Below are positions 1 through 64,000 of a DNA stretch of 64,000 nucleotides, one piece after another. The DNA lies in IMG/VR virus record IMGVR_UViG_3300024239_000017; one strand, written 5' to 3'. The notes under the pieces were generated by a model. It had not been told where the DNA came from, searched no databases, and saw only the letters and a program-made list of their open reading frames with translations. Numbering within the stretch: the first letter of the stretch is position 1; each line of letters starts with the position of its first letter. This DNA comes from a virus. The position numbers were made by a program, and so were the translations under genes.

Positions 1-1
1 A

Positions 2-508
2 AATGGTTTTGTATTTGAAGAAGCAGGTGGTGCCGATATGAATATGGAATTATATTTCAATTGGGAGAACGCAACTTTTCCAAAACATATTCAAGAAGTA
101 GTAGATTTCATTTTAGAGGACGAAGAGGTTAAAGAAATATTAGATTTTCAGCATGCAGAAGCTATCCTTTTCTATGAAAAAAGAGAAAAAGATAAAAAAG
201 ACTCATTAGTAAAAGCATTAGTAAAATTAGGTAAAACACAAAAAGAAATAGAATTATTTATAGAGGATTTATTTAATGAAGATTTTATAACACCTGATAC
301 CAATAAGTATAAACCTTATTATCCTATATGTGATTACTCTATTATAACAATGTTTGATGAAAATACTCATGATTCATATATCAAAGCTGCAATAGAGATA
401 TGTAAGGATATTTTAGAAAATAGTTCTTTAGAAAGAGAATCTAATGTAAAATTTGCAAATAGCTTTTTAAATAAAGATTTTATAAAAAATGTAAATGACA
501 AGAATTAA
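2..508 (+). CDS. hypothetical protein, 5'-truncated by the window
   Basis: The frame of ORF 38..508 is open back to position 2; no recognisable motif. Confidence 0.6.
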   Translation, partial: NGFVFEEAGGADMNMELYFNWENATFPKHIQEVVDFILEDEEVKEILDFQHAEAILFYEKREKDKKDSLVKALVKLGKTQKEIELFIEDLFNEDFITPDTNKYKPYYPICDYSIITMFDENTHDSYIKAAIEICKDILENSSLERESNVKFANSFLNKDFIKNVNDKN

Positions 509-899
509 TTTAGGTATAAATCCTATATTTTTAAGTAAAGCACATTTATTAGCTGAGCATAGAGAAATAAAACGTATACCAAATACAATAAAATCTGGTA
601 AAGCCGTAGTTAAAAACATACCTGAAAAATTTACTTTAGGTACAGGACATGTTAAATTCTTCTATGATAAGTTATTTTATCTTAAAAAAAGATATGATAA
701 AATATATCTAGAATGTATTAATAGAGAATTAAATGTTACATATTATGGTGACGCCTTTGAAGATTTACCTGTAGAATTGTGTAATGATTATTCTCCAACA
801 AAAAAAGATATAAATATAATACTTTCTAGGTTATTAGAAAGAGATTATGATTTTTATTCAAAGTTATCAAACGTTGTACTTTATTTAAATAAAATTTAA
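495..899 (+). CDS. denV: pyrimidine dimer DNA glycosylase / endonuclease V
   Basis: N-terminus MTRINL...HLLAEHREIKRI and FTLGTGHVKFFYDKL match the T4 DenV family pattern. Confidence 0.9.
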   Translation: MTRINLGINPIFLSKAHLLAEHREIKRIPNTIKSGKAVVKNIPEKFTLGTGHVKFFYDKLFYLKKRYDKIYLECINRELNVTYYGDAFEDLPVELCNDYSPTKKDINIILSRLLERDYDFYSKLSNVVLYLNKI

Positions 900-900
900 C

Positions 901-1296
901 ATGAAAAATATAGTAGAAAATAATAGATTAATTGCCGAGTTTTTAAATTGGGAATTTGATGATTTATCAGAAACTTTTGAAACACCTTTTTTAAAATTAG
1001 TAGAACCTCAGGCTTTTGGTGATGAACAATTTAGTTGTAAATTACAAGATTTTGAATTAGAATTCCATTCAGATTGGAATTGGTTAATGGAAGTAGTAGA
1101 AAAAATACACAGTATGCAATCTTACGGAGTTCTTATAAATCCAAACGGAACTTATATACAAGACGAAGATGATAAAGTAATTTGTATGACTTTTAAGAAT
1201 GAAGAAGTCAATGGAGAAATTATTTCAAGCTCTAATATCGAAGCTACATTTAATTGCTGTGTAGAATTTGTTAATTGGTATAACGAACAAAAATAA
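901..1296 (+). CDS. hypothetical phage protein (FHSDWNWLMEVVEKI family)
   Basis: Tightly packed ORF. Confidence 0.7.
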   Translation: MKNIVENNRLIAEFLNWEFDDLSETFETPFLKLVEPQAFGDEQFSCKLQDFELEFHSDWNWLMEVVEKIHSMQSYGVLINPNGTYIQDEDDKVICMTFKNEEVNGEIISSSNIEATFNCCVEFVNWYNEQK

Positions 1297-1302
1297 ATAA
1301 TT

Positions 1303-1764
1303 ATGAATAAAATTATAGCTGTAGAAAAAATAGATTTATCTTCTTTTTTAGAACAAAGAACAAAAGAAGTAAATGCTTTTCATTCAACACAGATCGACAA
1401 AAGAAAGGAAAGAATTGTAAAATTAACTCCATATATTGCTCAAGCGCTGTTTGGAATGGTAGAAATACACAATCATCTTATAAAAAATAATTCGGAAATA
1501 TTTCTTTTTAAAAACGGTTTTATTGAAGATAGTCATTCGTTTGTAAATGATCAAATAAATAAAGAAAGTAATTGGAAATTTTATAATGATATAACAAACA
1601 AACATTATACAAATGTATCTTTTGAATATTCATCATTATATATTTGGTTATCAGATAATTACGGGACTATGAAATATACATCAAATGCAGTATATCAAAT
1701 GATTGTAACTGACAAAGGTAGTATATATTACCCTTATAATGTAGAAGCATTTCTTAAAAATTAA
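1303..1764 (+). CDS. hypothetical protein
   Basis: Tightly packed ORF. Confidence 0.65.
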   Translation: MNKIIAVEKIDLSSFLEQRTKEVNAFHSTQIDKRKERIVKLTPYIAQALFGMVEIHNHLIKNNSEIFLFKNGFIEDSHSFVNDQINKESNWKFYNDITNKHYTNVSFEYSSLYIWLSDNYGTMKYTSNAVYQMIVTDKGSIYYPYNVEAFLKN

Positions 1765-1791
1765 TAGATATAAAGATAAAATAATCTTAAA

Positions 1792-2412
1792 ATGAATGAA
1801 TTAAGTTTTAAAACAGAAGTGTTAAGATATTTTGACGATTTAGAAGCTAAAGCATTATTTTTAATAGCAATAGCGTATCATAACGGAGAATTGACTAGAG
1901 AAAGTTATTTCGGACAATTAAAATCTTTAAGAAAAGGTTTACTATTAAAAGAAAAAAAATCTTATCATTGTAAACTAGACGGTAGATGGTATAATGATCA
2001 ATCAATAAGTTCAATATTATCAGAGATAGCAGACTATAGTTTTGATCATTTGGTTTTGACTGGAGATGATTTATTAACCACAATTCAAGATTATTCTAAT
2101 AAAAATTATAACTATTGTATAAATTTATTATATTCCAAATATATAAAAGAAATATTAAATAAATGTTCTTTTTATTCAGATGTTTGTGAAGATTTAATTA
2201 TTAGAGGTTTTGATTTTCCAATAGATATTAGAGTAGAAGGAACTGATTATCGTTGCGATTGTTGTGGTAGAGAAAAACAAGAGGTAAATAGATATTTAAC
2301 TATAGAAAATGCAGAAACTAAAATGATGGAATATTTACAATCCCTAAAAAAAGGAAATCAAAATAAAATTCCAAAATTAGAAAATGTATATGTCTATAAA
2401 TTTATTAAATAA
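1792..2412 (+). CDS. hypothetical protein
   Basis: ORF whose stop overlaps the next start (TAATG). Confidence 0.7.
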   Translation: MNELSFKTEVLRYFDDLEAKALFLIAIAYHNGELTRESYFGQLKSLRKGLLLKEKKSYHCKLDGRWYNDQSISSILSEIADYSFDHLVLTGDDLLTTIQDYSNKNYNYCINLLYSKYIKEILNKCSFYSDVCEDLIIRGFDFPIDIRVEGTDYRCDCCGREKQEVNRYLTIENAETKMMEYLQSLKKGNQNKIPKLENVYVYKFIK

Positions 2413-3257
2413 TGAAAATTAGAACAGATATATCAGCAAATTATAGAGCTGTATTTTTCAACGGTAAAACAATTAGACAACGTATTGATAATTCAAAACC
2501 TATTACCACACCAAAGTTTGCAGAAATAGAAGATGTAGCTATTAATTCGAAGTGTTTAGCGAATTGTTCTTATTGTTATACTAACGCACTCAAAACAGGC
2601 TCAAATTTCACAGATATTATTGAAAAGGTACACAAGGTATGGGGAGTAAGAGATGAGAACGACAAACCTTTCCAAATAGCTATAGGAGGCGCAGGGGAAC
2701 CAACACTTCATCCGCAATTCAAAGAATTTGTAAAAACAGTAAAAGAAGTAGGTATAATGCCTAATTACACTACTAACGGAATGCATCTATCTGAGGAAAT
2801 TCTACAAGCAACAGAAGAGTATTGTGGCGGTGTAGCTGTAAGTTTTCATCCGCATATTGAAAAAGTTTTTTATAAAGCTGTAGAAACATTATCCACAATC
2901 AACACTAGACTTAATTGTCATGTAATAATTGGAGATGAAAAATCTTTGGTAGATTTACAAAAAATGTATGATAAGTATTCAGACGTATTAGAATACATTG
3001 TAGTTCTTCCTTATCAAGCAGTAGGTAGAGCAAAACAAATAGAAACAGAAGAAGTTTGGAAAAAAACTTTTGAATGGATTAATACAGTTAATTCACAACA
3101 ATTTGCCTTTGGTGCGTTATTTTATCCTTATTTACAAAATAACGAGGTAGAATTAGATATAGATGTTTATGAACCTGAAATCTATTCTGGTTATAGAATA
3201 TTTGATGATAGTTTTATGCATCTAAGACATTCGTCTTATGACTTAAATTTTAAATAA
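2412..3257 (+). CDS. radical SAM enzyme
   Basis: CLANCSYC (CxxxCxxC), GGAGEPTLHP and YTTNG motifs. Confidence 0.9.
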   Translation: MKIRTDISANYRAVFFNGKTIRQRIDNSKPITTPKFAEIEDVAINSKCLANCSYCYTNALKTGSNFTDIIEKVHKVWGVRDENDKPFQIAIGGAGEPTLHPQFKEFVKTVKEVGIMPNYTTNGMHLSEEILQATEEYCGGVAVSFHPHIEKVFYKAVETLSTINTRLNCHVIIGDEKSLVDLQKMYDKYSDVLEYIVVLPYQAVGRAKQIETEEVWKKTFEWINTVNSQQFAFGALFYPYLQNNEVELDIDVYEPEIYSGYRIFDDSFMHLRHSSYDLNFK

Positions 3258-3281
3258 TATTTATTGTATAAATTACAAAAA

Positions 3282-3662
3282 ATGAAAAACCTAGTATTTA
3301 TTTTAAGAATAGATAATACTATTGACTTAATAACAAATTCATCTTCCGAATTGTTTGTGATTAAATCCACAAAACAAAAAGAAGTTATAATAAAAATGTT
3401 AGAAAAAGCACTCGAAGGTATATATGATTATAATATAGAATTGGGTGAAAGAATTTTAAAAGAGAAGGAAGAATGGGAAGTAGATTATGAAAAAACAAAT
3501 TTTCTAAATAATTTTCCAGAAGAAAAACATGAGGAAATAGAAGCATTGTTTTCTCAAACAAATTGGTATTCTTTTGTAATAGATAGAGACCATGAATACA
3601 TACGTGAAATTGAAAACACGTTAATTAAAATAGGATTTGAATTAATAGACACAGATTACTAA
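3282..3662 (+). CDS. hypothetical protein with DLITNSSSELFV motif
   Basis: Paralogue of the next gene; ATG at 3282 preferred over the TTG at 3264. Confidence 0.75.
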   Translation: MKNLVFILRIDNTIDLITNSSSELFVIKSTKQKEVIIKMLEKALEGIYDYNIELGERILKEKEEWEVDYEKTNFLNNFPEEKHEEIEALFSQTNWYSFVIDRDHEYIREIENTLIKIGFELIDTDY

Positions 3663-4186
3663 TGAAAAAAACATTATTCACAATATTTGTAGATAATACA
3701 ATAGATATTATTACAAACAGTAGCTCAGAGTTATTTGTACTAAACGGAGATACTTTAAACTCAGTACAACAAATGGTATCAAGTATTCATCCAGATTATC
3801 TTACTGAATATTATGAGGTAGTCGCTTTAAAAGATGCAGATGATATGATAGTAGAAACTTATCTAGATTGGATAGAAAATTCTTACCATAATTATTGGGA
3901 AGAAACAATAGGTATGTCGGAAAAAGAAAGAATTGAATATGATATTGCAAAACATACCAAGGAAGCAGAAAAATATGGAATGTTACCAGAAGCATTTTTT
4001 GAAAATTGGGATGAGAGAAACGATAAATATTTTTATAGTAGAATTTCTGAAAAAGGATATGACGCAGTAAGACATACTTTAGACCCCAACGGAAGAATAT
4101 TCTTATTATTATCTCTATATGATAATCCAAATTGGGATAAGCAAGAGGCTCTGATGAATATTGGTAGTAGATACCATTTAGGGTAA
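3662..4186 (+). CDS. hypothetical protein with DIITNSSSELFV motif
   Basis: N-terminus shared with 3282..3662. Confidence 0.75.
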   Translation: MKKTLFTIFVDNTIDIITNSSSELFVLNGDTLNSVQQMVSSIHPDYLTEYYEVVALKDADDMIVETYLDWIENSYHNYWEETIGMSEKERIEYDIAKHTKEAEKYGMLPEAFFENWDERNDKYFYSRISEKGYDAVRHTLDPNGRIFLLLSLYDNPNWDKQEALMNIGSRYHLG

Positions 4187-4214
4187 TTAAAAATAACAAT
4201 TAAAAAATATAAAA

Positions 4215-4730
4215 ATGGATTATACATCATTATTTTATTGGCTAGTAGTTGCTGATAATATGAAATCTTTATTTAAAGTAGGTATTACAATATTTACTAT
4301 AATTGCACTGTTTGCAACAATAGTTAATATAGTCTCTAAAGCAAACTATTTAGAGAAAGGAAGTGAGGATTATTTAAAAGACTCTATTGCTGCAAAAAAA
4401 TGGATTTGGTGGTCTTATCCTTTAACTTTTTTATTTTGGTCTTTGTTTATTTTAACACCATCTAAAAGAGATTCATTACTTATTGTAGCTGGCGGAGGTA
4501 CATTAAATTTCTTAACTACTGATTCTACGGCTAAAAAAATTCCACATGAAATGACCAATTTTGTTTTGACGGAATTGAAAAATATGGCTAAAGAAAACGA
4601 AGTAGAATTAGGAATTAACGAACAAAAAGAAAAAGTTATTGAAGAAGCTAAGAAAATGTCTTCTGAAGAACTTATAAATAAGATTAAAACTGATTCCACG
4701 TTTAAGAAAATTCTAGTAGAAGAAAAATAA
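4215..4730 (+). CDS. putative membrane protein
   Basis: Two to three hydrophobic segments. Confidence 0.7.
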   Translation: MDYTSLFYWLVVADNMKSLFKVGITIFTIIALFATIVNIVSKANYLEKGSEDYLKDSIAAKKWIWWSYPLTFLFWSLFILTPSKRDSLLIVAGGGTLNFLTTDSTAKKIPHEMTNFVLTELKNMAKENEVELGINEQKEKVIEEAKKMSSEELINKIKTDSTFKKILVEEK

Positions 4731-4966
4731 TGGTAACATTTGAATTAATAGAATTATATTTTAACTCTGAAAAAGGAGATGAAAAATATAAAGTAGAAGA
4801 TTATTCTATAAATGGATCAATCATAACGATTCGTTACAAAAGATATGTAGAACATATAACCAAAGAAGGTAAAGATGAAAGCTGGTGGAATTATGATAAT
4901 TACACTGAAGTAGAATTACTTGATTATATTACATTTGTTTTCAATACTATTAATAATAACAAATAA
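4730..4966 (+). CDS. hypothetical protein
   Basis: Start overlaps the upstream stop. Confidence 0.6.
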   Translation: MVTFELIELYFNSEKGDEKYKVEDYSINGSIITIRYKRYVEHITKEGKDESWWNYDNYTEVELLDYITFVFNTINNNK

Positions 4967-5065
4967 AAATATAGTTATGAATGAATTTATTCAAAATGTT
5001 TTACTAATTTATTGTGCTTTAATGCTTACAGCTATTTATCATATATTAAAACGTAAAAAATAATT

Positions 5066-5347
5066 ATGACAGCAGAAGAATTTTTAAAAAATAGTAAAAA
5101 TGTAAGTTACACCTCTTTAAAAGATGAAGTTAAATTATATTTTATTGAACAAGATTTAATAGAGTTTGCAAAGATGCATGTTGAAGAAGCGTTAAAACAA
5201 GCTAGTGAAAAAGCTTATGAAGAATATATAGATTTAAATACAAAAGAAATATTTGATTATACGGATGTTATGGTAGATGATGGTGTAGGAGTTAATATAA
5301 ATAAAGATTCTATTTTAAATGCATATCCTTTAGAAAACATTAAATAA
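5066..5347 (+). CDS. hypothetical protein (IEFAKMHVEEAL...SILNAYPLENIK family)
   Basis: Packed ORF. Confidence 0.7.
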   Translation: MTAEEFLKNSKNVSYTSLKDEVKLYFIEQDLIEFAKMHVEEALKQASEKAYEEYIDLNTKEIFDYTDVMVDDGVGVNINKDSILNAYPLENIK

Positions 5348-5348
5348 T

Positions 5349-5735
5349 ATGAAACGATTAACAGAAAAAGATATTCAAAAAATAAACAAATCTTTAGAAT
5401 ATCCATGGGATCAAGGAATATATAAAGAACCTTTCGGTGTAGAGCATGTAAAAGAACATGTTATATATCAAAGACACAATTCACATGGGTATTCTGGTGG
5501 AAATTGTTGGGGAAACGAAGCAGAATATTACAGTAATGATGACAGACCAGAATGGGAAGTTTTTGATAAAGCTTTAAAAGAAGTTTGTCCACAAATTTCA
5601 TATTTACAATATAAAGATATTGAAAAATTAATAACACATTTAGAAAGAGGAGAAGGAGGATACTATGGTAATAATGATTATTATGATATTTGGTATTTAC
5701 CCTTAGAAACACTTTATAAATATTTAGGTATATGA
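5349..5735 (+). CDS. hypothetical protein
   Basis: Packed ORF with GYSGGNCWG motif. Confidence 0.7.
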   Translation: MKRLTEKDIQKINKSLEYPWDQGIYKEPFGVEHVKEHVIYQRHNSHGYSGGNCWGNEAEYYSNDDRPEWEVFDKALKEVCPQISYLQYKDIEKLITHLERGEGGYYGNNDYYDIWYLPLETLYKYLGI

Positions 5736-5823
5736 ATATATCTAGAAAATAATATAAGTTTAGACCTTATTTAACAAAAGATCAATATAATAAAATATTA
5801 GCATACATTGTAAAAATTGAATT

Positions 5824-6018
5824 ATGATAAAAACAATAGGTTTTTGGTTAGGAGTAGACGTGTTAGGATTTTCTAACGTACATTTTCATACATTAGTGTA
5901 TAAAAATGAATTACTTCCTAAAATAATAAATATTCCTACTAATAAAAAGTTAGGCACCAAATTTAATACAATAAATATAAATAGAAAAATTCTTCCTATC
6001 AAAGATAGAATAGATTAA
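5824..6018 (+). CDS. small hypothetical protein
   Basis: Short ORF in the operon orientation. Confidence 0.4.
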   Translation: MIKTIGFWLGVDVLGFSNVHFHTLVYKNELLPKIINIPTNKKLGTKFNTININRKILPIKDRID

Positions 6019-6036
6019 CTCCACACTCAAAATATT

Positions 6037-6501
6037 ATGAAAGAACAATTTATACCATATGAATTAGCATTAGAACTTAAAAAATTAGGTTTTAATGAGC
6101 CATGTTTTGCTATATGGTCAGGGTTTGATGAAAATAATTTTAGTGTGACAGACACTGTAAGGCTTTTTTCTTCAAAATTTAGTATTGATGGAACTCAATC
6201 TAACACATTATATATTAATCCTACTGATAATAGAGTTTCAGCACCTCTTTGGCAACAAGCTTTTGATTGGTTCAGAGAAAGGGGATATAACGCATGTATT
6301 GAAGTTACAGACACAACTATACATTATTATTGGAGTATTACTATACAAGATTCAAACGATAGAGAATATAATGACGTAGATTTAATAGACTCTGTTAATA
6401 ACAGATGGTATAGTTCATTACGTTTTGAAAACTATGACAACGCTAGAATAGAAGCTATTAAAATAATAATTGATTTATATAAAAAGTATTTAGATAGATA
6501 A
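6037..6501 (+). CDS. hypothetical protein, 'ALELKKLGF...APLWQQAFDWFR' family
   Basis: Paralogous to 9032..9436 and 11476..11886. Confidence 0.75.
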   Translation: MKEQFIPYELALELKKLGFNEPCFAIWSGFDENNFSVTDTVRLFSSKFSIDGTQSNTLYINPTDNRVSAPLWQQAFDWFRERGYNACIEVTDTTIHYYWSITIQDSNDREYNDVDLIDSVNNRWYSSLRFENYDNARIEAIKIIIDLYKKYLDR

Positions 6502-6503
6502 TT

Positions 6504-6746
6504 ATGAGCGATATTTATATTTACGAAGAAGAATCCGCACCTCCGAGACCTGATCACGGAAATAATTGTCACGGTCATTTTACTTCAATTTCAGTAGGAG
6601 GTAATGGACATAGTGTAGGAGACGGTTGTGGTTGTGAAGGAATTAATCCTGAAACAAGTATAGACTTTATAATTCCTTTTTTACTTATTACAGTAATATT
6701 ATTAATCTATAAAAAATTAAATAAGGTTTGTCAAATTAAAACTTAA
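6504..6746 (+). CDS. small Cys/His-rich protein with C-terminal membrane anchor
   Basis: C-terminal SIDFIIPFLLITVILLIYKK. Confidence 0.6.
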   Translation: MSDIYIYEEESAPPRPDHGNNCHGHFTSISVGGNGHSVGDGCGCEGINPETSIDFIIPFLLITVILLIYKKLNKVCQIKT

Positions 6747-6750
6747 TAAA

Positions 6751-7101
6751 ATGGAACGTACAATAAACACAAAATTTTATGAATTCAGACAAAATAATTC
6801 TGGTGGCTCATTTTCAAATTCTGAAGAAGATGGAATTTGTGAATATGTAATTATTGAAGCATTAAATGCTGATGATGCCAATAATAGAGCAGAAGACATA
6901 GGATTGTATTTTGATGGATGTTATAATGGTAGCGATTGTCCTTGTTGTGGTGATAGATGGTATAGAGTAGATGAAAGCGATGGTTCAGATGTTCCGTCAA
7001 TTTATGGTACACCTTTAGAAAATACACAAAAAAGTTTTTTCAGAGATAAATGCTTTGTTCATTATTTAGATGGTACATTTAAGAAAATAGAATTGAGATA
7101 A
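6751..7101 (+). CDS. conserved phage hypothetical protein (QNNSGG / DCPCCGDRW)
   Basis: Cys cluster motif. Confidence 0.75.
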   Translation: MERTINTKFYEFRQNNSGGSFSNSEEDGICEYVIIEALNADDANNRAEDIGLYFDGCYNGSDCPCCGDRWYRVDESDGSDVPSIYGTPLENTQKSFFRDKCFVHYLDGTFKKIELR

Positions 7102-7154
7102 AAGTCACCAACAAGTGTTGAATTACTTATTAAACAATTCAAAAATAAACAATC

Positions 7155-7568
7155 ATGAAAAAATTTACAGAATATATATTTGAAAAAGCACCTTATTGGA
7201 TTGTATTTTTTATAGGATGGATAATATCTACTATTTTTGGGTTTGTAATATGGACTCTTCTTAATTATATAGGAGAACACGATTTAGAGTTGCTAAAAAT
7301 ATTCCACCTTAATTTATTTTTAGGATTTTTTATAGGAGGTATAATGTTTTCATTATATGTTTCAATGTTCAGAAAACAATTATTATTTTCTAAATATTCT
7401 AAAGAAGTTGAAACACTAGTAGAAAATGCAAAAACTAAAGAAGAATTGCTACTAATTTGCGAAAATGAGTTTATTAAATTAAAAGAATCAAGTATAGACT
7501 ATTATCATACTTTAAAAGTAAAAGAAATATTTGCGGTAATGAAAACAAAGTATAAATATTTAGATTAA
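7155..7568 (+). CDS. putative membrane protein
   Basis: Two hydrophobic segments. Confidence 0.65.
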   Translation: MKKFTEYIFEKAPYWIVFFIGWIISTIFGFVIWTLLNYIGEHDLELLKIFHLNLFLGFFIGGIMFSLYVSMFRKQLLFSKYSKEVETLVENAKTKEELLLICENEFIKLKESSIDYYHTLKVKEIFAVMKTKYKYLD

Positions 7569-7570
7569 TT

Positions 7571-7792
7571 ATGAAAACAAACATTTTATCATTCCTATTA
7601 GGAATCTGTATGATGATTATTTTATCAATGGGAACAAAGACAAATAATTTATTTATTGTAAAACCAGCAAGACCTATTTCTGTAGTGAAAACAAGTAGCT
7701 GGGAAGAGTCACAACAATTTATAAGAAAAGGTTATATTGTAAAAACAGCTTTTGGAGATTATCACAAGTCATACATATTAGAAAAGTATTAA
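7571..7792 (+). CDS. small exported/membrane protein
   Basis: Hydrophobic N-terminus; paralogue of 20668..20925. Confidence 0.65.
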   Translation: MKTNILSFLLGICMMIILSMGTKTNNLFIVKPARPISVVKTSSWEESQQFIRKGYIVKTAFGDYHKSYILEKY

Positions 7793-7794
7793 CC

Positions 7795-8568
7795 ATGAAA
7801 AATATATATTTAATACCAACAGATAAAGGAAGTAAATTAACAATAAGAAAATCAGACAGTAAATTATTATTTTCAAAAGATTATTTTAATACAGAATTAG
7901 GAGGAAATCAACATATTTACATTATTTCTGATGAAGAAATTAAAGATGGAGATTGGGTATATTGTAAACATCTTAATTGTATTCTACAATTTAAAAATCC
8001 AAGTAATAGACATTTTTATAAAAAAATCATTTTAACAACAGACCAAGACTTAATTAAAGATGGTGTACAAGCTATTGACGATGAGTTTTTAGAATGGTTT
8101 GTTAAGAATCCTACTTGTGAGTTTATTAATGTTGATGAAAAAACTCCTGATGAGATAGAAGTTGAATTAAATATTCACGGACATGATATAGGGCTAACTG
8201 ACAGGGAATTTGATGAGTGGTTAAATAACGGTGGTCAATTATATAAAATAATCATTCCAAAACCAGAACAAAAACAAATACTTTCAGAAATGATGCAAGA
8301 AGATGAAAAATCAGGATTGTATGACGAAACAATAGAACAAGCTGCTCAAGAATATTCAAAGTATTTAGATGACTTTTCTTATAAAGACTTTTACGCAGGA
8401 GCTTTATACCAACAAAAACAAACGTATTCTAAACAACAAACATTTGAACTAATGAAACAAGCTTTTGAAGCAGGTTTTAAAAAAGCTGATACCGTAGAAG
8501 CAGGTTTAGAACCTAAAGAAACTGAACAAGAAGTTAATTGGATTTTAACAAAATTTAAAAATAAATAA
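7795..8568 (+). CDS. hypothetical modular phage protein
   Basis: KKIILTTDQDLIKDGVQAIDDEFLEWFVKNP block; C-terminal module shared with 11888..12139. Confidence 0.75.
   Translation: MKNIYLIPTDKGSKLTIRKSDSKLLFSKDYFNTELGGNQHIYIISDEEIKDGDWVYCKHLNCILQFKNPSNRHFYKKIILTTDQDLIKDGVQAIDDEFLEWFVKNPTCEFINVDEKTPDEIEVELNIHGHDIGLTDREFDEWLNNGGQLYKIIIPKPEQKQILSEMMQEDEKSGLYDETIEQAAQEYSKYLDDFSYKDFYAGALYQQKQTYSKQQTFELMKQAFEAGFKKADTVEAGLEPKETEQEVNWILTKFKNK
8425..8568 (+). repeat. 144-bp near-identical repeat, copy 1
   Basis: Matches 11996..12139 (YSKQQ...EAGLEPKETEQEVNWIL..KNK). Confidence 0.85.
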
Positions 8569-8569
8569 C

Positions 8570-8815
8570 ATGGAAAAAATAATAACTAATATATGTGCAA
8601 TATATTATGGTATAACCATGTTGATAGGTTTATTGGTATGTATTATAGATAGTATATTTTTATTGACAATTAATAAAAGATTTTTTTATTTTGTAAATAT
8701 AGATTTCTTTCTTATTAATTTGTTACTATGTCCTTCAATAATGTTAATATTGATTTATTTTGGTAAATTAGTAGATTTAATAATTAAATATAAAAATGAC
8801 AGCAGAAGAATTTAA
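8570..8815 (+). CDS. putative membrane protein
   Basis: Two hydrophobic segments. Confidence 0.6.
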   Translation: MEKIITNICAIYYGITMLIGLLVCIIDSIFLLTINKRFFYFVNIDFFLINLLLCPSIMLILIYFGKLVDLIIKYKNDSRRI

Positions 8816-9047
8816 CAAAAAATATGAAAAATATATTGAACCAAGATTTTATGGTTTAGATATATCAAATGAAGACTTTATTAAATGGTTAGATAATAAA
8901 TTTGAAGTATTTATTACAAGACCTAATTTTAAATTCTATCAAATTAAAACAAAATTTGGTATGGGTAGATTTTATTGTGAGGGTCTGAGTCAAGAAGAAG
9001 TATACGAAGTAGAAGAAAAAATATCTAACTTATGCAAGAACAATTAA
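8796..9047 (+). CDS. hypothetical protein (QIKTKFGMGRFY)
   Basis: Packed ORF. Confidence 0.65.
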   Translation: MTAEEFNKKYEKYIEPRFYGLDISNEDFIKWLDNKFEVFITRPNFKFYQIKTKFGMGRFYCEGLSQEEVYEVEEKISNLCKNN

Positions 9048-9436
9048 TTAGTTTTGAAACAGCAAAACTTGCTAAAGAAAAAGGATTTAACATTTTTACA
9101 GATGTTTGTTTTGCTAACACTCCTAATAGTGACGATAAGCAGTATAAAAAAATAAAGTTACATCATAGTCATTCTGTAGGAAGTGTAGATAGTTTTGGTA
9201 ATATATTAACATTAGTTGCTTATGCACCAACGCAATCACTACTTTCTAAATGGTTGAGGGAAAAACATAATATTATCATTTTAGTTTTATATGATGGAAA
9301 AACTTTTTATTATCAAATACAAAGAAAAGAATGGGAAGATTGTATTATACAGTTTGATTTAACACTTAACCAAACTTATGAAGAAGCCTACGAGATTGGA
9401 TTACAAGAAGCATTAAAGCAAATACCTAATATATGA
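9032..9436 (+). CDS. hypothetical protein, 'AKLAKEKGF...APTQSLLSKWLR' family
   Basis: Paralogue of the 6037 and 11476 genes. Confidence 0.7.
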   Translation: MQEQLISFETAKLAKEKGFNIFTDVCFANTPNSDDKQYKKIKLHHSHSVGSVDSFGNILTLVAYAPTQSLLSKWLREKHNIIILVLYDGKTFYYQIQRKEWEDCIIQFDLTLNQTYEEAYEIGLQEALKQIPNI

Positions 9437-9681
9437 AAATAATATTAAAACAATTTTTAATAGTAGACGAGGATAGACAAGAAGAATTTAGAACTAAAAT
9501 AGATTTTACTTCATGTATTAAAAAATATAAACATGGTGATTTATATTTGGAAGTATGTGAGACAATACCTCAGCGCGGATTTTTCTATGAAGGAAACGGT
9601 TATAAAAAAATATTCATTGGTAAACTAAATTCTAAATTAAAAATAGAAGATTATTTGAAAATAAGACAACAAATTAATTAA
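9433..9681 (+). CDS. hypothetical protein
   Basis: ATGA overlap with the previous gene. Confidence 0.6.
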   Translation: MKIILKQFLIVDEDRQEEFRTKIDFTSCIKKYKHGDLYLEVCETIPQRGFFYEGNGYKKIFIGKLNSKLKIEDYLKIRQQIN

Positions 9682-9685
9682 AATT

Positions 9686-9893
9686 AAACACATAACTGAA
9701 GATAAGTAGTAAGTGAGAATTGGTTCATGAAAGTGACCACGCCCCTTTATAGCATTTACCTACATCGAGACGACTTAATCACTGCCAAGAGTGAGTTACT
9801 TATTGTAAGATATTTTGAGTGCTACATGGTCATTGGTAATTACAGTGAATGATAGAAACAAAAATATTCCACTTGGAAATGGATTATGTGTTT
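9686..9893 (+). ncRNA. putative ~208-nt structured RNA
   Basis: Closed by AAACACATAA/TTATGTGTTT. Internal stems include ATAAGTAG/TTACTTAT and a GAAA-capped hairpin, with a possible pseudoknot TAGCATT/AGTGCTA. No ORF. Confidence 0.5.
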
Positions 9894-10356
9894 TTAAAAA
9901 TATTGCAGGTGGCTCCCTTAATAGTCAAGGCTGACCTTTAGCATCTGATAGAGTAACTATCTATACAGGGGGTGAAAGTAAAAGGCTAAACATTGAACCA
10001 TTGTAAATCCGAAAGAAGTGTCAAAAGCTCTTAAGACACATTCACACTCTGGGGTCAGTTTGAATCTGGCGACACAAATTAGGGCTTGTGAATATCAGAT
10101 GAGTTAAGAGAGAGTGTGGTTTACATAAAGATACTAATCTTGAATTGACAGGATGATTAATAGATGAGATTGTATCAAAGTCTCGTGTATAGACCGAGAA
10201 TGTTAATTGGAGTAATCCTAGATGTGTTGTTCCCTTGAGAAAGGAGTGTAGAAGAAGTTAACATGGTTTTAGAATTGCCTGAAATCCACTTACAACACAA
10301 ATGAGTTCTCAATATTTACCCTAATTAGAAATAATGGGTGGAATATTTATTTTATT

Positions 10357-10391
10357 TTGCTTGATACTAATCATTTTTATTTGTATCTTTG
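10357..10391 (+). promoter_or_regulatory. Bacteroidota-type promoter for the HNH gene
   Basis: TTTG ... TATCTTTG (TAnnTTTG) shortly upstream of ATG 10409; spacing slightly longer than in the other copies. Confidence 0.55.
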
Positions 10392-10408
10392 TATAAATTA
10401 TTAATAAT

Positions 10409-10894
10409 ATGTGGAAACAAATAGAAGATTTAGATTATGAAATAAATTCTGAAGGGTTAGTAAGAAGAATTTCAACAAAAAGAATTAAGAAATCTTTTAA
10501 AAGACCAGATGGTTATATAGGTATTCAATTATATTTAACAAAAGATAAAATTAAAAATTATCAATTGCACAGATTAATTGCAAATGCTTTTATTCCAAAT
10601 CCTGAAAATAAACAGTATGTTAATCATAAAGATTCTAATAGAGAAAATAATTTATTAGATAATCTTGAATGGGTAACATTTGAAGAAAATGTAAAACATG
10701 GATATGAATCAGGGTATGCTTCTAATAAAGGTTCTAAAAATGGGTTTTCTGTATTAACAGAGATACAAGTTTTAGAAATAAGAAAAAGAAGAGTAGAAGA
10801 AAAGTTATCATATCAAAAATTAGCAGAAATATATAATGTTTCTTATAGTTGTATTGCTGGAATAATTCAAAGAATTAATTGGAAACATATTTAA
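10409..10894 (+). CDS. HNH homing endonuclease (NUMOD4-HNH with C-terminal HTH)
   Basis: YEINSEG.V, LHRLIANAFIPNPENKQYVNHKDSNRENN...NLEWVT..EN..H, and terminal LAEIYNVS helix-turn-helix. Confidence 0.92.
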   Translation: MWKQIEDLDYEINSEGLVRRISTKRIKKSFKRPDGYIGIQLYLTKDKIKNYQLHRLIANAFIPNPENKQYVNHKDSNRENNLLDNLEWVTFEENVKHGYESGYASNKGSKNGFSVLTEIQVLEIRKRRVEEKLSYQKLAEIYNVSYSCIAGIIQRINWKHI

Positions 10895-11152
10895 GATAAA
10901 CTAAACCCTAATTGAAACTATACAGTAATGTATAGAATGGATATAGTTGTATGAGATATACTATTGTAAACCATTGGGAGTTCTCAGCAAGTAGTTAAGC
11001 AATTGAAATAATAGAATTAGCAATATGCTCTATTAACTACGTGACCCTACTCTTATTTAATATTAAGATTGATGTCCATAATTATTTATGAAAAACTAGA
11101 GTTCTTTTTATTAAATAAGACAAGAGGGTGCTAAAATTTTAAATTAACTATT

Positions 11153-11476
11153 ATGGAAAAGCAAACATTTTTAATAAAATCTTTTATTCCTTCAGATGAA
11201 AATATTGTAAGGTCTGATATTTATAAGCTACAAAAATTAGGTTATAAACATAATATTACTTGGATATTTATTGCTATTACTTATAATGGTGGATACGGAA
11301 CAGGTATGGATATTTTTGGACATAAAACTGAATTAGAAGCGGTTAAATCATTAATTTCTGTAGGTGCGTTTGATAATAGTGAAACAGAACTTTATAAGTT
11401 TGGAGATATGACTTTAGATGAAGCATTAGAAATAAGAAAACAACAAGTAGAATATTTAACTCAAAAATTAAAATAA
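11153..11476 (+). CDS. hypothetical protein
   Basis: Packed ORF. Confidence 0.65.
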   Translation: MEKQTFLIKSFIPSDENIVRSDIYKLQKLGYKHNITWIFIAITYNGGYGTGMDIFGHKTELEAVKSLISVGAFDNSETELYKFGDMTLDEALEIRKQQVEYLTQKLK

Positions 11477-11886
11477 TGAAAAATTTATTTGTTCCTTATA
11501 AACAAGCATTGGAACTTAAAGAATTAGGTTTTGATGAAGAATGTTTAGGAGATTATTTTGAATTTAATGACTTAAATCAAAAATTAAAAGAAGATATACA
11601 ATTATGTATAACTCAAGACGATGTTAATGAATATACTGTAAGTAATTCATTATATCCTTTCTGGTCTTGCTCAGCCCCACTTTGGCAACAAGCGTTTGAT
11701 TGGTTTAGAAATGAATACAATTTATGTAGTTGGATTTACAAAAGTGCTTCAAGACCTTATAAATATCACTATAGTATTTTAAAAGACGCTAGAGTTTACG
11801 TAGAATCAGATAATAATAAATCTACTTATGAAGAAGCACGTTTAGAATGTCTTAAAAATTTAATTGAAATAGTTAAAAATAAATAA
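11476..11886 (+). CDS. hypothetical protein, 'ALELKELGF...APLWQQAFDWFR' family
   Basis: Paralogue of 6037..6501. Confidence 0.75.
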   Translation: MKNLFVPYKQALELKELGFDEECLGDYFEFNDLNQKLKEDIQLCITQDDVNEYTVSNSLYPFWSCSAPLWQQAFDWFRNEYNLCSWIYKSASRPYKYHYSILKDARVYVESDNNKSTYEEARLECLKNLIEIVKNK

Positions 11887-11887
11887 A

Positions 11888-12139
11888 ATGACATCAGAAA
11901 GAATAAAAGAAATACAACAGAAAACAGCTTATCCTGAAAGTAGAAGTGTAAAACAGGCACTTGACCAAGTATGGAACGAATGTTCACAAGAGTCTTATTC
12001 TAAACAACAAGTATTAGAGTTAATGAAACAATCGTTTGAAGCAGGATTTAAAAAAGCTGATATTGTAGAAGCAGGTTTAGAACCTAAAGAAACTGAACAA
12101 GAAGTTAATTGGATTTTACTAAAACATAAAAATAAATAA
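11888..12139 (+). CDS. hypothetical protein
   Basis: C-terminal half duplicated from the 7795 gene. Confidence 0.7.
   Translation: MTSERIKEIQQKTAYPESRSVKQALDQVWNECSQESYSKQQVLELMKQSFEAGFKKADIVEAGLEPKETEQEVNWILLKHKNK
11996..12139 (+). repeat. 144-bp near-identical repeat, copy 2
   Basis: Matches 8425..8568. Confidence 0.85.
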
Positions 12140-12140
12140 A

Positions 12141-12362
12141 ATGTTAGAAAGAATTAATATAATAGAATTAGCATCAAATTTAGCTCACGAAGAGTTAATA
12201 AATGAATATGAAAATCTATTAGAAAATAAAGAAAGGTTATTTCCAAATGGTATTTTTATAGATGAAGATGAGGAAACAACTAGATATTCTGAAGAAGCTC
12301 AGGATATATTTAATAGTTATTATGATAAATATTTAACTATAATTGAAAAATGTAAAGAATAA
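12141..12362 (+). CDS. hypothetical acidic protein
   Basis: Packed ORF. Confidence 0.65.
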   Translation: MLERINIIELASNLAHEELINEYENLLENKERLFPNGIFIDEDEETTRYSEEAQDIFNSYYDKYLTIIEKCKE

Positions 12363-12364
12363 TA

Positions 12365-12397
12365 TTTGCATATGTCAAAAAATTTTTGTATGTTTGC
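12365..12397 (+). promoter_or_regulatory. conserved phage promoter repeat (Bacteroidota -33/-7 consensus)
   Basis: TTTG-catatgtcaaaaaatttttg-TATGTTTG; near-identical to four copies on the - strand. Confidence 0.8.
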
Positions 12398-12416
12398 GAA
12401 ATAAAATCAAAATAAA

Positions 12417-12641
12417 ATGAACACACAATTTTTAATTTATCTATTGGGATTTATTATATCTTATTTTTTAGTAAGAAACTTTTTTAGAAAACTAGCAGAA
12501 AGAAAATATGCGGAAGAATATGGATGGTATAATGTATTTATTAATATAGCTATATCTAGTTTATCTTACATTTCAGTTATGATATTTTTATTTATATTTA
12601 TTATTAGTAAATTTCCTAATAAACCACCGAAATTTTTATAA
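12417..12641 (+). CDS. small membrane protein
   Basis: Two hydrophobic segments. Confidence 0.65.
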   Translation: MNTQFLIYLLGFIISYFLVRNFFRKLAERKYAEEYGWYNVFINIAISSLSYISVMIFLFIFIISKFPNKPPKFL

Positions 12642-12660
12642 ATTTTAAAAATAAATTATT

Positions 12661-12945
12661 ATGAAAGTAGACGAAAATTTATTACTAGATTTACCAAATA
12701 TGGAAATCTTATCAAATGGTCAAACATCCTACTATAAAACAATAAGTATAGAAGGTAATGAGATATATTTAGTTAATATTTTAGACTATGATGATGAGTT
12801 ATATATACCATTAAAGAATTTGAGTAGCCACATAAATAATGTTGGACACGTATTAAATTATAATGAGTATATTTATTCATTGGAAGAAATATTTGAACAC
12901 CGAGAGGTAATAGTTAGTAAAAATAATAAAAAATTTCAAAATTAA
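12661..12945 (+). CDS. hypothetical protein (tandem paralogue 1)
   Basis: Similar to 12951..13226 (LL..P..E.L...NEI.L.NI.D..DE.YI.LKN...G.VLNY). Confidence 0.7.
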   Translation: MKVDENLLLDLPNMEILSNGQTSYYKTISIEGNEIYLVNILDYDDELYIPLKNLSSHINNVGHVLNYNEYIYSLEEIFEHREVIVSKNNKKFQN

Positions 12946-12950
12946 AATAC

Positions 12951-13226
12951 ATGGGAAACTTATCAGTAAATCAAGAACTATTAAATAATATTCCTACATT
13001 AGAAGTATTATATATGGATAGAAAAAAACATTATATTGTAAGAGATATTTACAATAATGAAATAACTTTAGAAAATATAAAAGATAATTTAGACGAATGG
13101 TATATAAATTTGAAAAATATTTCTCCAGATTGTGAAATAGGTAAAGTATTAAATTACGATAAATTTATAAAAGCAGTGAGAAATGTAATGCTAGAACAGG
13201 AGATAAATGAGTATCAACAACACTAA
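12951..13226 (+). CDS. hypothetical protein (tandem paralogue 2)
   Basis: Similar to 12661..12945. Confidence 0.7.
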   Translation: MGNLSVNQELLNNIPTLEVLYMDRKKHYIVRDIYNNEITLENIKDNLDEWYINLKNISPDCEIGKVLNYDKFIKAVRNVMLEQEINEYQQH

Positions 13227-13236
13227 TAAATAATTA

Positions 13237-13842
13237 ATGATATTAAGTAAAAAATATGATTTAGAAAATCTACTAGATGTAAACTTTCCTTTCAAAATAT
13301 CTGATATAAATAAAGATGATGGTTTATTTTATTTTAAAATAAATGACGTTCAAATGTGTATCAGAAATTATGAAGTATATAATAATTTTGGATATTATTT
13401 AAAAAGATATTTTGACCTTCACTCAGGAAATATTTCTGAGAGTTTTAATTTAAATGAAGTTAATAGAAACATATATTTTAACGGAGACATGACAATATAT
13501 GAAACTTTAACTGATGTAAATATTACAATAGAAGAAAAATACTTATATGAAAGATTTCAAAGTTATAGTCCTAAATGTTTTTGGGGTACAATTATATCAC
13601 CAAATTATGTTAATATAGGACAAAGAAAAATAATAAAAGCAGAATACTCTCCACACTCAAAAGATAAAATGACAACTAAAGTTCTAGTGCAACCTGAAGG
13701 AGTGAATTACGAAGAATCGTATTTTGTATATATTGATAAAAAATTCAGACCTTCACATGAAACTAAGATATTACATAAATTTGTAAATGACAAGGGTATT
13801 TTACACTATAAAAAAAGTTTCTTTAACAATTGGGTTTATTAA
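13237..13842 (+). CDS. hypothetical protein
   Basis: Packed ORF. Confidence 0.65.
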   Translation: MILSKKYDLENLLDVNFPFKISDINKDDGLFYFKINDVQMCIRNYEVYNNFGYYLKRYFDLHSGNISESFNLNEVNRNIYFNGDMTIYETLTDVNITIEEKYLYERFQSYSPKCFWGTIISPNYVNIGQRKIIKAEYSPHSKDKMTTKVLVQPEGVNYEESYFVYIDKKFRPSHETKILHKFVNDKGILHYKKSFFNNWVY

Positions 13843-13843
13843 A

Positions 13844-14428
13844 ATGAAGTACAATATTATATACGCAGATCCACCTTGGCAATATGGAAGTAAATCTGCC
13901 GTGAACAATAGTAACGGTAGTGAGATTAAAAAATTATCAGAACACTATAATAGTATGACCATAGATGATATTAAATCTATAGATATAAAAAGTATTACTG
14001 AGGATGACGCTTGTTGCTTTATGTGGGTAACAGATTCACATTTAAAAGAAGGTATAGAAGTTATGGAGTATTGGGGATTCAAATATAAAACAGTAGCTTT
14101 TGTATGGGTAAAAACTACAAACAAAGGTAATTACTGTAAGAATGTTGCACCTTGGACTTTAAAGAGCACAGAGCTTTGTTTATTTGGTACCAAAGGAACC
14201 ATGACAAAATATAAAAAGAATAATTCTATAGAATCTTTAGTTTTTGCAGAAAGATTTAAACATTCTCAGAAACCAGAAGAAGTTAGAAGTAGAATAGAGA
14301 GTTTATTTGGTGATTTACCAAAATTAGAGCTTTTTGCTAGAAGTGGTAGAGATGGATGGACTACGGTAGGCAACGCTATAGATGGAATGGATATTAATGA
14401 AAGTTTAGAATTATTAAAACATGAGTAA
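13844..14428 (+). CDS. MT-A70 family N6-adenine methyltransferase
   Basis: IIYADPPW, FMWVT, WGFKYKTVAFVWVK, HSQKPE and LELFAR; ATG at 13844 preferred. Confidence 0.9.
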   Translation: MKYNIIYADPPWQYGSKSAVNNSNGSEIKKLSEHYNSMTIDDIKSIDIKSITEDDACCFMWVTDSHLKEGIEVMEYWGFKYKTVAFVWVKTTNKGNYCKNVAPWTLKSTELCLFGTKGTMTKYKKNNSIESLVFAERFKHSQKPEEVRSRIESLFGDLPKLELFARSGRDGWTTVGNAIDGMDINESLELLKHE

Positions 14429-14966
14429 ACATTTTTTTAAAATAGACAAAGGAAATCTTATAACAAAGGCATTAGACGGTGAATTTGATGTAATAGCACA
14501 TGGTTGTAATTGTTTTTGTACCCAAAAATCTGGAATAGCTGTAGAAATGGTTAAGAATTTCAAAACAGATACTTTTCCAATGGAGACTCGTGGTAGAGGA
14601 GACATTAATAAACTAGGTCAGATTGATTTTATAAATTTTTATAAAGGAAAAAAAGATTCATTATTTCAAGATGAAGATTGGTATTTTTCATTTGATAGAA
14701 AGGAAGTACCTGATTTAGTAGTAGTAAATGCTTATACACAATATAAATATGGTAATAATCATAGTGATGGTGAAGCTGTACCATTAGATTATAGAGCATT
14801 AGCTTTATGTTTCAAGAAAATAAATCACACTTTTAAAGGTAAGCATATTGGTTTACCTTTAATTGGTGGTGGTTTGGCAGGAGGGGATATGGACATTATT
14901 ATAAAAATAATGAGACAAGAATTTAAAAACTGTGACGTTACATTAGTATTATACGATAAAAATTAA
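14421..14966 (+). CDS. macrodomain (ADP-ribose binding/hydrolase)
   Basis: GNLI...IAHGCNC..QKSGIA, VVNAYTQY and LPLIGGGLAGGD. Confidence 0.85.
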   Translation: MSKHFFKIDKGNLITKALDGEFDVIAHGCNCFCTQKSGIAVEMVKNFKTDTFPMETRGRGDINKLGQIDFINFYKGKKDSLFQDEDWYFSFDRKEVPDLVVVNAYTQYKYGNNHSDGEAVPLDYRALALCFKKINHTFKGKHIGLPLIGGGLAGGDMDIIIKIMRQEFKNCDVTLVLYDKN

Positions 14967-14970
14967 AATT

Positions 14971-16833
14971 ATGGGATTCAGAATTAATTCACTTTATTTA
15001 AGTGATGGATATAAAGTTGGGCATAAAAGCATGTTAGCCCCAGGAACAACAAGATTATATGGTACATGGATACCTAGAAGTTTAAAACATGCCCCTAAAG
15101 GTATTAATAAAATAGTTACATTTTATTATCAAGCGGTTTGGAAAAGATTGAATGACGAATTTAATGAAAACTTTTTCTTTACAGCAGAAAGAAACCTTGC
15201 AATACTTGATGGAGATCAAGATAAATTTGAAGAATTGAAAGTTAATGCAATGGTTTTTGCAAAAGATATGTCCGATTATCTTGGTATGGACTATGACGGA
15301 AATCATTTTGGACAATTATGGGATATAGGTTATTTACCTATAAGAGTTAAAGCATTACCTGAAGGTATAGAAACTCTTCCTAACATTCCTCATATGACTT
15401 TTATCAACACTGTTAAAGGTTTTGGATGGCTTACTCTTTACTTAGAAACTATTGTAAGTAATCAAGCTTGGAAAGGTAGTACTTCTGCTACTATTGCTAA
15501 ATTATATCGTAGACAAGCAGAAGAATGGGTTAATAAAACAGATAAAGCTAATATTGGATTAGTAGATTGGATGTGCCATGATTTCTCTTCTAGAGGATTG
15601 TCTGGCGTAGATGATATGATTACTGTTGGATTGGGACACGCTACTTCTTTTAGAGGTTCTGATACATTAGTAACTATACCTGCTGCAAGATATTATTATA
15701 ATGAAACAGAAGTTTGTATTGGTTCTGTAAATGCATCTGAACACTCTGTATCTACAACTAAAATTTTCACTGTTGGTGAAAAGCAAATGATTATTGACTG
15801 GTTGAAAGAAATTCCAAATGGTATTTTTTCAATGGTTTGTGATACATTTAGTACTTGGCAATTTATTGAATATTTAAAGGATCCTGAGATTAAAGAACTA
15901 GTACTTAATCGTAATGGTAAATTAGTAGTAAGACCTGATTCAGGAGACCCCGCAGATATTATTTGTGGTAAAAAACCTAAGAAAAGAAAATATTTTGCAG
16001 AATATTCTGAAAACGATATAGAAGAATGGTTAGAAATTTCATCAGATGAAATGATAACTAATATATTAAATGATAAAGAATATATCTATGAATTAGATGA
16101 TTTCTTACCATCAATGAGTGGTGGAAGAGATTATACTCCTGATTTTAAAGATGGGCAAACATGTTATATAAAAATAGGTAATAGAGTAATCGCATTTGAA
16201 GTATATACAGGAGAATGTGTAGAAGCTACTTGGGCTCATACTATTAATGAAACAGATATAAAAAATCTGAGAGAAGTAGACCCAATAGAAAAAAATTCAC
16301 CCGAAGCAAAAGGAGTTGTAGAACTTCTTTGGGATATTTTTGGAGGAACAGTTAATGAACAAGGTTATAAAGTATTAGATCCTCATATCGGTGCCATTTA
16401 CGGTGATAGTATTACACCTGAAAGACAAGTAGATATTTATAAAAGACTATCTGAAAAAGGATTTGCATCAACAAATATAGTTTTAGGTATAGGTTCATTT
16501 ACATATGAATATATGACTAGAGATACTTTAGGTTTTGCTGCAAAAGGAGCATGGTTTGAAGTAGAAGGAGAAGGTAAGTGCAATTGTGGTCATACAATAG
16601 ACTGTGACTGTGTAAAACAATATGATATTTATAAAGACCCTATTACAGACGACGGTACTAAAAAATCATTAAAAGGATTTTTACAAGTATACAAAGATGA
16701 ACAAGGAGAATATAGAGTCAAAGAACAATGTACTGTTGAAGAAGAAAATACAGGAGAATTACAATTGATATTTGAAAATGGTAAATTCTTTAATCAAACA
16801 AGTTTAACAGAAATTAGAAATAGATTAAAATAA
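14971..16833 (+). CDS. nicotinamide phosphoribosyltransferase-like enzyme (NAMPT/Namat)
   Basis: DGYKVGH, HDFSSRG, GSDT, ASEHSV, VRPDSGDP, IYGDSIT, KDPITDDGTKKSLKG. Confidence 0.9.
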   Translation: MGFRINSLYLSDGYKVGHKSMLAPGTTRLYGTWIPRSLKHAPKGINKIVTFYYQAVWKRLNDEFNENFFFTAERNLAILDGDQDKFEELKVNAMVFAKDMSDYLGMDYDGNHFGQLWDIGYLPIRVKALPEGIETLPNIPHMTFINTVKGFGWLTLYLETIVSNQAWKGSTSATIAKLYRRQAEEWVNKTDKANIGLVDWMCHDFSSRGLSGVDDMITVGLGHATSFRGSDTLVTIPAARYYYNETEVCIGSVNASEHSVSTTKIFTVGEKQMIIDWLKEIPNGIFSMVCDTFSTWQFIEYLKDPEIKELVLNRNGKLVVRPDSGDPADIICGKKPKKRKYFAEYSENDIEEWLEISSDEMITNILNDKEYIYELDDFLPSMSGGRDYTPDFKDGQTCYIKIGNRVIAFEVYTGECVEATWAHTINETDIKNLREVDPIEKNSPEAKGVVELLWDIFGGTVNEQGYKVLDPHIGAIYGDSITPERQVDIYKRLSEKGFASTNIVLGIGSFTYEYMTRDTLGFAAKGAWFEVEGEGKCNCGHTIDCDCVKQYDIYKDPITDDGTKKSLKGFLQVYKDEQGEYRVKEQCTVEEENTGELQLIFENGKFFNQTSLTEIRNRLK

Positions 16834-16834
16834 A

Positions 16835-17779
16835 ATGAAACTTCCTTGGAATAAAGATAATAGTGTGAAATCAGTAAATATACCAGAAGGTGATAAATCT
16901 TTTGGTGATCTTATAATGGATAATTCAATCGAAATAAGGATTATAAATGAATTTTATTACAAAGTCTTAAGTTATCCAGATGGTAGTAAATATGTCAAAG
17001 TTTATAACATTTATAACGATTTAACTTTTAAAATTAATTCTTATGAAGATTTATGGATTTTAAATCAGATACATGACGTGGTTAAAAGTAAAGGTAGGTA
17101 TGTTACTGTAACAATACCTAATTTAATTGACGCTCAAGCAGATAGAAGATTCAATTCAGATGAATCTAGTGGATTAAAATTAGTTTGTAACTTTTTAAAT
17201 GGTCTTTCTAATTTCAATTATAAGATATTTCATCCACATAATCAAGAAGTAGTTGAAGCTTTATTAGATAGAGTTGAAATCATTGATAATTCCGAATTTA
17301 TAAATCAAGTAATATCTATTAAATTGAATGCAAGAATAGATAACTCGGTAAAAGATAATTTAATTTTAATGAGTTCTGATGCAGGAGGATTCAAACCCTT
17401 AATGAAATTAGCTGATAAACTTGCTTGGAGAGGTGAAACTTTCTCAGCGTCTAAATCTAGAAAATATGAAGAGGGTAAATCAAAATTACTTCAACAAATT
17501 GATAGACAGGACTTTAATGGAAAAGATATTCTCATAATAGATGATATATGTGTTTATGGGGGAACATTTAAAGGTCTTGCTAAAATGTTAAGAGAAAGAA
17601 ATTGTGGTAAATTATATTTAGCTGTAAGTCATATGACAGTTGAAAATTTAGGTGAAGATCCTGTAACTGATTACTTTGATATGGTTTATACTACTAATAG
17701 TAAATTTGAATTTTATGATAAACCAGAAAAATATCATGGAGACAGATTAGATAATTTAGAAATAATTAAATTGTTTTAA
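16835..17779 (+). CDS. ribose-phosphate pyrophosphokinase-like enzyme (Prs/Adps)
   Basis: YPDG, DAQADRRF, HPHN, SDAGG, ILIIDDICVYGGTF (PRT loop) and LAVSH. Confidence 0.88.
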   Translation: MKLPWNKDNSVKSVNIPEGDKSFGDLIMDNSIEIRIINEFYYKVLSYPDGSKYVKVYNIYNDLTFKINSYEDLWILNQIHDVVKSKGRYVTVTIPNLIDAQADRRFNSDESSGLKLVCNFLNGLSNFNYKIFHPHNQEVVEALLDRVEIIDNSEFINQVISIKLNARIDNSVKDNLILMSSDAGGFKPLMKLADKLAWRGETFSASKSRKYEEGKSKLLQQIDRQDFNGKDILIIDDICVYGGTFKGLAKMLRERNCGKLYLAVSHMTVENLGEDPVTDYFDMVYTTNSKFEFYDKPEKYHGDRLDNLEIIKLF

Positions 17780-17783
17780 TACA

Positions 17784-18110
17784 ATGGAAGAAAATAAAAA
17801 AGAAACACCTGTAGAATGGTTATTTCAACAATTATGGGATACTCCTAAAGATAAATTTACTTGGTATAATATTTTAAATAAAGCTTTAGAAAAAGAAAAA
17901 GAAGAAATTACAAATGCTTTTATTTGGGGAGAAACTAATGAATACCAAAAAGAACCAAAAATAGCTAAATCTTTACAACCTAAAAGATTTAAAAGAAATT
18001 CTTACAAAACTTATACTAGAATTAAAAATAAGTCTTTTAGAAGATTTTTAAATGCCAATTTTGAAGTAGGTAAAGAAATTTTAAAGAAAAGATATGGTTG
18101 GGAATTTTAA
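17784..18110 (+). CDS. hypothetical protein
   Basis: Packed ORF (ETPVEWL...ALEKEKEEI..AF). Confidence 0.65.
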   Translation: MEENKKETPVEWLFQQLWDTPKDKFTWYNILNKALEKEKEEITNAFIWGETNEYQKEPKIAKSLQPKRFKRNSYKTYTRIKNKSFRRFLNANFEVGKEILKKRYGWEF

Positions 18111-18122
18111 TATTAATATAAT

Positions 18123-18347
18123 ATGTCAAACAAGAAAATTTTAGAATTAATCCTAAATACAGCAGGATTTACTATGGAAAATTATGAACTTATTAAAGAT
18201 GGTTCAATGGTAGGTTATGAATTTGAAGCACATATTAATGGGCAATGTCAATTCCAAGTAGCAACAGATAGTTTTAAAGATGCTATTAGAGAAACTATAG
18301 AAGGTATATATTTTACAGACGACCTTACTTTTGATTATATATTTTAA
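18123..18347 (+). CDS. hypothetical protein
   Basis: Packed ORF. Confidence 0.6.
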   Translation: MSNKKILELILNTAGFTMENYELIKDGSMVGYEFEAHINGQCQFQVATDSFKDAIRETIEGIYFTDDLTFDYIF

Positions 18348-18366
18348 AAATAATAATTATAATATT

Positions 18367-18783
18367 ATGATACAAGAATTAGTAAAGCAATGGGAAGAAA
18401 ATAAACATGAACTTGAAAATTATTTCAGAACAACTAGACAAGAAGAGTATGCGTCAAGTTATAAACAAATATTGAAAAAAATATTTGAATTATGTTTATT
18501 GAAAGCAGATAATTACACAAATTTTGATTTAGATAAAATGACTGTAATTGACGACGGTGATTATCAAGGTACACAAATTTTTATTATACCTAAAAACACC
18601 TATCAACCAAGTGTAGGAGATTATGTAATGACAAATACTTATTATGGTAGTTGTTCAGGTTGTGACACACTTCAGGCAATCTGTGAGTATGAAAATGGTC
18701 TACCAACAGATGATCAAGTAAAAGGTTATATGACTCTTGCTTTACATTTAGTTCAAAAACTAAAATGGTTAGATAAAAATTAA
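18367..18783 (+). CDS. conserved phage hypothetical protein (IDDGDYQGT...YGSCSGCDTL)
   Basis: Characteristic motif; ATG at 18367. Confidence 0.75.
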   Translation: MIQELVKQWEENKHELENYFRTTRQEEYASSYKQILKKIFELCLLKADNYTNFDLDKMTVIDDGDYQGTQIFIIPKNTYQPSVGDYVMTNTYYGSCSGCDTLQAICEYENGLPTDDQVKGYMTLALHLVQKLKWLDKN

Positions 18784-18822
18784 TTATTAAATTTAATTTT
18801 CAAAAATGGGGTCGCATCCAAA

Positions 18823-19276
18823 ATGAAACAAATAAAAGCAATACCAAAATTAGTTTTCGATAAACACTTTACTAATAAGGAGTTTGAATATTATGATTAC
18901 TCTTGTTTTATTTCAATACTTGATATTGATAATAATGAGCAAAAGTTTGATAAATCAATAGACAATTTTCTACAAGTAAAAATATGGGATATTGAAGAAG
19001 ATCTGTTTGAAAATGGTGAGTTAAAATATGAAAAACCAAATGATAAAGAACTAAAAAAAAATAGTTGATTTTATAAATAAACATAAGGATAAATCAGTAT
19101 TTATAGTTCATTGTTCTGCTGGGATTTCTCGAAGCGGTGCGGTTGCAATTTTTTTGTATGATAAATTTTTGTCAGAAATAGACAAAGAACAATTCAGAAG
19201 AGAAAATAAATACATAAGACCAAACCTTTATATTTTAAACAGATTGAAGTATTTAGATATTGTCGTTTTAGAATGA
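18823..19276 (+). pseudogene. protein tyrosine / dual-specificity phosphatase, frameshifted at an A9 run (cassette 1)
   Basis: Removing one A from 19053-19061 fuses the ORF to ...FIVHCSAGISRSGAVA...IRPNLYIL*, which has the HCxxGxxR motif. Confidence 0.8.
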
Positions 19277-19277
19277 C

Positions 19278-19372
19278 GACTAACGGTTCGGGTATATATT
19301 CAGTACCCTTGCACCGAACTTAAAAATTTAATATAAACTTTAATAGGGTATTGTATATATACTTTGTTAGCA
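19278..19372. repeat. attC-like site 1
   Basis: GACTAAC ... GGTATATATTCAGTACCCT / AGGGTATTGTATATATACT ... GTTAGCA. Confidence 0.75.
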
Positions 19373-19385
19373 AACGTTAATTATT

Positions 19386-19634
19386 ATGGATGAAGTTAAA
19401 ATGTTTTTATTTGCAAGGTGGATTGCTACTTGCTATGCTGATACACATTTAGATAGTAAAATGAAATGTAAGCACGATGAAGGATTTAAAGAGTCAGAAG
19501 CAATCTCAGTTTTAAATAGAGAAACAGGATATTGGTATAAGGAACAATTAAAACATTTTAACGATGTCGTGTATCCGAACTACATTGAAAACGGAACAGT
19601 TGAAAATACGAAACAGTTCTTTAATGTTTGCTAA
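19386..19634 (+). CDS. cassette 2 hypothetical protein
   Basis: The stop TAA lies within the TAAC core. Confidence 0.75.
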   Translation: MDEVKMFLFARWIATCYADTHLDSKMKCKHDEGFKESEAISVLNRETGYWYKEQLKHFNDVVYPNYIENGTVENTKQFFNVC

Positions 19635-19759
19635 CGATTTGGTGTTTCTGAAGAACGGGCTACGGAAACTGAACTGACTAAATATAACTGAAATAACAAC
19701 TAAAATCGCAATAACAATAGATGTTTTTAAACCCGTTTTTTAGAAACATATTGTTAGCA
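19629..19759. repeat. attC-like site 2
   Basis: TGCTAAC ... TGTTTCTGAAGAACGGG / CCCGTTTTTTAGAAACA ... GTTAGCA. Confidence 0.75.
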
Positions 19760-19776
19760 GCAGTAACACTAATTAT

Positions 19777-20064
19777 ATGGCACTTGATTTAGAAGAAATG
19801 AAAAAAAATATAGACGAGTTTTTAGCAAATATAACACAAGAGGAAATTAACAAATATTTTCCTCCTGATACTCGTCCAAAAGGTTGGTTAAGTATTGAAG
19901 AATATTTACCAATGATGTGTGCAATTGACATTGTACAGGGATATACACTTTATAAAGTGAAAGACAAGAATGGTAACGAATTTGAAAGTGCTGTATCAGA
20001 CCATAATAATTGGTATTACTACGCAAAAGAAGAAGGTATTACTCACTGGTGGAATGGAGAGTAG
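19777..20064 (+). CDS. cassette 3 hypothetical protein
   Basis: ORF filling the cassette. Confidence 0.75.
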   Translation: MALDLEEMKKNIDEFLANITQEEINKYFPPDTRPKGWLSIEEYLPMMCAIDIVQGYTLYKVKDKNGNEFESAVSDHNNWYYYAKEEGITHWWNGE

Positions 20065-20071
20065 TTATTGC

Positions 20072-20203
20072 TGCTAACGTTTTGCGTGTATAAGAAGTGG
20101 CGTAGAACGTGCCGAAGCATTACAAAAATTAAATAATTATAAATTAATAAATAACCAATCCAAAACTGCCGATAGTAGCCATTTTTTATACACGCTGTTA
20201 TCT
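20072..20203. repeat. attC-like site 3
   Basis: TGCTAAC ... GCGTGTATAAGAAGTGGC / GCCATTTTTTATACACGC ... GTTATCT. Confidence 0.75.
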
Positions 20204-20233
20204 TTCAGTTGCGGGTTTTAAAAACAGAATATT

Positions 20234-20467
20234 ATGAACATTCAAGACGAATTACAGAAAATCCACCATCAGTATGGAACAAGCGAAAAAGCTAATTATG
20301 AAATACAAAAACTATTTGACAAACAAATTAGAGAAAGTGATTTTTTAGCGTGTCATTTTACTAAACATATTTTAAATATGCCAAATAATAAATTAGAGAG
20401 TAAAACAGTAAAAGAACATTACTCAGAGTTTAAAAAACGTTATTTAGAAGAAAATAGTAGCAATTGA
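20234..20467 (+). CDS. cassette 4 hypothetical protein
   Basis: ORF filling the cassette. Confidence 0.7.
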   Translation: MNIQDELQKIHHQYGTSEKANYEIQKLFDKQIRESDFLACHFTKHILNMPNNKLESKTVKEHYSEFKKRYLEENSSN

Positions 20468-20597
20468 AGATAACGTTCGAGCATTGGCGAAGTGCAGACT
20501 AAGGATGCCGAACCTGAAAGGTTCAAGTCCGTGGCAAACGAAGGCAAATGCGACTATTAATAACTCAACTCTGCATTTTGCCAATGCTGTGTTATAC
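20468..20597. repeat. attC-like site 4
   Basis: AGATAAC ... AGCATTGGCGAAGTGCAGA / TCTGCATTTTGCCAATGCT ... GTTATAC. Confidence 0.75.
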
Positions 20598-20667
20598 GAA
20601 GAAGTTTTTTAGCAAAGGCAATACGGCTGGAACAGACGTAAATATTAACAAAGAAATTATATAAATA

Positions 20668-20925
20668 ATGAAAACAATTACAGGATTTATTTTCGGATTA
20701 GTAATGGCAATTTTAATTTCAGCCACTACCATCAATACCAGTTTAATTACAACAAAACCAAATACTCCAAAATCTGTTTTAGTGAAAGGATTTGGATATA
20801 ATGAAGAAGAAGAAATTCAGCAATACGTTTCAGCTTGTACCAAAGACGGTTATGTTGTAAAATCGCTTAATGGTGGTGGTGGAAGTGGAGGAAGTTGGTG
20901 GTTTTTAGTGATGGAAAAATATTAA
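20668..20925 (+). CDS. cassette 5 small exported/membrane protein
   Basis: Signal-like N-terminus; paralogue of 7571..7792. Confidence 0.75.
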   Translation: MKTITGFIFGLVMAILISATTINTSLITTKPNTPKSVLVKGFGYNEEEEIQQYVSACTKDGYVVKSLNGGGGSGGSWWFLVMEKY

Positions 20926-21011
20926 AACACAACATTATAAAAAAAAGCGATGGCAAAAAACTTTTTTGTATAACACAAAAATAGACGCAATAAAAGTATT
21001 ACAAAAACACG

Positions 21012-21197
21012 ATGAAGCCTTTGTACACAGAAGTTTTTACGCTCAAAATTTCAAAGCAACAAAAACAGACTTTAGAGAAGTTGAAATCAAGAAATATAAA
21101 GGTTTCATCTTTTGTAAGAAAAGCAATTGCGGAGAAAATAGAGCGTGATTATGAAAATCTAAAAGAAAAACCTAAAAAAGAATATTGTCCTTTTTAA
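21012..21197 (+). CDS. ribbon-helix-helix DNA-binding protein
   Basis: VFTLKIS..QKQTLEKL..RNIKVSSFVRKAIAEKI fits the beta-helix-helix pattern. Confidence 0.7.
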   Translation: MKPLYTEVFTLKISKQQKQTLEKLKSRNIKVSSFVRKAIAEKIERDYENLKEKPKKEYCPF

Positions 21198-21235
21198 TTT
21201 AAAACTTCCCACTAGTAAGTAAGTGGAACTATATA

Positions 21236-21529
21236 ATGAACAAAAAAGAATTTTATAATGACAATGATAAAGCATTTTTTGATGCTGGATTTGAAAGAAC
21301 AGTTGATGATGAACTATTTCTATACTTTAAACAATTAATTTCTGAAGATGAAATTGAAAATCATGATTTAGAAGAGGAAGAAGTTCCAACACTTTTATTT
21401 GGAACCAATGGAATAAATAGTGGTTTTGCTATATATACAGGAACACATTTCATTTGGATTGATTCTGAAACACCTAAAGATGCAAGTGATTTTGCTGATA
21501 AAATATTATCATTTGACACAATATTTTGA
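21236..21529 (+). CDS. hypothetical acidic protein
   Basis: Packed ORF. Confidence 0.65.
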   Translation: MNKKEFYNDNDKAFFDAGFERTVDDELFLYFKQLISEDEIENHDLEEEEVPTLLFGTNGINSGFAIYTGTHFIWIDSETPKDASDFADKILSFDTIF

Positions 21530-21531
21530 AT

Positions 21532-22302
21532 ATGAAAAGATTTAAGTTATATAAAGTTGGGGGATGTGTAAGAGATTCTATATTAGGAGAATCTCCAAAA
21601 GACATTGATTTTGTTTTTGAATTTACACAGGATTTTCTAGATAGTGTTATAGGAAATGCCTCTGCAAACGTTTTATATATTACAATGAATAAAATGTTAG
21701 AACTAGAAGGTTTTACTATATTACAGGATTTACCAGATTATTTTACAACTAAAGCAAGATTTCCTAAAGGACATAAATATGAAAATTTAGTTGCAGATTT
21801 TGTAATGTGTAGAAAAGAAATTTATACAGATTCATATAGTAGAAGACCTATTGTTTCTCCTGGTACCATATATGACGATTTAGAGAGAAGAGATTTTAGA
21901 ATGAATGCTATTGCAGAAGATGAAGAAGGTAATATTATAGACCCTTTTAACGGTGTAGAAGATATTAAAAATAGGATAATAAGTTGTCCTAAAAATGCAA
22001 AACATTCTTTTTCAGAAGACCATCTTAGAATGCTAAGAGCAATAAGATTTTGTATAACTAAAGATTTTACTCTCGATGACGAGGTATGGGAAGCTTTATG
22101 TAATAAGAACTTTTGGACTAATTTACAATATCATGTTTCTATAGAAAGGATAAAAGACGAGTTATACAAGTGTTTTAAACATGATACTATTAGAACTATG
22201 AGATTGCTAATAGATATTGAATTTTTTGCAGAAATACTTATTTTAGAAAATATTTTCCCTGAAAAATTATGGTTAGAACCAACATTAAAAAGTAGAAAAT
22301 AA
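21532..22302 (+). CDS. cca: tRNA nucleotidyltransferase (CCA-adding/poly(A) polymerase family), short form
   Basis: VGGCVRD..LG..PKDIDF, DDLERRDFRMNAIA, DPFNG..DI, EDHLRMLRAIRF and SIERIKDEL. Confidence 0.88.
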   Translation: MKRFKLYKVGGCVRDSILGESPKDIDFVFEFTQDFLDSVIGNASANVLYITMNKMLELEGFTILQDLPDYFTTKARFPKGHKYENLVADFVMCRKEIYTDSYSRRPIVSPGTIYDDLERRDFRMNAIAEDEEGNIIDPFNGVEDIKNRIISCPKNAKHSFSEDHLRMLRAIRFCITKDFTLDDEVWEALCNKNFWTNLQYHVSIERIKDELYKCFKHDTIRTMRLLIDIEFFAEILILENIFPEKLWLEPTLKSRK

Positions 22303-22901
22303 TGAACAATTTTTACAAATTAAAAAGTTATGTAGATAATCTTGAAGTAGATGATTTTCTATATATAGAAATTATGATTCGCAATAAAGATCAAAAAGAT
22401 AATATTGGTAAAAATAATAGAATTATAAAATCTTACAAAGTAGATATTTTAACAGATTTGAATAGATTAGAAGAAGATATTAAAAAGTTATGTAAAACTT
22501 TTAATGCTAGAGCATACATATATTTATCTCCTAGAAATAATGAAAAAGTATTTTCAGAAATGTTATTGTTAATGGCTAATTATAATAAGATGAAAAATTA
22601 TGATTCAATAAATAGAGTTTTTGATAAAGCATTAAAAAGTATAAAAGGTTCAATGAAACATTTTATAATTGATATAGACACTAAAGATCTACATTATATA
22701 ACAAATGTTAGAGAAGAAATAATAAATAGCGCTAAGTTAGATTCTATAGAAGCACCACTAATAGATATTTTTGAAACAAACAGTGGTTATCATATAATAA
22801 CTAAACCTTTTAATTATTACAAAACTTTTAAAGATAAATTTCCAGATATAGAAATACATAAAAATAATCCTACTTTACTTTATTATGATGGTAAAGTATA
22901 A
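22302..22901 (+). CDS. hypothetical protein, possible AEP/prim-pol-like fold
   Basis: IIDID...ETNSGYHII motifs. Confidence 0.6.
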   Translation: MNNFYKLKSYVDNLEVDDFLYIEIMIRNKDQKDNIGKNNRIIKSYKVDILTDLNRLEEDIKKLCKTFNARAYIYLSPRNNEKVFSEMLLLMANYNKMKNYDSINRVFDKALKSIKGSMKHFIIDIDTKDLHYITNVREEIINSAKLDSIEAPLIDIFETNSGYHIITKPFNYYKTFKDKFPDIEIHKNNPTLLYYDGKV

Positions 22902-22911
22902 AAAATAAATT

Positions 22912-24270
22912 ATGATAACAGGAAAAGATTTAATAGCATTAGGATATATTCCTAATAAGCTATTTGGGGACGCAATAAAATATATAAATACATATGAATT
23001 ATCTACAGAAGAAATCAAATCTTTTCTAGATGAATTCTTTAAACCAACTCCTACTTTGGAGCCTTTTAAAACTCCTGTAGATTATATTCTTAATATTGAA
23101 GTAGAAAATCAAGACGAAGTAAACAACCTTAGTGCCATACACAATACTATGCAAGTCTTAATGAAGACTCCTACAGTGTTAACAGGTGTAATAATGCCTG
23201 ACGCTTGTCCTACAGGAGAGCCTGGTCAGATACCTGTAGGTGGTGTTGTAGTAACAGAAAATGCTATACACCCATCTATGCACTCAGCAGATGTATGTTG
23301 TTCAGTTATGACTTCTGATTTAGGTAAAATTGATCCTAAAGAAGTATTAGATATAGCATTTGCAACCACACATTTTGGTGCAGGCGGTAGAAAAGAACAT
23401 GGTGGTTGGGGAGATTTACTATATGATAATAATTACTTAGTAGAAAAAATACTAGGTAATTACTATACAAAAGATTATATAGAAAAAGCAGCAAAACATT
23501 TAGGAACTCAAGGTGATGGAAATCACTTTTTATTCGTAGGTATTTCTGAAAAAACAGGTAATACTCATATAGTAACACATCATGGTTCTAGAGGATTTGG
23601 TGCGGCAGTATATAAAAAAGGAATGGACACAGCAGAAAAGTATAGAAAAGAGCTTTCTCCAAATACTTTAAAGAAAAATGCTTGGATTCCTTATGATAGT
23701 GTAGAAGGTAAATTATATTGGGAAGCTCTTCAAATAGTAAGAGAATGGACTAAACTTAATCATGAATCACTTCATAATAGAATTATAAATAAATTAAAAA
23801 TTCAATATGAAAATAGATTTTGGAACGAGCATAATTTTGTTTTCAAAGACGGTAATAAATTCTATCACGCTAAAGGTGCTACACCATTAGAAGATAAATT
23901 TGTACCTGATTCACAAAATGGATTAAGATTAATACCTTTGAATATGTCACAACCTGTTTTGGTTGTAAAAGGTGAAGCTACAGATACAAATTTAGGATTT
24001 GCACCTCATGGTGCTGGTAGAAATGTATCAAGAGCAGAACATCATAGAAGACACGCTAACAAAACTGACGAACAAGTTTTTAAAGAAGAAACAAAAGGAC
24101 TTGATGTTAGATTTTATACAGGTAAAATAGATATATCTGAGTTACCTAGTGCATATAAAAATGCAGAAAGTGTACAAAGACAAATAGAAAAATTTGGACT
24201 AGGTACTGTTGTGGATAGAATAATGCCTTATGGTTGTATAATGGCAGGAAAACAAGAAAAATTTTATTAA
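22912..24270 (+). CDS. rtcB: RNA 3'-phosphate ligase RtcB
   Basis: MPDACP, SADVCCS, GTQGDGNHF, THHGSRG, HNFV, HAKGAT, PHGAGR and SELPSAYK. Confidence 0.92.
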   Translation: MITGKDLIALGYIPNKLFGDAIKYINTYELSTEEIKSFLDEFFKPTPTLEPFKTPVDYILNIEVENQDEVNNLSAIHNTMQVLMKTPTVLTGVIMPDACPTGEPGQIPVGGVVVTENAIHPSMHSADVCCSVMTSDLGKIDPKEVLDIAFATTHFGAGGRKEHGGWGDLLYDNNYLVEKILGNYYTKDYIEKAAKHLGTQGDGNHFLFVGISEKTGNTHIVTHHGSRGFGAAVYKKGMDTAEKYRKELSPNTLKKNAWIPYDSVEGKLYWEALQIVREWTKLNHESLHNRIINKLKIQYENRFWNEHNFVFKDGNKFYHAKGATPLEDKFVPDSQNGLRLIPLNMSQPVLVVKGEATDTNLGFAPHGAGRNVSRAEHHRRHANKTDEQVFKEETKGLDVRFYTGKIDISELPSAYKNAESVQRQIEKFGLGTVVDRIMPYGCIMAGKQEKFY

Positions 24271-24271
24271 A

Positions 24272-24571
24272 ATGGATAATATATTTAATGTCTTTATAGG
24301 AATAGGTGTAACTGTAACATTTTTAGGAATGTTAATCACTTATTTAACTTATGATGAGCCCATGTATGTGGTAGAATACAATCACTGTTTATTAGGTAAT
24401 AATGATAGTGATAATAATAAAATACGAGTTAGAGTAAGAAAAGAAGGATTTTTTACTACTAAAATATATGACGAGTATATTTATTATTCTACATCGACAG
24501 AAGGTAAAATTATAATGGGTATGCTTAAAGACTGTTTAGAAAATGATAAACCAATACCTTTAAATTATTAA
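24272..24571 (+). CDS. hypothetical membrane-anchored protein
   Basis: Hydrophobic N-terminus. Confidence 0.6.
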   Translation: MDNIFNVFIGIGVTVTFLGMLITYLTYDEPMYVVEYNHCLLGNNDSDNNKIRVRVRKEGFFTTKIYDEYIYYSTSTEGKIIMGMLKDCLENDKPIPLNY

Positions 24572-24574
24572 AAT

Positions 24575-24892
24575 ATGAATATGGAATATATATCAACAAT
24601 GAACTTCACAAGTTCAAAAGGAAAAAAGTATTACAGAGGAACTGTAATTAATAACAGTGAGTATTTATTACTTAATTATAACGATAGACGTATGTTTAAG
24701 GTAAAAGAAAGTTTCAATAACGATTCAAAAAATAACGATAATTATTTAAATGGGACTACAGGATCTTATTATGATTATTCTAGTCCATCTTATGACAATT
24801 CAAGTAGTAGTAATAACGATTCTTCATCTTCATTTGACGGCTTCGGTGGTGGAGGCGACTTTGGAGGTGGTGGAGCAAGCTCAGATTGGTAG
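24575..24892 (+). CDS. hypothetical protein with Ser/Gly-rich tail
   Basis: C-terminal FDGFGGGGDFGGGGASSDW. Confidence 0.7.
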   Translation: MNMEYISTMNFTSSKGKKYYRGTVINNSEYLLLNYNDRRMFKVKESFNNDSKNNDNYLNGTTGSYYDYSSPSYDNSSSSNNDSSSSFDGFGGGGDFGGGGASSDW

Positions 24893-25141
24893 ATATGATT
24901 GATTACATTATAATATTTTTACTGTACATATACCTATTGTAATAGTGTATTTTTCATTTAGAAGGATGTATATAAAATCTGATATTACTAGCAATAGTAT
25001 AATATTAGATATAATACTTATATTTTTACCTATTGTTAATTTATTCTTATCTTTAATTGTAATAGGAACCTATTTAATGAACTTAGATTTTTCAAATATT
25101 AATAAAAACTTTTAAAGATTTTTTACTTTAAAAGATAAATT

Positions 25142-25184
25142 AAAATCCCCCAGATTCCTTAATTGGAGTTTGGGGGATTTTTTT
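25142..25184. terminator. bidirectional intrinsic terminator between converging gene blocks
   Basis: AAAATCCCCCAGA...TTTGGGGGATTTTTTT. Confidence 0.85.
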
Positions 25185-25243
25185 GTTTCTACTCTTCGCT
25201 AATTTTTTAAGATGGACTGAGGAGACGTTTAATGTTTCCACAC

Positions 25244-28200
25244 TCAATAAAACTTTTTGCTTAAACTGTTTAAAGCATTTCTTATTTCTCCACCTCTCTG
25301 TGCATAATTTGTATTATTGTTAGAATTATTTTTAGCAATATTATTCATCATCCATATTATGTTCTGTTTGAATTTTTCCTCACCTTTACGAGTATCCTCG
25401 TCATTATCCTTCATATAATCAGGTTGATTATAACTATCACTTCCTTTAGTGGCATTTATAAATTCGTATACATCAGGATACATTTCTCTTAATAATGAAT
25501 TACCACCACCTTGCTTATTTAACTCTTTAAATTTATTAAGATGTTCTTCTGTAAAATCTTCTTTGGAAGCATCATAAATTCCTTGATTTTTAAGTTCTTG
25601 TCTAAAACTTTGCATTCTAGCTAAATACTCTGTAGGATTAGAAGTATAATCAGTTACTATAGGTCTATCATAATCTGTACCATTAACTTTGAATCTAATA
25701 TTATTGAATTTTTTAGATATAAAAGAATCACTAAATGGTTCATAGTTATCAGGATTATCAAATTCTTGCCCCGCTCTAGTAAAAGCATCATCTTCTTTTA
25801 AATACTTTTCAGTATCTGTACTTATAGGTAACATTCTATCTATAAATTCACGTTCTTTTTTGAAGTATGGATCCAATAAGTTTTTTGCCAATCCTTCACT
25901 ATTCATTCCGTCAGGTCTATTACCCCTAGTTCTATTGATAATATCTATCAATGTTTTTGTAGGCATGTCTACTGTACCGTCAGTAATAGCATGTGATATT
26001 TCATGGGTAAAAACACTAGGATTAAGTTTCGAACCCTCTTTTGTAACTTCTATATTACCTGCTTTTGTTGGATGTATTCTATAATTATATTTTTCATCAT
26101 TTCTATAATCATTTTCTCTTGCATAAGTTACACCTAAAGTACCCTTTTCATTATTGATATTATCTACTATACTGATATTTTTTGAAGCATTTTGAAAATT
26201 ATTCTTTCTATTCTCATATAATCTATTAATAGTTTCTTCATCAGCATTAGGATATTCTTTTTTAAGCCTTTCTAAATACTTCGGTGAATTAATGTATTCT
26301 TTAAACCAAGCTACCTGTTGATCTTTATTCATTGGCTTCTTACCTCCTAATTGTGCATACCACATATTGTTTTCTGTTTTTCTATTATCTACTATATTAT
26401 TCAATAACCAAACAGCATCGTCTTGAGAGTTTAATATATTGAGTAATTCTCCTGAATTAGCTTCTATTAAAGGTTTATTGTTATTTTCTCCTGGTTTTTT
26501 ATAATTATTTAAAAACTTAGTTAAATGTTCTTTAGTTATAGGAGATTTATAAGGATCTACAATACCACTATCTTTAAGTTCTTTTCTTAGAACATTCAAT
26601 CTGGCATGTACTTCTGTAGGATTACTTAGGTAACTTCCTGAATCATCTCTAACCCTAGATAAAATATCCTCTACATCATTTCTGAGTAATAATTGATTTG
26701 CTCCTGTAGATTGATGAGTACCTTCATGTAATATAACATTTTCTGGAGCCATTCTTCTAGTTACAATATTGCCATATTTACTATTTGGACTAGTATAAGA
26801 AGTTCCTTGAAGGTCTTTGTTATTAAATCTTTCTCCCCTTTTTCTTGTATATGAATTTGTCGATTTTAATAAATCTTCTGCTGTAGATATTTCCAAATTC
26901 TGTCCACTAATTCTATCTAATCTAGTAGAAAGATTATCTACACCACTTTGCCCTTCTCTTTTAAAGGCTATTTTATTAGCCATAGGAGATTCTAACCATC
27001 CTTTCAAATAACCTATTTCGTCTGTCTTTAACATGGTTTGGGGTTTCAATACCCCATTAGTGTCAGAATATTCCCATTTTGATTCTGTAATCCCTCCTTT
27101 CTGAAATTTTGTAAGTAATTCATTTAAAGAATTTCTAACATTTCCTCCTAATTTTTTTCTAGTAACAGTAATTTCAGGGTATTTAATACCTCTATCGTCT
27201 ATAGAAGCCTTAGGTAATTTCTTAACACTTTTAGAATTTATACCATCTATTAATGAGTTTATCTCTTTTAATATAAGCTTCTCATCTAAATTAGCTAAAT
27301 CTGGAAATCCTGCACTATTTAAATACTTATACCCGTGATAATTAACGTCTATCATGTCATTTGTAATACCCCTGTCCACTAATTTAAGTGTCATAGGATA
27401 ACTATCGCTAGATAGAGAATTCGCTGGTAAAAAAACTTTTCCTTTTTCTGATGAATTTACTTTATCGTATGCTTTTTTAAGCTTAGCCATTGGATTTAAA
27501 TTCTCTCTTTTATACAAAGTTGGCATTAATTCTTCATCGTATTCTAAAGGCTTTCTTTCTATGAAAGGTGAAACTTTTTTATTAATATTTGATAATAAGC
27601 TATTACTATTAGTTTCAGTAGTAGGAACTCTTAAATTTCTAAATATAGGAGTTATATGTTCGACTAAATCGTCTTCGGAATATAAAGGTATTCTTGTATC
27701 ACTAATTATTTCTTCTACATTTTGTTTACTTATAGGTTGTTCTTTTAATGCTTTAAGTCTACTATTTAAACTATTTTTATCAAAACCTGTAAGTAATATG
27801 AATTGGTCATCATTTAAATGAGAAGAATTTTTAAATACGTCTTCTATTAACTTTGCATCACTATATAATTCACCTGAATTAACAATACTTCCTACATTTC
27901 TAACTGTAGATAATAATTTCTTTTCTCCATGTGAAAGACTCTCAGGTTTATTCAAAAATTTAAACTCTAAAGATTTTACTAAATTATTTAATTCTTCTTT
28001 AGTACCTACTTTATTTTTAAATAGTTTTGCTAAATCGTCAGATACTCCTGCGGCTGGAACTACTCCTAATAAATTTACAGCACCGCTTATCGTGTGCTTT
28101 CCAGCACCTTTAAAATTCCCTTCTATTAACTTTTCAGGGATTGTAACTACGTCTTTTGCTCCCTCTATTCCAGAATCAATCCATGATAATGGGTTAGCTA

Positions 28201-28637
28201 TACTTGTAGCTATGTCTAAATTATTAGTTTTTCCTTTACTAAAATTATCAGGTATTCTTTGATTGTTTACTACATACTCTAAAGCTGTAGCGGGATTGGT
28301 AGCTATTTCCCATCCTTTTGAAAGTAATGATTGTTCTTCTTGAGACTTTTCAATACTTCCTGTAGATTTTTGATTATTCAACCTAGCTATATTATCCTCA
28401 AATTCTTGTTTTTGTATAAGCTCTACAGCTTTTTTTCTTGAAACATTGAATCTATTACTTACCTCTTCTATTTTCTTTGAATCTGCTTTAATTTTATTAA
28501 TAGGATTTATATTTTTAGCTTTGGTAAAGTTTATTACTTTATTCGTATCAGATACGGTATTATCATCTAATAATCTTTTCATTCCACCTCTCTGATATTT
28601 TTCAACTAATTTATTTATGTCTTCTCTTAAATTCATT
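25244..28637 (-). CDS. large polyvalent (probably virion-packaged) protein with two zincin HExxH domains and repeated Q/KxGG motifs
   Basis: LHEGTH...YLSNPTEVHAR and THEISH...YTSNPTEYLAR. Start M(NLRED) at 28637 follows a TATATTTG promoter element. Confidence 0.75.
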
Positions 28638-28667
28638 ATTTTACTAATTATACTACAAATATAAAAC

Positions 28668-28700
28668 AAAAAAAAGATTAATCCAAATAGATTAATCTTT
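28668..28700 (-). terminator. intrinsic terminator
   Basis: AAAGATTAATC...GATTAATCTTT followed by a T run on the - strand. Confidence 0.6.
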
Positions 28701-28703
28701 AAA

Positions 28704-29225
28704 TTAATGTTTTCCGTTTAAAAACTTGATATAACTACATCCCCCAAATAATGTACGTGTACTTAATAATGAGCATACTGTTCTTATTAAGGTTTCATTA
28801 GCCTTAAAATTGTGCAGTTTTGGGGCTTTCTTTATTATTTCTATATTATCTCCCTCTACATATATTAACCCAGCGTATTCAGGTATTTCTGTTGGTTTTA
28901 CCATATCTTTCGGTACAACATATATAAAATGGTTTGGTAAACTAGGATGTTGTTTCCACTTTAAATATCGTTCTATTTTATAAGTTGGATTAGAAAGTCT
29001 TTTATGTTTATATGTTTTCTTGAAGTCTGCTTTAAAATCTGATCTTGACGTTTTTATTTCATATTCATATACAATATTTGATTCTGTAATCCTAAGTACA
29101 TCACACTCTGAGAAACCCATCCCTTGAAAATTTGTACAAAAAATACTTCTAGACTTCTCATACAAATTTTTCATAAGGATATTTTTAAGATGGTTACTAC
29201 TAATCTTCATATCTATCTTCTTCAA
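28704..29225 (-). CDS. MmcB-like PD-(D/E)XK nuclease
   Basis: ECDVL...EYEIKTSRSDFKAD..K, PNHFIYVVP and IPEYAGL. Confidence 0.75.
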   Translation of the reverse strand: MKKIDMKISSNHLKNILMKNLYEKSRSIFCTNFQGMGFSECDVLRITESNIVYEYEIKTSRSDFKADFKKTYKHKRLSNPTYKIERYLKWKQHPSLPNHFIYVVPKDMVKPTEIPEYAGLIYVEGDNIEIIKKAPKLHNFKANETLIRTVCSLLSTRTLFGGCSYIKFLNGKH

Positions 29226-29484
29226 TTCTTTTAGCTAATCTTTCTAATTTGAATTTTTTAAATCTTTCTACATTGTCAGCACAGGATAGAAACATTCCTT
29301 TTAATTGTTCTATCATTATTTCTACGTCTGCTATCTCATTACACATAGCCATAAAAGTTTCATCGTTATTTTTTCTAATGTGTTTTCTAACAGCCAATGC
29401 TAATTCCGTTGCTTCTTCTTGCGCCATTTCTAATTGAGATAAGTGTCCCCATTTTTCTAAAGCTCTGTCATAAATGTCTTTCAT
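29200..29484 (-). CDS. MazG-like NTP pyrophosphohydrolase
   Basis: WG...Q..MAQEEATEL...EIADVEIMIEQL. Confidence 0.75.
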   Translation of the reverse strand: MKDIYDRALEKWGHLSQLEMAQEEATELALAVRKHIRKNNDETFMAMCNEIADVEIMIEQLKGMFLSCADNVERFKKFKLERLAKRIEEDRYED

Positions 29485-29789
29485 TTTTTTAATTTTAATT
29501 CGTTTGTGTATATTCTTTTAAATTGTCTATTGAAAGTTTTTTTATTATAGTATAAACTATACGGTATATAATTATTAGTATTAAGAACTACACCGTTAAT
29601 ATCATATAATCTGTCGTCTATTTTTGTAACAATATGATCATTATTTGAATAAGGTATAGCTTCTGGAAAAATAGAGTGAAGTATTAAGAACATATTTATA
29701 CAAGATCCTTTGGTAAATATATCTACCATACTAGAGTGAGATTCCCTAATATTATATATTATATTTAATATTTTTCTGTGTTTTGTCAT
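29481..29789 (-). CDS. hypothetical protein
   Basis: FTKGSC...HIVTKID..LYDING motif. Confidence 0.65.
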   Translation of the reverse strand: MTKHRKILNIIYNIRESHSSMVDIFTKGSCINMFLILHSIFPEAIPYSNNDHIVTKIDDRLYDINGVVLNTNNYIPYSLYYNKKTFNRQFKRIYTNELKLKK

Positions 29790-29968
29790 GACCATTCGAA
29801 CCAATTACCTCTTTTATGTGGTAATCCATTTCTTACTTTTTTATTAAAGTATCTTTTCCAAAATTTACCTGATGGTTTTACCCAATAACTAAACCATAAT
29901 CCACCGTGAGGATTATCTTTTAATATTTTACGTTTTCCTAATCGTAATTTATATTTATCTTCATTCAT
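29786..29968 (-). CDS. small basic hypothetical protein
   Basis: Packed ORF. Confidence 0.55.
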   Translation of the reverse strand: MNEDKYKLRLGKRKILKDNPHGGLWFSYWVKPSGKFWKRYFNKKVRNGLPHKRGNWFEWS

Positions 29969-29970
29969 AT

Positions 29971-30606
29971 TTATTTTATATTTAAAAGTCTGTCCACCCC
30001 TATGGCAAATCCTACTCCACCTTCATATTCTCCACCTCCACAAACTTGTTTTGAACTTCCAAGAGCTTCGCAAGTTATTTCAAACCCTTTACCTTCTTTA
30101 TAATAATCCAAACCTCTTTTTACATTAAAATGTAAATCAAATTTTTCTTTTGAAACTGATGTTAGTAATTTATAAGCTAACTCTGGTAAAATAAATCCAC
30201 TTCCAATATAATCTGTTGTTGGATTTATGATTTCTACACCAATTTGTGTAAATTGTCTGTATCTACCCGCTTGAGGTTTCTCACCTCTAAAACATTCTTG
30301 AACATAAAATAACTTTACGTCTTTTTCCATCTTAAAGGTTGTATTACTTAACTTTTGGATTACCGCCGTATATTCTGGTGCCAAACAAAGATTTCTATCA
30401 CCTCTGTCTTTAAAATTATACATGAGGTTATTATTTTCCTCACCTACTTTTCCCTCGAAAGTTTTTTGAGACTGTATAATAGGAATTGATATTTCTTTAA
30501 ATCCCTCTGATTTAAGAATATCAATCATCATATTGATATTATCTCTTTTTTTGTTTCCTAAAACAATTCTTGTTCCTTTATAACATGTTTCTTTAATTTC
30601 TTCCAT
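29971..30606 (-). CDS. minimal histidyl-tRNA synthetase-like catalytic domain (HisRS/HisZ family)
   Basis: KGTR, MYNFKDRGDRNLCLAPEYTA, FRGEKPQAGRYRQFTQIGVE, RGLDYY, GGGEY and GFAIGVDRL; only 211 aa. Confidence 0.85.
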   Translation of the reverse strand: MEEIKETCYKGTRIVLGNKKRDNINMMIDILKSEGFKEISIPIIQSQKTFEGKVGEENNNLMYNFKDRGDRNLCLAPEYTAVIQKLSNTTFKMEKDVKLFYVQECFRGEKPQAGRYRQFTQIGVEIINPTTDYIGSGFILPELAYKLLTSVSKEKFDLHFNVKRGLDYYKEGKGFEITCEALGSSKQVCGGGEYEGGVGFAIGVDRLLNIK

Positions 30607-30608
30607 AT

Positions 30609-30836
30609 CTATAAAATAAAATAATTACTGTATTTAATTATAAAAGGTACATGTGAAAAATATGCATCATCTACTATTTCATAAGTGCTATTTTTTTCGT
30701 TAATACCTATTACAATATATTCAAAAGGAGTACCTACATTTATTACGTCATTATGTCTATAGTAAAGTCCTGCTACTCGTATGTTAATGACTTCTAATCC
30801 TAGTTTGTAAAGTATTTTATATATCATATTCTTCAA
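30609..30836 (-). CDS. hypothetical protein
   Basis: Packed ORF. Confidence 0.5.
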   Translation of the reverse strand: MKNMIYKILYKLGLEVINIRVAGLYYRHNDVINVGTPFEYIVIGINEKNSTYEIVDDAYFSHVPFIIKYSNYFIL

Positions 30837-31161
30837 AATAATTTTCTACTTGTTCAAATACCCATTCTGTTAGATAAGCCTGTAACTCATCATTATTTAT
30901 ATCTAATTTTATACCTCTGGATTTAAATATATTATTTACCGCATGAACAGCTTCGTGGGCAATTACTGCATTACTAGGTTTATTTATAAAATATATTTCA
31001 TTGTAAGAAATATTATTTTCTTCTTTAAATATAACACAGGCATCCATAATATTTGTTAAATCAAAACCATATTCTTTATTTACTTTTTTCCAACTTTTTA
31101 TTCGTGCTATACAAAGTTTTCCACCTAATATTGGTATATCTATTATCTTTTTATCTTTCAT
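30817..31161 (-). CDS. small HExxH metallopeptidase-like protein
   Basis: IAHEAVHAV...DELQAYL. Confidence 0.65.
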   Translation of the reverse strand: MKDKKIIDIPILGGKLCIARIKSWKKVNKEYGFDLTNIMDACVIFKEENNISYNEIYFINKPSNAVIAHEAVHAVNNIFKSRGIKLDINNDELQAYLTEWVFEQVENYFEEYDI

Positions 31162-31678
31162 TTAAAAAATTTAAAATTTTATTTGAAGTAAAGGATTGTT
31201 CACAGTCCGTAATCATATTTATATCAGTATTGGAAGATACTATATTATAAATTTGTTCAGAAAATTCATTACTTTCTTCTTCAGTTTGATTTCTACCTTT
31301 TTCAACATAAGGTTTAGTTCTATTTAAAAATATATTAATATTATCGAATTTGTTTACTTCATGTAATACTATATTCTTAAAATCACTTGAGTTATCACCA
31401 TATTTATAATTATAAAACAATGATAGTATCAAAGGTCTATCTGTGATAATATATTGAACTTTATCTTTCAATCTAAACATTCTATGATGTTGTTTTGCAA
31501 ATAAATACAATTCATTTTTAAAGGTTTCTGTCCTCTCTTCCCATACTAATTCTTTTGCGTATTCTGATACTATTTCTACGTCATATCCTTGCCATTTCAT
31601 TAATGCGAATAATTCTGATGCCAATGTACTTTTTCCTGTACCTGGAGCTCCTATTAAATTAATTACTGTAGTTTTCAT
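31151..31678 (-). CDS. P-loop kinase (NadR/AAA_28-like)
   Basis: GAPGTGKST, SEYAKELVW, ITDRPL and GRNQTEEE. Confidence 0.8.
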   Translation of the reverse strand: MKTTVINLIGAPGTGKSTLASELFALMKWQGYDVEIVSEYAKELVWEERTETFKNELYLFAKQHHRMFRLKDKVQYIITDRPLILSLFYNYKYGDNSSDFKNIVLHEVNKFDNINIFLNRTKPYVEKGRNQTEEESNEFSEQIYNIVSSNTDINMITDCEQSFTSNKILNFLNER

Positions 31679-31745
31679 ATATTAAATTTCTAAAGTTAGT
31701 TGTAAAAACTTCCAATCTGTCCCATCGGGATCTAAAAGATAATGT

Positions 31746-32156
31746 TTAAAGTTTATTTTTTCCATTTTCTTCTAACTCTTTTATTTTTTCTGTTAATATT
31801 TCAACATTCCTCTTCATTCTTTCCAATTCGTATTTATCATTTAGTAATTCTTTTTCCAAATACTCATCTCCTTTTTTATGTACCCATTTTATAATATCTT
31901 TCTCTGTCATTTCCAATAACTCTAACGGAAGAGTATAATATTCTTGGTACGTAAAGTCTTCGTATGGAACATGATCGTTATTGTAATATGTGACAGTTTT
32001 ACGATCCAAATCTATTTTTAAACTATACCATCCTAAAAAAGTTTCATAGTCATATTGAGTATTATAATCCAAATAAATATCTTTTTCACTTAACTCGCTG
32101 GCTTCTGTACTTACTACTACTGTTACTTCCCAAAGTTTTTTTAAGTCTATTAACAT
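31746..32156 (-). CDS. hypothetical protein
   Basis: Packed ORF. Confidence 0.65.
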   Translation of the reverse strand: MLIDLKKLWEVTVVVSTEASELSEKDIYLDYNTQYDYETFLGWYSLKIDLDRKTVTYYNNDHVPYEDFTYQEYYTLPLELLEMTEKDIIKWVHKKGDEYLEKELLNDKYELERMKRNVEILTEKIKELEENGKNKL

Positions 32157-32482
32157 ATTTCTAAATTTTCAATTATATATTTTTCTATTTTTTTAAACTC
32201 TTTACCTTTCAACATTATTTCATCTCCATTAACATATTTATAAATTTTTATTACATCTACTTCTTTAGAAATAAGATTACAGTCATCTTCTTTAGGAGAA
32301 TCAGATGTTTCTTTATGATACCATCTTTTATATTTAATATCTACGTGCATTTTTGACATATAATCTTTTCCACCTACATCAAACTCTAATTCAAATACTC
32401 TTGCATCATTATAATACTCATATCCTGAATTTGGAAATTCCTCGTAATCGGGAAACTCTTCAAAATGTACTTTCAATCCCAT
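32150..32482 (-). CDS. hypothetical protein
   Basis: Directly downstream of a promoter repeat. Confidence 0.7.
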   Translation of the reverse strand: MGLKVHFEEFPDYEEFPNSGYEYYNDARVFELEFDVGGKDYMSKMHVDIKYKRWYHKETSDSPKEDDCNLISKEVDVIKIYKYVNGDEIMLKGKEFKKIEKYIIENLEIC

Positions 32483-32500
32483 ATTTTCTAATTTTATTTT

Positions 32501-32533
32501 GCAAACATACGAAAAATTTTTGACATATGCAAA
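32501..32533 (-). promoter_or_regulatory. conserved promoter repeat
   Basis: TTTGCATATGTCAAAAATTTTTCGTATGTTTGC on the - strand. Confidence 0.85.
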
Positions 32534-32542
32534 TATATTATG

Positions 32543-33418
32543 TTAAAATTCTTTTAATTGATTGAAAATAAAAGCAATAACGTCTACCGTCCAACCATTT
32601 CCTAACATTTTATATCTCTGTGAGTTTGACACAATACTTGTGTAATTATCAGGAACTGTTTGCAATCTCTCACATTCTAACGGAGTAAGTCTTCTATAAG
32701 AATTAGTTCCGTTTATTAATACTTTTGGATGCCTATTTCCGCCTTGCATTGTATCAAGAGTAGGGCTTTTACCGCTACTTGCATAAATCCTTTTTATAGA
32801 ATCATTTCCGTTTATATCTAAAGCGTTTCCTATATGATGACAAATACTATTCTCATTAAACTCTTTTAATTCACATTCTCCATATTTAAAATCACCATCA
32901 TCTTCTAAAATATCTTTTAATAATATGTTTTTATCTTCAATGGTAGTTGTAATAGGTATATTAGTCCAATATAATCTTTCCCTATTTTGTGCTGAAAATT
33001 TAGAAGAATTAATCAAAATTGGTTCTACACCTAAATATTCTGATATAACATCTATATATTCTTTTTTCATTCTAACATTTTCTAAAAGAAAATATTTTGG
33101 ATTTAAAGCATTTTTCAATTTTACAAATTCAAAAAATAACCTAGATCTTGGATCTTCAAAATTCAACTGTTTTCCTGCAAAGCTAAATCCTTGACAGGGA
33201 GATCCTCCTATGAGTAAATCTATAGTAGGTAATTCATTTATATTTATCTTTGTAATATCTCCTAACTGTATTGTATTTGGGTAATTATACTGTGTTACTT
33301 CTATTGCGTATTTATCTATTTCTGACGCATAGTAATTGTCATATGATATACCTGCTTTATTTAAAGCTATTTGCCCACAACTCATACCATCAAAGGCACT
33401 TAATACATTTTTAATCAT
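32543..33418 (-). CDS. dcm: DNA (cytosine-5) methyltransferase
   Basis: FDGMSCG, GGSPCQGFS, LLENV, QNRERLYW, ECERLQ and LGNGW. Confidence 0.92.
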   Translation of the reverse strand: MIKNVLSAFDGMSCGQIALNKAGISYDNYYASEIDKYAIEVTQYNYPNTIQLGDITKININELPTIDLLIGGSPCQGFSFAGKQLNFEDPRSRLFFEFVKLKNALNPKYFLLENVRMKKEYIDVISEYLGVEPILINSSKFSAQNRERLYWTNIPITTTIEDKNILLKDILEDDGDFKYGECELKEFNENSICHHIGNALDINGNDSIKRIYASSGKSPTLDTMQGGNRHPKVLINGTNSYRRLTPLECERLQTVPDNYTSIVSNSQRYKMLGNGWTVDVIAFIFNQLKEF

Positions 33419-33433
33419 ATTATTAATTAGTTA

Positions 33434-33928
33434 TTATATAAATTTATCATAAAACAATGTTTCGTGAGTAACTTTTTTTAAAAATGGTTTTAATTCTTTA
33501 TATCTTTCTACAGAAAGTTGAAAACATTTCATCTCTTTTCTATTTGAAAGGCTACTATCAAATCTATTATGTGCTTCTGCTGATAAATATATAATATTAA
33601 AATCATCTGTTGCCACTTCTGGACTTAAAGATTTAGAAAGTATATGACATACTTCATATATGTTACCTGTTAGTTTAACATTTGTTTCTGCACATCTCTT
33701 TCTCGAAGCGATTTTAATATGTTTCTTAAAAAAATCAGGATAATCTTTTCTAATCTCTGCCCTAATACTTCTAGTTCTCTTTGTCTTATCAGATATTTCA
33801 GATTTTTTATTAAACTGTGAAGCATGATAAGGACATACTCTTTTTCCAAAAAACTCACTGTCTTTGTTTTTTATAGTAGTCCTTATCTTCACCATTTTTT
33901 CACAGTCAGGTATCTCACATTTATACAT
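33434..33928 (-). CDS. HNH/NinG-like nuclease-fold protein
   Basis: N-terminal Cys ligands; EVCHILSK...NIIYL...HNRFD. Confidence 0.55.
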   Translation of the reverse strand: MYKCEIPDCEKMVKIRTTIKNKDSEFFGKRVCPYHASQFNKKSEISDKTKRTRSIRAEIRKDYPDFFKKHIKIASRKRCAETNVKLTGNIYEVCHILSKSLSPEVATDDFNIIYLSAEAHNRFDSSLSNRKEMKCFQLSVERYKELKPFLKKVTHETLFYDKFI

Positions 33929-34538
33929 GATTTAATAATAATTTATAATTATATTTTATAATATCTTGGTTTTTATCTATAAAATTACATATAGGACATT
34001 CTTCTGGAGTCCATTTAGTAGTATAAGCATTTGTAGGTTTAAAAAACAATGTTTTCATTTGATTTAAATACTTTTGTTCATACTCAAATTGCATTACGTA
34101 TGAGTATACTACTGCTTTAATCATATCTTCTGTGTAGGAATCTTTATAATAAAGAAACTCTGATATATAGAATAATAATTTTCCACCACCTGAAATATGT
34201 TTAAGTGCACCAATTTTTTTATACTGCTCGGTAACATACTCAAGTGTAAATTCCGCTAAAGGATGTATAGGTCTTTGGAACATATCTTTTATAATCTGTT
34301 CTCCTTTATCAGATAATCTTATTCTTTCCCAAGGTCTTGATTTTGCTCCTGTTTTTATATATTTAATGTAACCTGCTTCTTCTAGAATATCACATGGTAA
34401 TTTACCACTCTCGGTGGTATATTCAAATAAATAAGTTCTAATTATATCAGACACGTATTCATCTCCTGTGTTAAGTTTTAAGTATATTAATAGCCCTAAT
34501 GTTGATGGGTTTATTTTTTCTTTTTCTAATATATTCAT
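33921..34538 (-). CDS. hypothetical protein in the replication cluster
   Basis: Packed ORF. Confidence 0.65.
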   Translation of the reverse strand: MNILEKEKINPSTLGLLIYLKLNTGDEYVSDIIRTYLFEYTTESGKLPCDILEEAGYIKYIKTGAKSRPWERIRLSDKGEQIIKDMFQRPIHPLAEFTLEYVTEQYKKIGALKHISGGGKLLFYISEFLYYKDSYTEDMIKAVVYSYVMQFEYEQKYLNQMKTLFFKPTNAYTTKWTPEECPICNFIDKNQDIIKYNYKLLLNHV

Positions 34539-34879
34539 TACAATTTTTTTACTGCTTTAACATATAAATTATTTGGATATTTATCAAATAAATAAAGTGT
34601 TACAGGGCATAACCAAACTACAAAATCTTCCATTTTTACAGAGTATGTTGCTCCTGATTCATCACTATATAACTTTTTTAAATGTAAATGCGTACTCTTT
34701 TTTTTATTAGAAAAATTAATAATTACTTCATTACTGTACTTAGATAATTTGTCTAATAATAAATCTGCTCCATCTATCATTTCTAAAGCTTCTATAGGCA
34801 TGTCATTATCTAACCATTCAGGCAGATCAATATACCATCTTCCTTCGTCTGTTTTATAAAATCTTTTTGTAAATTCCAT
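34538..34879 (-). CDS. conserved hypothetical protein (WYIDLPEW...LEMIDGAD..LD; WLCPVT)
   Basis: Packed ORF. Confidence 0.7.
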   Translation of the reverse strand: MEFTKRFYKTDEGRWYIDLPEWLDNDMPIEALEMIDGADLLLDKLSKYSNEVIINFSNKKKSTHLHLKKLYSDESGATYSVKMEDFVVWLCPVTLYLFDKYPNNLYVKAVKKL

Positions 34880-35392
34880 TTATAATTTTAAACCTTTTTT
34901 CTTGTATTTTAATAACACCTCTGCGTTTCCTACAGCGTCATCTACAGGATTATGTGTATGTTCGGTATCTCGCATCCACTTCCATTTGAAATATAAGTTA
35001 TTTTCATAACCACAAATCAAATCTGTAATTCTTCTACTAGACCATCCAAATGGGTTTTTACCTAAATACTTTATAAAATACCAATTGATCCATGATGCAT
35101 CGAACCCATTGTTATCTGATATTAAAGTAGGCTTACCATTAATGTTTTCTTTCAACCATTTTTCAAATAGTTCCATTACTTCTTTAGGATCGTCAAAAGT
35201 TTCATGTTCTTCTCTAGAGAATCCTGAAACAGCTAGTGCTTCTGGATCATATTCACTAGATATAGGTCTAGTCTTACCATAAAACGTTCGTTTTAAACCA
35301 TCTTCTACTATGACTGCTCCAAAACATACCATACTATTTGTTCCTAGTAAATTTCCGTCTGCTTCTACGTCTACTACTACTAATTTTCCCAT
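34880..35392 (-). CDS. DEDDh 3'-5' exonuclease
   Basis: VDVEADG, DNNGFD and HTHNPVDDA. Confidence 0.85.
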   Translation of the reverse strand: MGKLVVVDVEADGNLLGTNSMVCFGAVIVEDGLKRTFYGKTRPISSEYDPEALAVSGFSREEHETFDDPKEVMELFEKWLKENINGKPTLISDNNGFDASWINWYFIKYLGKNPFGWSSRRITDLICGYENNLYFKWKWMRDTEHTHNPVDDAVGNAEVLLKYKKKGLKL

Positions 35393-35395
35393 AAT

Positions 35396-36436
35396 TTAAA
35401 ATATTAATTTATCTTCTGTTGAATCTTTTTCCATTTCTGACATAGTATTTATGTCATCTTTTTCCTCCTCATTTAAATACTGACAGTATAATTTTGGAGT
35501 ACCATCGTCTAATCTTACTTTTAAAAAGTCAAAATAAACTCGGTTATTACCTTTCAATCTAACATAGTCTTTTGGAGAAGCTTTATCCTCGTCGACAATG
35601 TGTTCTTCTAAATGCTCATATCTCTTTCTATTAACTGTACAATATTTTTCCAAACCTGCTTTTTCGGGTATTACAGATGCAACTATAACGTCTGCATATT
35701 GTTGTAAAGCATCCGAACCATAAATATATTCCGATGTAACTCTAAGATTAATAGGGTTAATATCTCTGGTTCTCCATAATCTTTCTATATCTCTATTTAA
35801 TTGCCCTAAAACTATAAAAGTAAGTTTATTAGGGTAATCTAATTTAAGATTATTCATTACTTCCAATATTTCAAAAATAGCCTCTAATTTATTTGAACCT
35901 TTTGTAATACCTACGTGGTCTACGACAATAAATAACTGTTCTTTTTCTATATTTTCTTCTATATATTTTCTACATACATAATCAAATTCCGTAGGAGATA
36001 GTGATTTTTCTACTGTTACAAGTCTTTCATCTCTAAAACCATCTGCGACCTCTTTCATTACAGCTAACTGCTCTTTATTTGGATTAAGATTTAATATTTC
36101 CCTTAGAGGAATCATTAATCTTTTTCTTATTTGAGTTAATAGTAATGCAAAAGTCGGCATCTCCCAATTGAAATATAGTAAACCTATATCTCTTTTCTTA
36201 TCTGCTAATATATCCTCTTTTAATTGTGAGGCTATATATGTTTTTCCGTGAGACGGTCTGCCTAAAATAGCAAGAATAAGATTTGGCATTAATCCACCTA
36301 AACATACATCATCTAAAAATGGAAAAGAGGTTTTAACTAAAGTTATATCCTTTTTCTGAAATCTGTCTAGGGTTTTTATGGCGTCATTAATACCTTTATT
36401 TGTTTTTTTAAGTAATTTATCTAATTTATTCTCCAT
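35396..36436 (-). CDS. DnaB-like replicative helicase
   Basis: GRPSHGKT, FNWEM, VVDHVG, LGQLNR and YGSDALQQYAD. Confidence 0.85.
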   Translation of the reverse strand: MENKLDKLLKKTNKGINDAIKTLDRFQKKDITLVKTSFPFLDDVCLGGLMPNLILAILGRPSHGKTYIASQLKEDILADKKRDIGLLYFNWEMPTFALLLTQIRKRLMIPLREILNLNPNKEQLAVMKEVADGFRDERLVTVEKSLSPTEFDYVCRKYIEENIEKEQLFIVVDHVGITKGSNKLEAIFEILEVMNNLKLDYPNKLTFIVLGQLNRDIERLWRTRDINPINLRVTSEYIYGSDALQQYADVIVASVIPEKAGLEKYCTVNRKRYEHLEEHIVDEDKASPKDYVRLKGNNRVYFDFLKVRLDDGTPKLYCQYLNEEEKDDINTMSEMEKDSTEDKLIF

Positions 36437-37110
36437 TATATATTATTTACAAAATCTCCCCATTGTTTAGCAAATGCTTTTGCCATTCCTTGAAAAGTTT
36501 TACTTCTCAATGTTTGTCTTTCTTCTTTTGTTTTAGCATTTTTTAAAGCATCTGCATACCATTTTGGATGTGATTTTCCTGATTCAAAAACAGTTCTCTC
36601 TCCTTTTCCAACTATATCTGTTGGAGTTAATAAAGGTAGATTTTTTAACCATAAACAAGTTGTTTTTGTTGCCTCGTCTCCAAACATATAAGGTTGTACA
36701 ATTTGATCAGGTTTTCTCCATCTACTACTTAATAATCCTACAGGATTTTCTATTGCAATATACTCAATATCAGCATTATACAAAGCTTTTACAAACTCTA
36801 CACTGTCCAACATATCTTGTCTTCTATTAGGATATTTTGGATGAGGTCTCCTTTCTTCAAAAGGAAGTTCTTTATCATCAGGATGTGATAACCATTGCGC
36901 TCCACTACCCGCTAGATAGGTGCAAGGCGGGTGAGCAATCATTAAATCCCATCCTTGATTTATTACTTCAAATACGTCACATTGAAAATGCCATTCAGGA
37001 TGTCCACCACTACAAGGTAATAAATCACATGAATAGGCTTCGTGTCCTAACTCTCTAAACGCTTTTGTTGTTGCTTGGCTTTCTTCACATGCCACTAATA
37101 TTCTTGCCAT
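36436..37110 (-). CDS. phage DNA cytosine methyltransferase-like protein
   Basis: ILVACEES, AHPPCTYL, IENPVG, QPYMFG..TKTTCLWL and RSKTFQGMAKAFAKQWG. Confidence 0.8.
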   Translation of the reverse strand: MARILVACEESQATTKAFRELGHEAYSCDLLPCSGGHPEWHFQCDVFEVINQGWDLMIAHPPCTYLAGSGAQWLSHPDDKELPFEERRPHPKYPNRRQDMLDSVEFVKALYNADIEYIAIENPVGLLSSRWRKPDQIVQPYMFGDEATKTTCLWLKNLPLLTPTDIVGKGERTVFESGKSHPKWYADALKNAKTKEERQTLRSKTFQGMAKAFAKQWGDFVNNI

Positions 37111-37128
37111 ATTTTCTAATTTTATTTT

Positions 37129-37161
37129 GCAAACATACGAAAAATTTTTGACATATGCAAA
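37129..37161 (-). promoter_or_regulatory. conserved promoter repeat
   Basis: Identical to the 32501..32533 copy, including the downstream leader. Confidence 0.85.
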
Positions 37162-37162
37162 T

Positions 37163-37189
37163 AAAAAAGAGAGTTTTTACACTCTCTTT
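37163..37189 (-). terminator. intrinsic terminator immediately upstream of the promoter repeat
   Basis: AAAGAGAGT...ACTCTCTTT followed by a T run on the - strand. Confidence 0.65.
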
Positions 37190-37372
37190 AATTATTCTTG
37201 AATTTTTGATAAAAAAATTAGCTCTAATTCTGCCAAATTTTTTGGTAAAAATTTATCTATTTTTAATACGTCATATTCTGTTGATGATTCTACCATTAAG
37301 TTATTTTTTAATAGCTTCTTTAAACTTTTTTATATCAAAAGAACTATTGTCTACATTACTTAATGTATCTAC

Positions 37373-37639
37373 TCAACCTTCGTATTTCGAGTAAATTTTA
37401 TGGAAAATATACGGTTTGTAGGGATAAAATTCGCCATCAACCCCTTTTATAATATAATCTCCAATTAAGGCGGTCATATCTCCCTTTAATGTTGGGATTG
37501 TTAAACCTACTATATTATTGCCATCTGTTTTAAATGATACGTCACTTGTTTCAGTAATCCAATTTACTATTTTTATAATATTTGCGGGGATTAATTCTTC
37601 TGCTTCAACAACTACGGGTTTTTTAATATATTTATTCAT
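37373..37639 (-). CDS. widespread phage protein (KKPVVVEA...GDYIIKGVDGEFYP)
   Basis: Family motif recognised. Confidence 0.75.
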   Translation of the reverse strand: MNKYIKKPVVVEAEELIPANIIKIVNWITETSDVSFKTDGNNIVGLTIPTLKGDMTALIGDYIIKGVDGEFYPYKPYIFHKIYSKYEG

Positions 37640-37640
37640 T

Positions 37641-37889
37641 TTATTTATTAAATGTTAATAACTTGACAACATTCATTTGGGCATTTAGAATTTCTCCTAT
37701 TGTATGATTAAATAATTGATGTCTTAATTCTAAAGGATTATAATCTTGTTCTCCCTCATAAAAAGATTGATTTACTAAATCTGCTAAATCTGCACATAAT
37801 TGTTTAGCTCTTGCAACCTTATCATCTCCTGATGGATTAAATGTTGCTCCTACTAATTTTTGACCAAAAGTCAATTTTTTGTTTTCCAT
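37641..37889 (-). CDS. Acb2/Tad1-like helical hairpin protein (candidate immune-signal sponge)
   Basis: TFGQKLVG.TFNPS.DD.V..AK...ADL.D...EI..AQM.VVK..T pattern. Confidence 0.55.
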   Translation of the reverse strand: MENKKLTFGQKLVGATFNPSGDDKVARAKQLCADLADLVNQSFYEGEQDYNPLELRHQLFNHTIGEILNAQMNVVKLLTFNK

Positions 37890-37893
37890 ATTT

Positions 37894-38349
37894 TTATTTA
37901 TTTAAATTTTTAATTCTTTCCAAAACGTCATTACCTGTATGACCATCAAACTCAAACAAAGCTTTGTCTACTTCTGGAATTTTAAATAAATCCCAATCTT
38001 CTGCTTTGTAATGATTACTAATTAAACCTGTTGGAAGCATTGCAGAAACAATAAACCATCCTCCTCCGAAACATAACTCTCCATCTGAATGTCTCCAAGA
38101 TTTGTGCACATTGTATTTAGGTACATTAAACAGTGCTTGTCCAAAATCAGAACTAGTCTCTAAATTTTCAGCCCATTCATTAAACAAAGCCGCATTATAT
38201 ACTTTTCTAAATTCATATAGTTCGTTAAAGGTGTGATAACCGTCTGATAATTCTCCAATATCTACTACTTCGTCTTCACTTACTATTTGATCTTTTTTAA
38301 TAGAGGAATACTCTATAACATAATTTTCTTGTTTTTTAAATACTTTCAT
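37894..38349 (-). CDS. conserved phage protein (SDGYHTFNELY...FDGHT; WDGH-like)
   Basis: Family motif recognised. Confidence 0.7.
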   Translation of the reverse strand: MKVFKKQENYVIEYSSIKKDQIVSEDEVVDIGELSDGYHTFNELYEFRKVYNAALFNEWAENLETSSDFGQALFNVPKYNVHKSWRHSDGELCFGGGWFIVSAMLPTGLISNHYKAEDWDLFKIPEVDKALFEFDGHTGNDVLERIKNLNK

Positions 38350-39059
38350 TATTTTTTATTTTTAATTATATCAAAATATCTGTCTTTTAACATTCTAACA
38401 TATAAATCATTGGGTACACCATAATTTCCTATTGCCCACATATCATTGAATTCAATAATTGTATAACTATCTGAATCATTGTAAAATCCTATATCCATTA
38501 CAAATGTTTCTGGAAAATTTTTAAAAGTAGAATCATCTAATTTATTAAAATTATTAACTGCTCCTATTAAATTTATATCCATTCTACCTGAATAATGTCT
38601 AATATCCACTATTTTATTTCTAAAGACATAGAATCTCCATTCAGAGTCTAAATTTATCACCTGTTGTATTATAATATCTAATTCTTTATCCAATGTATTC
38701 AACATTGATTTTGAGTAGTCATCTACTACAAATCCTGTAAAAGCTTTTATAGATTTTGGTTTAATAAATACAGGATATTCATACTTAAAATCTTTAAGCT
38801 TCATTTCTTCATAAGGTCTAAGATTATTTATAGGTAATCTTGGTTGTTCTATACCAACCCTATTAAATACCTCTGTCATAAATTCTACTGAACCTACAAA
38901 CAGGTTATTTTTTATAAGCGAGTCAAATTTTCCATTTTTAACTTCTTCAAAAGATACTAATATATAATCTAACCCTAAATCTATTGCGCCATACATTGCG
39001 CAAGCACAATCAAAATGATGTGGAATACCCTCATTATCCCTTTTTTGTATGTAAATCAT
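38349..39059 (-). CDS. ATP-grasp domain protein (R2K/DUF4343-like)
   Basis: VGSVEF, PVFIKP...K.FTGFV, SEWRFYV, FVMDIG and IIEFNDMWAIG.YG. Confidence 0.8.
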   Translation of the reverse strand: MIYIQKRDNEGIPHHFDCACAMYGAIDLGLDYILVSFEEVKNGKFDSLIKNNLFVGSVEFMTEVFNRVGIEQPRLPINNLRPYEEMKLKDFKYEYPVFIKPKSIKAFTGFVVDDYSKSMLNTLDKELDIIIQQVINLDSEWRFYVFRNKIVDIRHYSGRMDINLIGAVNNFNKLDDSTFKNFPETFVMDIGFYNDSDSYTIIEFNDMWAIGNYGVPNDLYVRMLKDRYFDIIKNKK

Positions 39060-39363
39060 TTCTCAATTTTACTTCTAAATCTGCTAATAAATTCCAAACT
39101 GCGGCACCTTCATGAGTCATATGTCCAAATTCAATCATATCTTCTACTACACCTTCTTCAGTCATATGTCTTAATGACGCTTCTTTATATCTAGTTTCTG
39201 CGTTTTTAAGCCTAGAAAAATTCTGCCAATCAGTATCAGTTTCGTGATATTTATTATGACCAGCCACACTGCATTCAATTACCGCTTTTAATGCTAATGG
39301 GAACTGTTTAAATAATACTGTATAGTAAGGTAACTTACCATTATCTCTTTTTACACCTTCCAT
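39034..39363 (-). CDS. dATP/dGTP diphosphohydrolase-like (DUF5664-like) protein
   Basis: GVKRDNGK...G.NKY...NF...RY..A.LRH...H..A..WN. Confidence 0.7.
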   Translation of the reverse strand: MEGVKRDNGKLPYYTVLFKQFPLALKAVIECSVAGHNKYHETDTDWQNFSRLKNAETRYKEASLRHMTEEGVVEDMIEFGHMTHEGAAVWNLLADLEVKLRNDLHTKKG

Positions 39364-39365
39364 AT

Positions 39366-39611
39366 TTATTTTCCTCTCTCTAATAATTTTAATTTATAAT
39401 TTTCTAAAAATTCTAAGTACTCTTTCTCTTTATCTTGACTTGATTTGAGAAATATATTAATTTTTTCAGATATTTTTAATGGTGGTTTTCCATTTAATGT
39501 ATTAATTATCTTACTACCAAAACATACATCGCAAGGTACTTGTCTTGTATTTAAAGATGTATATTTTGGATCAATACCTGTTCCGTTACAAATAGGGCAT
39601 TTTTGAAACAT
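39366..39611 (-). CDS. zinc-finger protein (CxxCxGxG)
   Basis: CPICNGTG...CDVCFGSK. Confidence 0.7.
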   Translation of the reverse strand: MFQKCPICNGTGIDPKYTSLNTRQVPCDVCFGSKIINTLNGKPPLKISEKINIFLKSSQDKEKEYLEFLENYKLKLLERGK

Positions 39612-39760
39612 AATTTAATTTTTTTTATTAAACAATCTTATAAAATTTCTTTTCTTAAGTCTTCTATCTGTGTTATACCATAATAATCCTTCCTCTAAAT
39701 CTACAGAAGGTTCAAAATGATATATTAATCCTAATATAATTATTAGTATAAAAAATGATG

Positions 39761-41428
39761 TCATATTTCTAATATTAAAGGTTCATTTATAAATTCTTGA
39801 GTGTCTGTAAACCACACTCCTTCTTTAAAAGTATGCTTTTTACGTGCTGTATGTCCTACTACTTGAATATAATTATCTATTTTTGATTCTAATAAACTTT
39901 TAGGTCTAATCCAAAAAGGCGATTGCCAAAAATTTTCTCCATAAGAATCAGATCTATATTTATAGTTCATACCACCTATTGTGTTAAAATAACTATGTTG
40001 AAAACAAAAAGCGAATATTTCTCTTTTAAATAAATCATTTATACTTTCTTCTAAATTATCTAAATCAATATCATACAAATCACACCATGTTTTAGAAACC
40101 CCAGCATGTACAAATAAATAATTATCTATTACCTTACATGCTTTTAAATCTCCGTTTAAATACATTGGTTTAAGTATATCATTAATAGTATGATAAAAAG
40201 TATAATTAAACCCCGAACAGGCGCAATTGGAAGTTATATAGGATAAACAATTACCTGTTATAAATACTTTACCATTTCTTCTAGCAATAAATGTACCATT
40301 AGGTAGTGTAAAACAAAATACTTTTCCAGTATAATTAATAATAGATGAATATTTTTTAATATTAAATTCTACTGAATTTCTGTCTAATGCCACATTTAAA
40401 ACATAATGTCCTCTAGTTGTTTTTTTAATAAAACTCCTAATATTATTTAAGGTACATAATTCTTGAATAAATGTTAAGGCTTTATAATTACCATGGATGG
40501 TTGCACTTTGATTTTTAGTATAACCATCTGCTTTTATATATGTATTTAAAAATATATCAAATTGTCTTCTTGATAATTTTCTCAACCATTTTGGAAAATC
40601 ATATCTATCCCCTTGGATTAAGTTTTCTAATATACTACCTTGAGGTATATTAAATGTCACACTTTTCTTACAACTTTTTAATTTTACACCGCAGATTTGC
40701 GATATTTTCCTGTCCCTAATTTGTTTAGAAAATTTAACATTAAGTCTATTTAAAAGATTTTCAATAATTTCAATATTGTTTTCTTTACTTTGATGTATTG
40801 CATACGATGTTCCCCTAGTTCCTTTTCTAAGAGAACCATCACTTAATATCCATGCTACTAAATCTATCTCGTCATCTAGTATATCATATTCTTTATTTTT
40901 ATTATTTCCAGCTGTTGGAATTTTTAATGAAGACCTTGATTCTATGTTAAAATCTTTGGCTTTTTTGAAAATATACCCGTTATTTGTACCATTTTGTAAT
41001 TCTCCTAAAATTCTGTGTTCTGGTGTCATAAGCATACTAACATTATTAGACTCGAATAAATACATTTCTCCATCATAATCTTTAAAAATTATATTAGACG
41101 GATATTGATATTCAATATAACCAGTTATATTATTATATGTGGCTATTTTATTCGGATTATTATTATAATCTCGAATTGTTTTAAAACCGTCTTCAGTTAA
41201 TACTTCTGTATCTTCAGATAAACAATGGTTCCCAGCCAATAATATTACTTTATCTTTATTATCTTCATAAAACTTTTTAATATCTAAAAAATTACTTATT
41301 TGAATTTCATGTGGAATATCAAAACTATCAAAATAATCTCCTAAGAAGATATATAAATCTGCTTCTTCCTCTACTTGTTTTTTCCACAAATCTCTTCCAT
41401 GGACATCTGATATTACTACTATTTTCAT
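39761..41428 (-). CDS. calcineurin-like metallophosphoesterase with intein
   Basis: SDVHG, LGDYFD, GNH, FVHAGV, FWIRP and QVVGHT. Confidence 0.9.
   Translation of the reverse strand: MKIVVISDVHGRDLWKKQVEEEADLYIFLGDYFDSFDIPHEIQISNFLDIKKFYEDNKDKVILLAGNHCLSEDTEVLTEDGFKTIRDYNNNPNKIATYNNITGYIEYQYPSNIIFKDYDGEMYLFESNNVSMLMTPEHRILGELQNGTNNGYIFKKAKDFNIESRSSLKIPTAGNNKNKEYDILDDEIDLVAWILSDGSLRKGTRGTSYAIHQSKENNIEIIENLLNRLNVKFSKQIRDRKISQICGVKLKSCKKSVTFNIPQGSILENLIQGDRYDFPKWLRKLSRRQFDIFLNTYIKADGYTKNQSATIHGNYKALTFIQELCTLNNIRSFIKKTTRGHYVLNVALDRNSVEFNIKKYSSIINYTGKVFCFTLPNGTFIARRNGKVFITGNCLSYITSNCACSGFNYTFYHTINDILKPMYLNGDLKACKVIDNYLFVHAGVSKTWCDLYDIDLDNLEESINDLFKREIFAFCFQHSYFNTIGGMNYKYRSDSYGENFWQSPFWIRPKSLLESKIDNYIQVVGHTARKKHTFKEGVWFTDTQEFINEPLILEI
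40250..41224 (-). mobile_element. intein with LAGLIDADG endonuclease (325 aa)
   Basis: GNH|CLSEDTEVLT...TPEHR...LVAWILSDGS...YIKADG...VFCFTLPNGTFIARRNGKVFITGN|C. Confidence 0.92.
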
Positions 41429-41439
41429 AATTATATTTT

Positions 41440-42483
41440 TTAAATATCAAGTCTTATTCCAACGCAGACAGGAAATCTTGGCGCTCCGTCATCTGTATAT
41501 TCAAAAAACCTTATTTCTGCTATAGAACCTATATAATCTTCTTTATTAATTAATACTTCTTCCCTAAATTTATGTGGAAATTTCATACCGCAACCAAATG
41601 TTACACCATTGTGTTCGCATACAAATATTCCATGAGTAGGTCTTTTTTCAGATGGAATAACATCTATAATTTCACAAGCTATATCTTTAAAATCTTTATA
41701 TTTTAATAGGGTTGATGATCTCTTATTGATTTCATATTTTCCATATGGAATTCTAACTATTGTACCCTCGTAACCTTCTGATAAAAATTTAGAATGAATT
41801 TCATTTAATTCATCTGTATTATTTACTATATATGTTGGGGATAACTCGATATACTCTGACTCGTTGTTTTCAATAATACTTTTTAATAATTTATATCTAT
41901 CTTCAAAAACTAATGAAGTATCAACCAAATCATATACAATATATTTGACTTTTTCTGATTCATTTGGAGTATATTTTTTTATAAGCTTCATATTTTCCTG
42001 AAAAGAAAGTCCGTGTGCATATAACTCTCCATCTAAAACCTCGTTTAAATGTGCAAGTGTATCCATAATATGTGGCATGGTGTCTATTTCTTTATTCTTT
42101 CTTGATTTAAGAATATTTTTTTGTTTTAAACATCTCATTCCGTCATACTTAGGTTGAACGTATACAGGATAACTTACTTTATGTACTTCCTCTTTAAAAT
42201 CTTTAGCTAACATAGGTAATACTACAGTCTCATTATTAGCTTCGTCTATTGTTTTGTAATAACCTTCGTCTAATTTTTTTAATAGTTTAGATTCTGCTTC
42301 TAACTCTGCTTGTCTCTCAGGAGTTGTTTCATTAGATTTACCAATGTTTTTACCGATACATTTGCTTTCGTTGTATACCACAGCTCCATCTAATACTCCA
42401 TGTTTTTGTACTACTTTATCACCTTCGGGATAAATTTCAACAAATCTTATTTTATCTTTTGAATCTTTTTTATATAAAATCAT
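41440..42483 (-). CDS. ATP-dependent DNA ligase
   Basis: PMLA, QPKYDGMRC, LDGELY, GYEGTIVR, LLKYK and PRFP. Confidence 0.93.
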   Translation of the reverse strand: MILYKKDSKDKIRFVEIYPEGDKVVQKHGVLDGAVVYNESKCIGKNIGKSNETTPERQAELEAESKLLKKLDEGYYKTIDEANNETVVLPMLAKDFKEEVHKVSYPVYVQPKYDGMRCLKQKNILKSRKNKEIDTMPHIMDTLAHLNEVLDGELYAHGLSFQENMKLIKKYTPNESEKVKYIVYDLVDTSLVFEDRYKLLKSIIENNESEYIELSPTYIVNNTDELNEIHSKFLSEGYEGTIVRIPYGKYEINKRSSTLLKYKDFKDIACEIIDVIPSEKRPTHGIFVCEHNGVTFGCGMKFPHKFREEVLINKEDYIGSIAEIRFFEYTDDGAPRFPVCVGIRLDI

Positions 42484-42530
42484 ATTATTTCTTTATTAGT
42501 ATTTTCTCTGGTATATTCTATTATTATAAT

Positions 42531-43226
42531 TTAATTTACATAAAACCATTGTCTATTTAAACAATGACTTGTTTTACCATTAATATTTGCCCTTATATTT
42601 GCTCTACCAATTTTTAAAATTTCAGAGGCTTCTGTAACAGATTCGAATATTTCTCCTCTATCTGTTCCAACTGGTTTTCTACGTTTGGCAACAGATTTTC
42701 TATTTGCTTCAAGCCATTTTTCAGTTTTACACATTTCCTGAATCCTTAATTTTTCTTTTTCTTTATATTCATCTGTTTGGCGAGCTTTTTTACATTTTTC
42801 TAACATTTCTGATAATCTACTATTAAAATGTTTTCTTCTAATTCCCCGAAGTTCATCTGTATAAGAATTTATAACACCTTGTCTATGTTTTTCTTTTATT
42901 TCATCATTTGTAATAGTATTACCTCCTGTAGCCGATTTACTTAAATTAAAGCAAAAATCTTTACCTTTCAATACATACTCATTTAAATATATTTGTTCTA
43001 TTTCTTTGACTTTAGACTTATCTGATATTTCTTCTAAAATTTCAAAAACAAAATTATCTTCACCATATTTATTCCAAGATTTTTGAAGATAATCGTTTTC
43101 ATGATAATTATTTCTAAGTCTTTGTTTATGTTTTTTAAATCTTTGCTTAAAACAAACTTCTGTACTACCTATATAAATTTTATTATTTACTTTACAAGTA
43201 ATCTTATAAATTCCAAATTTTTTCAT
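42531..43226 (-). CDS. GIY-YIG homing endonuclease
   Basis: GIYKIT...NNKIYIGS...R...H...LQKSWNKYG..NF.FEILE; NUMOD-like C-terminus. Confidence 0.9.
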   Translation of the reverse strand: MKKFGIYKITCKVNNKIYIGSTEVCFKQRFKKHKQRLRNNYHENDYLQKSWNKYGEDNFVFEILEEISDKSKVKEIEQIYLNEYVLKGKDFCFNLSKSATGGNTITNDEIKEKHRQGVINSYTDELRGIRRKHFNSRLSEMLEKCKKARQTDEYKEKEKLRIQEMCKTEKWLEANRKSVAKRRKPVGTDRGEIFESVTEASEILKIGRANIRANINGKTSHCLNRQWFYVN

Positions 43227-43232
43227 AATATT

Positions 43233-43341
43233 AAAAAAGAAACCCTTTTTAAATCAATGGTAGGTCTGAAGTACCATTTCAATAAAAAGGGTTTAATATA
43301 TTGTTAAATGTTCTATAGTTTCAGACCAACATTATAGAACA
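43233..43341 (-). promoter_or_regulatory. structured 5' leader (hairpin + 8-bp pseudoknot/kissing pair) of the GIY-YIG gene
   Basis: GGTCTGAA is complementary to loop TTCAGACC of hairpin AAACCCTTTTTA...TAAAAAGGGTTT, which is followed by CTTTTTT. Confidence 0.6.
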
Positions 43342-43371
43342 AATATAATAAATCTTTTAATATCTTACAAA
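43340..43371 (-). promoter_or_regulatory. Bacteroidota-type promoter
   Basis: TTTG-N20-TATATTTG on the - strand. Confidence 0.75.
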
Positions 43372-43400
43372 AGTATTAATTTTAAAATTAAAAAACAAAT

Positions 43401-44288
43401 TTATTTAAAAATATCATCAAAAGTAGATGCTTGGAAACCCGCACTCTGGGAGTGCCCACCCCCGCCACGTTCTCTTGCTATTTGTGAAACATCTACTTTG
43501 TCTCCAACACTTCTAAGACTTATTCCCCAATTTCTACCATTGTAAGCAAAACCAATCATTAAATCATGTTTTGAACTATCAAACTTTGAAGCAAGTGTAT
43601 CTGAACTCATAAAGTTAGTATTTATACATAAAGCTTTTAGTCCGTTATAAACTTCTTTTTCAAAAGCATAACTTGTGGCTCTTGACTCATCCATTTTTTT
43701 CTCATACTCCATAATTGATTTACCTATTTCAATCATTTCGTCCAATATGTCCTCATAATATAATTCTTCTGCGCTAATAAACCAATAATCTTTAACATCT
43801 TCTGGTTTATTTACCCTACCGTATAAAAAGTATTTTAAAGGTAATACAGAGGTTTCCCATTCATTAGTCCCATTGGCTCTCCAAGTATCATATTTTCCAA
43901 CTAATTCTACAATTGGAGGTACATATCCAAAATAATGTTTAAACCCTAATTCACATGCTGAAAGTTTGTCATCATAGATATATTCAAATGATACTAGAAA
44001 TGGAAAATCATCTACTTGTTTTTTAAAACTTACGTGATGATCTATTACTGTTAATTTTGTTTTTGTCCCAAGTTCCTGTAAAATATCAAATGGAAATGTA
44101 ATATCAATTAATATTACTTCGTCATATCCTTCCATACTTTCGAATGAAGGTACTTCATCTCTATAATCCCATCCCATCAATTCGATGTCAGGATATTTAT
44201 ATTTTAATACTGCTCCTGAGAAAAAACCATCCATGTCTTTCGAATGGTAAAATCCTAATCTTTTTAATGTGTCTTGTTTGTTTTCCAT
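43401..44288 (-). CDS. DHH/DHHA1 phosphoesterase
   Basis: YH..DMDG, IDHH, D.W, SLRS and GGGGH..SAGF. Confidence 0.9.
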   Translation of the reverse strand: MENKQDTLKRLGFYHSKDMDGFFSGAVLKYKYPDIELMGWDYRDEVPSFESMEGYDEVILIDITFPFDILQELGTKTKLTVIDHHVSFKKQVDDFPFLVSFEYIYDDKLSACELGFKHYFGYVPPIVELVGKYDTWRANGTNEWETSVLPLKYFLYGRVNKPEDVKDYWFISAEELYYEDILDEMIEIGKSIMEYEKKMDESRATSYAFEKEVYNGLKALCINTNFMSSDTLASKFDSSKHDLMIGFAYNGRNWGISLRSVGDKVDVSQIARERGGGGHSQSAGFQASTFDDIFK

Positions 44289-44299
44289 TTTAAATTTTA

Positions 44300-44518
44300 T
44301 TATCTATATAAAGGTAAATTTGATAAATCTGCATATAATTGCACTAAGTTTAAATCACCTCCTGTCATATACTGCTCCCATTTTCTATCAAACTCACCGC
44401 TATCTATTAGATCTTCGTTTTCGTTATCTTCAAAAAATTCGTCTACTAAATCATTAGGTATAATATACCAATGGCTTGACTCATCTTGTACTGCATTTAC
44501 TTTTTGTAAATTTTCCAT
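44300..44518 (-). CDS. hypothetical acidic protein
   Basis: Packed ORF (QDESSHWYIIP). Confidence 0.65.
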   Translation of the reverse strand: MENLQKVNAVQDESSHWYIIPNDLVDEFFEDNENEDLIDSGEFDRKWEQYMTGGDLNLVQLYADLSNLPLYR

Positions 44519-44524
44519 ATTATA

Positions 44525-44719
44525 TTATTTTAATCTTTTAAATTCAGTTATTTCTTCTACCAATTGTATATTTTCATAACATTCTCCGTCAAAAACGTCA
44601 GTTCCATTTTTATTTAACCATTTTTCCAATTCTTTTATTTTTGGCTCTTTCTCACTTTCGATAAAGTAAATGTAATCATCGCCACTTTCACTTTGTGTTA
44701 CAACTGCAAATTTTTTCAT
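44525..44719 (-). CDS. hypothetical protein
   Basis: Packed ORF. Confidence 0.6.
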   Translation of the reverse strand: MKKFAVVTQSESGDDYIYFIESEKEPKIKELEKWLNKNGTDVFDGECYENIQLVEEITEFKRLK

Positions 44720-44726
44720 ATTATTA

Positions 44727-44873
44727 CTATTCTTTTACGATTTCTAAAATTTCTTTTTCTGATATTATGTCTCCGTCAATTAATTTGTATCTTCCGTCTT
44801 CTAAAACTTCTTTTACTTTAATCTTTATGTTTCTCTGTTTCAAAATAACATATAATATTTTCTCTTTTTTCAT
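44727..44873 (-). CDS. small hypothetical protein (48 aa, MKKEKILYV...), not in the ORF track
   Basis: Read manually; fills the gap directly after a promoter repeat. Confidence 0.5.
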   Translation of the reverse strand: MKKEKILYVILKQRNIKIKVKEVLEDGRYKLIDGDIISEKEILEIVKE

Positions 44874-44876
44874 ACT

Positions 44877-44909
44877 GCAAACATACGAAAAATTTTTGAC
44901 ATATGCAAG
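44877..44909 (-). promoter_or_regulatory. conserved promoter repeat
   Basis: CTTGCATATGTCAAAAATTTTTCGTATGTTTGC. Confidence 0.8.
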
Positions 44910-44915
44910 TATTTT

Positions 44916-45896
44916 TTATTTTTTTATTCCAAACCCCATATCTACTAATTTTTTATATGCTTCACCTACGTCCTCGTTACATTCATAATGTATAAATAAG
45001 CTACTAGGATTATACCCTTTACTATTATCTAATGATGTACTAGTACTAAAACAATTAAATATTTTTGTATAAGTATCTAATAGGGCAGAAGTAGGAGAAG
45101 ATTTCCCTGGTCTTTTAAATCTAATGTTTTTACCATATAATCCACCTACTGCACTCCATCCATTTGATTCAAGTAATCTTACTACATCACCTCTATTATT
45201 ATAATCCTCGAAAGGAGGTACTTTCCATTTGTCATTATGTATATTTCTTCTACTATCTTTTTTATCTACCTTTCGTATCTCATCAAATTCTCTAGCTGTA
45301 TTTAATAAAATTTCATACTCTTCTAAAGTTATCTCTGATATTTTACCATACACTTTTTCGTATCCTCTAGTAGGAGATATTAGAATATATCCACCCTCTC
45401 CCCTTGTCTCTATTAGAACCCTACTAATATCATTTGAGGCGATTTTTAATGCCTTACTTTTAGTTATAGGATTCTCAAAATGATCCATATATGTACGGTG
45501 TTTTTCATCTGCTGTTGTAAATCTAGATGCTAGTTTCTGATTTCCTTCAACAATTTTAGGACAAGAAAAAACAAAGTGGAATCCACCACTCTGAGTTTTC
45601 TGTACAAACATTTTTTTAAGTAATGTTTTTGGTATTCTAGACTTATATCTTTCTATTAAATCTCCTGAAAAATCATATTTCAAATCAAAGTCTAATGCAG
45701 TTATTTTATTCTTTCCTCCACATATAAGAGCCATGCCATAGGCATTTTTAAAATGTAGTTCACATTCTTCATCTGTCATCACTCTATTTTGAAATTCTCT
45801 CCAACCCCTTATTGTTGGAACTTTGTTAGTACCTACAGGTATAACTGAATACCCTTCTTTTGAATATGCTTTCGCTAATTTAATAAAATCAGTCAT
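44916..45896 (-). CDS. bifunctional DNA primase/polymerase (Prim-Pol) domain protein
   Basis: YSVIPV...K.P...W, ALDFDLK, KTQSGGFH and ETRGEGGYI..SPT.GY. Confidence 0.88.
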   Translation of the reverse strand: MTDFIKLAKAYSKEGYSVIPVGTNKVPTIRGWREFQNRVMTDEECELHFKNAYGMALICGGKNKITALDFDLKYDFSGDLIERYKSRIPKTLLKKMFVQKTQSGGFHFVFSCPKIVEGNQKLASRFTTADEKHRTYMDHFENPITKSKALKIASNDISRVLIETRGEGGYILISPTRGYEKVYGKISEITLEEYEILLNTAREFDEIRKVDKKDSRRNIHNDKWKVPPFEDYNNRGDVVRLLESNGWSAVGGLYGKNIRFKRPGKSSPTSALLDTYTKIFNCFSTSTSLDNSKGYNPSSLFIHYECNEDVGEAYKKLVDMGFGIKK

Positions 45897-45907
45897 ATAT
45901 CTTTGTT

Positions 45908-46615
45908 TTATTTAAATAATTCTAAATATTTTGTGTAATATTCGGAGATTTCTTTTGCTACTTTTCTTACGTCTTTTTCTAAAAACTTCTCTATATTCTT
46001 CTTAATATAAGGTGTTTCTATATACTTTGTTTTTCCTGTCAGTCTTAATGGACTTTTAGGAGAATTATTACCTGCTCTGTCTAAAATAATTACTCCACAA
46101 TCAACTATTTCATAACCTTCTAAATCTCGAGCATAGGCATAAACACCTGTCTGTTTGTAATCATTTGAAGCATAAAAACCCTCTTTTTTAACAATAGAAC
46201 CTGTTTTATAATCAAATACAGACAATCTATTTTCTTCCAAATAAGTACATCTATCCATAAAACCCTCTATAACAAAATCCCCCATATCTATTACAATAAG
46301 GTCTTCATATACTGAATTTTTAGGAAGCTCTAATCCCTCTAAAACCTCTTTATCAAAATCTGATAATAGATGTTTATACTCGTCATGTACAGAAATATCT
46401 CCAGTTCCTAAAGCTTCTATATATGTGCCGCACGCAGATCCAAATTCAGCAAATATACCACTTGGTAGTTTTATACCTGCGATATATTGTTTAATATATC
46501 CTGCTTTATATGTTGGATCTAACCAACTTGATATTTGACTATATGATAATTTTGGTTTACCATTAAGATGTTCATACTTTCCTGATTTATCTTCAAACTG
46601 TCTAGGTAATATCAT
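45908..46615 (-). CDS. PD-(D/E)XK (Cas4/RecB-like) exonuclease
   Basis: LSYSQI..W, FGS, GFMDR, DYKTG and Q...Y. Confidence 0.8.
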   Translation of the reverse strand: MILPRQFEDKSGKYEHLNGKPKLSYSQISSWLDPTYKAGYIKQYIAGIKLPSGIFAEFGSACGTYIEALGTGDISVHDEYKHLLSDFDKEVLEGLELPKNSVYEDLIVIDMGDFVIEGFMDRCTYLEENRLSVFDYKTGSIVKKEGFYASNDYKQTGVYAYARDLEGYEIVDCGVIILDRAGNNSPKSPLRLTGKTKYIETPYIKKNIEKFLEKDVRKVAKEISEYYTKYLELFK

Positions 46616-46838
46616 TATTTCTTTTTTTTAAAATTTCAACATTTTTTAATGTGGAATCCATTGTTGATCCCATGATGTAAGAAGTATAATTAACTAAATC
46701 ATTATAACCTATAACTAATGTTTCAGGTACTACATTTTCAGGTAAATCAAATAAAGTTCTAATTAGTTCCTCTACTTTAAAACCATCTATTCCATCATAA
46801 CTATCTTCTACTGTTAGTACTACTTTTGTTTCTTCCAT
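46602..46838 (-). CDS. hypothetical protein
   Basis: Packed ORF, start MEETK. Confidence 0.6.
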   Translation of the reverse strand: MEETKVVLTVEDSYDGIDGFKVEELIRTLFDLPENVVPETLVIGYNDLVNYTSYIMGSTMDSTLKNVEILKKRNNDIT

Positions 46839-46839
46839 T

Positions 46840-47841
46840 TTATTTTTTAATATTTTTGATAAAATCACTTATTTCTGCTTTCTTTGCTTGTACAACATCT
46901 GAGTTATCAGTATCCATAAATTCACTTCTTATATAAATATTTTCCAATAAATTCTGTAAGTAAGATTTATCTTTTACTGTTAATTTTTTACCTTCAAGTC
47001 TTTTTACGATCCCTTTTTTTACTGTATCTGATAAATAATTTGTTGAGTATAATAGTTCCAATAAATTTATCTCGTTAAAATCGTCACCGTCTTTCTCAAC
47101 TTCTTTTGTACTTGATCCACTATTATCTATAGGTGATCTATCTACAAAATCAGTAAAAGGTTTTTGAAATTGCATTTTAAGAAATAGATTCATTGTTGCA
47201 AATACATCCTTTTTAACATAAGGGATTATCTTATTTATACCGTTGGTATAATATTCATTACTTACCATTGAGCCATCAATATCATCTTTACTACTATCTA
47301 AGTCATAATGATATAACATTTCATCTAGTGACATATTGGCATAATGTGTTCCTCTAATAACTTCTAATAAATCTACTATATTTTTTAATTCCCAAGGTTT
47401 TTTACCTGAAGTTACAAATCTATCAGGTATAATTTCAGTAAAATCAAAATATTTAGATGCATTTGTATATATAAAAGGTAAATCATATCCTAATATATTT
47501 ACTCCACATAGATAATCAAATTTAGAAGCAATTACTATGAACTCTTTTAAGATTTCTTCTTCTGTACCACTAAGATGTTTGATAAAAGCATCTCCTGCTC
47601 TAACATATCCAACACCAATTGTTATAATAGTAGAGTACCCCATTTTTAATGCCGCTCTTCTATTGTAATCTTCCAAAGTCTCTTCTATACTAGGAAGTTC
47701 ATCCGTATCTTTATTACGTATTTTCTTTCTGTATAACTCAAACTCTTTTGAATTTACGTCCAATGTTTCATTTGCTCTTACTGTTTCAATATCAAAAAAC
47801 AATGTTTTTTCAATTGGTAATCTTTTAAAATTTAAATTCAT
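46840..47841 (-). CDS. PolB-type 3'-5' exonuclease domain protein
   Basis: FFDIETV, G.NILGYDLPF, KPWE, SLD and Y..KDV. Confidence 0.85.
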   Translation of the reverse strand: MNLNFKRLPIEKTLFFDIETVRANETLDVNSKEFELYRKKIRNKDTDELPSIEETLEDYNRRAALKMGYSTIITIGVGYVRAGDAFIKHLSGTEEEILKEFIVIASKFDYLCGVNILGYDLPFIYTNASKYFDFTEIIPDRFVTSGKKPWELKNIVDLLEVIRGTHYANMSLDEMLYHYDLDSSKDDIDGSMVSNEYYTNGINKIIPYVKKDVFATMNLFLKMQFQKPFTDFVDRSPIDNSGSSTKEVEKDGDDFNEINLLELLYSTNYLSDTVKKGIVKRLEGKKLTVKDKSYLQNLLENIYIRSEFMDTDNSDVVQAKKAEISDFIKNIKK

Positions 47842-47842
47842 A

Positions 47843-48415
47843 TTATTTTACGTCTTTTTCATTTATTAATTGTTCTGCTCTAATACTTGATGCTAAGAAA
47901 TCTATAAACATTCTTATGGAAGTTAATATATTGTTTAACTCTTGGTATAATCCATAGGATATTGAAGCGTTGGCTATATATTCTTTATAACCGTCATCTA
48001 ATCCTACAATATCTCTCAATCCACTTGTTGACTTTGTTTTGAACAACTCTTGTACCGATTCGTCCTCTCTTAGCCTCTTCATAGATTCAGCTCTTACAGA
48101 AGTTTTTTCCTCCTCAAATAAGATTTTATTCTTATTTATTATATAACTAAACTGGTCTGATATGTCTCTATACAAGAAATTTAAATGTTTTCTTGCTTCC
48201 AACATGTCTTCTATTGTTTTCTCACTGCTGTTATAATTATCGGTAATTTCATTATACTCTTGTTTTTTTTCAGAAAAACTATCCCTAATTTTTATTAAAT
48301 TAGTATAACTTTCTGACAAGTGTAATGCCTCCAATATATCATTCAAAACCGTGAGTGCCTCTGTTTTAGAGGTACATCCTATAATTTTTGGAATAATGTC
48401 TTTTGCTTTACTCAT
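47843..48415 (-). CDS. hypothetical coiled-coil protein
   Basis: True start MSKAK at 48415, downstream of the promoter repeat. Confidence 0.7.
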   Translation of the reverse strand: MSKAKDIIPKIIGCTSKTEALTVLNDILEALHLSESYTNLIKIRDSFSEKKQEYNEITDNYNSSEKTIEDMLEARKHLNFLYRDISDQFSYIINKNKILFEEEKTSVRAESMKRLREDESVQELFKTKSTSGLRDIVGLDDGYKEYIANASISYGLYQELNNILTSIRMFIDFLASSIRAEQLINEKDVK

Positions 48416-48433
48416 ACTTTCTAATTTTATTTT

Positions 48434-48466
48434 GCAAACATACGAAAAATTTTTGACATATGCAAA
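48434..48466 (-). promoter_or_regulatory. conserved promoter repeat
   Basis: Same 33-mer as at 32501 and 37129; preceded by terminator hairpin AAGACATCTT...AAGATGTCTT-TTTT. Confidence 0.85.
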
Positions 48467-48483
48467 TAAAAAAGACATCTTTT

Positions 48484-48903
48484 TCAAGATGTCTTAATTT
48501 TCAATAAATGTTTAAAGTAACTATAAGGTATTGTACCTATTCCAGCTATTGTTAGTAATATGAATCTTACTACCCTAATTCCTTTTCCATTTTTTTCCAT
48601 ATTTTTAATATACTTTAAGTCAGATTTAAATTTCTTTACTATGTTTCTATTACTACCTGTTATATATTCGTAATCATGTAACATTGCATCTAAGTCCAAC
48701 TCTCCAAAATCTACTAAATCTTTTACTATTGTTGCGCCATCAAATTCAGATGGATGTGTAATAAAATAATTATAAGCATTCAAATATTCTTGAATATCTT
48801 TTGGATCTCTTCCTTTTATATAAAGAAGTACTTTTAAATATTTTCTATATTTTTCTAAAGTTTCTTTATCATTATAAAATGTATAATCTCTACTCCAAAA
48901 CAT
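48484..48903 (-). CDS. hypothetical protein (FDGAT...AMLHDYEY, DUF1353-like) with C-terminal TM segment
   Basis: Motif and position at the end of the tail operon. Confidence 0.6.
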   Translation of the reverse strand: MFWSRDYTFYNDKETLEKYRKYLKVLLYIKGRDPKDIQEYLNAYNYFITHPSEFDGATIVKDLVDFGELDLDAMLHDYEYITGSNRNIVKKFKSDLKYIKNMEKNGKGIRVVRFILLTIAGIGTIPYSYFKHLLKIKTS

Positions 48904-48905
48904 AA

Positions 48906-49385
48906 TTATTCATTATATATTATAAATTCTTCAGGTTTTAACCCAAATATACATACTCTTTTAGCCTCATCAGGTTCTTCTAGATTTATAAAATCAGTTC
49001 TAATATACATTAACAATGCATCTTTTTGTATTTCATAAAATTTATATGGAAACTCATTAGGTAGTATACTTTTACCTACTGCCTGAAATAACATATTCAT
49101 TTCTTGATCTGATTTTGTTAACATTTTTTCTCTAAGTGGAACTATTTCATCATATGTCTGACTTATATCGACATTTCCAAAAATAGGTTGACCGTTTTCG
49201 TCGTTCACACCTGTTTGGACATAATTAGTTACTGTTTTAGTTACCACATGTATTCCAAAATATTTTACATCTAAGTCCCAAGTACCATAATTTTGTGATA
49301 CTTTAAGGGTTACTTTTATCTTTCCTTTCTTTTGTAAAGGAGCATCAAATAATACTTCCTTTGTACTTATAATTGCTATTTCCAT
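48906..49385 (-). CDS. putative tail-associated protein
   Basis: Position after fibre genes. Confidence 0.55.
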   Translation of the reverse strand: MEIAIISTKEVLFDAPLQKKGKIKVTLKVSQNYGTWDLDVKYFGIHVVTKTVTNYVQTGVNDENGQPIFGNVDISQTYDEIVPLREKMLTKSDQEMNMLFQAVGKSILPNEFPYKFYEIQKDALLMYIRTDFINLEEPDEAKRVCIFGLKPEEFIIYNE

Positions 49386-49387
49386 AT

Positions 49388-50482
49388 TTAAAATTTATTA
49401 CGATATTTATTATAATCTGATGTTGGTAATGTACTTAGGTCTGTTGGTATATCATTACCTGTTAACATTACTAAAGGTGAATCTGTATTATATATTTCCA
49501 TTACTTTAGATGTAATTAAAGGTGCTATATATAAGTTACCATTAGGGGCTAACACTCCTCCTCCGTCCCATTTAATATTATTACCTGTTAAATTTAGTCC
49601 TATTGATCTATGGGTGTATGTATTTGGGTTAAATTCTAATACCTGTGTAACACCATTATTCCCATTTGTCAAATATAATAATCCGTTTTTACCTAATGAT
49701 ATTCCTGTATACTTATTATTTGATGTCGAAAAAACATTACCGACATATTGTGTAGTCATAGTTGTAGTATCCAACTCTAGGATATACGCATTATTAGTAT
49801 TATAAGGTGCAAAATATATTTTACCATTAGGTGCTAAGCAAGCACCGTACCAACTATCTGCCCCACTATACACGCTTCCTACTCTTTGAGTAGTATTTGT
49901 ATTTGGGTCTATTTCTAAAATCTGTGAATCACTACCTGGTGCACAATATATTTTACCATTATTACCTAAGACCCCACCTATCCATTTATATGTAAAGTTT
50001 CCACCATAAATACTTCCTATTAATTGTGTAGTCAATGTTGATGGATCTAACATCATTACTTGGTTAATATTGTAAGGTATAAAATATATTTTACCATTTG
50101 GAGCTAAGACGGCACCTCTCCATTTATGTACCGAAGTTGTTGAGTATACACTTCCAACTAATTGTGTAGTTAAAGTAGTTGGATCTAATTCTAAAACTTG
50201 AGTAGCTAATCTAGGTGCAAAATATATTTTTCCATTAGGTGCTAATACTCCTCCAAACCATTTACTACTTCCTGTTCCATAGTTAGTACCTACGTAACTT
50301 ATAGCATATGTTGAGGGGTTGAATTCCATCACCTGTGAGTTATTTGAAGGTGCAAAATATATTTTTCCATTAGGTGCTAATACTCCTCCGCTATATCTAA
50401 AACTTGTCTCTGTTATTGACGTACCAACTTCTTTTGAACCTGGTTCAATTACATATCTTCTTCCAAAAATTAAATGTCTCAT
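49388..50482 (-). CDS. beta-propeller repeat protein (putative tail/receptor-binding)
   Basis: Seven ~45-aa repeats W.GGVLAPNGKIYFAP. Confidence 0.8.
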   Translation of the reverse strand: MRHLIFGRRYVIEPGSKEVGTSITETSFRYSGGVLAPNGKIYFAPSNNSQVMEFNPSTYAISYVGTNYGTGSSKWFGGVLAPNGKIYFAPRLATQVLELDPTTLTTQLVGSVYSTTSVHKWRGAVLAPNGKIYFIPYNINQVMMLDPSTLTTQLIGSIYGGNFTYKWIGGVLGNNGKIYCAPGSDSQILEIDPNTNTTQRVGSVYSGADSWYGACLAPNGKIYFAPYNTNNAYILELDTTTMTTQYVGNVFSTSNNKYTGISLGKNGLLYLTNGNNGVTQVLEFNPNTYTHRSIGLNLTGNNIKWDGGGVLAPNGNLYIAPLITSKVMEIYNTDSPLVMLTGNDIPTDLSTLPTSDYNKYRNKF

Positions 50483-50485
50483 ATA

Positions 50486-53400
50486 TTATGTAGTTGAAAG
50501 TTCTCCTAATAAATTAAAATTGTTTATATCATTACTATACAATACCGCCATTTTATCTGCTTTTAGATATAAACCATTGGGTGCATTAAGTATTACACCA
50601 CCACTTACAAATGTTGCCATAAAAGCTCCTTTTACATAACAATTACATGAAAAATTAGTAGATATACCTGTTGGTACTGTTATTGTACATGTATTAACTA
50701 TGTGTAATATAGCATTATTATGTATATCAGATAATGTGATATTTCCTGTTATAGTTATAACTTTTAATGGTTTTTCAAAAGAGCTATATTTTGCTGTTAC
50801 TGCTTCACCAGTAATACTATCTAACATTACAATTTCGTCATTATTACTTGGAGTCATTTTAATAGATAATTGCGTATCTATAATTTCTCCTAAATTGGTC
50901 TCATTTAAAACATCTTGCTTTGTTTCCGCTACGTTGTCTACATATTGTCTTTGTGCATATATAAATTTATTTTCTGGTTGTACGGATGAGAAATCATAAC
51001 TACCAATACCCATACCATCTGAATTAATAGAAAAACTTTTAATTTCTCCTGATACTACATCGGTGTGTACTAAAGAAATACCTCCTTCTGTAAAACTTAA
51101 TGAAAAATAATTATCAGGATAATTTGCACCTTTAATCCAAAAATTATTATTTAATTCCATCAGTTCAATACCCCCAATAATGGGTTTTCCCTCTTCTGTT
51201 CCTGTAAGTGGTATGTAAGTATCATCTAATTTTGATAATGTTAATAATTTACCATCAATATATGTTTTTGTAAAACCATCTGTTTGATAACCGCTACCAT
51301 CTATTAATTTAGAATAATCAGAAGTTTCATTAAAAATAGTATTTATAAAATCTACATTTCTAATTGAGTCATTTATTGTAATATTTTTAAATTCTGAAAA
51401 CCCATTCATTTTAACAAATTGAATATACTTATTACCAATGTCATGGAATGTTAAATCTTTAATTATCGAATTATTTTCAATAATACATCCTGATAAAGCA
51501 TTTCCACCAAAATTATGGTCATTAGGATTTGTTCCTTCTGGGTTTACAATATTTCCAAAATCAATGTTTTGTATTTTTCCTGTAAATAATTTATTTGTAT
51601 GAATTCCAGATGAGTAAGAAGTTGCTGGAGAAATTCTTAATTTACAATTTGTTATTTCAGATTGTCTATCTAATTGATTTCCATAAATTCTACCATGACC
51701 TGTTAAAATATTATTATCAATTTTTCCATTTTGAACAAGTTGATTATTATAAATATTAGCTTCCGTATCTAAAGTGTTTCCGTTTATTGTTGAATAATAT
51801 TCTAACGTATGTCCAAATATTCTTGAACCATTCTTAATAGTATTATTATTGATTGAACAATTATTAATTAATTTATTTCCATAAATAGATTTTATAGTAC
51901 CATCTACTGTTTTACCTTCTTCTACAAAAGTATTATACTCAATTTTAGAGAAATTTTTTAATGTATTTTCTCTTATATATCCTGTTAAACTATTGACAGA
52001 TATATTACCATCATCATTATTATTTATACTAGAAGAATTTTCTAATATGTTACTTTTTATAGATAAATAATATTTATTGTCACTAATACTAGAACTAGTA
52101 ATAACAGTATTATATGACATTTCATCAAATTTTATTACATTATCTCTAATACCTGAATGTCTTTCAATAGTATTACTTATTATTCCTTTATAAGGATAAA
52201 ATATATTATTTCTAAAATAACTGTCTTTATTTATAACATTATTACTAAAAGTATTGAAATATTTAAAAACATTATTATTTACATAACTATTATTTAATAT
52301 AGTATTATTTTTTATATGAGAAAAGTTGATAGTATTATAACTAAAAGCAGAACTGTTTTCTATTCTATTCTCATAAAATGATATGCTGAAAAATTGATTT
52401 TGTATAAAAGACGAATTATTTAAAATAATATTATCTCTGAAAACTCCTACAAGATTACAGTTTTCTACAATTGAATCTAACATTAAATTGTTTTTACAAC
52501 CATTTTCAATATATTCTATTCCCCATTGAAAACTTTTTATAATATTAGCAAATGATATTAGTTCTTCTGATGTAGAAAATTGAAAATTATACTGTAAACT
52601 ATTATAAATATTATAGTTACTAATTTTTAATATATTACCAAATTTATTTTCTCTGTAAATAATTGTATCATTAATATAATCATACTCTATATTACATCTT
52701 TCAATAATATAATCAATATCATTTACTGGCACTAGTTCCCAATCCTCTGGATTCAAGTAATTATGAAGATCAAAAACATACTCTGTTTCCTCGTCTTGAT
52801 TATACCATAAATATTTATTATTACCTAAATCTCCAGAAATATTTCTCCATACTAATCCACCCCATATAACTTTGTCACCTATATTATAAATTGGTTCTAA
52901 TGGTTGACCACCATCTGGCTGTGACTCAGGTATCAAATTACCATCTTTATCTATACCATTTTCTAAGAATTTTCCTTTCCAGATACCTTGAAATACATCT
53001 GTCATATTATATTTTGGTACGTAAAATTCACCATATCCTTTTGTAGAAAGTTGATTATTAGATATTGCGGTTAAATAAACAGTGTCTGTTGGCTCATAAT
53101 ATTCATACCAACTTTCTATTTCAGTTATTTTATAAACGCTGTTTACTTTTAGTTGACTATTCTCTATTAAAATATCTAACTCACTTTTTGTAACTTCTAT
53201 AACATTTAATAAAGCATCTATTTCTTCCTTAGAATAAGTTTCTGTCTTATCATAATAGTTCAATATTATTTTCCATTCTTCTAAATTCTCTATATTAGAT
53301 CCGTCTACATTTAATTTACTATTTAAATAATTATTCAAATCCTCCTGTAATACATAATTTCCTACCAATTGATAGTTATTCTTGGTGAAATCCAGTAATT

Positions 53401-53497
53401 CATCTAATACTTTAGAAACCCTTTCTTTAGTGTTAGCATGTTTCTTGGTTTCTTTTCTGATTACGTCTATTAACTTTTTTATATCTATATATTCCAT
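50486..53497 (-). CDS. tail fibre/spike-like protein with Asn-rich beta-helix
   Basis: N-terminal ETKKHANTKERV.. and a long I.NN.L.N.S repeat region. Confidence 0.7.
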   Translation of the reverse strand: MEYIDIKKLIDVIRKETKKHANTKERVSKVLDELLDFTKNNYQLVGNYVLQEDLNNYLNSKLNVDGSNIENLEEWKIILNYYDKTETYSKEEIDALLNVIEVTKSELDILIENSQLKVNSVYKITEIESWYEYYEPTDTVYLTAISNNQLSTKGYGEFYVPKYNMTDVFQGIWKGKFLENGIDKDGNLIPESQPDGGQPLEPIYNIGDKVIWGGLVWRNISGDLGNNKYLWYNQDEETEYVFDLHNYLNPEDWELVPVNDIDYIIERCNIEYDYINDTIIYRENKFGNILKISNYNIYNSLQYNFQFSTSEELISFANIIKSFQWGIEYIENGCKNNLMLDSIVENCNLVGVFRDNIILNNSSFIQNQFFSISFYENRIENSSAFSYNTINFSHIKNNTILNNSYVNNNVFKYFNTFSNNVINKDSYFRNNIFYPYKGIISNTIERHSGIRDNVIKFDEMSYNTVITSSSISDNKYYLSIKSNILENSSSINNNDDGNISVNSLTGYIRENTLKNFSKIEYNTFVEEGKTVDGTIKSIYGNKLINNCSINNNTIKNGSRIFGHTLEYYSTINGNTLDTEANIYNNQLVQNGKIDNNILTGHGRIYGNQLDRQSEITNCKLRISPATSYSSGIHTNKLFTGKIQNIDFGNIVNPEGTNPNDHNFGGNALSGCIIENNSIIKDLTFHDIGNKYIQFVKMNGFSEFKNITINDSIRNVDFINTIFNETSDYSKLIDGSGYQTDGFTKTYIDGKLLTLSKLDDTYIPLTGTEEGKPIIGGIELMELNNNFWIKGANYPDNYFSLSFTEGGISLVHTDVVSGEIKSFSINSDGMGIGSYDFSSVQPENKFIYAQRQYVDNVAETKQDVLNETNLGEIIDTQLSIKMTPSNNDEIVMLDSITGEAVTAKYSSFEKPLKVITITGNITLSDIHNNAILHIVNTCTITVPTGISTNFSCNCYVKGAFMATFVSGGVILNAPNGLYLKADKMAVLYSNDINNFNLLGELSTT

Positions 53498-53733
53498 TAT
53501 TCAAAACTTATATCAAAACTTAAATCAAATATTTTATTATGGAAATGTGTATATTCTGATAAATACTGCATAAAATATATTTTATTATAATCAAAAAAAC
53601 ACGGATCTACATTAAAATTATTTTCTTCTTCTTTACAATTTTCTATACGGAGATAGTTATTATAATCTTCTTTTTGTTTTTTAGCACAATCACTATCTCC
53701 GCTGGTATTAAAATTTAATTTATTATTTTCCAT
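53497..53733 (-). CDS. small structural-module protein (C-terminal FDLSFDISFE)
   Basis: Packed ORF with an FDxxFDxxF tail. Confidence 0.6.
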   Translation of the reverse strand: MENNKLNFNTSGDSDCAKKQKEDYNNYLRIENCKEEENNFNVDPCFFDYNKIYFMQYLSEYTHFHNKIFDLSFDISFE

Positions 53734-56700
53734 TATTATCCTCATTAGGTATTAAATCAAATATATGATAAAAACTATTCTGTTGATTAAAAAATTCATA
53801 TGATTTTCTAGTCTCACCTAACGTATTGGCTGAACTCACTGTATAAGGATTTCTAAGTGAAGTAGCTTTTATTATACCGCTTACATATTTATTCATATCC
53901 TTATATTTACCACTTTGAACAGTTTCATCAATATCCCCAAATTTAACTATATTAGTCATATTTTTAAGGGTTGTTCCTAACATTATAGGATTTTGAACCG
54001 CTTCATAATAAGCCTGCCCTATACCGACATTACCTGAAAAAGTTTCATTAAGATTTCTCATAGACATATATGCCAATAATTGTAACATATAATTATCCTC
54101 TTCGTCATCGTCATCAGCTGCTTTTTTAAGTAAAATTGTTAATGCCAACATTGCAAATAATGTTGCGCTAATTGTCATAGACATTTTAACATTCTTTCTA
54201 GCAACCTCATCTAATTCATCATAAGAATCTTTAAGTTTCTTTTTATCTTTTATAAAATCTTTAAGTATTTTATACACATATTTATATGAGAATACCAATC
54301 CTTCTTCTTCACCGTCTATATCATATCTTCTTCTAGAAAACATGTTGCTGGTTGCCAATACTAACCATTTTTTAAGAGATAGTACAAATCCCCAAGAAGG
54401 GTCTCTACCTGCCGATCCTTCGTTATATTTGGCAATTTCCATTGTTGTAAGCTCTACAACATTTCTTATTGCTCCCATAACAAATACTTTATCTCTTTCA
54501 ATATCTCCTTCGTATCCTTTACTGTTTAAGAGACCCATGTTAAAACTACCATCGTCATTTATAAAATCATACATACTGTCCGATTCATATAAATCAAATT
54601 TAGCTTTAATATCTCCATCAGACATTGAAGGATTTTTTGTTTTTTCAGATATTGAAAACTCTCTCCAAGATTGAAATTTACCGTCTATAAGTCTATATTC
54701 CATTAGTTTACTTAAAGTAGACTGTGCTTGTAAAGGAAAGTTTGTTATAGACATCGCCGCAAATCCTGCTTGTGGTAACAATCTTAATACAGTATTATAT
54801 TGTGAGTTTGCATATCTATCTTCTATATTATATACCCCAAATGAGTACATTATTCTATTTATCTTTGCTTCTGGATTAAATTTACCTACGTCTTTTAGAG
54901 AGTCTGGAAACATTTTTGCAAGTGTTTTAGCAGCTCTTTTATTGGAGGTAGAATATATAGTTCTACCTGTCATTGACATTAATAAATTTTGAGTAAGACC
55001 ACTGGTAAAGTTTGTTATACCTACAATCGGTGAAAAAGCTAAAGACGTTTTAACACCTAGGTGTTTTAAACCTATTAAGAATTTAGATAAATCTATTACT
55101 CTATCTGAGCCTGGTAGTTTAAATTGAACTTTTGCTGGAGTTGTTTTACCATAAAAGTTAAAATCAAACATTTCGTCAATCATTTTGCCATAATTAGTAT
55201 CAGTAGGTTTTTTACCATTTTCAAATTCTAATGCCTCAAAACCCTGTTTCATAGCTACAGCATCTTGCCAATGTTTCTTTCTCTGATCTCTTAAATTTGC
55301 ATTATTTAATCTCCATACTAAACTATGAAATACATCGTTTGTTAATTCAGATTTGCCTAACTTGTAATACCCATATTTAGGAATTGTTTTTGATTTATAA
55401 TCAAACTCGTTATCATCTGGTCTGAAAGATAACTGTTCTGCAAAGTAATCCTTTACTTGATCCCATTTATTACCTTTGTTTACAAACGCAGAAGTTCTCT
55501 CATAATCTGTTATTCTCTGTTGAGGTCTAAGAAATATATATCTTTTATTTAATGCATCCTCTTTTTTAAGACCAAGTAGGTGAGCATCCATCATTAATAT
55601 ATATATATTTAAATCTTCTTTATTATTTAAAATATCAAAGCCTGTTTTATATTTTTCATCTACATTTGTAAATCCTGCCATTCTATGTAGAATATTATAC
55701 TTCTCTTCATCAGAAGTAGAATTAAAATACTCATCATATAAATCTTCTATTTTTTCTTCGAAAGGTACTGAAAATTTAAAAGACGGAGTTATTCTCATTA
55801 ATTTTAAAGGTTTACCGTTATATAATACTTCATCAGTATTAGAGTTAAGGTAATTTTCAATTAAAGCTTCTACATCTATCTTTCCACTTTTATAACTTCT
55901 TATAAAATCATCGTATTCGTTATTTGCGTCATATCTTTTATACCAAGAGGGTGAGTTCGTAATATAAAATGCCTTTAATATACCTTCTGATGTTTCTGGT
56001 AATCCTAAATTTCTAGCATTCTGTTTATAAGTCTGTATAAAAGATGTATTTTTATTATGTTTAATATCTCTTTTTAAGTTCGCCAAAGAACCTCCATATC
56101 TAGATACATTGAAGTTATTTCTATCTGAGAAAAATCTCTCTATTTCCTTAATTGAAGCCATTTCAAATGGTTTACCTATGATATTTTCAAAATACTCATT
56201 AAAAGCTTGATTAAATCTCAGTGAAGTTTCTCCGTTACCTCTTAAATATAATTCAGTAATATCATTTTTTTCAAATAATTTAGATATGTTATCCATCTGA
56301 TTACCATTATCATCAACGACATTTCCTCTAACTATGTTAGACATTTTATCCTCCAACTCTGTCATTATTTCTTTATCATGCAATGATATGCTTGCAATGT
56401 CTACTTCTTTATAATCATTTTTAAGTTTATACTTTCTAAGAATAAGCCTTTTTTGCATTGCTAATTCTTTATATCTTTTTTCTAGTATATTCATATGGAA
56501 CATGTCCATCATAGACGCCCCACTATTATAAAACCCTTTAAAATTTATTCCAGAAGTTCCGTCATTGCTTTCCCAATATTCATCTGTTGGTTCAAACATT
56601 AAAGAATTATCTAACCATTTTATTATTTCTTTTGTTTTTTCTGCTTTAGGTAAGCCTTTCTTATTAAGAGATTTTATAAAACTTCTATATTCGTTAGAGA

Positions 56701-59176
56701 AGTTATCTTTTATAGTATCTCTGCTTACAGATCCATTATTATTTAAATCAAGTATAGATATACTATTCCACTTCATATAATTAAAAGCCAATTCAGCTTC
56801 TTTTGAAGTATTTGAGCTATCATATAGAAATACTAATTCTTTATCGTCTGGTTCATTTTCCCCATAAAATAAAGTATGTCTAGGATTTATAGATACTACG
56901 TTACTCTTATCTATATTTTCCAAATTTTTAATATCTTTATAAAAATATACTTTGAAACCAGTTTTAAGTTCTCCTATTTGATTATATGGGTTAGAATCTT
57001 CTCTTCTTTGTTCCAACATTATAGTATCATCTGATCTTCTTCTTGACATATTTTTTTGAGCCCTGTAAAAATCAGAATTCCATATATCTCCTTTTATGTT
57101 TAAACTATCTAGTTTATTATTAAAGTTTATTAATCTGTCTTTTACTTTTTGATCTAACCATTTTTCATTTACTACTTTTTTATCATATAAATATAAATAT
57201 TTGTAATAATTTTCGTCCTTATCGCTAAGTTCTTTTATACCAAACTGTTGATACATATCAACATATTCTTCAAAACTCATTGATCCATATATGTCAGGAT
57301 ATACTTCTTTAAGTATTTCTAACTCAAAAGATCTAATATCATTTTCGATTTTTTCAGAGTCAATATCTGATTTAAAATAACTTCCTGATATAAAATTCTT
57401 TAATTTATTTATATGAGGAATTAACGGTAACATTTTCTCCTGCATGTCTTGCATAAACTTATGCACATATGTATTATTCAAACTAGCTATTATTACAGCG
57501 AGCTGTCTAACAAATAGATTCGATGCTTTAAAAGTATGTCCAAATAATCTTATAAATCCAGAAGTATCTGTTTGTAATCTTTTTATACCATACTCGGCAT
57601 TATTTACCATTTTTTTTATTTCTTCTTCGGATTTATTAGGTTCATATTTAGCTATCATTCTTTCTAATACAACTTCTTTATTATGTACTTGTTGTATATT
57701 ACTAAAGTTACCTTTTAATAATGTCAATTCTCTTAAAGCCTTTTCTCCCTTCTGAGTAATGTACTCTTTAAACCTACTTAATTCTTCTTTATTTTGTGGA
57801 GAAAACTGTGGGTTATTAATATCTAAATTATTAAAGAATGCCCATGCTCTACTAGCTATTTCCTCGGTACCTAAAAGTTGCTCTATAGTATACGCTAATT
57901 CTTGAGGTGTAATTTCCTCATCTGCTAACATACTAAGCTCTTTATTTGAGCTTATGGCTACAGAAATTATAGTATTGAATAATTGATCTACTTCTTTTTT
58001 TAATTCATCATCTAATATTACGTTATTAGGTGTTTTAACCAACTGCTCTATTCTTTTTAAAGTTGTATCATCTACAGAATACATTACAGATAACGTAGGG
58101 GACATATTTGGATTTAACTTACTTGAAAGTGTTTCATTATATAATCTATTATTTATATCTCTCGCCATCTCATTAATACTGTTATTTAAATCGGTATTAA
58201 ATTTAGATTTAACAAAGTTTATAAATCCTTTTAATATTTCTATAAGTTTATTATAGAAATTCATTTCTGTTTCAGTCTTACCTTCTGTTGTAAAATCACT
58301 TTTTATAGCATTAGATAACATTTTACCCAGTACTTCTTTTCTAACTGCCGTCTCTAATAAAGCAGGGTCTGTTATTTGTTTCGAATATATTTTTCTGTAC
58401 GAATCTGCAAACTCTATATATTCTTTTGTATTGTTTACTGTTTTTAGCATTCTAGATATTTCGTCTTGATTCCAAGATTCTATTACAAAATGCGAAAACT
58501 CTTCTGTCAAAGTATCTAATTCTATCTCACCTTTTGATAAAGCTACTATCTTTTGGTTTAAATCTATTAATGCTTTTGCGTTTGGTTCTACACCGAATTT
58601 TAATTTATAATTATTTTTATAAGACTCTATACTCGTAAAAGAAAATCCTAATTTTTTCATAAATGAAACAATCATATTAGATAACTGTTTCTCATCGTAT
58701 TTTACAGGTTTTTCCTTTACTGTTTTACTAAGTTCATTATATATTTCTACTGCCTCAATAACTACATTAGAAAGTTCAGGTAAATCTCTTGATGTACCCA
58801 TTTTAAAATCACCAAATGAAAATTCTAATCCATTTCTTTTAAATGAATTATATTCTGAAGTACTTAATAACTCTCTTTCTAAAATATCCGCTGCCATTTC
58901 GTCAACAGCCTTAAATGTATTATCAGATATTTGTTTTTCATCTAAATAACCATTTTTTATATATTTTTGAATCTTTCCATTTTGAGTACTTTCGTCAAAA
59001 ATAGGTACTTCTATTTTACTGTCAAACTCCTCTCTTTCATTTAAAAATCCTATATAATATGAGTTGGTAGTATTGTTTAATACCTCGTATAAAGAAGTGA
59101 ATATTTCTCCTTTATCTGAGGTATAAAATAATTTAGGTTCTCCAGTATTTTTATTTCTTATTGAACATTGTGACAT
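53723..59176 (-). CDS. very large virion/ejection-type protein with degenerate zincin motif
   Basis: 1817 aa; TLTEEFSHFVIE...KEVLGK; helical C-terminal region. Confidence 0.7.
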   Translation of the reverse strand: MSQCSIRNKNTGEPKLFYTSDKGEIFTSLYEVLNNTTNSYYIGFLNEREEFDSKIEVPIFDESTQNGKIQKYIKNGYLDEKQISDNTFKAVDEMAADILERELLSTSEYNSFKRNGLEFSFGDFKMGTSRDLPELSNVVIEAVEIYNELSKTVKEKPVKYDEKQLSNMIVSFMKKLGFSFTSIESYKNNYKLKFGVEPNAKALIDLNQKIVALSKGEIELDTLTEEFSHFVIESWNQDEISRMLKTVNNTKEYIEFADSYRKIYSKQITDPALLETAVRKEVLGKMLSNAIKSDFTTEGKTETEMNFYNKLIEILKGFINFVKSKFNTDLNNSINEMARDINNRLYNETLSSKLNPNMSPTLSVMYSVDDTTLKRIEQLVKTPNNVILDDELKKEVDQLFNTIISVAISSNKELSMLADEEITPQELAYTIEQLLGTEEIASRAWAFFNNLDINNPQFSPQNKEELSRFKEYITQKGEKALRELTLLKGNFSNIQQVHNKEVVLERMIAKYEPNKSEEEIKKMVNNAEYGIKRLQTDTSGFIRLFGHTFKASNLFVRQLAVIIASLNNTYVHKFMQDMQEKMLPLIPHINKLKNFISGSYFKSDIDSEKIENDIRSFELEILKEVYPDIYGSMSFEEYVDMYQQFGIKELSDKDENYYKYLYLYDKKVVNEKWLDQKVKDRLINFNNKLDSLNIKGDIWNSDFYRAQKNMSRRRSDDTIMLEQRREDSNPYNQIGELKTGFKVYFYKDIKNLENIDKSNVVSINPRHTLFYGENEPDDKELVFLYDSSNTSKEAELAFNYMKWNSISILDLNNNGSVSRDTIKDNFSNEYRSFIKSLNKKGLPKAEKTKEIIKWLDNSLMFEPTDEYWESNDGTSGINFKGFYNSGASMMDMFHMNILEKRYKELAMQKRLILRKYKLKNDYKEVDIASISLHDKEIMTELEDKMSNIVRGNVVDDNGNQMDNISKLFEKNDITELYLRGNGETSLRFNQAFNEYFENIIGKPFEMASIKEIERFFSDRNNFNVSRYGGSLANLKRDIKHNKNTSFIQTYKQNARNLGLPETSEGILKAFYITNSPSWYKRYDANNEYDDFIRSYKSGKIDVEALIENYLNSNTDEVLYNGKPLKLMRITPSFKFSVPFEEKIEDLYDEYFNSTSDEEKYNILHRMAGFTNVDEKYKTGFDILNNKEDLNIYILMMDAHLLGLKKEDALNKRYIFLRPQQRITDYERTSAFVNKGNKWDQVKDYFAEQLSFRPDDNEFDYKSKTIPKYGYYKLGKSELTNDVFHSLVWRLNNANLRDQRKKHWQDAVAMKQGFEALEFENGKKPTDTNYGKMIDEMFDFNFYGKTTPAKVQFKLPGSDRVIDLSKFLIGLKHLGVKTSLAFSPIVGITNFTSGLTQNLLMSMTGRTIYSTSNKRAAKTLAKMFPDSLKDVGKFNPEAKINRIMYSFGVYNIEDRYANSQYNTVLRLLPQAGFAAMSITNFPLQAQSTLSKLMEYRLIDGKFQSWREFSISEKTKNPSMSDGDIKAKFDLYESDSMYDFINDDGSFNMGLLNSKGYEGDIERDKVFVMGAIRNVVELTTMEIAKYNEGSAGRDPSWGFVLSLKKWLVLATSNMFSRRRYDIDGEEEGLVFSYKYVYKILKDFIKDKKKLKDSYDELDEVARKNVKMSMTISATLFAMLALTILLKKAADDDDEEDNYMLQLLAYMSMRNLNETFSGNVGIGQAYYEAVQNPIMLGTTLKNMTNIVKFGDIDETVQSGKYKDMNKYVSGIIKATSLRNPYTVSSANTLGETRKSYEFFNQQNSFYHIFDLIPNEDNNGK

Positions 59177-59195
59177 ATTTTCTTTTCTATTTATT

Positions 59196-59205
59196 GCAAA
59201 TATAT
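59196..59205 (-). promoter_or_regulatory. -7 promoter element TATATTTG
   Basis: TATATTTGC about 20 nt upstream of ATG 59176; no clear -33 TTTG. Confidence 0.5.
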
Positions 59206-59244
59206 AAATAATATTTGAAATATTAAAATATATTAATTATTAAA

Positions 59245-62200
59245 TTAACATTTGACATCACTATCTTTCCAATAGTCCAAACCTTCTGTATATATGGATT
59301 TATAAACTCCTAATGATTGCTCTTTTGTTATAAAAGGTACTGACGAAATATCTTTAAATAATTCAGACTCTATATAATCATTTTCTACTACATTTATATT
59401 TTCAATATTTTCTAAACTATATCTAATATCATTAGTATTTGCAGAATATGTTCCTATATTTTCTGTTGCTGATTTTATTTGGTTGGGAGAGAAAACTGCA
59501 TAAGTATTGTCTCCTGTATCTTCTATTAATTTAATTCCATCCTTATTATTATTTATTAAGGATTGAGTCATGTCCCATTCACCTCCATCAAATAATTGCC
59601 ACAACTCACTGTTTTTATCAATTCCAAACTCATATAAGAAACTTCCTTTTTCATCTTTAACTTTATAGTCTATATCTTCAGTAATTTTACTCCAATCTTC
59701 TAATTTTTTTATATTTAAAAATACTTCTTTTATATTTTTCTTTCCACCAAAGTTTTCAATCCTTACATTTGCAGCATTTTCTGCATAATATTTATTTTCA
59801 GAAAAAAAATGTAATTTACTGTCTACATTATATGTAACTACACCTCCACGAATCCCTTGTTTATTAGTGAATTCTGTAAATTCATTATTAGTTCCATGAT
59901 AAACAACCAAAGGCTCACCGTTTTTATCTACAACTTTAGAAGCGTTTTTCGCATCGTTTTCCCAATCACCAAACCAATCTTTAAACCGTTTTGTTCTTAC
60001 GTCTAGCCATTGTGCTTCGTTTAGATTAGTAGCTTTTCCATTTGGTGCTTTCATAAAAGTACCATTCGCTTGTGCTTCTGCTTTTATAGCTTCCCTCTCT
60101 GATTGTATTTCTGCTAATACTTCTGGTTTTATATTACCGCTATAATCCAAATCATTATTATCAATTAAACTGAACATTGTATTTCTATCTCTATCTCCTA
60201 TAACTTTTTTAAAGGATTTAGATCTATTGTACACTTCCCTAAAGTCTTCATCTTCTAGATTATTCTTACCTCTATATTCTGATAATAATCTTGTCCCAGC
60301 AAATGTGCCACCATCTAAATGAATAGGTTTTCCATTTTTAATTCCCCAATTGGCTTTTCTAGAAAAATCACCAAATAACACCTCTCTATTAAGAATATAA
60401 AACATTCCGTATTTGTATAAGGTATCTATTAATTTTTGTGATTGACTATCAAAATCAATTTGAGAAAATTTTGAAAAATCTGCAAACATTTTTTCTGCCC
60501 TTTCTGTTCCTATTTGTTCTCCCTCTACATCATATGTTGGTACTAAATCCCTTGCCTTTATAGGAGGTACTTTTTCTATTATAACATAATTTAGACCTCT
60601 TTCGTATATATCAGGTAATAATTCTTCTTCTACTAAGTCATAGCTTCCCTCATAGATATTTTGCATTAGCCCTCTAGCTGTTTTTGCTATTTTTATTACC
60701 TTTGTATCGTCTAGCTCATAAACAATTCTATCAGAACCTGCGCTTATTCTTTTTAATTTGGGAATATCAAATCTTTCTCTAGCTGTAAGGTCTGTGTCGT
60801 AATCAAAACCTATTCTTCTTCCTACTCTTAGTAATGAGTCTAATTTTTCCTCATTGAACATTTCAGCATTCACAGCATATGCAAATTCTTTAACAGTCAT
60901 GTTGGAAACATCTTCGGCAGTATAACCTGTTATACCTACCATATTTTTAAATGCGTTCCATATACTTTCCAACCATTTTGCAATATCTGATTTTTTTTCT
61001 CTATTGATAATTTCTACACCATTGTTAGCTATTAACTCAGCCATTACTTCTTCCCAATAAGCATCGCTGTTTTCTTTAAGATCAGGATATAATTTATTAA
61101 CTCTTTCAATATAATTCTTAACTTCTGATTTATTTTCTTTAAGTAATTTTATACCTGCTTCAAATAAATCTCTTCTGTTCTCTATTAACCATCCTATCAT
61201 TGGATGTGAAAATTCGTGTATAGTAGTATTTAATACGTCATTAGATTCCTTATTAATAAATATCTGTCGTGTATCTTTTCTATAAAATCCACCTACTACT
61301 GTAGCTAAACCATTGTCAATTAGTGATTTACTAAAACTTGTTACATTTTCTATAGTGACAGCACTATCGTCAAAAACTACATAATTAAATCCTCTTGCTG
61401 TATCAGAGGTAGCTCCACGAGAAATAGATTCTGCTGGATATTTTATACCGTCAATACCTGCTTCTAGTAAGAATAGAGAGGCTGCTTTATCAGAGCCTAA
61501 TTGTCTTGATAAGTTTTTATATAAAGCGGATCCTTCAATATTTTTAGTATTAATACCCTCAGATAACATCTTTATTATAACGTCATTTTTAGAAATTGCC
61601 AAATCATTTATTTTTTTAAATACTTCTTCTGATACTGTATTATCCCATTCTATAAATGTATATTGTTCTGGTGATTTACCTTTATGTACTGTTACGCTAT
61701 AAAGGTGGGGTTTAATAACTGATTTTCTTAAAGCTTTTATCTCTTCGGCTATTCCTTCTAAATTTTTAATAGTATTAAGCTTTTCTTCTTCTATTGCTTC
61801 ATATATTTTAAAAAATAAGTCTTCTGAGGGTTCCTGTGAATATAACTCTAACATTTTATTATGATGATCTAAATCGTTTATAGTTGTATATCCCTCTAAT
61901 AGCATTCTAGAATCTTCCAAGTATCCTTCTAAAGTATAATACTCAAGTATTTCATACATACGTTCCTTAACATAAGAAGGTGTTACTTTAACTATAGACT
62001 TCTTTATTGAACTTATTTTCATATCTATATGACGTAATACCTCTGCCCTACTTTCACTGCTATATATACCATATATTCCGTTTGAGTTAAGTTTTGTAAT
62101 TATCCTATTAGGTATATTTGGTTCCTTTTTTATAGTAGATAATTTATGAGCGTAATACTTTGCTATACGGTCTATTTCAGTAAAGTATAATCCCCATCCG

Positions 62201-63237
62201 AAAGCTTGATTTCCCTCCCCTATTCCTATTTTTTCGGTAGAAAACCTATCAAATTTATGTGGAGACCCATGTTTTAAAACAAGCTCTCTCGCAATATTTT
62301 CAGAAATACCAAGTTGTTTTAATTTTTCAACTATCTCATCATTAGTCATTAAATATACGTCTGATGTAAGACCTTTATTACTTAGTACCTTTACTACATT
62401 ATTTAATAATATAGTTTCATTATTTATATACTCTGGTGATTTAGCATTTAGTACTTGATTTTCGTCAAGTATTGCCCATGTTTTAAAATCTTTATAAGGA
62501 GCTCTATTTCCACCATAGAAACCGTCTATACCCTCTTCTATAGAACTATCTATTCTAGGTATTATTTTATTACTTACCTCTTCTACTTCTTCGTATTTTC
62601 TTATATTTAAAAATACTGGTTCAAGGAATGAATCTTTTGGTGCATATTTTTGCATAAAACTTTCAGAAGTATTGAAAGCATCTATTCCTGTAGAATATGT
62701 CAATGCAAGTTTTTTATCTTCTACAAATAAAGCAGTATTACTAAATCTATAATCCTGTGGTTTTTCACCGTCTTGTTTGAAACTATTATACTCATTACCA
62801 TAAATTCTGTAACCTTGGAACTGTGCACCATTTATATTACTTGTTATAGTTGAAGAAACATGTCCTGACCATACTATTTTAGGTTGACCATTTTCATCAA
62901 CCACTTTTGAAGAATTTTCAGGATCATTTAACCAATCTCCGAAGAAGTTTCTAAATCTTTCAGAATAAACTTCGCTAACCAATTTGATTGCTTCTTCTTC
63001 AGAATATCCCATTTCTTTATATGTATTATAAAGAATACTTGGTTTTCCATTAGGAGCTAAATTTAATGGGTTGTTATTATTTAATTTTATTGCTTCTGAT
63101 ACATCTATACCTGATTGGTTTTCATCATTAATATCAAATTTAATATTATCTGTATTTGGTGTATATGAAAGGTTTACAACTTCTACTGAAGTTATATCTC
63201 CGTTATCGTTTCTATTTACAACACATTTTTTTGACAT
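59245..63237 (-). CDS. polyvalent protein: ADP-ribosyltransferase-like domains, zincin and kinase-like domain
   Basis: Two FGDW...SKVVD.NG.P blocks, HGSPHKFDRF..GEG.QAFGWGLYF, IHEFSH...EEVMAE and GSDRIVY...VIKIAK...NWG....IHLDGG. Confidence 0.75.
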   Translation of the reverse strand: MSKKCVVNRNDNGDITSVEVVNLSYTPNTDNIKFDINDENQSGIDVSEAIKLNNNNPLNLAPNGKPSILYNTYKEMGYSEEEAIKLVSEVYSERFRNFFGDWLNDPENSSKVVDENGQPKIVWSGHVSSTITSNINGAQFQGYRIYGNEYNSFKQDGEKPQDYRFSNTALFVEDKKLALTYSTGIDAFNTSESFMQKYAPKDSFLEPVFLNIRKYEEVEEVSNKIIPRIDSSIEEGIDGFYGGNRAPYKDFKTWAILDENQVLNAKSPEYINNETILLNNVVKVLSNKGLTSDVYLMTNDEIVEKLKQLGISENIARELVLKHGSPHKFDRFSTEKIGIGEGNQAFGWGLYFTEIDRIAKYYAHKLSTIKKEPNIPNRIITKLNSNGIYGIYSSESRAEVLRHIDMKISSIKKSIVKVTPSYVKERMYEILEYYTLEGYLEDSRMLLEGYTTINDLDHHNKMLELYSQEPSEDLFFKIYEAIEEEKLNTIKNLEGIAEEIKALRKSVIKPHLYSVTVHKGKSPEQYTFIEWDNTVSEEVFKKINDLAISKNDVIIKMLSEGINTKNIEGSALYKNLSRQLGSDKAASLFLLEAGIDGIKYPAESISRGATSDTARGFNYVVFDDSAVTIENVTSFSKSLIDNGLATVVGGFYRKDTRQIFINKESNDVLNTTIHEFSHPMIGWLIENRRDLFEAGIKLLKENKSEVKNYIERVNKLYPDLKENSDAYWEEVMAELIANNGVEIINREKKSDIAKWLESIWNAFKNMVGITGYTAEDVSNMTVKEFAYAVNAEMFNEEKLDSLLRVGRRIGFDYDTDLTARERFDIPKLKRISAGSDRIVYELDDTKVIKIAKTARGLMQNIYEGSYDLVEEELLPDIYERGLNYVIIEKVPPIKARDLVPTYDVEGEQIGTERAEKMFADFSKFSQIDFDSQSQKLIDTLYKYGMFYILNREVLFGDFSRKANWGIKNGKPIHLDGGTFAGTRLLSEYRGKNNLEDEDFREVYNRSKSFKKVIGDRDRNTMFSLIDNNDLDYSGNIKPEVLAEIQSEREAIKAEAQANGTFMKAPNGKATNLNEAQWLDVRTKRFKDWFGDWENDAKNASKVVDKNGEPLVVYHGTNNEFTEFTNKQGIRGGVVTYNVDSKLHFFSENKYYAENAANVRIENFGGKKNIKEVFLNIKKLEDWSKITEDIDYKVKDEKGSFLYEFGIDKNSELWQLFDGGEWDMTQSLINNNKDGIKLIEDTGDNTYAVFSPNQIKSATENIGTYSANTNDIRYSLENIENINVVENDYIESELFKDISSVPFITKEQSLGVYKSIYTEGLDYWKDSDVKC

Positions 63238-63239
63238 AA

Positions 63240-63998
63240 TTAACAGAATTTTATCTGGTTATCTTTTATTTCTCTTGTTTCTTTTACTTTAATTTTACCG
63301 CTACTATCAGCTACTACCTCTTCAAAAGTTGCAGGAGTATAGTCTGGTTTTTGTAGATTATAATTCATATATCTATCACTAGTATCTACTTTTGCGTATG
63401 TATTAGTATCTACTTTTTCATATAAAGTATTATTAACTTTTATAAAATCGCTGATACTATTAGGTGCATATATTAAATTATTTTTTTTAACATATTTACC
63501 TTTAAAATTATCTAACTGATGTAAATTATTCGCAAAAAAATCTCTTTGATTTACATTGTCTATCTCGTTATCTTGATTACTGAAATATTCCAATGATTCG
63601 TTACCTGATAATTTTGAATACGTGACTAATGAATTAAACATATTCTCTGATAATAAATTTTTAATAAGTGAAAAAGAATATTCACCTATTATAGGTTTTG
63701 CTTCTATCCCTCTATTCGATATATAGAATAGTTCTGAAAGCTGTTTATTGTTAATAAGTTCTTTATTAAATTCTATAATAAAATCATCTATATTTATTTC
63801 TTTAGATATGCCTACTTCTCTTGTTGATGGATTATCTTTTATACTAAGTAATATTTTGTAAGCTGTCAATTTTTTAATATTATTAACGTCTGATTCATCT
63901 CTCAAATAATCATTTGCTTTTGTAGAGACATATTTATCTAAATCTTCTATAAGTAGATCATTATTAATAGGTATATTTTTAACAGATAGAGTTCCTTT
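63240..63998 (-). CDS. large virion protein, C-terminal part (truncated by the window)
   Basis: The frame remains open to the window end. Confidence 0.65.
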   Translation of the reverse strand, partial: KGTLSVKNIPINNDLLIEDLDKYVSTKANDYLRDESDVNNIKKLTAYKILLSIKDNPSTREVGISKEINIDDFIIEFNKELINNKQLSELFYISNRGIEAKPIIGEYSFSLIKNLLSENMFNSLVTYSKLSGNESLEYFSNQDNEIDNVNQRDFFANNLHQLDNFKGKYVKKNNLIYAPNSISDFIKVNNTLYEKVDTNTYAKVDTSDRYMNYNLQKPDYTPATFEEVVADSSGKIKVKETREIKDNQIKFC

Positions 63999-64000
63999 TG

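Follow-up and report, generated by a model that had tools for sequence, protein, structure and literature searches.

The window analysed here, i.e. the whole stretch of 64,000 nucleotides (64 kb) from the virus record IMGVR_UViG_3300024239_000017, contains between positions 9984 and 11134 a covarying structured RNA that belongs to a phage-specific family, with a gene for an HNH homing endonuclease inside these limits. We see an even chance that a mobile HNH cassette has split a single ancestral RNA gene at this site and completes both halves, so that the locus now consists of two RNA genes of one family, an upstream RNA-L and a compact downstream RNA-R (Table 1). The first-pass annotation had proposed one large ornate RNA at 9902-11131, interrupted by the endonuclease gene and about 550 nt long after removal of the insert; the conserved RNA extends instead from 9984 to 11134 and the joined flanks comprise about 476 nt. 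The upstream side is indeed free of genes, with no open reading frame above 45 aa at 9682-10408. The claimed GC enrichment holds for 9700-10300 (0.34-0.405 vs. 0.2-0.28 around it) but not for the 150 nt after the HNH gene (0.235-0.28).

Table 1. Predicted RNA and protein-coding features of the locus, and the uninterrupted relative in phage phi14:2
Feature	Position	Strand	Sequence, basis or remark
RNA-L, long-type family member, 5' domain	9984-10311	+	alignment and covariance model R1
RNA-L A block	9984-9997	+	GGCTAAACATTGAA
RNA-L P2	10002-10007 / 10120-10125	+	TGTAAA / TTTACA; variable insert enclosed
RNA-L P3a hairpin	10137-10154	+	
RNA-L P3b	10155-10159 / about 10203-10208	+	
RNA-L GG-AGTAAT-CC loop	10209-10218	+	
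RNA-L P4	10223-10229 / 10293-10299	+	TGTGTTG / CAACACA
RNA-L P5 hairpin	10230-10246	+	loop TTGAGAA
RNA-L pseudoknot strand	10306-10311	+	TTCTCA
RNA-L 3' hairpin	10312-10346, T-rich tract to ~10358	+	ATATT-T-ACCC-loop-GGGT-GG-AATAT; kept in relatives
Candidate -7 promoter box (TAnnTTTG)	10384-10391	+	TATCTTTG; read from sequence; 17 nt upstream of HNH start codon
Free-standing HNH homing endonuclease gene	10409-10894	+	161 aa, I-HmuI-like; profile matches
RNA-R, compact type-2, 5' domain	10901-10988	+	covariation and R1 match
RNA-R A'	10901-10917	+	CTAAACCCTAATTGAAA
RNA-R P3'	10918-10935	+	CTATAC-AGTAAT-GTATAG
RNA-R P4'	10936-10940 / 10971-10975	+	AATGG / CCATT
RNA-R P5'	10943-10947 / 10960-10964	+	ATAGT / ACTAT; TGAGA in loop, 10952-10956
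RNA-R GAG, then pseudoknot strand	10981-10986	+	TTCTCA
RNA-R 3' domain, resident, common to uninterrupted alleles	10989-11134	+	family-wide conserved blocks
RNA-R P7	10991-10998 / 11033-11040	+	GTAGTTAA / TTAACTAC; compensatory changes
RNA-R P8	11044-11048 / 11125-11129	+	ACCCT / AGGGT; long variable hairpin enclosed
RNA-R 3' end	11130-11134	+	GCTAA
phi14:2 family RNA	KC821624, about 2910-3360		predicted, ~450 nt; 5' GGUUAAAC, 3' GGGUGCUAA

The family has no entry in Rfam 15. Searches with the whole window at the gathering score and with the region at E up to 10 matched neither an RNA nor an intron model, and the RNA was equally unmatched when a paralogue, the phi14:2 copy, 18 short loci, five insert-bearing loci and the minimal member were used; only neighbouring tRNA or tmRNA genes and chance-level matches were returned. 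RNase P RNA, a tmRNA piece, a tag-encoding frame and a group II intron were considered and rejected for want of a model match and of any defining motif. By a strict motif search, ~160 copies of the family were found, most of them uninterrupted at the AAAUGAG/UUCUCAGC junction. The RNAs are modular, range from 118 to about 560 nt and are common in phages sampled from marine, freshwater and soil habitats; the carriers seem to be phages of Bacteroidota from water and soil. In 185,579 bacterial species genomes only two true copies were detected, each on a small MAG contig of probable phage origin. Family copies sometimes adjoin tRNA or tmRNA genes, and all 47 such genes located within 1.5 kb of a copy share the strand of the RNA, while no tRNA or tmRNA gene was found in the 64-kb window. 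As a guess, the family RNA might be a stable trans-acting RNA that is made and processed with phage tRNA/tmRNA arrays.

The sole cultured carrier among 50,697 phage records is Cellulophaga phage phi14:2, in which the family member lies uninterrupted, with no HNH insert, in a 685-nt gene-free interval. According to the accessible part of a preprint, two long intergenic regions of phi14:2 are transcribed rightward, early and persistently, at levels above most protein genes (Drobysheva et al., bioRxiv 10.1101/2020.03.07.982082). These 'long non-coding RNAs' are placed there by Yutin gene numbers, and the same part of the text gives no sequence family, structure or coordinates for them (10.1101/2020.03.07.982082). 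In that numbering, the g004-g005 junction would correspond to the family RNA and the g005-g006 junction to the tmRNA region. The family RNA is probably identical with the unexplained, very abundant non-coding transcript of this crAss-like model phage. In the GenBank numbering of phi14:2, the gap between gp005 and gp006 is only 18 bp.

The structural kinship of the two sides of the HNH gene was analysed with a covariance model, R1, that covers the core only and was built from uninterrupted type-1 relatives without sequences of the window. R1 matches both sides: RNA-L with 64.9 bits (E 4e-14, 10195-10313) and RNA-R with 21.6 bits (E 7e-4, 10907-10988; next match E 0.19), the latter match being modest and resting partly on the shared GAGUUCUCAGC. 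Both RNAs display a P3 hairpin with AGUAAU loop, a P4 helix that encloses P5, and a UGAGA loop complementary to a downstream UUCUCA. In RNA-L, the family-conserved 5' block (G)GCUAAACAUUGA at 9984-9997 and the J2/3 segment AAAGAUACUA at 10127-10136 are present, too. Covarying homologues exist for each type. For RNA-L, in an alignment of 51 homologues, 93.8% of the cells are paired vs. 36-44% in slid controls, with both sides changing in 19 of 40 pairs; for 15 type-2 RNAs the corresponding values are 94.4% vs. 35-44%, and both sides change in 13 of the 16 pairs of P3', P4' and P5'. None of 500 shuffles reached the observed pairing values. Covariation is present in P3/P3', P4' and P5/P5', whereas the pairs of the putative UGAGA/UUCUCA pseudoknot are invariant and this contact is suggested only by complementarity. 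The folding energy of RNA-L is not significant (z -0.93); the minimum-free-energy fold of RNA-R gives the same helices, and the whole RNA-R is significantly stable (z -3.27). Moreover, the 3' domain of RNA-R shows sharp 3' boundaries in family alignments, and the A' variant CUAAACCCUAAUUGAAA occurs in nine of the 15 type-2 RNAs.

The helices are maintained through compensatory and G-U changes on one strand only, which makes a role of the conserved blocks at the DNA level, such as a site of replication or recombination, scarcely probable at all; nothing specific speaks for it. The common strand of all neighbouring tRNA and tmRNA genes speaks against such a role as well, and so do the abundant rightward non-coding transcripts that the accessible preprint text reports for two intergenic regions of phi14:2, if these include the family RNA as mapped above.

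The pairing scheme also accounts for two earlier observations. The hairpin CCT-TGAGAA-AGG at 10233-10244, with a loop complementary to TTCTCA, was confirmed as part of P5. The 9-bp repeat GAGTTCTCA was correctly found to flank the HNH module and occurs exactly twice in the 64-kb window (10303-10311 and 10978-10986; 0.43 expected by chance), but it is not a target-site duplication: it represents the pseudoknot strand of the family, present once per RNA in two RNAs. The expectation that the flanks are contiguous in relatives was likewise confirmed by insert-free alleles, since phi14:2 reads ...ACAACACAAATGAGTTCTCAGCAAGTAGTTA..., like most of the ~160 homologues. The AAAUGAG/UUCUCAGC junction is nearly invariant across the family and, therefore, suits a homing target.

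The inserted gene had been recognised as an HNH endonuclease, and profile searches agree: its product matches Pfam HNH_3 (PF13392; 1.8e-8), phrog_59 (3e-43) and, over residues 2-105, I-HmuI (PDB 1U3E; 4e-12), with a weak N-terminal match to NUMOD4 and a helix-turn-helix-like C-terminus. The motif TAnnTTTG is what we take to be the Bacteroidota-type -7 box, thus TATCTTTG upstream of the gene is a putative promoter element; locus L021 has TACATTTG at the equivalent position. A scan for sigma-70-type promoters and terminators gave nothing above shuffled controls. The HNH gene has orthologues at the equivalent site in L021, L390 and, frameshifted, L377, and a shorter form of 131-135 aa is found in L047, L345, L045-type contigs and L304/L350; decayed copies exist in L377, L322 and L323. 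The gene adjoins the RNA in the window, L021, L377, L390, L047, L345, L304/L350 and the L045-type contigs and is absent from most of the ~160 copies. Its location is the AAAUGAG/UUCUCAGC junction, the point right behind P3, or the stretch that immediately precedes a compact RNA. A comparison of the window, L021, L377 and L390 gives 77-82% identity for the HNH gene plus its upstream region and 72-90% for the miniature 5' domain of RNA-R, while the loops of P7 and P8 differ and the 1-kb flanks on both sides are only 54-57% identical, which is taken to be background for global alignments of AT-rich sequences. The cassette is thus more conserved than its flanks. The flanking 107-aa protein, used as query, retrieved no relative from IMG/VR, and no closely related empty-site allele was found; because of this, the insertion is deduced from distant relatives. 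The idea that a homing endonuclease had invaded a structured RNA stands insofar as the cassette recurs at the exact site in several unrelated phages, but the invaded RNA is probably not a single spliced or tolerant molecule.

In the proposed sequence of events, the cassette would have inserted into one ancestral RNA gene where conservation is highest, between ...ACAACACAAAUGAG and UUCUCAGCAAG.... Its 5' end would supply a copy of the pseudoknot strand, the ACCC..GGGUGG hairpin and a U tract, which together may close and terminate RNA-L (9984 to about 10350). Its 3' end would supply a miniature 5' domain (A', P3' with AGUAAU loop, P4', and P5' with UGAGA loop) that could pair with the resident UUCUCA and, combined with the resident P7 and P8, yield a complete compact RNA-R (10901-11134). 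Both RNAs would then be transcribed with these ends and be functional, and neither splicing nor the assembly of two pieces would be necessary. During co-infection, the endonuclease presumably nicks or cleaves alleles without the insert at the conserved junction, and repair would copy the cassette in. The option of two pieces, which the first-pass annotation had listed, comes closest to the evidence, with the difference that two self-sufficient RNAs are envisaged and not halves that must assemble. Somewhat short of an even chance, in our view, is the further proposal that the cassette carries RNA 'prostheses', namely a substitute 3' hairpin for the left half and, for the right one, a substitute 5' domain in miniature, by which one RNA gene was turned into two working ones.

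The hairpin and T-rich tract upstream of the HNH gene, noted before, were confirmed. RNA-L has no canonical P7 and P8 and ends with this ACCC..GGGUGG element plus U tract, which is a short P8-like closing hairpin and a candidate intrinsic terminator and may be homologous to P8. The same hairpin exists in L021, L377, L317, L047, L323, the L045-type contigs and L022; L022 and L323 have it without an HNH gene, and the L022 version is long and P8-like. Compensatory changes in its outer stem (AUAUU/AAUAU, AUAUA/UAUAU, UACU/AGUA, CUACU/AGUAG, ACACU/AGUGU) and the U-rich tail are kept in eight distinct alleles. The element is thermodynamically weak (-8.4 kcal/mol, z -0.26) and was not called by a scan for the terminator consensus, owing to its loop of 14 nt and its bulged stem.

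There is also a small chance, in our view, that RNA-R alone is functional, the upstream part being a disabled remnant of the invaded gene still awaiting decay. The left piece of L390 and L345 is reduced to A-P2-P3 and followed by an unrelated hairpin; it stops right after P3, therefore the left RNA can decay, and in L304/L350 the HNH gene and RNA-R are accompanied by no recognisable left piece. In the window, however, the left part retains every conserved block and helix intact and scores 64.9 bits with R1, its pseudoknot strand is kept or compatibly changed in all alleles (UUCUCA, UUCUUA, UUCUUG, UCUCA), and the compensatory changes in its 3' hairpin argue in the same direction. The L045-type contigs even retain the left RNA and the HNH gene only, with no right part.

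Another reading assumes one functional RNA of about 476 nt (or about 1.15 kb), from which the 675-nt HNH module is spliced or processed, or in which it is tolerated as a giant peripheral loop. The contiguity of the flanks in relatives would agree with it, and the site is permissive: other members carry optional extra hairpins of 35-76 nt, and in the paralogue of this genome (G000 17796-18284) an additional 35-nt module occupies the position of the HNH insertion. Furthermore, the insert can be delimited to end in G in the window, L021, L047 and L038. Nevertheless, we consider this reading improbable. No intron family was matched by the window, L021, L022, L038, L045 or L047, even at E up to 5-10; the sole register common to all alleles has a 5' exon ending in G, not U, and no register that holds in every allele combines a 5' exon U with a terminal G. 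Outside the ORF, the insert comprises only about 190 nt, which are made up of the terminator-like hairpin, the candidate promoter and a copy of the host RNA core, and no conserved helix joins the insert ends. In addition, the L045-type contigs and L022 possess the left part with its hairpin and no right part. Splicing or simple tolerance of the insert, as suggested initially, is thus unsupported, with no intron model match and conserved RNA modules at the cassette ends.

The present outcome of two RNAs would be the same if tandem paralogues had predated the endonuclease and the HNH gene were an ordinary free-standing gene in the spacer between them, the look of a gene with an insert being a coincidence of shared motifs; only the history differs. 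In L293 a compact RNA follows immediately after a complete canonical RNA without an HNH gene, which fits an older tandem arrangement equally. One copy in L182 begins 4 nt past the GCTAA of another, two cores are 225 nt apart in L263, and compact RNAs occur alone, i.e. without an HNH gene, in L479 (118 nt) and, immediately behind a protein gene, in L291 (168 nt). Free-standing endonucleases are also typically located between conserved genes (PMC2988022). We regard this history as rather unlikely, because the miniature 5' domain travels with the HNH gene between unrelated flanks while the loops of the 3' domain differ, RNA-L ends in a cassette-linked hairpin in place of the canonical P7 and P8, and the sequences flanking the cassette sum exactly to the uninterrupted junction. 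The split of one gene by the cassette, therefore, remains the preferred explanation. In L323, where the HNH gene has been lost, the hairpin followed by RNA-R is still there. The modules kept in HNH-bearing alleles (the AGUAAU-loop hairpin, the UGAGA/UUCUCA pseudoknot and the ACCC/GGGU helix) point to a minimal core of ~120 nt.

The likeness to ROOL and GOLLD RNAs that had been noted holds in that all are large, ornate, phage-encoded and sometimes situated beside tRNA or tmRNA genes; but no Rfam family fits, and the ROOL and GOLLD models matched no family member tested at E up to 10. While ROOL and GOLLD belong to Lactobacillales or rumen phages, the present family is smaller, modular and apparently carried by phages of Bacteroidota from water and soil. 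I-HmuI of Bacillus phage SPO1 (PDB 1U3E), the nearest relative of the 161-aa protein with a solved structure, is a nicking endonuclease of the same HNH_3/NUMOD-type family but resides within a self-splicing group I intron of a protein gene, and no intron ribozyme is detectable in the window. Integrative elements that target tRNA or tmRNA genes resemble the cassette in that they insert into a conserved RNA gene and restore the displaced part by their own copy. They rely on integrases and att sites and restore a single end, whereas the cassette has an HNH gene and apparently restores both sides, which results in two genes.

Free-standing endonucleases of T-even phages, of the HNH or GIY-YIG type, offer a further parallel. 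SegB is encoded in the tRNA gene cluster of T4 (PMC2330249), i.e. among RNA genes like the HNH gene of the window, MobE splits nrdA in Aeromonas phage Aeh1, and MobA splits gene 39/60 (PMC2988022). Like the HNH gene, these endonuclease genes have their own regulatory signals, lie among or inside conserved phage genes and are polymorphic for presence or absence, and the pieces of their host genes stay functional. The halves of those split genes reassemble, whereas the gene invaded in the window is a structured non-coding RNA of which each half is apparently completed by a module of the cassette. If the cassette really completes both halves, the split of a conserved RNA would extend 'genes in pieces' from proteins to RNA, and a selfish endonuclease would have found a new route into an essential or useful RNA gene that spares the gene from destruction. 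We know of no described case in which RNA modules borne by a cassette complete both halves of a split RNA gene. If true, the RNA prostheses would constitute the first equivalent, at the RNA level, of the 'genes in pieces' made by phage endonucleases, and nature would thereby have dissected out the minimal functional core (about 118 nt) of a phage RNA class that is both new and widespread. The HNH-bearing alleles represent a natural experiment on which modules survive the cutting of the gene, and a large structured RNA family missing from Rfam, with phi14:2 as carrier, provides a tractable system.

Regarding transcript data, five metatranscriptomes were found to share only 4-9% of sampled words. 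In four metatranscriptomes compared with phi14:2, conserved blocks of relatives were located within long contigs of up to 8.5 kb (depth 144), which were not used as evidence because such contigs do not prove transcription or RNA ends. The contigs with family blocks apparently contain tandem 3' domains.

Between positions 9682 and 11152 the only ORF longer than 45 aa is a 161-aa ORF encoding an HNH homing endonuclease, which matches HNH_3 (Pfam, 1.8e-8, with an additional weak NUMOD4 match), I-HmuI (PDB 1U3E, E 4e-12) and phrog_59 (3e-43). The GC content is 0.34-0.405 across 9700-10300 vs. 0.2-0.28 in the surroundings. Since ORF content, HNH identity, GC rise, the repeated 9-mer and the hairpin with the loop TGAGAA were all found, the observation of the first-pass annotation was correct. 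A structured RNA was found as well, but its proposed extent (9902-11131) had to be revised to a conserved RNA from 9984 to 11134. The most likely reading, with about an even chance, is that a mobile I-HmuI-like HNH cassette split a single RNA gene, and that RNA modules at the two ends of this cassette would complete the left and right halves. Immediately 5' of the RNA lie a further ~300 gene-free, GC-enriched nt, which may represent another RNA module or a leader. Sequences preceding the RNA copies in L101, L113, L026 and L048/L279 resemble them weakly (BLAST, 80-87% over 35-47 nt).

Coordinates of features in the window, in its own genome (G000) and at homologous loci
Feature	Locus	Coordinates	Remark
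Gene-free stretch	window	9682-9983	GC-enriched
Predicted RNA-L, long-type member	window	9984 to ~10350	upstream of HNH gene
R1 match 1	window	10195-10313	64.9 bits, E 4e-14
Hairpin with loop TGAGAA	window	10233-10244	
9-mer GAGTTCTCA	window	10303-10311; 10978-10986	exactly two occurrences
ACCCTAATT(A)GAAA	window	10319-10332; 10905-10917	upstream hairpin; A' block of RNA-R
TAnnTTTG box TATCTTTG	window	10384-10391	17 nt upstream of HNH ATG
HNH ORF	window	10409-10894	161 aa
Predicted RNA-R, compact type-2 member	window	10901-11134	downstream of HNH gene
R1 match 2	window	10907-10988	21.6 bits, E 7e-4
tRNA-bearing region	G000:C1	1-23300	outside window
Second RNA copy	G000	17796-18284	BLAST; outside window
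Optional module	L003 (= G000)	1705-1745 (~18075-18115)	paralogue
Long tRNA matches	L021; L217; L119; L022	9085-9215; 943-1063; 710-814; 330-430	101-131 nt
tmRNA genes	L390; L323; L115	1639-1969; 1759-2159; 6064-6414	long tag peptides
tmRNA-like gene	phi14:2, L001 (KC821624)	3515-3986 (~4031-4502)	RF00023

The part preceding the HNH gene matches the crAss-like Cellulophaga phage phi14:2 (BLAST), in which both flanks of the insert adjoin without a gap (...ACAACACAAATGAGTTCTCAGCAAGTAGTTA...). Insert-free alleles thus exist among relatives, and in most copies AAAUGAG and UUCUCAGC are 0 nt apart. The window, L021, L047 and L038 carry 389-675 nt in this gap, and an optional module of 35-76 nt fills it in L003 (the paralogue), L011, L048, L184, L159 and L268. 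Because the gap is empty, short or long depending on the copy, the insertion site is structurally permissive and has been used repeatedly. The optional module occupies the exact site of the HNH cassette, also in the paralogue of the window's own genome. It is made up of two hairpins, the first with the conserved loop UAUCCGURAGGAC and the second variable.

Pattern scans of IMG/VR and metagenome contigs yielded ~160 distinct RNA copies. Among 185,579 prokaryote species genomes there were only two copies, each on a small MAG contig, and phi14:2 was the sole carrier among 50,697 phage records; no Rfam 15 family matched any member searched. Full lengths range from ~200 to 560 nt, the minimal members lacking the P3 extension and sometimes P7. 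The alignments reveal sharp ends, 5' (A)GG(C/U)UAAACAUUGA and 3' AGAGGGUGCUAA, and some copies begin 3-4 nt after a tRNA or another copy, which suggests processing of these copies out of RNA-gene arrays. Of the 162 copies, 47 have a tRNA or tmRNA gene no more than 1.5 kb away, every time on the same strand, compared to 15% of control positions. Several tRNA matches beside RNA copies measure 101-131 nt and may represent tRNA genes interrupted by long insertions or introns within these phage RNA arrays. Phage tmRNA genes whose tag peptides are long occur within 0.1-1 kb of RNA copies; in L390 the tmRNA begins 84 nt past the 3' end of the compact RNA. The window belongs to a 132-kb IMG/VR phage record. 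The largest protein of this record has distant relatives among structural proteins of the Cellulophaga phages phi4:1 and phi17:2 and of an epsilon crAss-like phage. The first 23 kb of this genome carry 11 tRNA genes, of which two have irregular anticodon loops, and the second RNA copy sits among these genes. The tRNA nearest to the window copy is ~15 kb away.

The structure of the long-type RNA was derived by hand from 51 5' domains, including that of the window, and comprises P2, P3a, P3b, a GG-AGUAAU-CC loop, P4, P5 and a pseudoknot in which the P5 loop UUGAGAA pairs with UUCUCA. Paired cells amount to 93.8% vs. 36-44% in slid controls (n=51), both sides change in 19 of 40 pairs, and the observed values were reached by none of 500 shuffles; P4 and the pseudoknot, being invariant, are supported by complementarity only. 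A covariance model (R1) built from 45 uninterrupted minimal cores, leaving out the window sequence and type-2 RNAs, was searched without filters against 8000-13000. It matched once to the left and once to the right of the HNH gene, the second time with P3 on CUAUAC/GUAUAG and P4 on AUGG/CCAU, and the next-best match had an E of 0.19; therefore, one copy of the family core lies on each side. The reported 9-bp duplication represents the conserved GAG-UUCUCA of each core copy. Among the 15 type-2 RNAs, pairing reaches 94.4% of cells vs. 35-44% in slid controls, and both sides change in 13 of 16 pairs of the three 5' helices. Type-2 RNAs also stand alone in L291 (168 nt, with a protein gene directly upstream) and in L479 (118 nt), and in L293 one follows a complete canonical RNA. 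A less likely history leading to the same two RNAs is an older tandem pair.

On the 5' side, all HNH-bearing alleles retain a pseudoknot strand still pairing with UUGAGAA (UUCUCA, UUCUUA, UUCUUG or UCUCA). Next come the hairpin [5 bp]-ACCC-loop-GGGU-GG-[5 bp] and a tail rich in U. Between alleles, compensatory changes are seen in the outer 5 bp; by folding energy the hairpin is weak, and a terminator scan made no call. L022 has a long version of it without the HNH gene and with a tRNA directly after, and in L323, where only HNH remnants persist, the downstream RNA follows the hairpin ~60 nt on. On the 3' side, in every allele, the HNH stop codon is directly followed by a hairpin with the loop AGUAAU, a closing helix and a second hairpin with UGAGA in its loop, then by GAG-UUCUCAGC and ordinary P7, P8 and GCUAA. 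The cassette ends are conserved RNA modules rather than intron parts. The proposal of one RNA invaded by an HNH gene stands in part, namely for the structured RNA family and the insert; that the insert is spliced out or tolerated is unlikely. Intron models gave no match in the window or at five other loci, the sole junction register common to all alleles puts G at the 5' exon end, and no conserved closing helix joins the insert ends. Moreover, eight L045-type contigs and L022 contain the left RNA plus hairpin with the right part absent within 2 kb, and the HNH gene is preceded by its own TAnnTTTG box (TACATTTG in L021). The element ACCCTAATT(A)GAAA is found both before and after the HNH ORF, and the long hairpin of L022 starts with the same ACCCTAATTG; the repeat may be a trace of how the cassette was assembled or is lost.

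Regarding the mobile cassette, the 600 nt that lead up to the downstream RNA (HNH gene plus promoter region) are 77-82% and the mini 5' domain 72-90% identical between the window and L021, L377 and L390. The 1-kb flanks on both sides share 54-57%, which is presumed to be background for AT-rich DNA, and the loops of P7/P8 are different. The left context varies too: the window and L021 have a long-type one, L377 a minimal one, and in L390 and L345 it is truncated to A-P2-P3 (A being the conserved 5' block) with a different hairpin added. L377 has a frameshifted HNH gene, and in L322 and L323 just remnants of the gene are left. Such a pattern is that of a mobile, decaying homing-endonuclease cassette with its right boundary at the pseudoknot strand; a search for a close relative with an empty site found none.

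Abundant non-coding RNAs of phi14:2 have been published (bioRxiv 10.1101/2020.03.07.982082). Their link to the family RNA depends on how Yutin gene numbers are placed on GenBank coordinates, which was inferred from the GenBank gp005-gp006 gap of only 18 bp. Two long gene-free intervals exist, 2905-3589 with the family RNA and ~3911-4601 with a tmRNA (Rfam 46 bits). Relatives of the family are present in metatranscriptome contigs, which are no proof of transcription. The family RNA of phi14:2 sits under gp007-gp009, annotations partly withdrawn by RefSeq. The tmRNA-like gene is full-length (46 bits vs. a gathering score of 47, E 6e-16) and lies ~700 nt downstream of the family RNA, beneath the small minus-strand 'hypothetical protein' ORFs gp013 and gp014.

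Follow-up and report, generated by a model that had tools for sequence, protein, structure and literature searches.

Positions 19281-20974 of the window (the full 64,000-nt stretch analyzed here, one strand, 5' to 3', from IMG/VR virus record IMGVR_UViG_3300024239_000017) are four integron-like gene cassettes, which form an integrase-less array in a 132-kb phage. The + (coding) strand of this array is probably the strand that folds, and the array would then be inverted relative to its genes. As we discuss below, the orientation of bacterial arrays of the same family, the boundaries of exchanged modules, and a match to classical attC sites together indicate that the window + strand corresponds to the bottom strand of integrons, with the phage genes on the recombining strand. 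This assignment is based upon comparative evidence and not simply upon the count of G-T pairs.

The full virus record is a single contig with 27-28% GC and a completeness rating of 92%, and the array sits within a run of small + strand genes. The features of the array are listed here, with scores in bits from the covariance model R1 described below.

19281..19369, + strand: site s1, 89 nt; TAAC 19281-19284, G19285 opposite T19365, GTTA 19366-19369; R1 75.6 bits
19292-19309 / 19345-19362, + strand: stem of s1, with T19300-T19354 and G19303-T19351
19386..19634, + strand: cassette gene 1, 82 aa, orphan; own end repeats GTTAGCAAAC(G)TTAA and TTAA(T)GTTTGCTAAC
19632..19756, + strand: site s2, 125 nt; G19636 opposite T19752; R1 83.9 bits
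19643-19659 / 19732-19748, + strand: stem of s2, with G19650-T19741 and G19653-T19738
19777..20064, + strand: cassette gene 2, 95 aa, orphan; module ends GTTAGCAGCA and TGCTGCTAAC (own inverted repeat)
20075..20200, + strand: site s3, 126 nt; G20079 opposite T20196; R1 87.6 bits
20084-20101 / 20178-20195, + strand: stem of s3, with G20094-T20185 and G20097-T20182
20234..20467, + strand: cassette gene 3, 77 aa, orphan; end repeats GTTATCTT... and ...GAAGATAAC, with one bulge and one G-T
20471..20594, + strand: site s4, 124 nt; G20475 opposite T20590; R1 83.2 bits
20480-20498 / 20570-20588, + strand: stem of s4, with G20489-T20579 and G20492-T20576
20668..20925, + strand: cassette gene 4, 85 aa; N-terminus resembling a signal peptide
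20955..20977, + strand: terminal lone R'' box, ...CTTTTTTGTATAAC ending at 20974; pairs with 20588-20610 via two G-T pairs; no hairpin after it

Read along the + strand, each site consisted of xxTAAC, 5-7 nt, one arm of a 17-19 bp stem, a 35-76 nt loop, the other arm, 1-4 nt, and GTTAxx. Each stem contained exactly two non-Watson-Crick pairs, three positions apart, and in every site the right-arm partners of these pairs preceded GTTA by exactly 11 and 14 nt. On the + strand, the stems of s1-s4 had seven G-T pairs and one T-T pair in total, and each site had one extra G-T pair, between the G after TAAC and the T before GTTA, which closed the TAAC/GTTA box. These pairs bear out a first-pass annotation of the letters, which had claimed that nearly all non-Watson-Crick pairs in the stems are G-T on the + strand, that a GAAG faces a TTTT in hairpins 2-4 (we saw this arrangement in s2-s4, with two G-T pairs each), and that hairpin 1 has two G-T pairs and one T-T pair, a count that holds once the core-closing G-T pair is included.

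The cassettes also had complementary ends. The GTTA... end of each cassette was complementary to its own ...TAAC end in all four window cassettes, in the L005 array of another phage, and in the bacterial contig L092, and in the window the ends of each gene paired across 14-23 nt. The arms of these end repeats were 73-93% complementary in a repeat search, and when read by eye they departed from complementarity only by + strand G-T pairs and one bulge, just as had been noted earlier. The window array ended with a lone TAAC at 20974, and the L005 array ended in the same way.

No Pfam family was found for cassette genes 1-4, an Rfam search of the array region gave nothing at gathering scores and only chance-level matches (E of 1 or more), and promoter-like or terminator-like sites were no more frequent in a scan than in shuffles. 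Among the GenBank phages searched, there were no relatives of the array region, of cassette gene 1, or of cassette gene 2, and a synteny search via the CCA-adding enzyme found one distant locus, which was without sites. Cassette gene 4 had a paralogue at 7571-7792, outside the array. In a first attempt to scan for hairpins without core anchors, AT-rich chance repeats drowned the signal. When we scanned both strands of the whole 132-kb genome for sites of the build described above, assigning an equal penalty to every non-Watson-Crick pair, four were found, and all were inside the array. The 132-kb record had no PF00589 or TIGR02249 match and encodes no tyrosine recombinase or integron integrase. 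An array of four sites in 1.3 kb, in a record that is rated 92% complete and is free of tyrosine recombinases, has the composition of a CALIN, an integrase-less cluster of at least two attC sites.

Relatives of cassette genes 1 and 2 were common in metagenomes. In some phage contigs these relatives were present in tight operons without sites, and in others they were found within arrays of the same site type, including several fragments, a complete 35-kb phage (G001; loci L005 and L012) with an array of about 14 cassettes, and a 137-kb record (G002) with an array and a 95% identical copy of cassette gene 1. A covariance model (R1) built from 26 sites of phage relatives recovered 66 matches, 65 of them distinct in sequence, in phage contigs and in small-genome (CPR-like) bacteria. 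The shared build of this family was a TAAC/GTTA core, an asymmetric internal loop of 4-5 by 1 nt, and a 17-22 bp stem. The core bases AAC and GTT were invariant (65-66 of 66 sites), and loop lengths were sharply bimodal, at about 36 or about 72 nt. In the R1 alignment, 94.8% of the cells were paired, 446 cells were compensatory, and 20 of 24 pairs had changed on both sides; none of 500 shuffles reached these covariation values. The earlier proposal that structure rather than sequence is conserved was thus upheld for the stems as a whole by strong covariation over homologous sites, but it did not extend to the G-T pairs, which were not scattered and were conserved in sequence at fixed positions. 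A C(C/T)GAA motif, said earlier to be shared by the loops, was present in 20 of the 66 related loops; the opposite strand had it in 6, and shuffles gave 6.4 (maximum 14).

Where do the G-T pairs lie in the larger family? In an unbiased stem scan, 40 sites had an ungapped stem of at least 12 bp, and on the model strand of these sites G-T or T-G pairs outnumbered A-C or C-A pairs 55 to 12 (p=1e-7), a strand bias of the kind predicted from the window. The G-T excess was wholly confined to two fixed stem positions, and outside them the same comparison gave 12 versus 11. A bias does exist, but its confinement to two conserved positions weakens the argument drawn from nearly all mispairs being G-T, and the excess represents conserved signature pairs rather than a general tolerance of wobble. 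The pair 14 nt from GTT was G-T in 31 of 38 sites in the stem scan, and the alignment fitted to the model gave 56 of 59; the core-closing pair was G-T in 62 of 64 sites, and the pair 11 nt from GTT was G-T in about a third (12 of 40). In the signature pairs the 5' arm always supplied the G and the 3' arm the T, and the pattern was kept across unrelated stem sequences, phages of 27-42% GC, and bacteria. Other mispairs were also present: G-A and T-T pairs, which are mismatched on both strands, were found at the fixed positions, and 8 of 40 sites had a C-A pair 5 nt from GTT, which is a wobble on the other strand and a mismatch on the model strand. Because the signature pairs are almost invariantly G-T and hardly ever G-C or A-T, the asymmetry itself appears to be selected. 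A G-T pair on one strand corresponds to an A-C mismatch on the complement, and fixed wobbles would make the two strands unequal by leaving one of them foldable and burdening the other with A-C mismatches. Near-invariance holds for the core-closing pair and for the pair 14 nt from GTT.

Calculated folding energies showed the same asymmetry. With DNA parameters, the model strand was the more stable of the two in 56 of 65 sites (median -2.0 kcal/mol), and with RNA parameters this was so in 53 of 65 (median -5.2 kcal/mol). For the four window sites, the + strand was favored by 3.5-9.6 kcal/mol with RNA parameters; with DNA parameters its advantage was -0.2 to 5.0 kcal/mol, and s3 was a tie.

Several lines of evidence support the assignment of the + strand as the bottom-strand equivalent. 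First, phage and bacterial arrays of the family differed in gene orientation. A genome-wide search of bacterial genomes found no relatives of cassette gene 1 and a single 2.4-kb MAG contig with a relative of gene 2. We searched about 285 genomes of the phylum of this MAG with R1 and found matches in 14, a count that describes this phylum and implies nothing about distribution beyond it. Genomes of the phylum were 0.5-2.1 Mb, and ribosomal protein L30 was detected in 2 of 61, compared to 13 of 14 controls; small genomes with rare L30 are a signature of CPR/Patescibacteria, which we take this phylum to be. Relative to the G-T strand, flanking open reading frames were in the same orientation in 77 cases and opposite in 9 in phages but in 7 and 22 cases, respectively, in bacteria (Fisher p=7e-11 by flank, p=1e-5 by locus); site strand in these comparisons was assigned by the model trained on phage sites, and spacer asymmetry yielded the same orientation. 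By our own reading of each locus, 10 of 10 phage loci were mainly co-oriented with the G-T strand, and in 12 of 13 bacterial loci the G-T strand was opposed to the genes. For example, in the array of a 312-kb bacterial contig (G122:C3), a site came after each of the genes, which were RidA-like, a methyltransferase, and an isochorismatase. The order expected of attC arrays, in which genes on the top strand are followed by their sites, was thus found in the bacterial members and not in the phage arrays, where 77 of 86 flanks were co-oriented.

Second, the model recognized the bottom strand of classical sites. In plasmid R100, the attC site of aadA1 follows this gene on the coding strand, and intI1 is divergent. 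R1 scored the bottom strand of this site at 13.8 bits and the top strand at 4.8 bits, and this result, albeit a weak score, was repeated in a second plasmid. In four of five class 1 attC sites, AAC-A...C-GTT on the top strand corresponded to AAC-G...T-GTT on the bottom strand, which is the G-T version of the core-closing pair.

Third, the boundaries of exchanged modules linked each hairpin to its downstream gene. Homology between the window and both L025 and L026 started exactly at the s1 TAAC and stopped at the s2 TAAC, and thus comprised a hairpin and the downstream gene 1. Likewise, G001 and G006 shared gene 2 along with most of its upstream hairpin, and the lone TAAC at the end of the array fits the same order. 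Among the phage comparisons made, there was no case of a hairpin travelling with its upstream gene. Based upon these comparisons, a tyrosine recombinase acting in trans, from the host or a co-infecting element, would recognize the + strand and cut it at TAA|C, with AA|C chemistry like that of the integron bottom strand. If the + strand is cut at TAA|C, then the mobile unit is a hairpin, followed by a gene, followed by TAA, and the phage genes would lie on the recombining strand, opposite to those of bacterial cassettes. Bacterial orientation, module boundaries, and the classical attC match therefore back the earlier suggestion of a folding + strand and of an array inverted relative to its genes.

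Other exchanges had different boundaries. The gene 2 module of the window was 86% identical in nucleotide sequence to that of G001, exactly from GTTA to TAAC(G), and was flanked by different hairpins on both sides, although the two phages are otherwise unrelated, with 28% versus 39% GC and only four proteins in common. L024 and L026 shared one hairpin alone, and homology in gene 1 between the window and G002 broke at the TAAC and GTTA boxes alike. In metagenomes, contigs branched in s4 at 20590-20592 (T|G|TTA), contigs of three wastewater runs kept the stem of s3 and differed across its loop, and cassette pieces in wastewater metagenomes had very different depths; most of these contig joints had short sides (19-29 letters), and we treat them as hints only. 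Because breaks occurred at both TAAC and GTTA, both cores behave as breakpoints, which implies either some lower-rate use of the other strand or a separate way of replacing hairpins.

These boundaries could also be explained if crossovers occur at both cores, with gene modules (GTTA...TAAC) and hairpin modules (TAAC...GTTA) swapped separately, on either strand or as duplexes, and with the G-T pairs serving only as a bias or in some other step. The transfer of gene 2 between different flanking hairpins in an unrelated phage, the hairpin shared by itself between L024 and L026, and the branching at 20590-20592 fit this idea. Nevertheless, site polarity was strictly kept within arrays and the features that make sites asymmetric were nearly invariant, which suggests that one strand matters, and decay or gene conversion could also yield hairpin replacement. 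We regard independent exchange at both cores as rather unlikely.

An explanation that we judge to be a little less probable is that the - strand recombines, with the genes in classical orientation and the + strand G-T pairs kept as - strand A-C mismatches that are read like flipped-out bases. Taken alone, the invariant G-T pairs are equally compatible with recognition of A-C mismatches on the complementary strand. Non-Watson-Crick pairs lie at fixed distances from GTT, where G-A and T-T pairs occur too, and the window genes followed by sites have the classical R''...R' order on the coding strand, as such a mechanism would predict. By contrast, it is the A-C version that the coding strand carries in bacterial arrays of the same family, a hairpin goes with the gene that lies downstream of it on the + strand, the classical bottom strand has its core-closing pair as G-T, and the - strand fold is the weaker one in the 56 of 65 sites noted above. 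These results favor folding of the + strand.

The first-pass annotation had also raised the possibility of a mechanism involving RNA, in which the hairpins would act mainly as G-U-containing structures in the sense transcript and serve in processing, stability, or punctuation between early phage genes. The phage sites would indeed be present in the sense transcript, and the + strand energy advantage was largest with RNA parameters. This reading is disfavored, since members of the family are found both sense and antisense to transcription, the latter in bacteria; moreover, there was no Rfam match, promoter-like and terminator-like sites were no commoner than in shuffles, and the chain logic of the end repeats, like the transfer of exact modules among phages that are unrelated, points to recombination of DNA. 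We consider a primary role in RNA to be quite improbable. Finally, the G-T excess is most unlikely to have arisen merely because C-to-T mutation is strand-biased in an AT-rich phage or because a few sites descend from a common ancestor, which the strong strand skews of the 27% GC phage genome and the identical GAAG/TTTT of three window sites might suggest, as it follows a position-specific pattern across 65 sites that is kept in unrelated stems, in phages of 27-42% GC, and in bacteria.

Returning to the folding of the + strand, which recombinase might act on it? Five related phage records had no tyrosine recombinase match. Because the window phage encodes no recombinase, we infer strand use from the comparisons described above. 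A recombinase encoded by the phages and shared among them was considered and rejected: G000 (the window phage) and G001 have four proteins in common, namely cassette gene 2, a DnaB-like helicase, and two proteins without a Pfam match, and none is recombinase-like. A divergent tyrosine recombinase was found 80 bp from a site, in the classical layout, in one bacterial contig only. This enzyme (L079, in G064) scored 152 bits against TIGR02249, for which the cut-off is 265, and matched only positions 2-179 and 246-302; XerA-like enzymes were its best family, the IntI-specific insert was not matched, and five other array-bearing genomes had no close orthologue of it, with the best matches about 32% identical. 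These observations, together with those on the sites, would fit a separate integron-like branch of CPR-like bacteria and phages, a proposal we put forward tentatively and hold to be possible rather than probable. Such a branch would have invariant G-T pairs instead of extrahelical bases, short Xer-type recombinases without the IntI insert, recombination possible at both cores, reversed phage genes, and an accessory (possibly counter-defence) cassette pool of its own that moves between unrelated phages.

The sites and arrays resemble classical integrons (class 1 attC sites such as that of aadA1 and those of Vibrio chromosomal integrons) in many ways. Like attC sites, they are imperfect palindromes closed by AAC...GTT cores, with complementary cassette ends, with conserved structure and variable sequence, with lengths in the attC range of 48-200 nt, and with the AAC-G...T-GTT wobble of the bottom strand. 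The order of AA|C, hairpin, and gene region on the classical bottom strand is that of the window + strand, and the bacterial members have genes followed by sites and an integrase-like gene divergent beside an array. There are also clear differences. The stem had no bulged base in 55 of 66 sites and hence no regular extrahelical bases of the attC kind; unlike in attC sites, asymmetry comes from the 4-5 by 1 nt internal loop and the fixed G-T pairs. Of the attC core consensus, R'' (RYYYAAC) and R' (GTTRRRY), the sites followed GTTRRRY only in part beyond the fourth base of R', which was A or G in 64 of 65 sites, with G in 31 and T in 29 at the fifth base and a mixed sixth base, and the bimodal loop lengths differ as well. 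In addition, the phage genes lie on the equivalent of the bottom strand, and the sole adjacent recombinase is Xer-like and did not match the insert specific to IntI.

CALINs in virulent phages have been described previously, and their bottom strands recombined better than their top strands with IntI1 (Qi et al., 2023; PMC9892861). The window array is likewise an integrase-less cassette array within a phage genome. R1 found no site in Polaribacter phage P12002L, which is from that study, and the bottom-over-top result obtained there is thus not directly transferable to the present family. PMC9892861 describes neither this family of sites nor its wobble signature, missing extrahelical bases, or systematic inversion of genes, and, as judged by title and abstract, none of the papers returned by a literature search for integrons in Patescibacteria concerned the wobble signature, missing extrahelical bases, or gene inversion.

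Two other types of mobile or repeated element share some of these properties. IS200/IS605 and REP/RAYT elements, whose HUH Y1 enzymes act on one DNA strand, likewise involve strand-specific recognition of imperfect hairpins in which mispairs are conserved and a short motif for cleavage lies next to the stem. In the present family, by contrast, the cleavage-like motifs are complementary AAC and GTT, which close the hairpin, and the units are chained gene cassettes rather than transposon ends. In T4-type phages, PeSL elements are repeats made up of a promoter and a stem-loop, conserved in sequence and recombining through homology. They too place stem-loops on the flanks of small accessory genes in hyperplastic phage regions and allow modular shuffling, but the stems described here differ in sequence and covary, and their promoter signal was not above chance.

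Strand choice is a central puzzle of integron recombination and is classically ascribed to extrahelical bases that are read by a special integrase domain. A related family of sites appears to reach the same strand asymmetry by wobble pairs alone, and marking of this type suggests how recombinases without the IntI domain could act on DNA in folded form. Phage and bacterial arrays differ in gene orientation, and this contrast amounts to a clean natural experiment on what sets the polarity of cassettes. The cassettes of the two groups also appeared to differ in content: bacterial cassettes carried defence-like genes (SIR2, GmrSD, HEPN, and UvrD-like), and phage cassettes carried small phage accessory genes. 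The same recombination grammar may thus serve both sides of the arms race.

Cassette gene 2 and its two core boxes (window 19751-20080) have 86% nucleotide identity to segments of two metagenomic phage loci, L005 (5001-5331) and L013 (4974-5302). The L005 array belongs to a complete 35-kb phage of 39% GC, which has gene 2 and only three other proteins in common with the 132-kb phage studied here (28% GC). Gene 2 is thus a clean case of cassette transfer across unrelated phages. A paralogue of cassette gene 4 (window 20668-20925), with 36% identity to it (E=3e-9), lies beyond the array at 7571-7792, in an ordinary operon that has no sites; the pool of cassettes therefore overlaps with that of phage accessory genes. 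Bacterial cassettes whose sites belong to the same family as those of the window, at loci L082 (G122:C3:216000-230000), L093, L080, and L092, contain defence-like genes, encoding a 1052-aa SIR2-domain protein, GmrSD, a split UvrD-like helicase, and a HEPN protein, together with genes for small enzymes (RidA, a methyltransferase, and an isochorismatase).

In L053 (G002:C1:55361-56820), the small second array of the 137-kb relative, the sites are oriented +, -, -, + around two + strand genes, an arrangement that may represent an inverted or bacterial-type cassette within a phage. In the bacterial locus L079 (G064:C5:1-1561), when the DNA is read on the strand of the site, a gene for a Xer-like recombinase comes directly after that site and has the same orientation. 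This recombinase gene is laid out like a phage-type unit, with the hairpin first.

The loops of the 66 sites matched by the covariance model fell into two sharp length classes, of ~35-37 nt or ~70-74 nt. Examples of loops in the window are:

19660-19731, loop
20102-20177, loop
20499-20569, loop

The long loops resemble a tandem pair of a ~36-nt module (ATT...CTGTCAA...CAC-like), and this two-module appearance hints that the loop contains an additional arm or another site for protein binding.

The following genes surround the array in the window:

14971-17779 and 21526-24270, array flanks (NAMPT-like gene; CCA-adding enzyme)
21012-21197, ribbon-helix-helix (RHH) gene (DUF6290 / phrog_25647), immediately past the array

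The identity of the NAMPT-like gene comes from annotated phage genes that it matches at the DNA level, and that of the CCA-adding enzyme from Pfam and PHROG matches. Other genes neighbouring the array are presumably Prs-like and RtcB, labels taken from the first reading of the sequence alone. In wastewater runs, summed contig depths over the RHH gene region (window 20922-21263) were 800-1800, far over those of its neighbours, and this gene is evidently common to many genomes in those runs. Directly upstream of the first hairpin site lies a Cys-based phosphatase-like gene (window 18823-19276) with the motif HCSAGISRSG, which is divided by a frameshift at an A-run (~19056-19063). In the contigs of three wastewater runs a single base, at 19053 or 19058, is missing, so the frameshift may reflect a variant or an error of assembly.
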